Virus record (IMG/VR): IMGVR_UViG_3300032330_001391
Span: 117,103-160,908 of that record
DNA: 43,806 nt
From: a virus
Lineage: Duplodnaviria; Heunggongvirae; Uroviricota; Caudoviricetes
Reading direction: 5' to 3' (one strand)
Shown here in pieces: positions 1 to 43,806 of the stretch; position 1 is the stretch's first letter, and each line of letters starts with the position of its first letter. The notes under the pieces were generated by a model, which made no database searches, had not been told where the DNA came from, and saw only the letters and a program-made list of their open reading frames with translations. Position numbers and translations under genes: made by a program.

Positions 1-340
1 AAAAATGAGAATATTCTTCTGCTTCTCCAAGAGATATAGTGTACTCTTTAGCTATATATTGTAAAAGAGCATCTGACGTACGTTTTTTAGACGATTTAAT
101 ATATTTTAACCAAACGTTTTTTTTAGGTATCATATCACAATATATTCTATATATTTTTTCTTTTTCGTTGTATGGGATTGTTTGTATGTAATTAGTTATA
201 TCAATGTAATCTTTATTCATTGATAGATATCTGTGTATCATATAAACATTAAATGAAGCTCTATCATCTTCACTGAACGAGCTCCATTTACGTTTATTTA
301 CTGTAATTTCTTTAATCCAGTCAAATAATGTCAATGCCAT
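1..340 (-). CDS. Partial CDS running off the left edge; probable clamp-loader small subunit (T4 gp62-like)
   Basis: Not in the ORF track. ATG at 338-340 overlaps the upstream TAA (TAATG) and reads MALTLFDWIKEITVNKRKWSSFSEDDRASFNVYMIHRYLSMNKDY...IPKKNVWLKYIK open to the edge. It sits two genes downstream of the gp44-like ATPase. Confidence 0.55.
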   Translation of the reverse strand, partial: MALTLFDWIKEITVNKRKWSSFSEDDRASFNVYMIHRYLSMNKDYIDITNYIQTIPYNEKEKIYRIYCDMIPKKNVWLKYIKSSKKRTSDALLQYIAKEYTISLGEAEEYSHF

Positions 341-588
341 TAATTGTTTTCTTTGGTTTCAAATTCTTCTCTTAATTCTTTAGGCAGCAACTCAGTTAGA
401 ATATGTCCTGTCTCAACATCATAAAATACTGGGATTGGGATAATAGCGTCTTCTGGGGTACCAGCTACGAATTTAGAAATCTTTTTTAAAATCACACCTT
501 CGGCAAATATACAATTTCCTTCAGGTGAGTATACAGTTTGTGCTGATTTTAAATCAATGTTCAGCTTCATTTTGTTTTGGTTTTCCAT
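340..588 (-). CDS. Hypothetical phage protein (82 aa from MENQNK)
   Basis: Fills the gap after the RFC stop at 590. The track start at 618 overlaps RFC, so the ATG at 588 is preferred. Confidence 0.6.
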   Translation of the reverse strand: MENQNKMKLNIDLKSAQTVYSPEGNCIFAEGVILKKISKFVAGTPEDAIIPIPVFYDVETGHILTELLPKELREEFETKENN

Positions 589-589
589 A

Positions 590-1498
590 TTATATATTTT
601 GTAAAATTTTACTAACACACGCCATAAAACATAATTCTTGATCTATACGTGACATTGAATGGTATTTATATTCTTCAATTATAATAGTAATTATACCACT
701 ATTTTTAGCATATTGATCTATTGTATCATATAAAAATCTGTAAAGATCGGTATAATCGCTTAAATCGGCATCTGCTAACACTTGGCGTATTACATTAAAT
801 GACTTTGAATTTGGTTTTTTAAGTTCATTTAATATATGATCTTTATAATCATCTGATACTATTATAGAATTATCTAATTTAATTTCATTATTAATAGTAT
901 ATTTTTGACAAGCATTAATAATGCGTCTAAAGTCAGGATAGAATTTTTTAATTATATTTACAATATCTTCTATTGTATGTTTAATATCTTCTTTATTTAG
1001 GATATTATCTATATGTTGCGCTATAATTTTTTTAGAAGGCGGTTCTAAATCAAATTCTTGACACCTGCTACGAAGTGGTTCAATTAAACGTTCTGGGTAG
1101 TTACCGGTCAGTATGAAACGAGTATTAATACTATATGTTTCCATCATGTTAAGTAACATTACTTGTGACGCTTGAAGTATATGAGTTGCTTCGTCTAATA
1201 TTACTATTTTAAGTGGTTTGAATGATCCTGCAGATGCAAACGAACCAACTTTATCTCTCATAACATCTATACTTCGTTCATCAACAGCATTAAGAAATAA
1301 ATAATCGCAATTAATATTCTTAGCTAATATTTTTGCAAGTGTTGTTTTTCCTGATCCAGGTCGTCCTGCTAGAAGGATATGAGGTATATCTTGGTTATCT
1401 ATAAACTCTTGAAATTTAGCTCTATTTTCATTTGAGCAAACATATCCTTCTAGAGTATCAGGACGATACTTTTCATTTAATATTGTGTGTTGTTTCAT
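590..1498 (-). CDS. Clamp loader AAA+ ATPase (RFC small subunit / T4 gp44-like)
   Basis: EKYRP N-terminal motif, Walker A GRPGSGKTT, Walker B ILDEA, SRC motif (LRSRC). Confidence 0.93.
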   Translation of the reverse strand: MKQHTILNEKYRPDTLEGYVCSNENRAKFQEFIDNQDIPHILLAGRPGSGKTTLAKILAKNINCDYLFLNAVDERSIDVMRDKVGSFASAGSFKPLKIVILDEATHILQASQVMLLNMMETYSINTRFILTGNYPERLIEPLRSRCQEFDLEPPSKKIIAQHIDNILNKEDIKHTIEDIVNIIKKFYPDFRRIINACQKYTINNEIKLDNSIIVSDDYKDHILNELKKPNSKSFNVIRQVLADADLSDYTDLYRFLYDTIDQYAKNSGIITIIIEEYKYHSMSRIDQELCFMACVSKILQNI

Positions 1499-1518
1499 AA
1501 CTTATTTTTATTCTAAAT

Positions 1519-3436
<1,918 letters not shown>

Positions 3437-3467
3437 TTTAATAACTTGTTTTGTATAAATATATTGT

Positions 3468-4214
3468 TTATAATTCTTTTGCAACTAAATAATAAGTACT
3501 TATTAAGGTTTTTCCTTCAGTATTAAATTCTAATTTCATAATACCATCTAAACTAATAGACATAGCTCCAAAGAACATATCTTTATTAGCTGACATTATT
3601 TCTCTAATCATATCTGAATTGTATTGTACTTTAAAATCTTCTGGTATGTTTGTTGTTTTTACGTCTGATAGGAAGAATGAAACTTTATTAGCGTGTTCTA
3701 CATTACCTCCAAATTCCATTTCAAGAATATATTCTCCATCTTCATTACGTGATGGTTTAATAACTACAGTCTCACTTTCTGCAACCGCTGTTTTAGCTTT
3801 AACTATTAAATTTATACTTTCATTATCAAGTAATGCTTTAATATTAAAATTAATATCACCTATAATATCACCAGACTTAGGTATAATCATTAAATCAGCT
3901 AATGAATAATTTACTGTAAAGCTGTTATCAGATATAATAAGTTTATATGGAGTAGTTTTATGTTTAGTATAACTTAAATCTAATTGACCATTAGTAATAT
4001 TAATTAGTTTATTAAGTTGAGTTGTATTACTAATTCCTACTTTAGAATCTTCTAATGGAAAATCAAGTAATGTAACATTACCAAGCATTTCTTTAGATGG
4101 AGATGTAAATTTAACGTTTAATATATTGTCTTTAACCTCCCATATAACAGCTTCATTCACACCATTTAAATAGTATTTAGATATAGCAGAGGTAAAATAT
4201 TGTTTTTGTATCAT
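3468..4214 (-). CDS. Sliding clamp (T4 gp45/PCNA-like), 248 aa from MIQKQY
   Basis: Size and alternating alpha/beta pattern fit a clamp. It lies between PolB and the clamp loader. The track's upstream start runs through a promoter site. Confidence 0.7.
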   Translation of the reverse strand: MIQKQYFTSAISKYYLNGVNEAVIWEVKDNILNVKFTSPSKEMLGNVTLLDFPLEDSKVGISNTTQLNKLINITNGQLDLSYTKHKTTPYKLIISDNSFTVNYSLADLMIIPKSGDIIGDINFNIKALLDNESINLIVKAKTAVAESETVVIKPSRNEDGEYILEMEFGGNVEHANKVSFFLSDVKTTNIPEDFKVQYNSDMIREIMSANKDMFFGAMSISLDGIMKLEFNTEGKTLISTYYLVAKEL

Positions 4215-4220
4215 AATATG

Positions 4221-4252
4221 TAAATATAAGTAAGAAATTTTAGGTAACCAAA
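4221..4252 (-). promoter_or_regulatory. Bacteroidota-type sigma promoter upstream of the sliding clamp
   Basis: Minus strand TTTG-N20-TATATTTA. Confidence 0.75.
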
Positions 4253-4257
4253 CTTTT

Positions 4258-7005
4258 TTAATCAAATTTAAAGAATCTATTTATGTTTTCATTAAACACT
4301 ACTACACCCCATCCTAAATCTTCATATAAATTTTCAAGTTTATTACGTATAACTGAGTCAAACATTTGACTTTTGTCAATATATTTTTCTACAAATTCTA
4401 AAATGTCCGGGGAATCATTGTAATTGTTTAGTCCTAAAACATCTATATGGTATGGATTTTCTTTTAAATAAGCAATATACATTTTATCTCCTATCTGAAA
4501 TGTATCATGATTTTTTGTTTGTTTTTTAAATCGAATTAAATCATTTGTGTATATAGCTGCTTTAGTATTAACAGGACACTTTAGTGCTAATTTAGAAAAT
4601 ATTTCTCCAGCTGATGGTTTTTGAGCTATATATTCATCTAATTTTTTTAGACCTGTTGGTTTAAGTAATTTTTTCCAATCTATTGTATTAAGTGATTTTC
4701 TAAAATCAAGTATGTACTTATCAATATCAGATTTAGGAGTATCAAATAATATTTTCTTAATTAATTCTTCACCAAATTCTCTAAATAGTGGAGGGAAATT
4801 AGATTTCATAATGTCTAAACCTTTCATATCTAAAGCGTCTTTATGATCTGGAGGAATTGGAACACCTTCTTTATTTACAATCCACATAGCGTATCTCCGT
4901 TTACCTGACCAATATGCTTTCTTTACGATTACTTCTTGTTTTAATTCAAAGTAGTGTTTACGTTGGATATTGAATACTTTTTTAGATATACTATCTAAAT
5001 TATGATTGGCCTCAGTTATAAGTTCTTGAGACAATTCAATTAATTTAGCAATTTTTTCTTCTTCATCCACAATGCTTGGATACTTTAAATTAAGTAAATC
5101 TTTTAACTCAACATAGGCAGAATCAGTATCTGATGCTATTACAAATTCTTTTCTACCATTATTTACAGCGTTTTCTAATTTAGAATTTATAAATATAATA
5201 CTTTCTTTAGTTAAACGTTGGCCTGAGTTAGTGATAGATGCTGAGCATATTTTATGTCCGTCAGTATATCTCCAACCATTAATAGCGTAAGTACCATACA
5301 ATGCGTTCTGTAAGATTTTAAAAGCAAGTTGATACAGGTCATATAATTTATAGTTTTCCCAATCTTCTTGTTTACCAGCCTTTTTCTTAAGTTCACGATA
5401 ATGTTCCCTTTGTTTAAACCAATCTTCTAATACTTCACATGAAATACTTTTAATATCATTTCTATAAAACGCACCGCTTGCTGATATAGACCAATTATTC
5501 TCTTCTATAAGTGATATTAAATCTTGAACTTTAATTTGGCCTTTTCTTAAATTATATGTTTTATGATTTAATTTTTCAATATCTAAAATAGTATCTAAAG
5601 GTAATTGTTTAAGTTGTTCTAATGAATTGTATTGCTCGTAATTATTTTTAGTTACTATTCGCCCAACTAATGTTTCTACACCTAAATTAAGAGACTTAAT
5701 AATACTTGGGTATAGACTAGTAAAGTCAGCATCACTAACATATGAATATAAACCAGGATTTGGTTCTAAAAGATAACCACCAGCGTATGAATCTTTTTTC
5801 CTTACCGTTTTTAAACTACGTTCTTTAAGTGTATTAGATTTAGTTCTAATCTGGCATTTGCCCGTTTTATCATCTATAAAAGTAATTGTACCTTCAACAG
5901 TTGGTGTACCTCGTTGATGTTGTACTTCATCACCTATATTAAGTTCTTTAATAGACTTATTAGTGGTAGTTGGTTTGTTAGGTGATATTATACCTTTACG
6001 TTTAAGATAAGTTAATATCGCACCTTCATTTAATACTGTATTATAATATATTGAATCATAAGGTACATGACATAAATGACATATTAAGACTGTTAATTTA
6101 ATAAATTGTAGTTTATTCTCTAACGCCTCAATAATCTCAACGTCACGTAAGTTATACTCAATAAATTTATCTGGGTCGTCTTTAAATAATTTATCTAATG
6201 AACCATTGTATTCTATTTTACCTAGTTTGGCATATTTTAATCCTATATCTCCTAATTTATAAGATGATTCTTCTTTCATGATGTATTTTTTAACTAACAT
6301 CATGTAATCTAAACTATTAACACCTCCTAAAGTAATAGGAGATTGAGGTGTATATGGACTGTCATTTATCTTTTTAATTGGAGATAAATACAGTACCATA
6401 TCATCACCTAGCATTTTTTTAATCCTAAAATACAAATATGGGATATCAAAGAAATCACTATTGTATCCTACTATAATTGTTGGATCTAATTGAATCCATA
6501 AATCTAAGAATTTACTAAGTAAATCCTGTTCAGTAAGACATGGTATAATTTCTTTATTATCTTTATTTACACATTCTATATTTTGTTTATCATCTAATAT
6601 TAAACAGTATTTTTTACCTGTTGTAACATCAATTAAAGCTATAGATGTGATTTTAGCATTAGCATCTCTAATAGATTGAGAAGTAAGTGTACCTAAAATT
6701 TCAATTTCAATATCAAGATAAATAATATTATGGAATGTAGGAGCAGAATCATCTTTATAATATAGATCCCTTAATATAGCTAATTCTTTTTGGATGTCCT
6801 TTTCTAGGATAGTAGAATCATTCCAATCAAATTTGCCTCTAATAGGTGAACAACTATCACCAAATAATGTTTGATATTCACCATCAAGATCTAATTTATA
6901 GACAGTAGGATAGTATTTAAAGGATGACCATCCTTTTTTGTCATCCCTTAAATAACATGTTCCTTTATCCTCACCACTATAAGAATAGTAAATACTTTGA
7001 TACAT
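4258..7005 (-). CDS. Family B DNA polymerase with 3'-5' exonuclease
   Basis: ExoI YLDIE, ExoII GYNSDFFD, ExoIII YNLRDV; motif A DFTSLYPSII, motif B KILQNALYG, motif C SDTDS, KKRYA-like KRRYA. Confidence 0.97.
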   Translation of the reverse strand: MYQSIYYSYSGEDKGTCYLRDDKKGWSSFKYYPTVYKLDLDGEYQTLFGDSCSPIRGKFDWNDSTILEKDIQKELAILRDLYYKDDSAPTFHNIIYLDIEIEILGTLTSQSIRDANAKITSIALIDVTTGKKYCLILDDKQNIECVNKDNKEIIPCLTEQDLLSKFLDLWIQLDPTIIVGYNSDFFDIPYLYFRIKKMLGDDMVLYLSPIKKINDSPYTPQSPITLGGVNSLDYMMLVKKYIMKEESSYKLGDIGLKYAKLGKIEYNGSLDKLFKDDPDKFIEYNLRDVEIIEALENKLQFIKLTVLICHLCHVPYDSIYYNTVLNEGAILTYLKRKGIISPNKPTTTNKSIKELNIGDEVQHQRGTPTVEGTITFIDDKTGKCQIRTKSNTLKERSLKTVRKKDSYAGGYLLEPNPGLYSYVSDADFTSLYPSIIKSLNLGVETLVGRIVTKNNYEQYNSLEQLKQLPLDTILDIEKLNHKTYNLRKGQIKVQDLISLIEENNWSISASGAFYRNDIKSISCEVLEDWFKQREHYRELKKKAGKQEDWENYKLYDLYQLAFKILQNALYGTYAINGWRYTDGHKICSASITNSGQRLTKESIIFINSKLENAVNNGRKEFVIASDTDSAYVELKDLLNLKYPSIVDEEEKIAKLIELSQELITEANHNLDSISKKVFNIQRKHYFELKQEVIVKKAYWSGKRRYAMWIVNKEGVPIPPDHKDALDMKGLDIMKSNFPPLFREFGEELIKKILFDTPKSDIDKYILDFRKSLNTIDWKKLLKPTGLKKLDEYIAQKPSAGEIFSKLALKCPVNTKAAIYTNDLIRFKKQTKNHDTFQIGDKMYIAYLKENPYHIDVLGLNNYNDSPDILEFVEKYIDKSQMFDSVIRNKLENLYEDLGWGVVVFNENINRFFKFD

Positions 7006-7022
7006 AACCTTTAATAATATAT

Positions 7023-7475
7023 TTATTTTCCACTTGAACCAAATCCATTATCACCACGGAGTTGACTTTGTTTTAGTTCTTCAAATTCAGTATCGTTTAA
7101 TTCAACGATCTTGTATTTAGGTTTTTTAATAACAGCGATTTGAGCATAACGTTCACCTTCTTCAATTGTGACGTCTAATTTGCCTACGTTGTAAATTTTA
7201 ATACCTAAATCACCTGTGTAACCAGCATCTACTGTTCCATAATGAGGGATTAAATTATATTTAAATCCTTTACTACTACGTAGTTGAATTTGCATCCAAT
7301 AACGTTGACTATCATGGATTGTAAGATTTAATCCATTAGGTACTATAGCTGATCCTCCTGCTGGAATCACAGTTGTTTTAGTGCATGTAATATCAAAGCA
7401 TGCTGATGTTGAGTTATACTCGACCTTTGGTATAACGGCTTTAGGGTCTGTTTTGTGTGCGTAAATTGTAACCAT
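7023..7475 (-). CDS. dut: Trimeric dUTPase
   Basis: ACFD, LRSS, GTVDAGYTGD, AQ and RGDNGFGSSG motifs. Confidence 0.93.
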   Translation of the reverse strand: MVTIYAHKTDPKAVIPKVEYNSTSACFDITCTKTTVIPAGGSAIVPNGLNLTIHDSQRYWMQIQLRSSKGFKYNLIPHYGTVDAGYTGDLGIKIYNVGKLDVTIEEGERYAQIAVIKKPKYKIVELNDTEFEELKQSQLRGDNGFGSSGK

Positions 7476-7485
7476 TTTATCTATT

Positions 7486-7656
7486 TTAAAGTTCTTCTAA
7501 TATTCCTAATATTTCAGCTAGGATTAATAATATACCTGCTGATTGCATATATAATCCTCTACCGAGGAATAAAGATATGCCTGCTCCTATTCGTATTACT
7601 GATTTAAGGATACTAATCCTAAAATGCCAATTTGTTTTACTTTCTTTTTCCTGCAT
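7486..7656 (-). CDS. Small membrane protein (56 aa)
   Basis: Not in the ORF track. Reads MQEKESKTNWHFRISILKSVIRIGAGISLFLGRGLYMQSAGILLILAEILGILEEL*, fills the folE-dut gap exactly and has two hydrophobic segments. Confidence 0.7.
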   Translation of the reverse strand: MQEKESKTNWHFRISILKSVIRIGAGISLFLGRGLYMQSAGILLILAEILGILEEL

Positions 7657-7657
7657 A

Positions 7658-8293
7658 TTAATTCATTTTAGTACCATTAATTTCAATTGCGTGGAGGAAT
7701 TCTTCACGGATTAAATTGTCTTTCTCCATAAACACACCTGAAAACTTATTAGTTGTCATTACAGATGGATGTTTAATACCACGATGACTGCAACAAGTAT
7801 GCTTACATGCTATACTCACAGCTACTGATTCACATTTCATTTTATCAGCAATGTAATCATGAATTTGTTGAGTAAGTGATTCTTGCATTTGTGGGCGACG
7901 AGCGAACCATTCTACAATACGATTAAGTTTACTTAATCCAATTACATTTTCACCAGGCACATATGCTACAGTAGCATAACCAGTAAATGCTAAATTATGA
8001 TGAGCACACATACTAACAATAGGAATACCAGATTGAATAACTAATCCACTGTATCCTTCATCATTTGGGAATACTGTGATGTTAGGTTCATTTGTAACTG
8101 ATCCTACAATTAGATCTTTTAACCAAGCCTTAGCTACACGTCGAGGTGTATCTTCTGTCTGGCGATCTGCTTCATAATCGAATCCTACTGCTTGTAGGAA
8201 TTTGCCGTAATAATAAGCGGCGTGGTCTATCATCTCATTTATCTCAATTTCTGTACGAGGAAGATTACCATTTGATTTTTTTAATAAATCCAT
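7658..8293 (-). CDS. folE: GTP cyclohydrolase I
   Basis: TPRRVAK, SMCAHH, GLSKLNR, RRPQMQE, HTCCSHRG. Confidence 0.96.
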   Translation of the reverse strand: MDLLKKSNGNLPRTEIEINEMIDHAAYYYGKFLQAVGFDYEADRQTEDTPRRVAKAWLKDLIVGSVTNEPNITVFPNDEGYSGLVIQSGIPIVSMCAHHNLAFTGYATVAYVPGENVIGLSKLNRIVEWFARRPQMQESLTQQIHDYIADKMKCESVAVSIACKHTCCSHRGIKHPSVMTTNKFSGVFMEKDNLIREEFLHAIEINGTKMN

Positions 8294-8310
8294 TTTTTAT
8301 AACATTTTTT

Positions 8311-8342
8311 ATAATATACTATCTTTTCTTTTTATAACCAAA
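8311..8342 (-). promoter_or_regulatory. Bacteroidota-type promoter upstream of folE
   Basis: TTTG-N20-TATATTAT. Confidence 0.65.
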
Positions 8343-8343
8343 C

Positions 8344-8634
8344 TTATTGCAATAACTTTTTTATTTGTCTAGCTCCTGAGTATTCTTTATATCCTGTCTC
8401 GGATATAACTACTAATGAAGGTATATAATCTACTTCAAATAGTTCTTCTAAATCTCTAGTATTTTCATCATCAGATTCTAAACTATAAAATTTATAACCA
8501 GGATGGTTAATTCTTATTTGTTCTATAACAGGACGCATCTCGGCACATGCGCCGCACCAAGATGCGTTGAAAAATAAAAGTGACTTTTCTTTACGTTGAA
8601 TAGATTCTTTGAGTAGTTGTTTATTCATACCCAT
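8344..8634 (-). CDS. Thioredoxin-like protein
   Basis: FFNASWCGAC active site and YIPSL cis-Pro loop. Confidence 0.85.
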   Translation of the reverse strand: MGMNKQLLKESIQRKEKSLLFFNASWCGACAEMRPVIEQIRINHPGYKFYSLESDDENTRDLEELFEVDYIPSLVVISETGYKEYSGARQIKKLLQ

Positions 8635-8641
8635 AAATATA

Positions 8642-9004
8642 CTAAAAAACTAATGAAGTGATATTTTTAATTACTAAATCTTCAGCTTTGTATTTAATCA
8701 GATCTTTATCTCGAGCTACCTCAAAATCCACTGATACACCTGCTTTAGTTTGTACCCACATTTCTTTTAGAAACTCGGTATTGATTACTTGATTCTCTTC
8801 ATTGCGTGTTACTTTAAACACTGCCACTTTTGTTTGTTGTACTTTGTTCATGTTATTTGAATTTAATGTTAATGTTGTTCCAGTTGAAGTTAACGTTAAT
8901 CCACCTGTATACGGTGTTGTAAGCCAGTTTGGATCAGCTGTAAGCCAGCCTGGATTAGTGGTTGTGTTGTCTACATAACCAGTTGTTGTACTTGTTGTTA
9001 TCAT
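8642..9004 (-). CDS. Hypothetical protein with Thr-rich N-terminus
   Basis: Fills the gap between queE and the thioredoxin. An alternative start exists at 8851 (MNKVQQ). Confidence 0.55.
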   Translation of the reverse strand: MITTSTTTGYVDNTTTNPGWLTADPNWLTTPYTGGLTLTSTGTTLTLNSNNMNKVQQTKVAVFKVTRNEENQVINTEFLKEMWVQTKAGVSVDFEVARDKDLIKYKAEDLVIKNITSLVF

Positions 9005-9007
9005 AAT

Positions 9008-9844
9008 TTATACGTTTAATGTTTTATTCCAGGCCGCGATATGTAATCGTGTAAGGCCTCTAAATTTATATTTCTTAGCCATTTCTAAACAGAATTGAGT
9101 ACGCTCTTCAAAGTTAGCAGCATCATCTAATCCTGGCATACAAACCACTTTGGAAAGCGGTATACTAAATGGTACGACAAAGTCACGGAAAAGTTCTTCA
9201 ACATCTTCTTCATTGGATATAACAAATTTAAATTGGTAATTAGAATGTTCCATAATACGCTTAATAGCGTCTGGTACTATACGTTGTTTTTCAGTCATAC
9301 CTGAGTTAGATAGCTTAGGTGAGCAGTTGATTTGATTAATATACTTAAATAATCCATCCTCAATATAAACAGTACCGTTAGTTTCTATTTCATGAAATGA
9401 TTTTCCAATATCAATTCCATCCTGATGGAACCAATAATTTATAAAGTTAACAATTGCATCTTGATGTCCTTTAATTGTAGGTTCACCACCTGTCCAAATG
9501 ATATGAATAGTACCGTTCTTAATATCTTCGTAGATGCCTTGTTCTTTCCATCTATCAATTAGATACTGGAACTCCTTATCTTCACCTCTCCATAACCACT
9601 GACTCGTACTATCACAAGTCCAAGTTGCTTTACCTTCGGCATGTAAGTCACCTACAAAGATTTCTCCATCTTCTAATGTTTTGTCTTTTGCTAACTGATT
9701 AGTAAACTTGCGAGACATTCCGCAAGTTAAGTTACAAATACCTAAACGAACAAAGTATGATGGTACTCCTGATGAAATACCTTCTCCTTGAACTGAATAG
9801 AAATCTGAACTTATCAGTAGTTTATTTGGGTCTATTTTACTCAT
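9008..9844 (-). CDS. queE: 7-carboxy-7-deazaguanine synthase (radical SAM)
   Basis: FYSVQGEG, FVRLGICNLTC...CDS, WTGGEP, IETNGT, CSPKL, RLH; located in a folE/queD/queC cluster. Confidence 0.93.
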   Translation of the reverse strand: MSKIDPNKLLISSDFYSVQGEGISSGVPSYFVRLGICNLTCGMSRKFTNQLAKDKTLEDGEIFVGDLHAEGKATWTCDSTSQWLWRGEDKEFQYLIDRWKEQGIYEDIKNGTIHIIWTGGEPTIKGHQDAIVNFINYWFHQDGIDIGKSFHEIETNGTVYIEDGLFKYINQINCSPKLSNSGMTEKQRIVPDAIKRIMEHSNYQFKFVISNEEDVEELFRDFVVPFSIPLSKVVCMPGLDDAANFEERTQFCLEMAKKYKFRGLTRLHIAAWNKTLNV

Positions 9845-9845
9845 A

Positions 9846-10109
9846 TTAATGTATTAAAGTTGAAATATAAATTCCTAAATACGAACCGGCAACACTACCT
9901 GTTACATAACCTACCCATTGATGTAACGCGTCTTCACTTTTAGCGATTTTTCTAATTACAAAAAAGTTAAGTGATGCTACAAGAAAATCACTGATTGCTG
10001 CTATATTATATTGTGCTTGAGCTACTGCTCTAAAATTAACACATAAAATACCATACAATACTATTTGTATTGCAAATAAAGTAAGTGCTTCTTTAAGTTT
10101 TTGATTCAT
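9846..10109 (-). CDS. Small integral membrane protein (87 aa from MNQKLK, about 3 TM segments)
   Basis: Hydrophobic stretches and a GxxxG-rich C-terminal helix. The start was moved to avoid overlap with 10111..10338. Confidence 0.65.
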   Translation of the reverse strand: MNQKLKEALTLFAIQIVLYGILCVNFRAVAQAQYNIAAISDFLVASLNFFVIRKIAKSEDALHQWVGYVTGSVAGSYLGIYISTLIH

Positions 10110-10110
10110 G

Positions 10111-10338
10111 TTATTGGCGTTGTTTTGCTTTAAGTTTAGCAGATCTAATTGCTTTTTCTGATTTAGTTTTTTCACCTTTTTGTTCAGCTACTGTTACTGT
10201 TTCAGGTTTAGGTAAATTTCGTGTTGTTTTTTTCCAATCGATTTTTGAAGCATATTTGGCTCGGCCCATTCTAACTTCATGTTCAGCCACTTCATTACTT
10301 ACTCGTTCGTAAGTTCCATTTTTGAGAATTGTTTTCAT
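10111..10338 (-). CDS. Small basic hypothetical protein
   Basis: Tightly packed ORF, Lys/Arg-rich. Confidence 0.55.
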   Translation of the reverse strand: MKTILKNGTYERVSNEVAEHEVRMGRAKYASKIDWKKTTRNLPKPETVTVAEQKGEKTKSEKAIRSAKLKAKQRQ

Positions 10339-10342
10339 TTGT

Positions 10343-10573
10343 TTATTTTATAATGTTATTGTAATTTTCCCAGGTAATATTATTTTCATCATCTCGAAAC
10401 GCTAACATAACATTGTTATGTTCATCTTTAGCAATTGCTACAAATCCATATCCTTCACATATTAGTGGAAGATAATGATTCGGTTTAAGATTGTTTGCTT
10501 CTTCTAAAATGTCAAAATCACCGGGCATGTCAGGGTCATTAGCCTCACACCATTGTTTTGAAAAATCTGCCAT
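10343..10573 (-). CDS. Small acidic hypothetical protein
   Basis: Tightly packed ORF in the operon. Confidence 0.6.
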   Translation of the reverse strand: MADFSKQWCEANDPDMPGDFDILEEANNLKPNHYLPLICEGYGFVAIAKDEHNNVMLAFRDDENNITWENYNNIIK

Positions 10574-10584
10574 ATATTTTATTT

Positions 10585-11076
10585 TTAATTTTCTTCGTAA
10601 ATTGCACTATTTTTACCATGTTCAAAGCATTCAACTTTGATTACTTTACACCTAGCGGCATCAGTTTTAGATAAAACTTCATTAAATTTATCATAAACCA
10701 ACTTAGCTAAAGATTCACATCCCATTTTATCCATCACCCGTAACGAACATAAGCCTTCCATAGCTGCTGATTGGAAAAAGTCTAGATATGGATCATCTTT
10801 TTCAATTAGTAAAGTATGATCAAACATATAATCCATCCATGCTTTAAGACCGTTACCACGAGGTGGTTCTTTAAATCCACCAAAATCAACAATCCAATTC
10901 ATATCATCTAATTGATTCTCTTCTAGTGGTTCATTAGATGCAAACCATACTTTAAAATAAATTCCATAACCATGTAATAACTGGCAATGTGAATGCTGTG
11001 CCCGCCATTGTCTAATAGCTACAGAATAATTATCGAATGTTTTTGTTGAAACGTATCTTCCCATAATCTTATCCAT
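10585..11076 (-). CDS. queD: 6-carboxy-5,6,7,8-tetrahydropterin synthase (QueD/PTPS family variant)
   Basis: HSHCQLLHGY, WIVDFGGFK, FDHTLL, CESLAK, T-fold size, and position in the que cluster. Confidence 0.9.
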   Translation of the reverse strand: MDKIMGRYVSTKTFDNYSVAIRQWRAQHSHCQLLHGYGIYFKVWFASNEPLEENQLDDMNWIVDFGGFKEPPRGNGLKAWMDYMFDHTLLIEKDDPYLDFFQSAAMEGLCSLRVMDKMGCESLAKLVYDKFNEVLSKTDAARCKVIKVECFEHGKNSAIYEEN

Positions 11077-11314
11077 TTGCCCATTTTAAAACATCATTAT
11101 AAGACATTACTCCAGTATGGCGTTTTACAGGTTGATCATTTTCAACTAATATAATAGTTGGAATGCTTGTTACACCATACGTTCCAGGTACATCTGGTTC
11201 GTAGTCTATATTAACTTTTTTTACTGGAATAGTTTTATTCACCTGATCCATTGTAGGACCGAACGCTAAGCATGGCTGACACCACGGAGCGGAAAAGTAC
11301 CAAATTGTTTTCAT
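11069..11314 (-). CDS. Thioredoxin
   Basis: YFSAPWCQPC, KVNID, GVTSIPT. Confidence 0.92.
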   Translation of the reverse strand: MKTIWYFSAPWCQPCLAFGPTMDQVNKTIPVKKVNIDYEPDVPGTYGVTSIPTIILVENDQPVKRHTGVMSYNDVLKWANG

Positions 11315-11325
11315 ATATATTATTT

Positions 11326-11535
11326 TTAATAAAAATCTTGTATTTTAAATAACTCTACTTTAGAGCCGTTTGTTCTAAGAAGTAATGTATTGGAATATTC
11401 TAATGGTTTAGCTTCATGCCAATTAGATGACCATCTAAACTCACTACCATTTTTTATACCTGTAAAAACTTCATTAAATTCATTCATAACAATGTATTCT
11501 TGTTCTTTAAGTTCTTTCTTCTTCTTATATGCCAT
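11326..11535 (-). CDS. Hypothetical protein
   Basis: ORF directly downstream of a promoter-like site at 11540-11571. Confidence 0.55.
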   Translation of the reverse strand: MAYKKKKELKEQEYIVMNEFNEVFTGIKNGSEFRWSSNWHEAKPLEYSNTLLLRTNGSKVELFKIQDFY

Positions 11536-11539
11536 CTTA

Positions 11540-11571
11540 TAAATATACTATCTTAAGAGTGGGAAGCCAAA
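11540..11571 (-). promoter_or_regulatory. Bacteroidota-type promoter upstream of 11326..11535 / thioredoxin / queD
   Basis: TTTG-N20-TATATTTA. Confidence 0.65.
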
Positions 11572-12413
11572 ATTTCTTCAACATGTTTTTTAGCAGTCTC
11601 CCAAGTAACAGGACCTAAATCTAAATCAGCATATTCTACTGGGTCTGGGCGACCTAATTTAATAAACGCTTCAATACGTTCTACTGATGAAGCTGATTTA
11701 TAGTCTGAGTACCATTTGCCTGAATTGTCATGGTCCCAGGTATTGTATATGAAAATAGGTTTATAAGACGTATTAGTGCGTTTATATACTTCATCAAAGT
11801 CTAATCCTAATTGTTCACAGCATTCTAAACCATGTTTTAATATTTCAAATTTATCTACATGTAAAAACGGTGTTACAACTTTTACTTTTTCAGAACCCCA
11901 ATTACCTAATTTAAATGCTTCAAAATCAGCATCTCTAAATTCTTGTCTACAATCAGGATAAATAGCATGGTCACCAGCATGTATACCCATTGCAATATCA
12001 CATTCAGCATTATTTTGTTCAGCAATAGATAACGCTACAGCTTGAATAATACTACTGAATATTTTATTACGATTAGGTACTACTGTTGCTTTCATATTTT
12101 CTTCAGCATAGTGTCCTTCAGGCACATCATCTCCACCTGTTACTAATGTTGAATTAAGTAATTCAGATAAACCATCTAATTTGATTATTTGATGAGTTAC
12201 TTGTGGGTATTCCTTACATAACCACCCTTGTGATGGATCTGAATTGATGTATTTAACTAATTCAGTTGCTCGTTCTAGTTCTATTCTATGTTTTTGACCA
12301 TAATCAAATGATAAACAGGTGACATGATAATTTTGAGCTAATAAGTTTAGCAACAAAGTGCTTGAATCCATTCCTCCACTTAACGAGAGTACCGCGTATT
12401 TTTTCTTTTCCAT
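11553..12413 (-). CDS. queC: 7-cyano-7-deazaguanine synthase
   Basis: LSGGMDS, FDYGQKH, VVPNRN, GIHAGDHAIYPDCR. Confidence 0.95.
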   Translation of the reverse strand: MEKKKYAVLSLSGGMDSSTLLLNLLAQNYHVTCLSFDYGQKHRIELERATELVKYINSDPSQGWLCKEYPQVTHQIIKLDGLSELLNSTLVTGGDDVPEGHYAEENMKATVVPNRNKIFSSIIQAVALSIAEQNNAECDIAMGIHAGDHAIYPDCRQEFRDADFEAFKLGNWGSEKVKVVTPFLHVDKFEILKHGLECCEQLGLDFDEVYKRTNTSYKPIFIYNTWDHDNSGKWYSDYKSASSVERIEAFIKLGRPDPVEYADLDLGPVTWETAKKHVEEILASHS

Positions 12414-12418
12414 AATTT

Positions 12419-12450
12419 TAAATATACTAAATATCTTTTAATTTTCCAAA
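12419..12450 (-). promoter_or_regulatory. Bacteroidota-type promoter upstream of queC
   Basis: TTTG-N20-TATATTTA. Confidence 0.7.
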
Positions 12451-12923
12451 TAAACTCTATCTTTTGTACCCATATGTTGCTCATACCACTGTTTACGATC
12501 CATATCGTACCAACGGTAAGGCAATGTTGGATCATCATTCCATTCATTTACTCCATACCAGTTAGCATCTTTTCGTAAAAGGTTTGCTCTATGTGAACGA
12601 TGAAATTCTTCATTTCCAAACCATAAAGGCATTACTATTTCTTCAGTAATAGTTTCTTTTTGCATTGTGTTGTTTTTACCACGTGCTACCCAAACGTCTA
12701 TAGAGTCATTTAGATACTGCTTTAAAGCAGGTAAATTATCTCTAAACATTTGACTAATAGGATGGTTAACTCTACCTTTAGAATATGGTTTACCAGCTTT
12801 AGTTGGTCTACCTTCTAAACCAGCTATAAGCTGGTAGGTTTCTACTCGTTGTTTGCCTAAGCGTTTATTATCTAAGGATTCAAGAGATTTTTTAAAATCG
12901 GGGTATGGGAGAAATACTTGCAT
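12438..12923 (-). CDS. Pyrimidine-dimer DNA glycosylase-like protein (T4 endonuclease V/DenV-like; MSMEG_6728-type)
   Basis: MQVFLPYPDF...LDNKRLGKQRVE N-terminus, NHP, PLWFG..EFHRSHRANLLRKD. Confidence 0.75.
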   Translation of the reverse strand: MQVFLPYPDFKKSLESLDNKRLGKQRVETYQLIAGLEGRPTKAGKPYSKGRVNHPISQMFRDNLPALKQYLNDSIDVWVARGKNNTMQKETITEEIVMPLWFGNEEFHRSHRANLLRKDANWYGVNEWNDDPTLPYRWYDMDRKQWYEQHMGTKDRVYLEN

Positions 12924-13195
12924 TAAAATCGTTTTGCTATGTTTGAAATAATATCTTCTTCTTCTTTAGATAGAGATAACCAATTATCTCTTAATTTTGA
13001 TAGGGTATTAAGGTATTCTTGTTCGTTTATTGATTCGTTTCCTGTTAATAAAAATGAACCATCTAAATAGTCATTATCTTTTAACCATGTTAAGGCTTGT
13101 TCAATTTCTTGGGATGAACAATCATCTAAAAAATCATTAACATCAACATCTAAATCAACATCGACTTCGACTCCCCATTGTGTAATTGTAGGCAT
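12923..13195 (-). CDS. Acidic hypothetical protein
   Basis: Translationally coupled ORF with EVDVDLDVDVNDFLDD. Confidence 0.6.
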   Translation of the reverse strand: MPTITQWGVEVDVDLDVDVNDFLDDCSSQEIEQALTWLKDNDYLDGSFLLTGNESINEQEYLNTLSKLRDNWLSLSKEEEDIISNIAKRF

Positions 13196-13200
13196 AAACT

Positions 13201-13410
13201 TTATTTTTTATTTTGGTTTTGAAAATATGTGTCTAATACATGTTTTGGATAAAGTAATACTTTACCTTTAAATTTAGAATTTTTAATACTTCGATTTTTA
13301 ACCAAATGGCTAAATTTCTTCTCACTAGCGTACTCGTATACTTGCTTCCCTAACTCAGGACCAGCCGCTCTACCTAAATAGTCATACAATGACATTAATT
13401 GATCTTCCAT
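13201..13410 (-). CDS. Hypothetical protein
   Basis: Packed ORF with LYDYLGRAAGPELGKQV. Confidence 0.6.
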   Translation of the reverse strand: MEDQLMSLYDYLGRAAGPELGKQVYEYASEKKFSHLVKNRSIKNSKFKGKVLLYPKHVLDTYFQNQNKK

Positions 13411-13414
13411 AACT

Positions 13415-14218
13415 TTATTTTATTAAATTGTTAATTAATTTGAACACATCTATATTGTGATGATAATAATCCATATCAATAGATTCTATAGACATCCCTT
13501 GAGCTTGATTCATATTGATTTTAGGTTTACTATGTAAACCATGAAAATCATATAATGTTTTTTCAATAGCCGCCATTACAGGATTAGATGTATCTATTGA
13601 TTCAATGCATTCAATATCCTTATACCACCCAAATTCTTGCGGTACACTACATCCTAATAAATGTACTCTACTTGTAGGTAATAGTAATTTCATACTATAT
13701 AGAGTTGATATTACTTGTAAACGACCTAATGCTTTACCTAAATCTTTATTTGGATGAGGACAAACATCATTATAATATGATGCACCATATGAATATGCTA
13801 TTTTTTTATAACCTAAATCAAAATACGTTTGAGTACATTCAATAGCTTCATTAAGTGATTTAGCCTGTACTACTGCTACTTTAGTAACTTTCTCAGGCAA
13901 ATCAACAGTAGACCAAGAACGAGCATTTTGTATTGATTTTGTTTTATCTTCCCAAACATCAGGCACAATAAATTCATCTGGTTTTAATTCATTAATCCAA
14001 TGCATTAGTCGTTCTGTATTATATGCAGAACCTAATTCATGTAATGAATTATCCATGATTATATATCGACCTTGTTTCTTAGCATCATAGAAATAATCTC
14101 TATAATATTCACTTTCATCTAACAAATGAGGTAAACAATACTCACCATCAGTGTAATCTCGATTAACATAAAGAAGTTCAAATGGAACCTCATGAAATAC
14201 TTTAATACCTTTTATCAT
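13415..14218 (-). CDS. TGT-fold transglycosylase, DpdA-like (putative 7-deazaguanine insertion enzyme)
   Basis: TGT-like motifs in canonical order: IMDNS (DSGG), VPDV, AVVQA (GIVQG), VHLLG, ESIDTS (catalytic Asp). No C-terminal Zn-binding CxCxxC. First gene of a promoter unit upstream of queC. Confidence 0.72.
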   Translation of the reverse strand: MIKGIKVFHEVPFELLYVNRDYTDGEYCLPHLLDESEYYRDYFYDAKKQGRYIIMDNSLHELGSAYNTERLMHWINELKPDEFIVPDVWEDKTKSIQNARSWSTVDLPEKVTKVAVVQAKSLNEAIECTQTYFDLGYKKIAYSYGASYYNDVCPHPNKDLGKALGRLQVISTLYSMKLLLPTSRVHLLGCSVPQEFGWYKDIECIESIDTSNPVMAAIEKTLYDFHGLHSKPKINMNQAQGMSIESIDMDYYHHNIDVFKLINNLIK

Positions 14219-14232
14219 AACTTTATTTACCC

Positions 14233-14264
14233 TAAATATAAGAAAAATCTTTTAAGATCCCAAA
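14233..14264 (-). promoter_or_regulatory. Bacteroidota-type promoter upstream of the TGT/DpdA-like gene
   Basis: TTTG-N20-TATATTTA. Confidence 0.75.
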
Positions 14265-14266
14265 TT

Positions 14267-14863
14267 TTATTTTAAAAGAGAGTAGTATTCTTTAAAATGC
14301 TTTGTTCTATCAGCTAAACCAATTGTTCCGCCATTTACTTTTCTAGTTACCGCTACAACAGCAGTATCATCTGCTCCTTTATCGCACGATGCCCATAATC
14401 CATTTTTATCAAAAAACCAAGCAGCAGACATTAGTGGGTATTTAGTAGCTACTAGATCTGGGTTAGCTAAGATATCATCTTCAACTGTAGCATCAAATGC
14501 TTTATAGTTGTCCTTTCCAGTTAATTGAATATAACCACGACCACGGAACTTATATCCGTCTTTTGATGCTTCATCTCCGTTACCCATTCTACCACCATAC
14601 ACTCTTGCTGCAATTTTTTCAGGTTGGCGAGCATAAGATTCATTTAATGTACCAGGAAAGTATTTAGGAAATACTTTTTTAAGTCCTTCAGCTGAGTAGT
14701 TTAAATTTTCTGATGTGAATTTAAAACCACCAGATTCATGGCCACACTGAGCTAAAAAGTGAGCTAAGCGAAGTGATGTAGTAATGTTAAATTTTGCTGC
14801 TGTGTCTGGAATTTGGGCTAGTACCGCGTCAGGAATGTGCCCTTTGAGTTTGTCTAAGTTCAT
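14267..14863 (-). CDS. Endolysin, glycoside hydrolase family 19
   Basis: LAHFLAQCGHESGGF, FRGRGYIQLTGKDNY, SAAWFF, TRKVNGG..GLADR. Confidence 0.93.
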   Translation of the reverse strand: MNLDKLKGHIPDAVLAQIPDTAAKFNITTSLRLAHFLAQCGHESGGFKFTSENLNYSAEGLKKVFPKYFPGTLNESYARQPEKIAARVYGGRMGNGDEASKDGYKFRGRGYIQLTGKDNYKAFDATVEDDILANPDLVATKYPLMSAAWFFDKNGLWASCDKGADDTAVVAVTRKVNGGTIGLADRTKHFKEYYSLLK

Positions 14864-14873
14864 AGTGTGTTAT

Positions 14874-15614
14874 TTAATTACAGTTTGGATTAACGATTAT
14901 ATCTTCTAATGCTGCTAAGTCGAGTAAGTCGATATTACCATCTTTAACAATGTCAGCTCTGTAGTAGTATCCAAATACACCAACTAACTGCTCTATTGCT
15001 GATAGGTCTATTAAATCTACATTACCATCTCCATTTATATCTCCTCGTCTCAATATTGTATACACCTTTTCTGCAAAACATCCTCTATCATCTTCTACCG
15101 TTATTTTGTATGTATCATAACTTAGATTATCTTGACGTACAGAAAAATACTCTGTAGGGTTGTTTATTATATTTCCAGCACTGCCTTCCCATGTTGTTAC
15201 ATATGGTTGAAGATCTGCTGTACCACCAGTAATTTCCAAACTAATAGCACCATCACTCATCCCACAAGTGACTGGATTTTCTGTAGTAGGATTTATGATT
15301 ATTGGATCTGGTTCTATTACTACTAATGTATTGCAAATTGACTCACTATCTAATGCAACACATGCTGTATATTCTCCTGCTGGTAAGTTAAAAAACATAC
15401 CATGGTTATTGGTTATTACAGTATCAATACTTGACACTGAATATGTGAATTGAGGATCTACTGTTGTTACAGCAGGGTACGCCATAATATTAATATATCC
15501 ATCTGTTCTACCATGACAGGATATTTGTTGATCAACATAAGCTATCGCGGTAAATGTTTGAGCAGATATACTAGTAAAACTCAACAGTATTAGGAGTGTG
15601 ATTACAAATTTCAT
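14874..15614 (-). CDS. Secreted protein with two SprB-type repeats and a C-terminal dockerin-like (paired Ca-loop) domain
   Basis: Signal peptide MKFVITLLILLSFTSISA|Q; ISCHGRTDGYI and VTCGMSDGAISLEITGGT...PY repeats; GDINGDGNVDLID...ADIVKDGNIDLLD. Confidence 0.75.
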   Translation of the reverse strand: MKFVITLLILLSFTSISAQTFTAIAYVDQQISCHGRTDGYINIMAYPAVTTVDPQFTYSVSSIDTVITNNHGMFFNLPAGEYTACVALDSESICNTLVVIEPDPIIINPTTENPVTCGMSDGAISLEITGGTADLQPYVTTWEGSAGNIINNPTEYFSVRQDNLSYDTYKITVEDDRGCFAEKVYTILRRGDINGDGNVDLIDLSAIEQLVGVFGYYYRADIVKDGNIDLLDLAALEDIIVNPNCN

Positions 15615-15617
15615 GGT

Positions 15618-16025
15618 TTAGTTGTATCTATTTTTTCTGATTTCCTTTAATTGCTTATAACGCTTTTTATACTCTTTATAAGAGCATGTATCAAAGAACA
15701 TCGCTGTTTTATTTGTTTCTTCAAACCATTTAGATAAACCACGATTGATGTCGTAGCATTCTCTTATTTGAGCTTTATAACGAGCAGAGATAGTTGTATC
15801 TTCTTTTACAACAATTATTGTATCAATAATGGGAGGTTTACTTAATTCCTTCTTCTGAGAATCAATTATTGCATTATACCTTAAAAACTGAATATTAATG
15901 TTATCCGCCTGTTCTTTGGTAACTAATACAATTTGTTGACCATTAATTGTTCTTGTCTGAGGATATTGGCAATAACTGGTAAGTGCTAGTATCAACAGGC
16001 TCACCAACATTAGAAACTTTTTCAT
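15618..16025 (-). CDS. Exported protein, candidate outer-membrane spanin (135 aa from MKKFLM)
   Basis: Signal peptide ending LTSYC|Q and additional Cys residues. The gene overlaps the 3' end of the TM/coiled-coil gene, as in overlapped spanin pairs. The lipobox is not canonical. Confidence 0.45.
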   Translation of the reverse strand: MKKFLMLVSLLILALTSYCQYPQTRTINGQQIVLVTKEQADNINIQFLRYNAIIDSQKKELSKPPIIDTIIVVKEDTTISARYKAQIRECYDINRGLSKWFEETNKTAMFFDTCSYKEYKKRYKQLKEIRKNRYN

Positions 16026-16281
16026 ATAATTGTTTATTTTCGGTTTTAAGTACTGTGACAACCTTAGATAAACTGTCAGCAGCTTTTTCAGCATGTTTAA
16101 GTTCACCAATTCTTTTTGATATAGTTTTTTGATTTTTTTCTGTCGTTACTTTAATTAAACTATCTATGTTAACTTGTTCCCATGGTTTAGTTTTTATAAC
16201 GCTAGGTTTTTGTCCAGTCATAGTAATCACAATCAATGAGGCTACTATGATGGCTATCAGTGTATTTTTATTTCGTAGCAT
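15943..16281 (-). CDS. Candidate inner-membrane spanin
   Basis: N-terminal TM helix (TLIAIIVASLIVITM) followed by a coiled coil; located in the lysis cassette. Confidence 0.5.
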   Translation of the reverse strand: MLRNKNTLIAIIVASLIVITMTGQKPSVIKTKPWEQVNIDSLIKVTTEKNQKTISKRIGELKHAEKAADSLSKVVTVLKTENKQLYEKVSNVGEPVDTSTYQLLPISSDKNN

Positions 16282-16576
16282 TGATTATAGCTTGTTGAGT
16301 TATTAAATTAAGAATAACTGAATCTTTCGCGTCAATTTTCTTCTCTAAGGCCTTGTTATTTTCAATACAATTATCTAATCCTTTTGTGTCTGTTTTTTGT
16401 TTATCTTTGTATAGATAAACCATTCCAAATATGCATAGGAATGCTACAGCAGCTATAGGATATTTTCTAAACTGATTAAAATTAACAGGTAATTTAAAGC
16501 TTTCACTCGCTGTTTCAACTGTTTCCTTAGCTACACTTTTCTTAGGTGCGGTTGTTGGTTTTTTAGCTGTTGCCAT
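16268..16576 (-). CDS. Single-TM coiled-coil membrane protein (holin/antiholin-like)
   Basis: One TM segment (PIAAVAFLCIFGMVYLY) followed by a coiled coil; located in the lysis cassette. Confidence 0.5.
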   Translation of the reverse strand: MATAKKPTTAPKKSVAKETVETASESFKLPVNFNQFRKYPIAAVAFLCIFGMVYLYKDKQKTDTKGLDNCIENNKALEKKIDAKDSVILNLITQQAIINATK

Positions 16577-16823
16577 TGTCTTCAGTTGATGTGTTTGGTT
16601 TTTTAGTAAATTTGTCTAATGTATCGGCACCCATGCCAATAGCTGTAATTACTAAAACAGCATTAACTAAACTATCAGCGGGTTTAAATTCTTCATGCGA
16701 ATAACTATTTAGTGTCATAGTTACACATAAAAATAAAGTACCAATAAATGCTACTACGGGTTTAACTGAGGTTGAACCTCTTTCGTCTTTGAATAATTCG
16801 ACGATCCATTGTTTGAATGTCAT
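16563..16823 (-). CDS. Holin-like protein with two TM segments
   Basis: 86 aa, two hydrophobic helices and a charged C-tail; first gene of the cassette that ends in the GH19 endolysin. Confidence 0.6.
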   Translation of the reverse strand: MTFKQWIVELFKDERGSTSVKPVVAFIGTLFLCVTMTLNSYSHEEFKPADSLVNAVLVITAIGMGADTLDKFTKKPNTSTEDNGNS

Positions 16824-16890
16824 AATCTTTGTGTTTAAATATTATAAATACAAAACTATTTAAACAACTTATTTCATTGATACATATGTT

Positions 16891-16921
16891 AAAAATAAAA
16901 AAAGCCACATTTCTGTGGCTT
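16891..16921 (-). terminator. Rho-independent terminator with GAAA loop
   Basis: Minus strand AAGCCACA-GAAA-TGTGGCTT followed by a T tract, 26 nt after the stop at 16947. Confidence 0.85.
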
Positions 16922-16946
16922 ACTTTATTGATTGTTTGTGGTTATA

Positions 16947-17573
16947 CTATTTTGATGTTATGTAATTTAAAACTTCTTTTGAAATATCATCATAAGAATC
17001 ATCTTCATCCCAAAATTCTGTAAAATAATCATACATTTCATCGTATGGAAACAAATCTTTATCTAAGTCTGGATTTTCTTTAAAAATATTATCAATGTAT
17101 GCTTTTACTTCTGGTTCTAAATTAAGAGTACCATCAAATGTCCATCCCATACCATCTGGATCTCCTGATTTTCTTCTAAGGATATCAATAGACTTAATAT
17201 ATCCAGGTGGTATTCTATTTTTTATGTTAGAATATATTCTTACTTCTTGATATTCAGGATGGTTAGGTATATCTAATTCTTTAAAGTCATAATTTTTGTC
17301 GTTTTTAATTTTATTCAAATCAATAGATACCCTCACAGTATATGGTGTGTCATTATCTCCATATGGGTTAGAATCTACCCAATCAGAATCTTTACTAGTA
17401 GATGTATAATAAGAATATCCGTAATCTGGAAGCTCAAAAAACTGAGAATTTGATTTATTATCTCCCATTTTTATTCCATTAGACTTTATATCTGGCAAAC
17501 TTTTTTGGCTCCTATAGGTATAGACAGTACCTCCATTAATATTTTCCTTTAATAAGTCAATTAGTTTAATCAT
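16947..17573 (-). CDS. Putative R-S-E ADP-ribosyltransferase with an N-terminal MIKLIDLLKE leader (208 aa)
   Basis: VYTYRS (Arg), YTSTSK (STS), EYQEVRI (catalytic Glu) and IPPGYIKSI in ART order. The ATG at 17573 follows the RNR stop and a TATTTATA motif. Confidence 0.6.
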   Translation of the reverse strand: MIKLIDLLKENINGGTVYTYRSQKSLPDIKSNGIKMGDNKSNSQFFELPDYGYSYYTSTSKDSDWVDSNPYGDNDTPYTVRVSIDLNKIKNDKNYDFKELDIPNHPEYQEVRIYSNIKNRIPPGYIKSIDILRRKSGDPDGMGWTFDGTLNLEPEVKAYIDNIFKENPDLDKDLFPYDEMYDYFTEFWDEDDSYDDISKEVLNYITSK

Positions 17574-17584
17574 GGATATAAATA

Positions 17585-19435
17585 TTACACTATTTCGCAC
17601 GCTCCTGAAGCGCATGCAACTTGATCCATTAATGCTGTATTATCACTAAATTCTACAATCTTAGATAGATCAATTTGGTGAAGATGTATCACCATATTAT
17701 TGAATTGTTCTTCAGTGATGTCTTCATAAGGACTTTGTACGTACGAACCCCCATGGTATGGCAAAACTGATAAGCCATTAAATGTTTCTTTATTTTCCCA
17801 CATCCATTGTCCTACTTTTTCCCATTCGTCTTCTTTAATTGATACTGTAGCAGATACATTATTTGTGTTAGCGCCTTTACGATGACCTTTCTTCACCCAC
17901 TGTGTATTAAATCGTTTAACACGCTCTAACATATCCATAACATCTTCAGTTCGTACAATAGAACATTTAGGTGCGCGTTGTGGAACTGAAATTACTGCTT
18001 GGATTGTAGGTTTGAAGAAATCATCTTCAACTAATTCGGGGTGATTAATTGCTAAGTGTGTGTATATGGCTTCATTTTTACCTACACGGATTCTTCTAAT
18101 ATAATAATCATTATGCCAAGCATGAATACCACTTGAGGTACCTAATACTAATGAACTAGTACCACTTGGTTTAACAGTTGTTACACGAGCAGCTTTATTT
18201 ATACCAATTAATTCAGCTACACGAGCGTTTTCTTCTTTAGATAAATCAGCTGCTTTTTTAAGGTCATATTCTAATATTGCTCCAGAACCAATACCTGTCA
18301 TACCAACACCGAGTAACGCGTCTTTTTCGGTTGTTTTGCGCCAGATATCGCGCAAATAATGAAAATCAGTATATGCTGCTTGTAGCGTACCAATAAACGC
18401 ACCTATACGTACTCGTTCGTTTAAATCTTCTTGTGATTCAACATTAGACACATTTACCTCACATAGGTTACAGAATTGGAATGGACGTAAAGCAATTTCA
18501 CAACATGGATTAGTACCCCAATCTTTGTCGTTACTGAAATATATTCCTGGTTCTCCTGAATTGCTTAATTCAATTTTCTTCCATAGTTTGAAGAATTCAT
18601 CTTCAGTAATTTTATGTCGTACTACTACAGCACTATTATTTGCTCGTCCACGTTGTGGATTTTCTTCCCACCAATTACCAAATTTACAAGTCAGCATTTC
18701 TTCATCATCCAAATCAAATAATGCAATTAGTGCTGCTCGTCTAATACCTCCACTTAGTACAGCGTCAGCGATATGACAAGCCATATCGTGTACTTCTACA
18801 GATGTAAGTTTAGAACCGTTTGTTTTACGTTCAAATATTTTTTGTAAATTAAATAAACATTCTTTTAATGGTTCAGGACCAGGTGCTTTACCTCCTACAG
18901 TAATTAACTGAGCGCCCTTAGGTCGAATGTCTCTAAAATCAAATAGTGGTAATGCACCACCATCCAAATATGCTTTACATAACATTCTAACAGCGTCCGC
19001 CCATCCTTCAATACTATCACCTACTAAGTATCGCTTATGTTTTACTGGTACTGTAATTTCAGGTAATTTTTCAATATGGTGCGTTTGTACACTATATCCA
19101 ACTCCACATCCCGATAATAATAAGAACATAATTTCACTAAATGCTCTCATATCGTCTATCGGAAGAAACGAACAGTTAAATATACGTGAATTATTTAATT
19201 CAATTGGTCGTCCTGCAAATTGCAGTGAACGCATTGATGGTAATACTTTTTTAGCATATACCAATTTGTATGCTTCTTCAATTTCATCTTTAAGTTGAGG
19301 AAATTTTTCTAAATGCATGTTTTTGTTTCTGTCGACTAGTTCAGTCCATACTTCTCGTCTTTTCAACTCAGGGACATATTTACTGTACTTCATATAGACA
19401 GTAATGTCGCTGAGGATTTCTTGCTCAATATTCAT
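17585..19435 (-). CDS. nrdJ: Class II (adenosylcobalamin-dependent) monomeric-type ribonucleotide reductase
   Basis: LPSMRSL, FNCSF, GTNPCCEI, FCNLCEV, TTVKPSGT, C-terminal ACASGAC; no beta-subunit gene adjacent. Confidence 0.93.
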   Translation of the reverse strand: MNIEQEILSDITVYMKYSKYVPELKRREVWTELVDRNKNMHLEKFPQLKDEIEEAYKLVYAKKVLPSMRSLQFAGRPIELNNSRIFNCSFLPIDDMRAFSEIMFLLLSGCGVGYSVQTHHIEKLPEITVPVKHKRYLVGDSIEGWADAVRMLCKAYLDGGALPLFDFRDIRPKGAQLITVGGKAPGPEPLKECLFNLQKIFERKTNGSKLTSVEVHDMACHIADAVLSGGIRRAALIALFDLDDEEMLTCKFGNWWEENPQRGRANNSAVVVRHKITEDEFFKLWKKIELSNSGEPGIYFSNDKDWGTNPCCEIALRPFQFCNLCEVNVSNVESQEDLNERVRIGAFIGTLQAAYTDFHYLRDIWRKTTEKDALLGVGMTGIGSGAILEYDLKKAADLSKEENARVAELIGINKAARVTTVKPSGTSSLVLGTSSGIHAWHNDYYIRRIRVGKNEAIYTHLAINHPELVEDDFFKPTIQAVISVPQRAPKCSIVRTEDVMDMLERVKRFNTQWVKKGHRKGANTNNVSATVSIKEDEWEKVGQWMWENKETFNGLSVLPYHGGSYVQSPYEDITEEQFNNMVIHLHQIDLSKIVEFSDNTALMDQVACASGACEIV

Positions 19436-19484
19436 TTTTAATATAAATTTTATTATTAATTAGTGTAGTTATACGTATACATTT

Positions 19485-19745
19485 TTAGAATCTAGTATCA
19501 GCTCCTGGCGCTACTATTACTCCGCTGTCTTTTTCTCCTCGGGATGTTAATAGTTTTTCTTGTACTAATACTTTTATATTAACTCCTTTAATATTTACTT
19601 CACCGCCTTCTTTTAGCAGACGTTTAAATAAACTTTCTTGAGTTGGAGTCCAATCTTTACTTAGTTCTATTACATTTTGTTTTTCAGCTAACACTCGATT
19701 CAAATATATGTTAACTCCTTTTCTTATAGATTGTGGTTTTATCAT
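19485..19745 (-). CDS. Hypothetical protein
   Basis: Packed ORF between the helicase and the RNR. Confidence 0.6.
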   Translation of the reverse strand: MIKPQSIRKGVNIYLNRVLAEKQNVIELSKDWTPTQESLFKRLLKEGGEVNIKGVNIKVLVQEKLLTSRGEKDSGVIVAPGADTRF

Positions 19746-19764
19746 GACTTGTTTTAGATTTATA

Positions 19765-21126
19765 TTATCCTAATTCAAAGAATTTTTGTTTTAATTGTTG
19801 TTTATCAAATGAATCAAATGTATTAAAGCTACTTGCCTGAGCTGATGGTGGTGTTTCATCATCTTGATCAAATTCACCTAATACTTCAATATGACCATTA
19901 GATGTATTAACTTTAGCTGAGTATGTCATTCCGTCCATTCCGTATCGGTTTTTCATAACATGAAATCTACCTGTACCATTTACTTTATCTTGACGTTTAC
20001 GAGATAATGATATTGCTACATCTGTGATCATGATTTTATCGTAACTTCCAGCTGCTTTATCACCCTCAATAACATCGTCTTTAGCACCAGCACGGTTAAC
20101 TTGAGATACTGACCAAATTGGTATATTTAACTCTCTTGCTAATCCTTTAGTGCTTACATAAATATCATCAATTTCTTCTTTACGTTCTCTATTCATACGT
20201 TTTGAACGTAAAAGATCAACATAATCTATGATAATTAAATCTGGTTTAAATTCCAAATCTATACATTTTTTAATATGAGATTCAATTGTTGAAATAGTAG
20301 CTTTACCAGGTGAATATTCCTTAATAATTAAATTACCAGGTAATACATTTACTTCTTTTTCAACATTATCTTTAAATTTAGTAATTTTACCAACATCTAT
20401 ACCAGTGAAGAAAGCGTCATAACGTCTACCAACATAGTCAGATCCTAACTCTAATGTGTAGTGAACAACATTGTATCCCATCTTAATAGCCCATCCTCCT
20501 AAAGCAATTAATGCCCATGACTTGCCTCCACCTGGGTTACCAAATATTAGACCAAAATCACCACCACCTAATCCTCCTTGTAGCATATCATTAAATGTTT
20601 CCCAAGGTGTAGCTATAGGTACTCTATGATCTTCACGGTATCGTGATTCAGTATCTTTATTATATTCATGACCTAAATTTTTATCTTGACCTGCTTTAAG
20701 AGCATTATCAATTAGATGTCTTATAGAATCATAATCTCCAGCGTTTAGTAAGTCTACACTATTAAGTAATGCTTTTTTTAATTGTTGATTTTTACAGAAA
20801 TTACTAAACTCTTCCTGTATGTATTTTAAATCCTCATCAGAGGCTTTATATGCTTCTTTTAATTGTTCCTTAATAGACAACTGTAGCACCTCATTGTCTA
20901 TTTTTTTCAATTCTACCTTTAAGACCTCCATACTAGGAGGACAATGGTATTTGTCGTAATATTTTAATATTTCTTTAATTACCCATTTTTGTGATTGATT
21001 TTCAAAATATTCATCACTCAACACATCATGAACATTGAGTAAAAACTCTTTATGTGTGAGGAGCGATGATATAACTTTGATTTGAAAACCAGTCCCATAT
21101 TGGGATAGAGATTGTAAACTGCACAT
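19765..21126 (-). CDS. Replicative DnaB-like helicase (T4 gp41-like)
   Basis: Walker A GNPGGGKS, HYTLE, IIIDYVD, WSVSQVNR, KNRYG. Confidence 0.93.
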   Translation of the reverse strand: MCSLQSLSQYGTGFQIKVISSLLTHKEFLLNVHDVLSDEYFENQSQKWVIKEILKYYDKYHCPPSMEVLKVELKKIDNEVLQLSIKEQLKEAYKASDEDLKYIQEEFSNFCKNQQLKKALLNSVDLLNAGDYDSIRHLIDNALKAGQDKNLGHEYNKDTESRYREDHRVPIATPWETFNDMLQGGLGGGDFGLIFGNPGGGKSWALIALGGWAIKMGYNVVHYTLELGSDYVGRRYDAFFTGIDVGKITKFKDNVEKEVNVLPGNLIIKEYSPGKATISTIESHIKKCIDLEFKPDLIIIDYVDLLRSKRMNRERKEEIDDIYVSTKGLARELNIPIWSVSQVNRAGAKDDVIEGDKAAGSYDKIMITDVAISLSRKRQDKVNGTGRFHVMKNRYGMDGMTYSAKVNTSNGHIEVLGEFDQDDETPPSAQASSFNTFDSFDKQQLKQKFFELG

Positions 21127-21135
21127 GTATATAAC

Positions 21136-22167
21136 TTATTTTTTAAAACTGTTTAATAATTTAAAAGTATCATTTAACCAATATTCCGTATTTTTTATCA
21201 TTCTACCTAATCCATCTTCTTCATAATACCCCATAAACTCAACTGTATCTAATGATGGTACATCCTCTTCAACTACTATTTTTAAGAATTCTTTTTCTTC
21301 ATCACTTATTAAAGGATTACCTAAATTCATTACTTTAAAATTGTTTTCTAATCGAGTTCTATCTAATATAACCCTAGCATATACTTCATGTTCTTTGTAT
21401 TTATTAGCGCTTATTTCAAATATATTATCTAATATCATTGGTGTAGTTAGAAGTTCTGGGTATTTCTTTGTTATGCCTTTTTCTCCTAACCCTTTAACAC
21501 CAGGCACTTTATCTGAATTGTCTCCTAATAATGTCTTATATAAGATAAAATTTTCTGCTAATACTCCAAACTTATTTTTAATAGTTTCTTTATTATAGAA
21601 TTCTTTTTCAGTTGGACGATATACTACAACGTTTTCATTTATAAGCTGTAAAAAATCTTTATCATTAGAAACAATGTATACTTTAGAATTATATTTTTCA
21701 ACTAAATGTTTACTGTAGTATGCAATTATATCATCAGCTTCTACTTTATCTATAGCTACTGTTTTAACAGGTAGACATTCTAAGTAATGAATTAATCTAC
21801 GCATTTGATCAGCTTTAGCTTCATTCTCATCATCTAAATGTTGAAACATATCCCAGTTAGTAATACGAAAATTTCTACCTGATTTATATTCGGGGTGTAG
21901 GTTCTTCCTGTTTGTGGAAGAACCCATACCGTCGAATATTACATACACAGATGTAGGTTGTGTTTGGTTTATAAGAGTACCCAATGATCTCAAAAATCCA
22001 CCTAATCCTCCTACATGAGAACCAGAATCATTTATTAAATTAATCATCGCGAAATTTCTAAAAAATAAGTTCAATCCATCTATTAGGAGAACTCTATCGT
22101 GTACCTTATCTTCAACAATTTCATGTTCAGATAAGTTATTGAGCATTTTGAGTAAATCTTTATTCAT
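21136..22167 (-). CDS. 5'-3' exonuclease / flap endonuclease (Pol I N-terminal domain / T4 RNase H family)
   Basis: LLIDGLN, VIFDG, RKNLHPEYKSGR, EADDII, SNDKDFLQL, LLGDNSDKVPGVKGLGEK. Confidence 0.93.
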   Translation of the reverse strand: MNKDLLKMLNNLSEHEIVEDKVHDRVLLIDGLNLFFRNFAMINLINDSGSHVGGLGGFLRSLGTLINQTQPTSVYVIFDGMGSSTNRKNLHPEYKSGRNFRITNWDMFQHLDDENEAKADQMRRLIHYLECLPVKTVAIDKVEADDIIAYYSKHLVEKYNSKVYIVSNDKDFLQLINENVVVYRPTEKEFYNKETIKNKFGVLAENFILYKTLLGDNSDKVPGVKGLGEKGITKKYPELLTTPMILDNIFEISANKYKEHEVYARVILDRTRLENNFKVMNLGNPLISDEEKEFLKIVVEEDVPSLDTVEFMGYYEEDGLGRMIKNTEYWLNDTFKLLNSFKK

Positions 22168-22170
22168 ATA

Positions 22171-23268
22171 TTAATCTTCTTCTTCGTCAAATGAACCATT
22201 AAACACATCTAAACTTTCTTCCCACTGTGAGTTATCTTCATGAATATCGTAATTACCTTTTCCTAAAATATTAACCCACTCGTTTGAATGTTGTTCTTTA
22301 TACTTCTTGATAGCGTTAGCATCATCTTTAATAAAACCGTGAACTGTAGATACAATAGTACCTTTTGTAGTGATTCCATTAACATGATTTTTATCACAAG
22401 CTACCCTAGTACGTAATGCAAATTCTACTTTTTTCTTATCCTTCATTGCCTCAATCTTAGATGTACCAGCGTTAGTAATATTACCAAATGTAAGACATAA
22501 TGAGGCATCGTAATACATAGTGTCACCACCTTTATTAGTCATACGAACCTGTTCCATAGGTGTCTTAGGACGAGTATTACCTGTTTTGTTCACAATAAGT
22601 AACGTGTTAGTATATGGAGATGATTCTTTACGTGACATTACAATCTGTTGATTTACAAAATTACCAAACTGATTAGCAATAGCACCTGCATTCCACATTG
22701 CATCATTCTTACCATGGTCTAGACTTAACTGACAAGGTATAGAACCAATTGAATCCCATATAAATAAGAGATCATGAGGTAAATTACCTTTCTTTTGTTC
22801 ATCTAACATATCAATAATGAACGCTGCTATGTCTTCAATAGAATGAAGTGTTGTACGATCTCTATAGATAAAAAATCCTTCATGATCTACTACTTCTTCG
22901 TTTTCATCTAAGATATCAGTCATTTCAAAACCCATTGTTCGCCAGTGATTCCAATCATGTTTCATCTCAGTGATAATAAGTACAGGTAATACTCCCATTT
23001 TTTGAGCATTAACTGCTGCTTCAATAGTAGTGGTAGATTTACCTGTATTACTTCTACCCCTTACTGTAACAATATGACCCATAGGAATACCAGGAATAGA
23101 TAGTACTTCTTGGAGAGCTGAAGAGAATGGGATCCAACGTTGGTCTTTAAACTTAACGTTGGATGCTAGACCTTTCTTTTCTTTAAACTTGTTTAAGTCA
23201 AATTTAGATTTAAGTTCTGATGATACAGCCGCTGTAAGCGATGCTATATCCTTTTTTTCTTTAGCCAT
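22171..23268 (-). CDS. RecA/UvsX-like recombinase
   Basis: Walker A GRSNTGKST, Walker B FIWDSIG, KGG..MYYDAS. Confidence 0.85.
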   Translation of the reverse strand: MAKEKKDIASLTAAVSSELKSKFDLNKFKEKKGLASNVKFKDQRWIPFSSALQEVLSIPGIPMGHIVTVRGRSNTGKSTTTIEAAVNAQKMGVLPVLIITEMKHDWNHWRTMGFEMTDILDENEEVVDHEGFFIYRDRTTLHSIEDIAAFIIDMLDEQKKGNLPHDLLFIWDSIGSIPCQLSLDHGKNDAMWNAGAIANQFGNFVNQQIVMSRKESSPYTNTLLIVNKTGNTRPKTPMEQVRMTNKGGDTMYYDASLCLTFGNITNAGTSKIEAMKDKKKVEFALRTRVACDKNHVNGITTKGTIVSTVHGFIKDDANAIKKYKEQHSNEWVNILGKGNYDIHEDNSQWEESLDVFNGSFDEEED

Positions 23269-23281
23269 ATATATTTTTTAA

Positions 23282-24097
23282 TTATTCATCATCCCCATCC
23301 TCATCATCAAACAAAGCATCAAACTTATCAGCTTTACTAACTGGTTTTGCTGTGGCTTTCATTTTATTATCCCATGGTAAGTCGCTTACTGGTTCAGCAG
23401 GTACTGCTACTTCTGCCTCTTCTTCTGCTTCACCTTCTGGATTAAGCCATTCTTGTAATGCTTGTTTCATTTCATCATACGAATACTTTTTAAAAGTTTC
23501 CATAGGATTAGGTTGATTTTCTAACAAAGACTTAATTAAATCTTTATTGTCTGATAATGGAGTTTGTTTAGTACGAGGCATAATAGTTGTCTTATTATAC
23601 GAAGTACCTGTAACTTCAGGACCAACAGTTGTAAGTGTAATATCACGACCTTCAGCGATATCTGTAAAGTCACCTACATCTTCATTATCGGCTAAATTAA
23701 GAAAATCCATATACGTTTCTTTACCAAACTGCCATAACTTTACTCCTTCATTTTCTTTACCACGAACAATTACCGGAGCAAAAATACGTAATTTCGGGTC
23801 TAATTTTTTAGCTAAACGCCAGTTTTCTTTGTCATTTGTTTTACGTAACTGTTTAGCAAATTCAACAATAGGATCTTTTTCACCCCAATTTGTAGGCGAA
23901 ATCATAATTTTATTTCCAATACCATAATGAACATACAGTTCTGTAAATGGGTTAGACTTGTTATACTTGTTAGGTACAACACGAACCGCCTCTTTACCTA
24001 CAGATGGTTTGAAATAAATGTTTTTCTTTTCACCTCCGCCATTTCCTTGTTTTGACTGCATGGCGCTCAGTCTGTTTTTGATTTCTGATAAATCCAT
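23282..24097 (-). CDS. Single-stranded DNA-binding protein (T4 gp32-like)
   Basis: YFKP, VHYG, DPIVE, VKLWQFGK, FTDIAEGRD and an acidic C-tail (FDALFDDEDGDDE). Confidence 0.85.
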   Translation of the reverse strand: MDLSEIKNRLSAMQSKQGNGGGEKKNIYFKPSVGKEAVRVVPNKYNKSNPFTELYVHYGIGNKIMISPTNWGEKDPIVEFAKQLRKTNDKENWRLAKKLDPKLRIFAPVIVRGKENEGVKLWQFGKETYMDFLNLADNEDVGDFTDIAEGRDITLTTVGPEVTGTSYNKTTIMPRTKQTPLSDNKDLIKSLLENQPNPMETFKKYSYDEMKQALQEWLNPEGEAEEEAEVAVPAEPVSDLPWDNKMKATAKPVSKADKFDALFDDEDGDDE

Positions 24098-24123
24098 AAC
24101 TAAATAAATTTTTTGTTTAAACT

Positions 24124-24155
24124 GAAATATACTAATATTTTTTTATAAAGCCAAA
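24124..24155 (-). promoter_or_regulatory. Bacteroidota-type promoter upstream of the SSB
   Basis: TTTG-N20-TATATTTC. Confidence 0.75.
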
Positions 24156-24173
24156 CTTTTGTTACTAAAATTT

Positions 24174-24193
24174 AAAAAACTCTCTTTCGAGAG
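24174..24193 (-). terminator. Rho-independent terminator with GAAA loop
   Basis: Minus strand CTCTC-GAAA-GAGAG-TTTTTT, downstream of 24223..24627. Confidence 0.75.
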
Positions 24194-24222
24194 CTTTTAT
24201 TTTTATTATAAATGTTGTTGTG

Positions 24223-24627
24223 TTATTGCACATCCATTACATTAGCTAACTGTGAGTAATTTAACATTATTTTATATCCGTCTTTATTTCTTTCTGCTTT
24301 TACTACATACCCATCATCTGATATAACAGTGTAGCGGGATCCTTTATAAGCAAACATGTCACCTTTTTTATATTTAGGTGTATTTTCATTAACAGTCATT
24401 GGAACTTGTTTGGTTATTAAGAAATTATATACTTCTTCAATATCATCTTTTGATGTAGTAATATGATCATCGGCCCAATCATGTCCATCATTTAAAACGT
24501 CGTCAACCATATTTTCATCTAATTCAAGTATTTCATCAACCATCATCTTAATAGATTTAAGATTTTGGAAAAACATATAACGATTTAATTCTTCTTTAAT
24601 AAGTTGTCTTAGTTGTAATTTTCTCAT
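24223..24627 (-). CDS. Hypothetical protein, possibly virion-internal; SH3-like C-terminal module
   Basis: Leader MRKLQLRQLIKEE; C-terminal YKKGDMFAY...YTVIS small beta-barrel pattern. Confidence 0.6.
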   Translation of the reverse strand: MRKLQLRQLIKEELNRYMFFQNLKSIKMMVDEILELDENMVDDVLNDGHDWADDHITTSKDDIEEVYNFLITKQVPMTVNENTPKYKKGDMFAYKGSRYTVISDDGYVVKAERNKDGYKIMLNYSQLANVMDVQ

Positions 24628-24638
24628 TTTGTTTTATT

Positions 24639-25088
24639 TTATAATCTTATCCAATTTTTAACACCCCATTCTTCTTCTGTTTGGTAGCCTTCTGAGAAAT
24701 GTTCTAGTGAATCAATGATAGATGTTTGTCCATCACCCTCAACATAAATATACACTAAATTATTAGAATGAGAAAAATCACCATCAAAAATTAAAGCACC
24801 AAAGTAATTTCCTTCATAAAAAACATCATCTGCTACTTTATCTATAATATACTTAAATCTTTTATTTTTTAATAACATAGCTATTTCTGGTTCTTGCTCA
24901 ACCTCTTCTCGATAGTCATCTGGGAGGTCAATAATATTCTTTACTCCAGGAATAGCAGGAAAATTTTCTACTTTGTAAAGATCTTTATTAGGACTTGATT
25001 TGTACACTCTAGGTTCATGTAACTTAACTCGCATCTCAGCTAATGGAATGCCAGCTAACGTTTTCATTCGGTCAAATTCATTAATCAT
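24639..25088 (-). CDS. Hypothetical protein, possibly virion-internal
   Basis: Leader MINEFDRMKTLAGIPLAE. Confidence 0.6.
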   Translation of the reverse strand: MINEFDRMKTLAGIPLAEMRVKLHEPRVYKSSPNKDLYKVENFPAIPGVKNIIDLPDDYREEVEQEPEIAMLLKNKRFKYIIDKVADDVFYEGNYFGALIFDGDFSHSNNLVYIYVEGDGQTSIIDSLEHFSEGYQTEEEWGVKNWIRL

Positions 25089-25519
25089 AACTCTACTATT
25101 TTATATATTTTAGTATTAAGTTGTTTTAATTCACCATGATTAGTTAGTAATACTGAGTTGCGATAGTGCTGCCAATTAACTGGAAAGCGTGGATCTACTG
25201 TACCACCATTTAATTTTTTAATTAATTCATTTAATGCGTTGATAGTATATAATGTATTACTCTCTTTTTTTCTATGCACTAAGATTGTATTGTCAGGAAT
25301 GCTATTAACATTACCTTGATCTACATTATATGTTACAGTATATTCGTCTGTACTTTTAATATATAATACAAACATTTTATTGTACATAATAGTATATGAG
25401 CTCCTAATGTTCTCTACTGTTTCTTCAATTCCATCCAAATTAGTGAATGTACAAAATAATCTATTATTCAATGCGTCAATATTTAAGTCAAAGTCATATG
25501 TATTTTCCATATCATACAT
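25085..25519 (-). CDS. Hypothetical phage protein (start uncertain: 25555, 25519 or 25510)
   Basis: Packed ORF. A TATTTATA motif at 25522-25529 directly after the PolA-like stop favours the downstream starts. Confidence 0.65.
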   Translation of the reverse strand: MYDMENTYDFDLNIDALNNRLFCTFTNLDGIEETVENIRSSYTIMYNKMFVLYIKSTDEYTVTYNVDQGNVNSIPDNTILVHRKKESNTLYTINALNELIKKLNGGTVDPRFPVNWQHYRNSVLLTNHGELKQLNTKIYKIVEL

Positions 25520-25529
25520 ATTATAAATA

Positions 25530-26783
25530 TTATTCAAAGTCATAACTTGTTCCATAATTGTGTTTAATTTCTAATTTATATTTTTTAAATACCGTGTTTA
25601 TATCGTCTATAATTTGTTCTTCGTCTGTGTCTAAATCAATTAATATTGCGTCGTATGTGTATAATACAATTTTAGTATTTTTACCTTTTAATATTTTTAT
25701 TATATCTTTTATTATACAACCGTTAGTTAACGTTTCCAAAAGCTGGAGAACATAATTAAATAGTTTTTGTGGGTTCATATCTTCTAGTTCATTTTTATTA
25801 AATACTCTATCATGAACTTTTATATAACCTTCATTATCAAATTGATCCCATAAATCATTTACATAAGTTTGTATCAATTTAAAAAATTCCCAATCCCTAT
25901 ATTCTTTGTATATTCCACCATATAATTGTCTAAACATGAGTAATTTTGCTTCTCCAACATTAACTCCTGCATATTCAGCGAATTCATTATAAATTGGTTT
26001 AGATGGTTCATAACCTACTAATTTAGCAGCTAATGTTGGATGATAAGCTGATATATCTATTTCAATAAATTTATCATTTTCAGGTATAAATACTTTACGA
26101 CATCCGTTGTCTTTATTTAGAGCCGCGAAATTAATACCGTTAAAAGAATTAGATGGTCGTCCTGTGGTTGTATGTAAATTATATTGGGTGTATATTTTAT
26201 TATCTTTAATATTAAAGTTTTCATATGTTGGATTAAAATATTGTTTAAATAAAGTTGGTTCAATTTTTATACCATTTTTCTCAATATAAAATAGTGAATA
26301 AGCTATTGTATTATCTTGTAATACATCAGGTATTTTAATATGTTTGAATATTTTTTCGCATTTTTCGTAATGTTTAACTACAGGTATAATGCGGTTTATA
26401 TCTTGTTTTAATGAGTACTTACGATAAAAGTGATCATGTACTGATGTATTTAATTCTTTAGAATTAAAAGAAACATTGTATGCTTGTTTTAATTGAAAAA
26501 AGTATAAAAATGTTTTAACATCTCTCACATATATTTTTTCAAGATTTTTAAGAACTTGATTTATATGTTTAATGTTTATAGACAAACACTCACTATGATC
26601 TACACTTAATACATATCCCTTTTCATTATCTTCACCCAATGGTTTAACATAAACAAGTGATACTTTATTTAACATCGGATGAAGATTATCATTATATGGT
26701 ATAATCTCTACAAATGCTTGTTTGTATTCTATATTATAAAAAGTTTTGAGTTGATCTAATGTTTCAACTAAGTAAAAAGCCAT
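25530..26783 (-). CDS. Short, divergent family A DNA polymerase (Klenow-like)
   Basis: TTTGRPSN, motif A IEIDISAYHP, motif B AKLLMFRQLYGG, motif C YTYDAILID. Confidence 0.82.
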   Translation of the reverse strand: MAFYLVETLDQLKTFYNIEYKQAFVEIIPYNDNLHPMLNKVSLVYVKPLGEDNEKGYVLSVDHSECLSINIKHINQVLKNLEKIYVRDVKTFLYFFQLKQAYNVSFNSKELNTSVHDHFYRKYSLKQDINRIIPVVKHYEKCEKIFKHIKIPDVLQDNTIAYSLFYIEKNGIKIEPTLFKQYFNPTYENFNIKDNKIYTQYNLHTTTGRPSNSFNGINFAALNKDNGCRKVFIPENDKFIEIDISAYHPTLAAKLVGYEPSKPIYNEFAEYAGVNVGEAKLLMFRQLYGGIYKEYRDWEFFKLIQTYVNDLWDQFDNEGYIKVHDRVFNKNELEDMNPQKLFNYVLQLLETLTNGCIIKDIIKILKGKNTKIVLYTYDAILIDLDTDEEQIIDDINTVFKKYKLEIKHNYGTSYDFE

Positions 26784-26798
26784 AACCTTAATTTTATT

Positions 26799-26830
26799 TA
26801 AATATAAGAAAAATTTTTTAAAAAACCAAA
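26799..26830 (-). promoter_or_regulatory. Bacteroidota-type promoter upstream of the PolA-like gene
   Basis: TTTG-N20-TATATTTA. Confidence 0.75.
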
Positions 26831-26861
26831 TTTACTTTACAATACATGCTCAGTTTTAGTT

Positions 26862-27506
26862 CTATATGAAATATTTCAAATAATCTTTTTTAAGATAATC
26901 ATCAAAACGAGGTAATGTAAGTTGTTTCATAGTTAATTCAACAACATTTTTATTAGTACGAGCAGCACTCTCAGCTGTACCTGTTATAACCCAAGGTATA
27001 TTAAATGGGAAATATAATTGCCATAATATTTGAGAATCTTTTTTAGTAAGTAAGTTATATTGATCAATACTTATTTCAACATATTGTATTTCATTTGTTT
27101 TCTTACAGAAAAAACGTCTAAATTCTCCAGCTTGATAATCTTGAGTTGTAGGGTATGTTGGAGAATAAGTTGGTACTATTGTAACTTGATTTGGATTAAT
27201 ATTTTTTATATTATTATACGTCAAAGCATTAATATCACTTCCATCAACATTAGTACTAGTAATGTAAGATAAAGCAGGTGAATTTTGAACATTTGGATAT
27301 TTAGTTGTATCTATTGATTGTATTGGATACAATTGTTGGGTTGGTAAGTCTTGTGGTGTGCGACCTGTATAATAATTCCCATCTGATGTTTTCCAATAAT
27401 ACCCTGAGTATGATAATGTTGGGTCAGGATTATTTGAATTTAAAGTAAATTCATTCCCGTTAGTATGCAGGTTAGTTTTTATTTGTGAGAGTGGATAATA
27501 TGGCAT
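26862..27506 (-). CDS. Hypothetical protein at the end of the baseplate/tail operon
   Basis: Long ORF following the baseplate hub gene. Confidence 0.65.
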   Translation of the reverse strand: MPYYPLSQIKTNLHTNGNEFTLNSNNPDPTLSYSGYYWKTSDGNYYTGRTPQDLPTQQLYPIQSIDTTKYPNVQNSPALSYITSTNVDGSDINALTYNNIKNINPNQVTIVPTYSPTYPTTQDYQAGEFRRFFCKKTNEIQYVEISIDQYNLLTKKDSQILWQLYFPFNIPWVITGTAESAARTNKNVVELTMKQLTLPRFDDYLKKDYLKYFI

Positions 27507-27515
27507 ATTCTATAA

Positions 27516-30500
27516 TTATACGTTTTGGTATTCCCAATGCCAAGACTCTGACGCTATTCTTTTAAATCCAAACTTTGCTCCATTTCCTGCAGCTAACCAA
27601 TCATATAATTTATCTCCAGGGGCAATTCTTTTTAATCCAGATGTAGCAAAATCTATAGCTAAACCAAACCCATGATTGGAAGTACCAGGTGTAGCTGTTG
27701 GAATTTTACATCTACCTCCAGGACAATTTTCAGCATAAACTCTTTGTTGATCAGATACTGTACGGTATGCCGAATTTATTTTAACTGGTATACCTGCTTG
27801 TTCTGCTGCTGCTATAAGTTGGTCTAGGGCTAATGATGCTTTAGTATATAGTCTTATTTTACCACCATCGCTGCTTATATCTCCTTTATATTTAGCAGCG
27901 TTATTTATTTGTCTTAACTTATTTGAAGGTATTTCACCATTTCTATATGTTATTCCTTCTATAACTCTAGTTGTTCCTCCTCGTCCTGTACTAAAGTTAT
28001 TTCCTCTAACTGACGTTGAAGCACCTGGTGCTCTTGCTCCTGTTGTTTTTTCTCCAACATTAAAAGAATCTGTACTACCAAATGGGTTTTTAGGTATAGC
28101 TAATGATTCAAGTGTTGTAATCCATTGATTATCTCTTAATTCATGTCTTATTCCTTTAATAAGAAATTCTAAAGATTGAGGATAATTAGATGGTAAAAAA
28201 TCAGTACCAGCAATATATTTTTGATACACTTTCATACCTGATAAACCATCTATAACAAGAGTGAGATCAAATGGTAAAAAGCCAATATTAGGAGAAGACG
28301 CGTTAGGATTAATTTGTCTTTGTTTTAATGTTTTTCTAGCTTGGTCATATTCAGCAAATGAAGATATTGAATTAGAAAAAGCTTTTATATCTTCTTGGTT
28401 CCATGTAGGTGAAAATCCAGCTATTTCTTGTGTAAATTTACTAAATTGTTGTATTACATTTTTATACTTATCATCAAAAGTAGGAATATTAGATGATGGA
28501 TCTGGTTGAGGATTAGCTCCTATACCTTGTGAGTAAAAATCAAATGATGGAGTATTATTTGGTCGTCTTTGAAGATAAGCAGGAGGAGGAGGAGATGAGT
28601 AACCATTTGGATTAATAGGTTCAATCCACTCATTTTTAATTCTATCTACTAATCCTAGATTTATTGTAGATAATGCTGTCGAATCTTGTCCTGTTATGTA
28701 TCCATTAGCTTGAGCCCCTATTGTAATCATTGAAGCTAAATTAGGAGATACAGTTGTAGTTAAACTTAAATCTCTTACTATTCCTGCTAATGCTGTATTT
28801 GTTCCTTCTACAGGATAAAACCCAAACATTTTAAAATCTGCTTCAATGTTTGCATCTATACCATTTGTAGAGTATTTTTTTAATAGTTTATTTCGATCAG
28901 ATGCGGGTAATGGAGTATCATCTATAAATACTATTTTATTAGTATCTGGGTTTACTGTAGGGAGGATTTTATTAAAATTGCCTGTAACGCTACAAAATCC
29001 ATCTGTTAATGACTTTAATAGATCTATAAGAGTAACATTACCATCATTATCTTTTAAATTCTGAAGCTGGTTTAAGATGTATGTCATATCAAAATATACA
29101 TTCATTAATTGACCATAATATGAAGTATAGTCCGTGTTAGATCCTTCTAGTATAAATGTATTAAATTCAGGAAATAACGTAATAATTTCTTTATTAGATA
29201 ATGTAAATTGTCTTTGAAAAGCACATACTGTTGGATCAGCACTTAATTGCCTATCATATAATAATATTATATTATCCTCGGTTTTGTAATCAAATCCTAT
29301 TATACTTTGTTCAGTACCTTTTAATTTGTATATTATGTTTTTTTCAAGTAATTCTAAAAAATATCCAAACCTAATATAATATTTATCATCTAATACACCG
29401 TTATTATTAAACGATTTTTTTACCGCTACTGCATCTGTACCAATTTTTTTAACAGGATTTCTTTGCAGTTCAATCATAATATTATAAAATAACGCTCCAA
29501 TATCATGAGTATAAGCGTAACTTGATATTACTTGAGCGGATGTAGTATCTCCTGGTTTTTTAGTTTGTGCGGTATTATTATAAAATTCGTTACTATTTAA
29601 AGGCTGAGCTGGAGTCGTAGGTTGAGTGTAATTTAATCCTGGTGGGAATTTTTTAAGTAATTCTTTTCTATTGATTTTTTCTTTTGGGATATCTGCTGGT
29701 CTTTCCCAATTTTCTACCCACCAATCTGATGCTTCTTCGGCACTATTAAATTGTTGGACTTCATATTTTTTAGTTTCATATTCAGTAAATGCAAAATCTA
29801 TTTGTTTTTTCCAATTAGTTCTCCAATTACCATTAGCTGATGTAGTACCAACATAATTAACCATACTATTAAATCGAGGGCCATTCCATTGCAATAATCC
29901 ACCTGATGGTTTTTTATTACTATCTATTCGGTATGCTCCTATATTAAATGATGATTCTCTAGCCATGTTAGCTAATATGCCTCTCGCTTTATCATCATTT
30001 AATCCTTTTTCATTTATTAAATAATCATATATATTTTTTACAAGAACAGCAGATTTAACTAAATCTATTCCGTTTTGTATACCCGAATTACCAACTACAC
30101 TTTGTATTAAATCAGCAGATGGTTCAACAGGTATAAATCCAGATAATGCATTCATTTTAAGTGATTCAATAACATCACCAATAGTTCTTATAGTTACTGT
30201 CACATCATAACTTAAGTCTCTATTAACAGTCCATGTAAAATTTACTATTTTGCCTAAAACAGCATCATAATTACCACATGATTCTAATCTATTTTTTTGT
30301 ATTACTGGTAGGATTTCATCCCATTTATATTTACTGCTTAAAAAATCATCAGCTAAACTATATGGGTTATTTTTTATAAATGTTTTCTCATCTTTATAAT
30401 ACATTGTGTTTCCCCATTCAATAAGAACTGAATATCCTAAGCTTAGATATAATGTATTAATAATATCAAATTGTTGTTTGTTATAACATTTTATACCAAT

Positions 30501-30938
30501 AGTAGCTGTTTTAAGTGAACCTCTTGTTTCAGTTTTAATACTAAAAGATGTTATACCAGGCATTGGTCTTAAACCAAGTCCTAATCCTCCTATACCATAT
30601 GCTGACTCTTGATGTATTTCATTAGTACGAGCTATTCCTTCTCTCAAACCATCTTTACCTAAACCTTGATAATATACTCCACCAAATAAAACATACTGCT
30701 CAGCTAATTTAGAATCAGGCAATAATGCAGCTGCCATTTGATTATTAGAAGCTTTAGAGCGTTCTTCTAAGTTTACATCAACAGATGAAACCATCTTTAC
30801 CCAACCTGTGTTAGAATTTTGCCAAACAAGAAGACTTGGATCTCCTTCAGGATTCCTATTTTTAGCTCCTTTCTTTTGTTGTCTAAGATTGATTTGTTCA
30901 ACTATCTTACGTGGAAAATTTTCTCCAACTATATTCAT
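27516..30938 (-). CDS. Baseplate hub-like protein carrying a phage-tail-lysozyme domain and a C-terminal M15/VanY-type Zn peptidase
   Basis: GILANMARES...GGLLQW...KQIDF...WERP (lysozyme-like); INSAYRT...ATPGTSNHGFGLAID...ESWHWEY (M15); position after the LysM-like gene in the tail cluster. Confidence 0.8.
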   Translation of the reverse strand: MNIVGENFPRKIVEQINLRQQKKGAKNRNPEGDPSLLVWQNSNTGWVKMVSSVDVNLEERSKASNNQMAAALLPDSKLAEQYVLFGGVYYQGLGKDGLREGIARTNEIHQESAYGIGGLGLGLRPMPGITSFSIKTETRGSLKTATIGIKCYNKQQFDIINTLYLSLGYSVLIEWGNTMYYKDEKTFIKNNPYSLADDFLSSKYKWDEILPVIQKNRLESCGNYDAVLGKIVNFTWTVNRDLSYDVTVTIRTIGDVIESLKMNALSGFIPVEPSADLIQSVVGNSGIQNGIDLVKSAVLVKNIYDYLINEKGLNDDKARGILANMARESSFNIGAYRIDSNKKPSGGLLQWNGPRFNSMVNYVGTTSANGNWRTNWKKQIDFAFTEYETKKYEVQQFNSAEEASDWWVENWERPADIPKEKINRKELLKKFPPGLNYTQPTTPAQPLNSNEFYNNTAQTKKPGDTTSAQVISSYAYTHDIGALFYNIMIELQRNPVKKIGTDAVAVKKSFNNNGVLDDKYYIRFGYFLELLEKNIIYKLKGTEQSIIGFDYKTEDNIILLYDRQLSADPTVCAFQRQFTLSNKEIITLFPEFNTFILEGSNTDYTSYYGQLMNVYFDMTYILNQLQNLKDNDGNVTLIDLLKSLTDGFCSVTGNFNKILPTVNPDTNKIVFIDDTPLPASDRNKLLKKYSTNGIDANIEADFKMFGFYPVEGTNTALAGIVRDLSLTTTVSPNLASMITIGAQANGYITGQDSTALSTINLGLVDRIKNEWIEPINPNGYSSPPPPAYLQRRPNNTPSFDFYSQGIGANPQPDPSSNIPTFDDKYKNVIQQFSKFTQEIAGFSPTWNQEDIKAFSNSISSFAEYDQARKTLKQRQINPNASSPNIGFLPFDLTLVIDGLSGMKVYQKYIAGTDFLPSNYPQSLEFLIKGIRHELRDNQWITTLESLAIPKNPFGSTDSFNVGEKTTGARAPGASTSVRGNNFSTGRGGTTRVIEGITYRNGEIPSNKLRQINNAAKYKGDISSDGGKIRLYTKASLALDQLIAAAEQAGIPVKINSAYRTVSDQQRVYAENCPGGRCKIPTATPGTSNHGFGLAIDFATSGLKRIAPGDKLYDWLAAGNGAKFGFKRIASESWHWEYQNV

Positions 30939-30942
30939 AACT

Positions 30943-31266
30943 TTATTGGTTTATTAGTTTAAACGCACTTATTACACCTTGAGGATTATTTGGTATTCTA
31001 ATCTGTAGTCCTTCTGGTATAACTAATGAATTTTGAGGTAAATCAGATGGAAGTGATGTACCTGCTGTTGCTGTATTAGCAATTGATATTATCCACCATA
31101 ATGATGGATCATTATAATATTGTTTAGCCAATACATCAAATCTATCACCTTGAGATGAATAAACATAAATATCATCTGCACTTACAGGTACTTCTGGATA
31201 ACGAGACGTTACATATGCTTGTCTTGTATTCAGTTTAGTTTGTGGTATGTTTTGGTAACGGTTCAT
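30943..31266 (-). CDS. LysM-like / tail-X-type baseplate protein
   Basis: SQGDRFDVLAKQYYNDPSLWWIISIAN...GLQIRIP. Confidence 0.78.
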   Translation of the reverse strand: MNRYQNIPQTKLNTRQAYVTSRYPEVPVSADDIYVYSSQGDRFDVLAKQYYNDPSLWWIISIANTATAGTSLPSDLPQNSLVIPEGLQIRIPNNPQGVISAFKLINQ

Positions 31267-31268
31267 GT

Positions 31269-32951
31269 TTAACTATCATAATTATTTTTATTAAGTCCTA
31301 TTCCATTAGCTAAAGCTATATATCTTTGTGGACCATATCCTTTATTATCTGTTAATATTGCCGTTTCATTAAATTCTGAAATAGTTTGTTTAGATACTAT
31401 AAAGTCATGTATTGGAGTAAAGGCAGCGGTTACTTTAATCATATGAGGTAATTCTTTTACTGATTTATCTTCACCTGTTGTACTTAATCCTATTTCCCAT
31501 GGTGTATCACTTGATATATCATACGTAAGAGAACTAAAGAAACCAACCTGTTCATATAAATATCCACCAACTGTAAGCTGTATTAAATTACCAGCCATAT
31601 ACCCACTTGGAGTATAATCAGGAGCTAAACTAGAAGCTAAGTAATTTAGTTTTTTATACATAGGTATAAGCTCTTGTTTAGATTGAGCCGCTACTGTCCA
31701 TCCTATATTAATAGCACGAGTAAAATTACTGTATGTATAGAAATTTTCACCACGTCCAAGATATGTTACAGGATTCCAAGATGCGTTATATGAATCAGAA
31801 AAATTATCTATAAATGCTCTAAAATGCATAAATGTTTTGCTTGTAGGAGTTTGGTTATCTATTATAGCAATTCTAAATTTAGCTAAATCATTTGTTCTTT
31901 CTCGAGTTTCATCAACTGCGTTACTTTTATATATTGGGAGAGCGTTTATTTTATCTACTGGTCCTATACCTGAGCCACTACTGTATGATGTTAAATTTTT
32001 GCCTGCCTTATATCCAGGCCCAACATTATTCGAACCACCTATATTAACCCTATTTTCAAGATTTTTATCATTATAATCTGGGGCATCAGGGGTTGCTCCC
32101 GACTCTTCAGCTTGTTTTTTAGGTATACTTGATAAAGCACTTCTAATTCTTTGCCTAAAATCTATTATAGTAGGTGAACCAGGTTTAGTATTATTATCTG
32201 TTACAAAAGATTCTAATCCAGGAGCTATTGACATTACTGAGTCAATGCCTACTTGTTTTTGTGAGTAAGTAAAAACACTATTTTTATTTACAAGAACAGA
32301 TGGATTGTATGTATTAGTCCTTTGATCAGCATATCTTATACCTGTCTTTCCAACACCTAATGTTGAACCAGGACCACCATCATACGTAAGTACATTAACT
32401 CCATTATTTAATGTAAATCCATTTAATCTATGTGGTATACCAACATTTATACTACTATAAAGATTATATAATCGATTTTCTTCAGCAGATTGATTAGATG
32501 TTACTTTAACTCCATATAAATTAGGATTGTTAGAATAAATTCCTGTTTCAGCAAATGGATTTAAACCTTGTTTTAAAACGTGGCCTCCTAATCCAACTAA
32601 ACCAGCTTCAGTTAATGTGGATAAAGGAGTATAAATTCCTTCATTTAATAATCCACTTGTTTGTGTACGTACAGCAGTACGTGATAGTAAATTTTGTTTA
32701 GCAATAAAAAATAAACCATTTATAGATTTAGGATCTTTAAACATTTTAGCTAAACGCTGAATGTCCAGTGCGCTATTTCTAGCCACTAATGCCCCTCCCC
32801 TTAAGATAAAATCATTGCTAGATGATTGAAGATTATTAAATCCTTCAGGTATAGGGATCTGTATGTATGGTTGTCCACTATTTCCACCACCTAACTGATC
32901 ATTACCGTAACGTAAAGACTTTAAGTTAGTTTTGAGATTGATTAAACTCAT
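31269..32951 (-). CDS. Baseplate tail-tube initiator-like protein
   Basis: C-terminal tube-like domain (FRAFIDNFSDSYNASW...LGRGENFYTY...PMYKKLNYL); located between the tape measure and the LysM-like gene. Confidence 0.6.
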   Translation of the reverse strand: MSLINLKTNLKSLRYGNDQLGGGNSGQPYIQIPIPEGFNNLQSSSNDFILRGGALVARNSALDIQRLAKMFKDPKSINGLFFIAKQNLLSRTAVRTQTSGLLNEGIYTPLSTLTEAGLVGLGGHVLKQGLNPFAETGIYSNNPNLYGVKVTSNQSAEENRLYNLYSSINVGIPHRLNGFTLNNGVNVLTYDGGPGSTLGVGKTGIRYADQRTNTYNPSVLVNKNSVFTYSQKQVGIDSVMSIAPGLESFVTDNNTKPGSPTIIDFRQRIRSALSSIPKKQAEESGATPDAPDYNDKNLENRVNIGGSNNVGPGYKAGKNLTSYSSGSGIGPVDKINALPIYKSNAVDETRERTNDLAKFRIAIIDNQTPTSKTFMHFRAFIDNFSDSYNASWNPVTYLGRGENFYTYSNFTRAINIGWTVAAQSKQELIPMYKKLNYLASSLAPDYTPSGYMAGNLIQLTVGGYLYEQVGFFSSLTYDISSDTPWEIGLSTTGEDKSVKELPHMIKVTAAFTPIHDFIVSKQTISEFNETAILTDNKGYGPQRYIALANGIGLNKNNYDS

Positions 32952-33223
32952 TATTGTGGTGGATTATCTAAATACTTTGGAGGAGTCGCACCATTTAAAT
33001 CTAATTGTGAAGGTTGTGGTAAAGCATTATTATATCCATCGTTGTAAGCCACATAAGCTGCATTTACATCAACAGCATTATCTCCATTTAATGAATATGA
33101 AGCCATATTACCATCTGCGTGTAATTTAGATTGCTGCGTTGCTCCAGGATTAATAGAAGGTGTAGCTCCATTTCCTGCACTTAATGGTGATCCAGTGTTT
33201 GTTAACATGTCTAATAGTCCCAT
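32951..33223 (-). CDS. Small hypothetical tail-region protein
   Basis: Packed ORF preceded by a TATTTATA motif. Confidence 0.6.
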   Translation of the reverse strand: MGLLDMLTNTGSPLSAGNGATPSINPGATQQSKLHADGNMASYSLNGDNAVDVNAAYVAYNDGYNNALPQPSQLDLNGATPPKYLDNPPQ

Positions 33224-33253
33224 AGTTTTATGTTTTAGTTATAAATATTAGTA

Positions 33254-35644
33254 TTATTGAACTTTGTACCCACCTACAGCCATTGCTGTACCCATTTTTG
33301 TACCATTTAATACAATAGTACCTTCTTTATTGAGGATACCAGTAAGTAAACGATTTTGTTCTTTTAAAAGTTGTACCATTTCTTTAGAACTACCTAAAGA
33401 TGTACCACCAGCGGCTACTACAGTATCTTCAGGAAGAGTTTTAATAACAAAATCTTTAGCAGGAATGCTTTGACTTTGAGTTCTAGATTCAAGTTCTTTT
33501 CGAGCGGATATTGCTTCTTCTTTTAATTTTACATTTGCTAAATCTTTAACAAAATTAATACCAGAAAAACCAGGCAAAACGCTTGTTATTGCTGTCATAG
33601 CAGACCCAGCCCAGCCAGGCCCTTGATACATCGCTTGTTTTTTTAATTGTTGGATATTAGCTTTTTCCTCTTCTGTTTTAGCTTGTACTTCTAACTGTCT
33701 TGCTTGTTTTCTAGCTTCACGTTCTTCTTCTGACGATCCTGTTATGAAGTCTACAAAATCTTTAATCTTTGCAGCTAAATCTTCTAAATATTCACCATCA
33801 ACAAAATCTGTAAATGCTTCTTTAGCTCGTTCTAATGCTTGGTTAAATTTTTCTTGGGCGGTTGTTGATTTTTCTGCTTGTTCTAATGATTTGCCACTTA
33901 ATATACCTTGTTCAAGAGCTGCTACTTTATTTTGAAGGTTAATATCTTCACTTACACGAGCCCTTTCACGTAAATTTTTAAGTGTTTCTCCACCAACTTT
34001 ATTAAGTACTTTTTGTTTATATAACATATCAGCCATCTCTTCAGCACTCATTCCTAATGAACCAGCTATAGCTTCTTGTTGTATAACATTCATTTTTGCA
34101 AATTTCTCTTGAGTAATACCTTGTTTAGATATTTCCTGAGTTAGTCCTGCTATATCATGATTTAAAGCGTACGCTCTAGCTCTTTCTAAATTTAAATCTC
34201 TACCTGTAAGTAATTCGGCCTCTAGTTCAGATGAAATTGATTGTTCAAAATTAAGTAATGACTTACCTATTTTACTAACTTGATCTAATGTTAATCCTAA
34301 TTTTTTAGCTTCTAATGTTGTTTTAACTAATGATCCTAAATTACCATTAAAATTTATTTGTATTAATTTGCTAGTTTTAGCTATATCAGCAAATACTTTT
34401 TTACCTGCAGTAAGGAGTTTATTTTGATTAGCAAAAGCAGCTATTTGGTCATACACTATATCTTTACCTTTATCCGCTTCAATATTACTAGCCACAAAAG
34501 CTTCTTGTACACCAAACGCTTCTTCTTTAGATAAATCAAGATTTTTAGTTAAAATGATTTGAGTTTCAATCATTTCATTTGTAGCAGATGTAACAAAATC
34601 TGTTAATTCAATCAAATCAGTATATGCTTCTGTTACATCTTTAGTTGTGTTATAAATAGAATCCATCTCAAGTTTGGTATCTTTGAGACTATTATATACA
34701 CCTCTAGCTTCATCTTTAGTCAACATCATTCCTTTAGCTAACTTAGTGACTCGTTCATCAGCTGCAAACATAGCATCTTTAATAAATTGAGCAACTTTTG
34801 CTATGAGTTGTAGTAAAGCACCTATCCATCCTCCACCTTTAAAAAAACCACTAATCCCTCCTGCTATTTCTCCACCAAACGCTTTAGCTCCTGCTCCAAA
34901 AGCACTTCCTCCTCCAGTTGTTGCTTTTCTAAGAGCAGCGGCGGCTTCTTTACCTCTTAAACTTCCAGTTATGTCTGTTAATCCTAATGCTTCTAGTCTT
35001 TTCTTAGTTAGTCCTGATCCTGTTTGTAATTGATAATTAGTTAATCCTGATTGAGATATTCTATTCTTAGCTTCTCTAACATCTGCATTTCTTAGTACTT
35101 GTTTTCTTGATGCTTCCGCTGCGGCTTCAAATGGAGAAGCGAATGCTCTTAATCCACGTACATCTTTAACAAATTCAGCCATTTTAGAAAAGAATATAGT
35201 TCTTTTATCTAAAGCAGCTGCCGATTGTGCTAAATTTTTATATTCATAAGCTAACATTTTAGCTTGATCTTTTGCTTCTCCTAAAAGATAAACACGTCTA
35301 TCAATTAAAGCATTAAGTTTAGTTTCTCCATTTACTTTACTATTAAGCAGTTCATTAATTTTTATATCTAAAGCTCTAGCAGCATTTCTAGCTTCATTTT
35401 GAGCTTTAAGAGCCGCTGTTGTTCCTTTAGAAGATAAAAGAGATTTACCTTGAGTATCTAAAATTCTTCGAGATAAACTACTTATTGTATTAAAAGACGA
35501 CTCCCAATCTGTTAATGGACCTCCAGCTTTTATTAATTCTTTATTTAAATCTTGAGTTTGCTGTCTTATTTCCTTAATAGCATCCCCAATGTTAGATACC
35601 CTCCGGGTTGTTTCTTCGTCAAATCCTTTAAAATTGTCAGCCAT
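33254..35644 (-). CDS. Tape measure protein
   Basis: 796 aa, Ala/Leu/Lys-rich helical, with a glycine-rich hydrophobic segment; immediately after the tail chaperone. Confidence 0.85.
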   Translation of the reverse strand: MADNFKGFDEETTRRVSNIGDAIKEIRQQTQDLNKELIKAGGPLTDWESSFNTISSLSRRILDTQGKSLLSSKGTTAALKAQNEARNAARALDIKINELLNSKVNGETKLNALIDRRVYLLGEAKDQAKMLAYEYKNLAQSAAALDKRTIFFSKMAEFVKDVRGLRAFASPFEAAAEASRKQVLRNADVREAKNRISQSGLTNYQLQTGSGLTKKRLEALGLTDITGSLRGKEAAAALRKATTGGGSAFGAGAKAFGGEIAGGISGFFKGGGWIGALLQLIAKVAQFIKDAMFAADERVTKLAKGMMLTKDEARGVYNSLKDTKLEMDSIYNTTKDVTEAYTDLIELTDFVTSATNEMIETQIILTKNLDLSKEEAFGVQEAFVASNIEADKGKDIVYDQIAAFANQNKLLTAGKKVFADIAKTSKLIQINFNGNLGSLVKTTLEAKKLGLTLDQVSKIGKSLLNFEQSISSELEAELLTGRDLNLERARAYALNHDIAGLTQEISKQGITQEKFAKMNVIQQEAIAGSLGMSAEEMADMLYKQKVLNKVGGETLKNLRERARVSEDINLQNKVAALEQGILSGKSLEQAEKSTTAQEKFNQALERAKEAFTDFVDGEYLEDLAAKIKDFVDFITGSSEEEREARKQARQLEVQAKTEEEKANIQQLKKQAMYQGPGWAGSAMTAITSVLPGFSGINFVKDLANVKLKEEAISARKELESRTQSQSIPAKDFVIKTLPEDTVVAAGGTSLGSSKEMVQLLKEQNRLLTGILNKEGTIVLNGTKMGTAMAVGGYKVQ

Positions 35645-35671
35645 ATTAAATTGTATATGTAATAAATATTA

Positions 35672-35700
35672 AAAGGCATCATTTTTTACGTGATGCCTTT
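35672..35700 (-). terminator. Perfect 10-bp inverted repeat (probable terminator/attenuator) overlapping the chaperone-extension stop
   Basis: AAAGGCATCA-N9-TGATGCCTTT, located between the chaperone extension and the tape measure start. Confidence 0.6.
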
Positions 35701-35960
35701 GTTACATAGGTTGGTGGTTGTATTTTTTTATTTTTGGATGCTTCAATTTTTGCCTCACTGCTTGTCCAACTACCATCTACATCTTTAGGTTTAGAATTAT
35801 CATGCCATTCCTTAATCTTATTAAATGTAAAATTGCGTAACCATATAGGCATATTATATACTGTGTTATGATCATACCCACCATTTCCATGAAATACTAT
35901 TTCATGGATCTGTATAAACACATTCATCCTATGTTGAGGTGCTATTTTAGAGGTCAGGCC
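35679..35960 (-). CDS. Tail assembly chaperone C-terminal extension (GT-type), probably reached by frameshift
   Basis: The frame of track ORF 35679..35927 stays open upstream through the T7 run: FFGLTSKIAPQHR-MNVFIQIHEIVFHG. Confidence 0.65.
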   Translation of the reverse strand, partial: GLTSKIAPQHRMNVFIQIHEIVFHGNGGYDHNTVYNMPIWLRNFTFNKIKEWHDNSKPKDVDGSWTSSEAKIEASKNKKIQPPTYVTKASRKK

Positions 35961-36675
35961 AAAAAAAGCTAAGACTAATTGGAATGTCGATGCTCTCCTC
36001 TACACCATTTACCTTTACAGTTGTTGATAAATTAACATCTGGAGAAACATCTTTCATATACTTTCGTAATGCTCTTGAATCTTGGGCTAGTATCTGTTCT
36101 GCAAATAAACGTATATTGTTTTTATCTGTGTCACCTTCTACTGATACAATTTGATGTTTTAAGCGAGTAGTTATTTCCGATGATGATTCTTTATTAAGTT
36201 TTTTCATACTATCAATTTCTTGATCTATGAGTTTATTATCTTTATCACTTAATAGTTTAAATTCTACTTTAGTTCCAGTTGCTGGTAATGTAAACATAAA
36301 AGTACCTTTAGGAGTAACTTTAGTTTCATCAAATGGTTTATTATCTAGTTTAGATAAATCTACAGTATACTCAACATCATCGTAAGTAAACGTGTAATCT
36401 TTACCATAACCCAAGATGCGGGAAGATATGAGTAACGCGTTTTTATCGCCTGTTATTAATTCTTCAATGTCGAATTTTCCCATAACTAATGAATTAAGAA
36501 GTTTGTCTAGTACAACACCACTTTTAATATAGTTTTGGTTTGTTAAAATGTCTTCTTCTTTAGCTGTCATGTATTTCATTTCAACCTTACCACTACGGAG
36601 TGGATGACTTGCTGGGTATACTATTCCTTTTGAGGGTAGTGTTACTGTTTCTGTTGGGAACCTATTTTCTTCCAT
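35947..36675 (-). CDS. Tail/baseplate assembly chaperone (T4 gp26-like N-terminus)
   Basis: VTLPSKG, VEMKYMTAKEEDIL, C-terminal FFWPDL; located between the tube and tape measure genes. Confidence 0.72.
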   Translation of the reverse strand: MEENRFPTETVTLPSKGIVYPASHPLRSGKVEMKYMTAKEEDILTNQNYIKSGVVLDKLLNSLVMGKFDIEELITGDKNALLISSRILGYGKDYTFTYDDVEYTVDLSKLDNKPFDETKVTPKGTFMFTLPATGTKVEFKLLSDKDNKLIDQEIDSMKKLNKESSSEITTRLKHQIVSVEGDTDKNNIRLFAEQILAQDSRALRKYMKDVSPDVNLSTTVKVNGVEESIDIPISLSFFWPDL

Positions 36676-36721
36676 AAATTGTATTTTATTATAACGTTAT
36701 TGTTGTATATAAATATATGAT

Positions 36722-36750
36722 AAAATAAGAAAACCCACATTTCTGTGGGT
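36722..36750 (-). terminator. Rho-independent terminator with GAAA loop after the tail tube gene
   Basis: Minus strand ACCCACA-GAAA-TGTGGGT-TTTCTTATTTT; same CCACA-GAAA-TGTGG core as the terminator at 16902-16921. Confidence 0.8.
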
Positions 36751-36778
36751 ATTCTTTAATCTTAAATATAAAGGATTG

Positions 36779-37267
36779 TTAGAAATTCAATACACAATAA
36801 TCAGGCTGAACAGTCATTGAGATATTTTGAGCCGTTGATTCATTATCCCAACTGTATTCACCAAAATTAACATCAGAGATAATACATCCTTTCAATATCC
36901 ATTCACTTACAATATCACCAACTGGGCCTAAGATATCAAGTGTTAGATCTTTCTTATAGAAATCAGAATAACCATCTCTACCTGTTACAGATTCATGATG
37001 TAAACGTACCCATTCCATTACAGCTTGGGCACCAGATGGAGTGATAGGATCAAATAGTGTAAATGAAATTGTACCCCATTTTGATTTTCCTTTTACAAAA
37101 CGCTGCACATTAATGTGATTTAAGGCTATTGTGTCTTGAGTTAGTGTCACTGCACCTACTCCTTTAAGAATATATGATGGGATACCATCAATATACATGA
37201 TAAAGCGATTTTGCTGTTTGGGTTCAAACGCGGTGAAAAATATTTCGTTTGGATCTAGTACTGCCAT
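36779..37267 (-). CDS. Tail tube protein (T4 gp19-like)
   Basis: FEPKQQNRF, KGKSKWGTISFTLFDP, QAVMEW, YKKD..L..LGP.G..V.EW.LKG, FGEYSW. Confidence 0.9.
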   Translation of the reverse strand: MAVLDPNEIFFTAFEPKQQNRFIMYIDGIPSYILKGVGAVTLTQDTIALNHINVQRFVKGKSKWGTISFTLFDPITPSGAQAVMEWVRLHHESVTGRDGYSDFYKKDLTLDILGPVGDIVSEWILKGCIISDVNFGEYSWDNESTAQNISMTVQPDYCVLNF

Positions 37268-37327
37268 TGTTTATGTTTTATTTTTTATTATAAATATTGG
37301 TGGTTTAAAGAGGTAACAACTTCCCCA

Positions 37328-39475
37328 TTAAGCTGGGAAAGTTGCACCGGTTGGAAGGATGTTAAAGTCTAAGTATATGAATTCAGCAGTTTTGGTTGGT
37401 TGAATATATATCTGACCTACTAATTGGTTTCTATCGATTACATCAGGTGTGTTGTTTGAATCATCCATGATTACTCTAAACGCATACAAACCTTGTCTTT
37501 GTTGTACTGATGCTAAGTATGGATTTACTTGACTTAAGAATTGGTTTCTTGTTGCGATTGAGTTTTGTTCAAACACTAAGTTTTGAGCAACTTGAGAAAT
37601 GTATGATTTAAGAGCAATTAATAAACGACGTACATTTATACGATCAAGAGCTGATGCCTTTGTTTGTAATGTTTTTTGTCCATATACTACTGTTCCTTGT
37701 CCAGGGAATGTAGCGATTGGGTTTACTTTACCACTATATAATGTATCTCTTTGAGATTGATTTAATTTCCACTCAGCACGTATTACATTACTTAATCCGC
37801 CTCTGTTTATACCAGCTGGGGCAAACCAAGGTTCTGATACACTGTCGTTGTATGCGTACACACCACCAATCATTGTTGACGCTGGTACCCAAACATTTTT
37901 ACCTAAATTAGGATCAACTGTTTGAACCCAAGGCCAATATGAAGTGGCGTATGATGTATTTCTAGAAGCAGCAGCAGATGTTACGGTTGATATTGCTGTT
38001 GTACCGTATGGTACTAAATCTACTACATAAATGCTATCACCTCTATTTTGAGTATTATTTATAGCGGTTGTTATTTGTGATGTTCCTAAAGCAGCTTCAC
38101 TTGAAAATAAACCAGGAGTTAATAATACATTAAATCTATAATCATCTTGATTTGCTAATAAACTAATCATATTATTATAATCACTACCTGTAAGACCTTG
38201 TGTGTTACTAACACCAGATGTTATATTACTATAATAATTAGCTCCTGCACCGAACAAATCACCAACTGCTGCTCCAAAAGTACCACTAGCATTTGTTGGA
38301 ATTGAAGCAGCATATGATGCTACTGGGTTACCGTTATTGTTAAAATAATTTGGTGTGGGGTATAAAATTGAAGATACACCTACATAAGCACTTCTATTTG
38401 GATATGTACCAGTTACATCAATTTGATTAGTGACTGAGTTGTAGCTAGTAACGTAATCACCTATTACAGCTGCTATATAATTTGGAGCAAATGGGTCAAG
38501 TGACAAATTAGTCCATGTTTCTAATACAGTTTGATTATTAGTAGTATCATTACCTCTGCGAATTAATAAATCAAATGTTCCTGAACTTGTGTTTGCATTT
38601 ACAATTTGCCATCTCACATTATCTGCTGAACCACTAGGTAATGCTCCCGCTGAGTCTTCAGTACTAGTGCTATTCATGATAGTACCTTTGGAAAGTGTTC
38701 TTAACGTAAAGGTATTACTTCCTACTCCATTTACACCACCACCTAAAGTAGCTTGTGTTGAGAAATTAGTACTAGATCCTGAACTAAATATAATACCATT
38801 TAAAGCTGAACTAGAAACAGATGATGAAATAATTAAATTAGGAGTTGCATCTGAAGAAGTAACAAAATTAAAAGTATTAGTACCACTAGGTCCTAAAACA
38901 CTGTTTAATTTAGTTTTTAAATTATTTACTGAAGATGAAATAAAAGGTCCAGCAGCCCCACTACCAGACGCGAAATAATATAGTTTACCATCAACATCAT
39001 CAGCAGGAGTTCCTGATGTAGTAGTGACTATAAACCTAAAAAGTGAGCCATCAGATCCTGTAATCCTAAACTCATTATTATTTGCAAAACTAGAGGCTTG
39101 CCATGCTGTACTAGATACACTAGCAGTAGCAAAAGCGCCAGGTGTAGATGGAACATTATTTAAAATATTACTACTTGTGGCAGATGTAAATGTTCCACTT
39201 ACTACTCTTGATACTAATAGTGTTTCACCACCATTGTTAAAGTAGTTATATGCTGCTATTGATGTAAAGTAAGTGTATGCTTGTCCTCCACTATTAAATG
39301 TAGTACCAAATTTTGCTTGGTAATCACTGTATGATGTTACAATAGTAGGAATTTCTACAGGACCTTTAACTGTAGGTCCAATAAGAGCAGCCCCAACAGT
39401 AATAGGGCCTTGGGAAATAAACGACTGGTCGTTTTCTGTTGCGAGTACGCCGGGAGATATTAAAGTTTCTGCCAT
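37328..39475 (-). CDS. Contractile tail sheath protein (T4 gp18-like)
   Basis: ISPGVLATEND, GPTVKGP, YATSYWPWV, WFAPAGINRG, VVYGQKTL, DRINVRRLL, IQPTKTAEFIYLDF. Confidence 0.96.
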   Translation of the reverse strand: MAETLISPGVLATENDQSFISQGPITVGAALIGPTVKGPVEIPTIVTSYSDYQAKFGTTFNSGGQAYTYFTSIAAYNYFNNGGETLLVSRVVSGTFTSATSSNILNNVPSTPGAFATASVSSTAWQASSFANNNEFRITGSDGSLFRFIVTTTSGTPADDVDGKLYYFASGSGAAGPFISSSVNNLKTKLNSVLGPSGTNTFNFVTSSDATPNLIISSSVSSSALNGIIFSSGSSTNFSTQATLGGGVNGVGSNTFTLRTLSKGTIMNSTSTEDSAGALPSGSADNVRWQIVNANTSSGTFDLLIRRGNDTTNNQTVLETWTNLSLDPFAPNYIAAVIGDYVTSYNSVTNQIDVTGTYPNRSAYVGVSSILYPTPNYFNNNGNPVASYAASIPTNASGTFGAAVGDLFGAGANYYSNITSGVSNTQGLTGSDYNNMISLLANQDDYRFNVLLTPGLFSSEAALGTSQITTAINNTQNRGDSIYVVDLVPYGTTAISTVTSAAASRNTSYATSYWPWVQTVDPNLGKNVWVPASTMIGGVYAYNDSVSEPWFAPAGINRGGLSNVIRAEWKLNQSQRDTLYSGKVNPIATFPGQGTVVYGQKTLQTKASALDRINVRRLLIALKSYISQVAQNLVFEQNSIATRNQFLSQVNPYLASVQQRQGLYAFRVIMDDSNNTPDVIDRNQLVGQIYIQPTKTAEFIYLDFNILPTGATFPA

Positions 39476-39498
39476 GTTCTATATGATTTATGTTTTAT

Positions 39499-39506
39499 TA
39501 TAAATA
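39499..39506 (-). promoter_or_regulatory. Putative late-promoter core TATTTATA (example upstream of the sheath gene)
   Basis: Also at 3454, 16843, 17577, 25522, 33240, 36708, 37289, 39792 and 41611, each shortly upstream of a minus-strand start codon. Confidence 0.55.
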
Positions 39507-39526
39507 TTGCAAAACTGGTCAAGAAC

Positions 39527-39778
39527 CTAGGAAGAACTTGTAAATTCTCCTTTTTCTATGTTTATGGTACCATCACCATATTTTTCTTGTAACATCTTTC
39601 CTAACTCAATTTCTTTTTGTTTTAAGACAGCAAGTCTTGATATGAGTTGGGATTTCTGTTGTTCTAAATCCTGGATGTTGTATTCTATTACACCAAATTG
39701 GTCAGTTAGGGTTAGTCTTTCTTGTTGTACGTCTTTAACTTGTTGTAATTCTTCTTGTTCTAAAACTTTAGTTTCCAT
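39527..39778 (-). CDS. Small coiled-coil hypothetical protein
   Basis: Gln/Glu/Leu heptads ending LQEKYGDGTINIEKGEF; has its own upstream motif. Confidence 0.65.
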   Translation of the reverse strand: METKVLEQEELQQVKDVQQERLTLTDQFGVIEYNIQDLEQQKSQLISRLAVLKQKEIELGKMLQEKYGDGTINIEKGEFTSSS

Positions 39779-39835
39779 AATATATTTTTGTTATAAATAT
39801 TGTATTATTTAGTTAAAACATTTTTATTTAGTGTT

Positions 39836-41287
39836 TTAAGCTATTTGTTGAATAATAAATTGAGTATTTAAATCTGCTCTAATTGTTTCCCCGGATAATG
39901 CTGTGTTATTATTTGTACATCTAATTTTAATGTCTGTATTGGAACCAGGTGCATATATAAATTCTAAAGTTCCATCACTAATATTATTAGTTGCATTAGA
40001 TGATTGTATTATTTCAGTAGTGGGACCTATTTGAACATTTGCACTAGTATAACATGAAAATTGTAAATTATATGAAGCAGCAGCACCCCATGCTAAACGA
40101 GCAGTAACTCTATAAACTTTACCTCCTGTTAATGAAGCAACACCAGTTGATGTATTAAACGATATTCCTTTTGAAACAGAAACATTATTGAATATAATAT
40201 CTGTATTTGCCCAAGCTGATCCCACTGTTTGAGAACTTCCACTTCTAGTAGCATATAAATAATCATTTGGTAATCCCGAATATGCAGATGCTGTTACTGC
40301 TCCTACAAATTGTGTATTACCTGTTTGTAAATCTGTTATAATATACGCAATTGTACTTCCTCCAGTATTAGTACCTTTAAGTAATCTAAATTGGTTTTGA
40401 TAAGTATCCAACATTGAAGCTGAAGAATATAATCCTCCAGATGCTGCTAATAATATTTGGCCTCCTTCTCCTGCCCCTGATGTAGGTATTGGTGGATATA
40501 TATTTAATGTATTTTCAGTAGATGGAGTGCTAGTAACATTACCAATAGTCACATTTTGGTTCAATGTATTAACATATGAAGCTGTTCTAGCCGTAGTAGA
40601 GTTTGTAGCGTTAACTGCGTTTGTTGCCCAAGATGCTGTACCAAATAATGACCCAGTAAAACCTAAACTTGCTGATATGGCTCCCGGTGTACTAATTTTA
40701 TCTCGAACTGACCAATCTAAATTAGTATTTCCTGTTGAATCTTTTAAGGTTCTTCTATTCCAATCAATACTAGTTACTAAAGATGGGTCTATTAAAAGTC
40801 TATTATCCCATTCAATACTTTTACCTCCTTCTGATGTGTCATATAATGTTCTTTCACCCCATGTTAATGAAGTTATATTTGAATTATCATATAAAACGTT
40901 ATTTTCCCAATTTACTGTATTTATGTTACTAGAATTGTATAATTGTCTAGTAGATGTATCTAAACTTTGAGATACACTCAATGAACCAGTTATACCTAAT
41001 GAACCAGTAATTAAGGCTGAACCTGTGTATGGAAATGCGTTTCCGCCTCCAGACCCAGTGGCTACAGTCACATCAAATGTACTGTTATCTCCTTTAGTAA
41101 AAGTAATTACATTATTTACTGCTGATGCGGTAACTACAGCATTTGGAGTATAGGATGCTGTATCAGCGTATGATGCACTATCAGATGTACCTCCACCTCC
41201 TGCTGTACCTAATTTATCTTGTAGATAATAGGATACAAGAGGAAACTCTTGAACAGGTACTTGATCTAAAAATGGATTTCTAGGCAT
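39836..41287 (-). CDS. Tail fibre / receptor-binding protein with 16-aa Trp repeats and a C1q/TNF-like beta-sandwich tip
   Basis: ITGSL repeats, five SxxW.xR.L.D units, and C-terminal DIIFNNV...FNTSTGVASLTGGKVYRVTA. Confidence 0.72.
   Translation of the reverse strand: MPRNPFLDQVPVQEFPLVSYYLQDKLGTAGGGGTSDSASYADTASYTPNAVVTASAVNNVITFTKGDNSTFDVTVATGSGGGNAFPYTGSALITGSLGITGSLSVSQSLDTSTRQLYNSSNINTVNWENNVLYDNSNITSLTWGERTLYDTSEGGKSIEWDNRLLIDPSLVTSIDWNRRTLKDSTGNTNLDWSVRDKISTPGAISASLGFTGSLFGTASWATNAVNATNSTTARTASYVNTLNQNVTIGNVTSTPSTENTLNIYPPIPTSGAGEGGQILLAASGGLYSSASMLDTYQNQFRLLKGTNTGGSTIAYIITDLQTGNTQFVGAVTASAYSGLPNDYLYATRSGSSQTVGSAWANTDIIFNNVSVSKGISFNTSTGVASLTGGKVYRVTARLAWGAAASYNLQFSCYTSANVQIGPTTEIIQSSNATNNISDGTLEFIYAPGSNTDIKIRCTNNNTALSGETIRADLNTQFIIQQIA
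40953..41035. repeat. 83-bp direct repeat shared between two tail-fibre genes (second copy 43724-43806)
   Basis: 7 mismatches in 83 bp by manual alignment; both copies encode FPYTGSALITGSLGITGSLSVSQSLDTS. Confidence 0.85.
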
Positions 41288-41295
41288 ATATTCAG

Positions 41296-41595
41296 TTAAA
41301 CATCAATAGCATCAGAAAAGTCTGATGTTGTCTTAATATAAATATAAGACTGTTTAACTGGGTTTGTGCTGTTATCTAATTCTTCTGGAGAAAAGTAGGT
41401 ATCAAATGATTCTGCTGTTATTATGAATTGTTTTATATCTAATGCTTTTTTACCATCTAATCTAGCTTGTTGATTAAAATATCCATATAATGTTACTGAA
41501 CCGAATTTACGTTCATAGTCCAATAATGTTTTAGTTACTCTCCAATAAGAAGCAGATGCTCCTGATGAATGTTGTATTGATTTTTGTAGTGCCAT
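41296..41595 (-). CDS. Small tail-fibre-associated hypothetical protein
   Basis: ASYWRV...GYFNQQAR...Y.YIKT; located among fibre genes. Confidence 0.55.
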   Translation of the reverse strand: MALQKSIQHSSGASASYWRVTKTLLDYERKFGSVTLYGYFNQQARLDGKKALDIKQFIITAESFDTYFSPEELDNSTNPVKQSYIYIKTTSDFSDAIDV

Positions 41596-41619
41596 TTTAT
41601 ATATTTTTGTTATAAATAT

Positions 41620-41874
41620 TTACATAATAAATTGAATTGGATATATCCACTCAATATTGTTATTCACAATAATAAGCATTTCTTGTTCATCATAAGGACC
41701 TTCAAAAAAAGTTAGATTATCTAAAAAACTAAGCGTTTTTGATGGACTTGTATGTATAATTGTCTTTTCCTTGTTTATAGATAATCTCAGAGTTTCTGCA
41801 GATGTTTCTTCTATGACACCAAAATCCACTTGGCTTAATTCAGATGTTTTTATTATGTAGTATGATTTTTCCAT
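41620..41874 (-). CDS. Small hypothetical protein in the fibre cluster
   Basis: Translationally coupled to the LamG-like gene. Confidence 0.55.
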   Translation of the reverse strand: MEKSYYIIKTSELSQVDFGVIEETSAETLRLSINKEKTIIHTSPSKTLSFLDNLTFFEGPYDEQEMLIIVNNNIEWIYPIQFIM

Positions 41875-42632
41875 TATCCTATCCCAAATCGTTGTTTTTG
41901 TGCATTAAAATTTTGGCTAACTTCAGCAGTTGATAAAGCTCTGTTGTACAATCGTAGTGTGCTTATTCTTGTATTTGTGAATACAGAAGGTGATAAAGAT
42001 GGACGAGCTGCTATTCTGTAAGGAGCTGTTGTTTGTGACGATGTAAAGGCAGCTGCTGTTGCTCCTTTAAAAACTCCATTTCTATAAAAACTCATTGAAA
42101 CACCAGTATACGTTAAGACCAGATGTTGCCAGTTATTATAGTAACTGCTAGTTGGAACTAATTCGTTGACATTTGTACTCACTGCTCCACCCAATCTTTC
42201 ACAATACACAAAAGCACTTCCTGATGATGCAGGTACATTGGCTGTATTCTGAGTGTAGGATATATCCCACCCATGGTTACCTCCAACTGCTGAATCATAT
42301 CGTCCAAATATTACAAAATAACTTTGTCCATTAGCCATTGGTTGTGGGTATACCCATACTTCTGCTGTGTAAGAAGAAGTACCGTTAAAGGCATAAGTAG
42401 TATTGTAAGGTATTAAACCACTCTGGTTTACACCATTAAAACCTAAATATCCACCAAACGAGCTGCTATAAGCTGGAGTGTTTACCAACGACATTGTTGG
42501 CATTGTATTGGAAACTAAGTTATTAACAAAGGTGTTTGTTGTATTGTAGGATGTTCGATCTGATGAATCTAAATGTAGGACTAGACCATCTGATACAATG
42601 TTAGGACTTTGATATGAAAACGCTGCGAACAT
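41874..42632 (-). CDS. LamG/concanavalin A-like lectin-domain virion protein
   Basis: GLVLHLD, GFNGVNQ, YTAEVWVYP, WQHLVLTY...FYRNG, LRLYNRALSTAEVSQNF. Confidence 0.88.
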   Translation of the reverse strand: MFAAFSYQSPNIVSDGLVLHLDSSDRTSYNTTNTFVNNLVSNTMPTMSLVNTPAYSSSFGGYLGFNGVNQSGLIPYNTTYAFNGTSSYTAEVWVYPQPMANGQSYFVIFGRYDSAVGGNHGWDISYTQNTANVPASSGSAFVYCERLGGAVSTNVNELVPTSSYYNNWQHLVLTYTGVSMSFYRNGVFKGATAAAFTSSQTTAPYRIAARPSLSPSVFTNTRISTLRLYNRALSTAEVSQNFNAQKQRFGIG

Positions 42633-42633
42633 A

Positions 42634-43806
42634 TTATATAAAATTCTTTAAGCTTGTTCCGTACAATGTTGTAGAATCAAAAGTTATAAAAGATACAATA
42701 TCTGTCACAGATGATGTAGCAGATGCTGTGTAAGGTAATCCATTTGGAAATTTAAACTGAGAACCGTAACTTAAACTACCTGATGGGTTAGGTTGTACTA
42801 TTCTAAGATTAATAGATTGACCAGGTTGTATATTACTAGCTGTCAGTATTGTATTTCTACTACCTGATAATGTTAGTGTAAATATATTTCCTAAAGCACA
42901 ATTCAAAGACGCAGTTTGATTATTAGGTGTAATATCTACAACTCTACCATACAATGAACCAGTCATTATAAGACTACCAGTAATTGTAAGAGATCCTGTT
43001 ATTATATGTGTATCTGTAACTGCATTTCCTATAGTTACACCAGTGCCGGTCACTACAAATTCAGTTGAACTACCACTTACAACACTAAACTGTGTTGGTG
43101 ATACACTAGCAGTTACAGATCCTGTTGCTATTTGTGTTGATGAACCTCCAGCTGCATTTAAAGCATATGACGCTGTTAAAGCATAGGATGCACTTGTAGC
43201 ATTACTAGCCCAACTTGCTGTGCCAAATAATGAACCTGTAAATCCTTGAGTAGCTGTTATTGAACCTGTAGCAGTGGTATTTCCTTTTATATCTATTTGT
43301 AGTCCTGTTGGTGTTCCAAAATATGTGCTATTTCCTGCCCAACTTAATACTGTATCTCCTTTTATATTGTTTAACCTTCTATTACTCCAGTCTATACTAC
43401 TTGTACCATTTTGATCATAAATTAAATAATCATCCCATTGTATTATTGGTGTTTGTCCTGAGTTGTATAGTGTTCTATTACTCCAATCAACACTTTGTAT
43501 TATCCCGGATGAATCAATTAATATTCTACCAGCCCAATCAAGACTAGTATTACCACCCTCGTCAAATAATAATCTTACATTCCATGCAGCTGCTTCAGTA
43601 TTATCACTATCATATAAAGTTCTACCACCCCAATTCAGTGAACTAGAGGCATTATAGCCATTTAAAGTTAAATCATTCCAATTTAATACTGCTATTCCTC
43701 CAGGAATAAGTAGTGTTCTAGCGGATGTATCTAAACTTTGAGATACACTTAATGAACCAGTTATACCTAATGAACCTGTAATAAGTGCTGAACCGGTGTA
43801 TGGGAA
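42634..43806 (-). CDS. Partial tail fibre protein running off the right edge
   Basis: The track ORF 42634..43053 begins at an internal GTG. The frame is open to 43806 (FPYTGSALITGSLGITGSL..., eight Trp repeats, GFTGSLFGTASWA). Confidence 0.8.
   Translation of the reverse strand, partial: FPYTGSALITGSLGITGSLSVSQSLDTSARTLLIPGGIAVLNWNDLTLNGYNASSSLNWGGRTLYDSDNTEAAAWNVRLLFDEGGNTSLDWAGRILIDSSGIIQSVDWSNRTLYNSGQTPIIQWDDYLIYDQNGTSSIDWSNRRLNNIKGDTVLSWAGNSTYFGTPTGLQIDIKGNTTATGSITATQGFTGSLFGTASWASNATSASYALTASYALNAAGGSSTQIATGSVTASVSPTQFSVVSGSSTEFVVTGTGVTIGNAVTDTHIITGSLTITGSLIMTGSLYGRVVDITPNNQTASLNCALGNIFTLTLSGSRNTILTASNIQPGQSINLRIVQPNPSGSLSYGSQFKFPNGLPYTASATSSVTDIVSFITFDSTTLYGTSLKNFI

Follow-up and report, generated by a model that had tools for sequence, protein, structure and literature searches.

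Many myoviruses are believed to carry ADP-ribosyltransferases (ARTs) packaged in the head, but direct study has been confined to T4 Alt (PMC9503650). In T4, the prohead protease gp21 cleaves after the motif L/I-x-E, and Alt sheds a propeptide of 7 residues (PMC9026906). The capsid-targeting sequence (CTS) of the T4 internal protein IPIII consists of its first 10 residues, of which positions 4 and 7 serve targeting and positions 8 and 10 processing (PMC9026906). This tag is the only part that the internal proteins of T-even phages have in common (PMC3012670).

Here we describe a phage gene whose product is best explained as an ADP-ribosyltransferase of the R-S-E clade (as defined in PMC9503650) that is compact and a sequence orphan. 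We infer its catalytic activity from a structural model; the protein opens with a leader that looks, by analogy, like the T4 signal for head loading. The stretch of DNA analysed (the window; 43,806 nucleotides) forms the 43.8-kb end of a virus record of 160.9 kb (G+C 30.6%). Positions are counted from its first nucleotide, and all features given with positions below lie on the minus strand.

The phage genome encodes a portal protein, large terminase, tail sheath, tail tube, UvsX-like recombinase and DnaB-like helicase. It also encodes a prohead protease of the Peptidase_S77 (T4 gp21) family, matched with an E value of 5.8e-30, above the curated cut-off, whose gene adjoins the scaffold-position and gp23 capsid genes; the gp21-type protease presupposed by the first-pass annotation of this DNA is thus available in the phage. 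By its capsid protein, the closest cultured phage is Flavobacterium phage immuto (52.6% identity); the phage described here is uncultured and T4-like, and its hosts are probably Flavobacteria.

An orphan gene behind a ribonucleotide reductase gene

The coding sequence of the ART protein (P0001; 16947..17573, including the stop codon TAG at 16949-16947) starts with the ATG at 17573 and specifies 208 residues, opening MIKLIDLLKE. Both the start codon and this opening, as first proposed, agree with the open reading frame and with the starts of the homologues. A frame of 222 residues starting at 17615 was rejected: it runs into the 3' end of the preceding gene, and the extension is absent from every homologue, all of which begin MIKL. 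The three ART motifs from which the enzyme was originally recognised, i.e. VYTYRS (17525-17508; residues 17-22), YTSTSK (17408-17391; residues 56-61) and PEYQEVRIY (17258-17232; residues 106-114), are present in the order proposed, with positions that differ from those first given by a few bases only. The sequence IPPGYIKSI (17213-17187) lies C-terminal of PEYQEVRIY.

The preceding gene (17585..19435) encodes a class II (B12-type) ribonucleotide reductase (RNR), identified by the Pfam domains Ribonuc_red_lgC and RNR-II_ins_dom and by tblastn to phage nrdJ, and its end is separated from the ART start codon by 11 nt. Downstream of the ART gene is an intrinsic terminator (16894..16921), composed of a hairpin (16921-16902) with an 8-bp GC-rich stem and a GAAA loop, and a run of seven T residues. 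The terminator proposed at this place was confirmed by its folding energy of -15.9 kcal/mol (z = -4.8), which was equalled by none of 200 shuffled sequences.

When 5.8 billion proteins were searched by a word index, 20 clusters of homologues (68-97% identity) were identified, none of which is named. When 1.84 billion representatives were searched exhaustively with HMMER, only fragments of the same family came back as true relatives; two additional matches, one a PKD-like repeat protein and the other a helical repeat protein, were rejected as spurious and repeat-driven. Neither distant relatives (profile search) nor fused relatives (search among longer proteins) were detected, no Pfam family matched the protein at E values up to 10, and no meaningful match was obtained in PHROGs or in PDB sequence searches (phmmer and profile/hmmsearch). 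Moreover, tblastn against 50,697 phage records, including that of immuto, did not find the gene. As judged from these searches, the ART protein is a narrow, sequence-orphan family.

The missing database annotation, and nothing more, could suggest that the frame is no functional gene and that its motifs arose by chance in an AT-rich spacer. Against this stand the 20 clusters, conserved over the full length of the protein at the identities given above and found in several genomic contexts, and a confidently predicted fold of a single superfamily. Because of this conservation and this fold we consider the gene to be real, and the probability of a chance frame to be negligible.

The homologues occupy at least four distinct neighbourhoods. 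In this window the gene follows the RNR gene, while in others its homologue is found (i) after a homing endonuclease gene that has been inserted behind the RNR gene (L001), (ii) after the gene of DNA polymerase B (L040), (iii) after the GroEL gene and a small open reading frame (L038 and L039), or (iv) in a block without annotation (L035-L037). The ART gene behaves as a mobile unit with its own start signals.

Predicted ADP-ribosyltransferase fold and candidate active site

An AlphaFold2 model was built from an alignment of 21 sequences, in which two rows are N-terminally truncated. The model (mean pLDDT 78) contains strands at residues 16-22, 55-60, 78-85, 96-99, 110-115 and 126-133, followed by three C-terminal helices. 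The best 50 matches found by Foldseek in the PDB are all ART-fold proteins, including Tpt1/KptA, ScARP, cholera and pertussis toxins, DarT, scabin, pierisin and MTX. Comparison by VIA gave the highest score for Tpt1 (Z 10.5, rmsd 3.3, 101 aligned residues), followed by CC0527 (Z 8.6), the Rhs ART toxins TreX/TreTu (8.2-8.3; TreX 8.3), DarT and pertussis toxin (both 7.7), and LT-IIB, PltA, scabin and ScARP (7.5-7.6; LT-IIB and scabin 7.6). In an alignment independent of Foldseek, run against 48,161 representative chains, members of the ART superfamily took 48 of the 50 best places, and the remaining two rows align to the C-terminal helices alone. The NAD+ lobes of Tpt1/KptA are the best structural matches in both structure comparisons (Z 9.4-10.5). 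Among predicted structures of viral proteins (BFVD), some of the matches are phage proteins that carry DarT, KptA or PARP-like annotations.

An ART fold for residues 11-140 (17154..17543) is therefore well supported at the level of the model. The first-pass annotation had proposed this fold and its comparison by AlphaFold and Foldseek; the comparison, as run here, yielded only ART-fold matches among the best 50, and VIA and the 48,161-chain scan point to the same superfamily. A feature search of the ESM Atlas returned unnamed viral clusters together with low-ranked clusters annotated as DarT/PARP and Arr, which we treat as leads only.

The core is followed by an acidic module (residues 150-208; 16950..17126; pI 4.05). 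When folded alone it forms three helices (pLDDT 73.5), for which no PDB fold match was found at E <= 0.001.

In R-S-E enzymes the arginine lies on strand 1, the STS motif closes strand 2 and the catalytic glutamate opens strand 5. In the model of the ART protein, Arg21 (codon 17511..17513, within YTYRS) follows Tyr20 and is the last residue but one of strand 1 (16-22). Ser58-Thr59-Ser60 (codons 17394..17402, within YYTSTS) close strand 2 (55-60). Glu110, the candidate catalytic residue of the sequence E107-Y108-Q109-E110 (codons 17244..17255), opens strand 5 (110-115) after a loop of ten residues, at a spacing of 52 residues from the STS motif. S58, E107, Y108 and E110 are invariant in the 21-sequence alignment, and R21, T59 and S60 are kept in at least 90% of its rows; R21 is absent solely from the two truncated rows and present in every full-length homologue. 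The predicted Arg21, STS and Glu110 are thus placed on the strands expected for R-S-E enzymes and are conserved in the alignment, and the strand order that had been claimed for them finds support in the AlphaFold2 model. On the predicted strand positions alone, the three elements would meet in one cleft.

A (Q/E)-x-E dyad goes with protein or DNA targets, ExE with arginine and QxE with asparagine or guanine. This dyad is not found in the ART protein, where position -2 relative to Glu110 is taken by the invariant Tyr108 and the second acidic residue (E107) lies at -3. The non-canonical E-Y-Q-E motif may point to a new target specificity.

The same features bear on the question of whether a protein with an ART fold modifies macromolecules at all, since it might instead be an NADase, a 2'-phosphotransferase for RNA repair of the Tpt1/KptA type, or an inactive binding module. 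This reading draws on the best structural matches, i.e. the Tpt1/KptA lobes, and on the absence of the (Q/E)-x-E dyad; no target can be deduced. However, only the C-lobe of Tpt1 (84-186) is matched and the N-terminal RNA lobe is absent, strand 1 carries an arginine and not the histidine of the H-H-h clade, and Pfam PTS_2-RNA does not match the protein. We consider such a non-transferase improbable. The assignment of the protein as an ART, strong at the level of the fold and good at that of the active site, is overall one in which we place high confidence.

The N-terminal leader and the late-type motif

The leader MIKLIDLLKE (codons 1-10; 17544..17573) was delimited by pLDDT, by pattern counts in the genome and by comparison of homologues. 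Residues 1-11 have pLDDT values below 50, which places the leader outside the ART core, as this begins at about residue 15. L8-K9-E10 is the sole [LI]-x-E site of the protein; of 19 full-length homologues, 18 keep L-x-E, and in the remaining one LLE is found one residue further towards the N-terminus. The positions that correspond to the targeting and processing residues of IPIII are L4, L7, L8 and E10.

The leader recurs in the genome. The pattern M[IL].[LFI][ILVT].[ILV][LI].E opens nine open reading frames but was absent from all 50,759 internal positions, and the bodies of the proteins behind it are unrelated, with the exception of one paralogous trio, and gave no annotation. In five of the nine the leader continues as M(R/K)(V/I)N. 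A site composed of [LIV]-x-E followed directly by MRVN(E/K)P is present in 17 copies in the genome, several of which are internal to proteins of 218 to 1278 residues, where they resemble polyprotein joints. The leader set comprises, besides the nine frames, two further leader classes, one of which, EFxRMQKLAGI, repeats the RMQKLAGI found at the C-terminus of the scaffold-position protein, an acidic protein encoded between the protease and capsid genes. The LKE leader of the first-pass annotation can accordingly be described as a recurrent, detachable N-terminal leader ending in L-x-E. Internal [LI]-x-E sites were not significantly depleted in leader-tagged proteins (P about 0.2), and the predicted complex of the prohead protease with residues 1-45 of the ART protein had a score of 0.00, which counts neither way.

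In IMG/VR, the back-translated leader pattern was found at a minimum of 120 loci and at the start of at least 133 open reading frames. The cargo includes Zeta-toxin/AAA_33-like kinases, LRR proteins and many orphans. A weak ART-HYD1 match among this cargo is a possible second ART.

The promoter-like 9-mer ATATTTATA (17585..17577) overlaps the RNR stop codon by that codon's final base and ends 3 nt before the ATG. Genome-wide, this sequence occurs in 38 copies on the coding strand versus 2 on the other strand. As many as 29 of the 38 are situated 2-23 nt before the start of an open reading frame (1.7 expected), 23 of them in two structural regions (92 open reading frames) and 6 in the other region of 140 frames. 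It precedes the genes of the portal (by 16 nt), large terminase (3 nt), tail sheath (23 nt) and tail tube (21 nt), as well as many leader-tagged genes. These counts and positions show that TATTTATA, initially described as a late-type motif, is a motif of structural genes. Since the ART gene carries its own copy, it is probably transcribed late, together with the head proteins. A generic sigma-70 promoter scan remained at background level and is uninformative for this phage, and a single-sequence search of the genome did not find a homologue of T4 gp55. The arrangement of motif, 3 nt and ATG is kept in three neighbourhoods of ART homologues (that of the RNR gene in this window and two others), and the motif is absent from two contexts (L001 and L035-L037).

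Taken together, these observations can be accommodated in a model of delivery with the phage particle. The ART would be made late, alongside the head proteins, and its leader would dock it in the prohead core, by analogy with T4 IPIII; the gp21-type protease of the phage would then remove the leader after L8-K9-E10. Carried in the head, the mature protein would be injected together with the DNA when the next host cell is infected. Inside this cell, residues 11-140 would act as the catalytic core, in which Arg21, Ser58-Thr59-Ser60 and Glu110 bind NAD+ and catalyse the ADP-ribosylation of a host macromolecule (protein or nucleic acid), for takeover or counter-defence. Every comparative test that we ran agrees with late synthesis, docking by the tag, a cut after E10 and injection, and we give this sequence of events, which is built on analogy, an even chance of being correct.

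The main rival to delivery is an active intracellular enzyme like ModA and ModB, which would never be packaged and whose decapeptide would have another role, e.g. as an amphipathic docking helix, as a feature of stability or translation start in AT-rich leaderless-type mRNAs, or as a recombination cassette. The ART gene ends a block of replication and nucleotide-metabolism genes, starts 11 nt after the RNR gene and shares the terminator of the block, and transcription could read through from the replication operon. Its product matches ModA and ModB in size (208 versus 200 and 207 residues), the late motif is missing from two homologue contexts, and motif, ATG and leader codons act as a mobile unit across contexts. 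The location beside the RNR gene is no argument against packaging, because T4 alt adjoins the DNA ligase gene, outside the head module.

Several observations on the leader speak against a purely intracellular role. It ends precisely in L-x-E, the cleavage motif of the protease family present in this very phage; related leaders precede a site that is also found within long proteins, and in one leader type the C-terminus of the scaffold is reproduced. The leader codons differ synonymously between copies in the genome and between ART homologues, which indicates that the peptide, not the RNA, is under selection. Furthermore, the motif upstream is that of structural genes, and other leader cargo resembles conflict effectors (Zeta-toxin-like kinases, LRR proteins and, weakly, ART-HYD1). 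We hold the intracellular enzyme to be possible, though unlikely.

A more far-reaching extension of delivery in the head would see in these proteins an orphan ART family confined to aquatic T4-like phages (probably of Flavobacteria) that spreads between genomic sites as a mobile late cassette of promoter motif, ATG and tag, is loaded into the head by the widespread ten-residue tag, and uses E-Y-Q-E to modify a target class other than those of ExE and QxE enzymes, e.g. a nucleic acid or a component of defence signalling. We put this forward as a speculative proposal, more doubtful than either of the foregoing.

If the ART protein is packaged, it would provide a second, far smaller example beside T4 Alt and, should the Flavobacterium host assignment hold, one from a different bacterial phylum. 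Sequence annotation is unable to recognise it as an ART. The tag family, to which dozens to hundreds of proteins of aquatic phages belong, all without annotation, gains for its part an enzyme-bearing member.

Comparison with phage and bacterial ADP-ribosyltransferases

The ART protein was first presented as Alt-like. As a statement of family this did not hold: Pfam ADPrib_exo_Tox (Alt/VIP2) does not match the protein, and the resemblance to Alt comes down to 13 residues at E 0.084. These form the best local BLASTP match to T4 Alt (VYTYRSQKSLPDI versus ITLYRSQRMLPSI), located at Arg21. The local match around the arginine motif is suggestive and no more, and alignments by hhalign with T4 Alt, ModA and ModB were not significant (probability <=2%). 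Membership of the Alt/VIP2 family is, at the level of sequence, not demonstrated.

There are nevertheless several points of likeness to T4 Alt. Like Alt, the ART protein would be an R-S-E ART of a T4-like myovirus that encodes a gp21-type protease, and the short N-terminal propeptide, putative here, ends in (L/I)-x-E in each of them (Alt begins MELITE; PMC9026906). Both genes lie beside replication genes and not within the head module, and the two proteins have the local pattern YRSQ(K/R)xLPxI near the arginine. In contrast, the 682 residues of Alt comprise a large N-terminal region followed by the ART at the C-terminus; in the protein described here, of 208 residues, the ART comes first and a small acidic tail follows. 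The leader of the latter, unlike that of Alt, has 10 residues, as in IPIII, and is common to many other proteins. For Alt, packaging has been proven; for the present protein it is a proposal.

ModA and ModB are phage R-S-E ARTs of similar size (200 and 207 residues). The catalytic strand of ModA has QEV in common with the ART protein (EQEVMIP versus EYQEVRIY), ModA and ModB together reading EQE[VW]MIP at the equivalent site, and the sole segment aligned to ModA by hhalign, which is not significant, pairs QEV with QEV. The two T4 enzymes differ from the ART protein in being made early, never packaged and devoid of a CTS-like leader, and in having a C-terminal ART core (Arg at about 72, Glu at about 165) with a true E-x-E dyad.

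The leader itself is comparable to the CTS of T4 IPI-IPIII, a ten-residue N-terminal tag in which positions 4 and 7 are hydrophobic and positions 8-10 read L/I-x-E (PMC9026906). In both cases the tag is attached to unrelated proteins of a phage with a gp21-type protease (PMC9026906, PMC3012670). However, the T4 tag differs in sequence from MIKLIDLLKE, and the family described here is larger, with nine frames and two further leader classes in this genome and at least 133 open reading frames in uncultured phages.

The bacterial R-S-E toxins (cholera toxin/LT, pertussis S1, PltA, scabin, pierisin and TreX/TreTu) share the fold of the ART protein (Z 6.5-8.3 over 102-114 aligned residues) and carry Arg, STS and Glu in the same succession on the corresponding strands. 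They differ in sequence (10-19% identity, without a match of any family profile) and in the ARTT loop, which contains ExE or QxE in the toxins and E-Y-Q-E here. The ART protein, moreover, is devoid of delivery or B-subunit parts, and its context is that of a phage, not of a secreted toxin. With Tpt1/KptA it shares the NAD+-binding lobe, the best structural match (Z 10.5, rmsd 3.3, 101 residues), but the N-terminal RNA-binding lobe is lacking, the match being confined to the Tpt1 C-lobe (chain residues 84-186), and Arg, Ser and Glu occupy the sites of the H-H-h residues of Tpt1. Among all these systems, the ART protein would be an unusually small and divergent case, with a non-canonical dyad, of the packaged myovirus ART, which is itself an established idea (PMC9503650).

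Genes flanking the ADP-ribosyltransferase gene

Just 3' of the terminator of the ADP-ribosyltransferase (ART) gene lies a probable lysis block (window 14270-16823, minus strand), which has its own copy of TATTTATA and encodes two or three small membrane proteins together with a secreted protein that matches SprB and dockerin weakly, and a protein with a Glyco_hydro_19 match. Further along the same strand we recognized by eye, from the N-terminal sequences, a pair of GroES-like and GroEL-like genes (window 3146-5135; genome 120248-122237), the former preceded at 17 nt by the late-type promoter-like motif ATATTTATA. Cpn10 and Cpn60 genes also adjoin the ART homologue in relatives (L038-L040). 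In a 167-kb relative (L001), a 195-aa ORF (7417-8004, plus strand) is located between the ribonucleotide reductase gene and the ART homologue, whose start it overlaps by 4 nt, and stands in place of the ATATTTATA motif; by eye, its sequence looks like that of a GIY-YIG-type homing endonuclease.

Leader-tagged cargo in related contigs

The back-translated pattern of the ART leader (the N-terminal decapeptide) was matched by at least 120 IMG/VR viral contigs (L042-L161), with at least 133 ORF starts. The putative cargo includes Zeta_toxin/AAA_33 kinases (L045, L049), LRR proteins (L097), HAD-like DMDGV proteins (called by eye; the L059 example is without a Pfam match) and many orphans. In a 159.6-kb IMG/VR contig (L065), a 128-aa ORF with this same leader (12169-12552, plus strand) immediately follows the ART homologue (start at 11520). 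Its product, which includes the sequence NVLYHYTEE, gave a sub-threshold match to Pfam Tox-ART-HYD1 (E 1.1e-3; 20 bits, cut-off 25), and the two genes may represent a tandem pair of leader-tagged ARTs.

Recurrent motifs in proteins encoded outside the window

The acidic protein encoded at the scaffold position, between the prohead protease and capsid genes (G000:C1 12002-13093, minus strand), ends in FERMQKLAGIKK, a motif that also begins four other ORFs (20914, 25373, 45281 and 141741) and is internal in a fifth (37211). Moreover, long proteins of this phage contain a repeated internal site, [LIV]-x-E|MR(V/I)N(E/K/D)P, with three copies each in a 424-aa and a 1278-aa ORF. Sites of this type recur in minus-strand ORFs at G000:C1 20914-22188, 30952-31608, 31621-32274, 32279-36115 and 37211-38674, and the long proteins resemble polyproteins whose joints would be cut by a protease.

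Comparison with T4 alt

The alt gene of T4 (NC_000866, 123454-125502) adjoins the DNA ligase gene, outside the head module. The N-terminus of Alt, MELITE, ends in I-T-E, and its residues 474-486 (ITLYRSQRMLPSI) are similar to residues 17-29 of the ART studied here.
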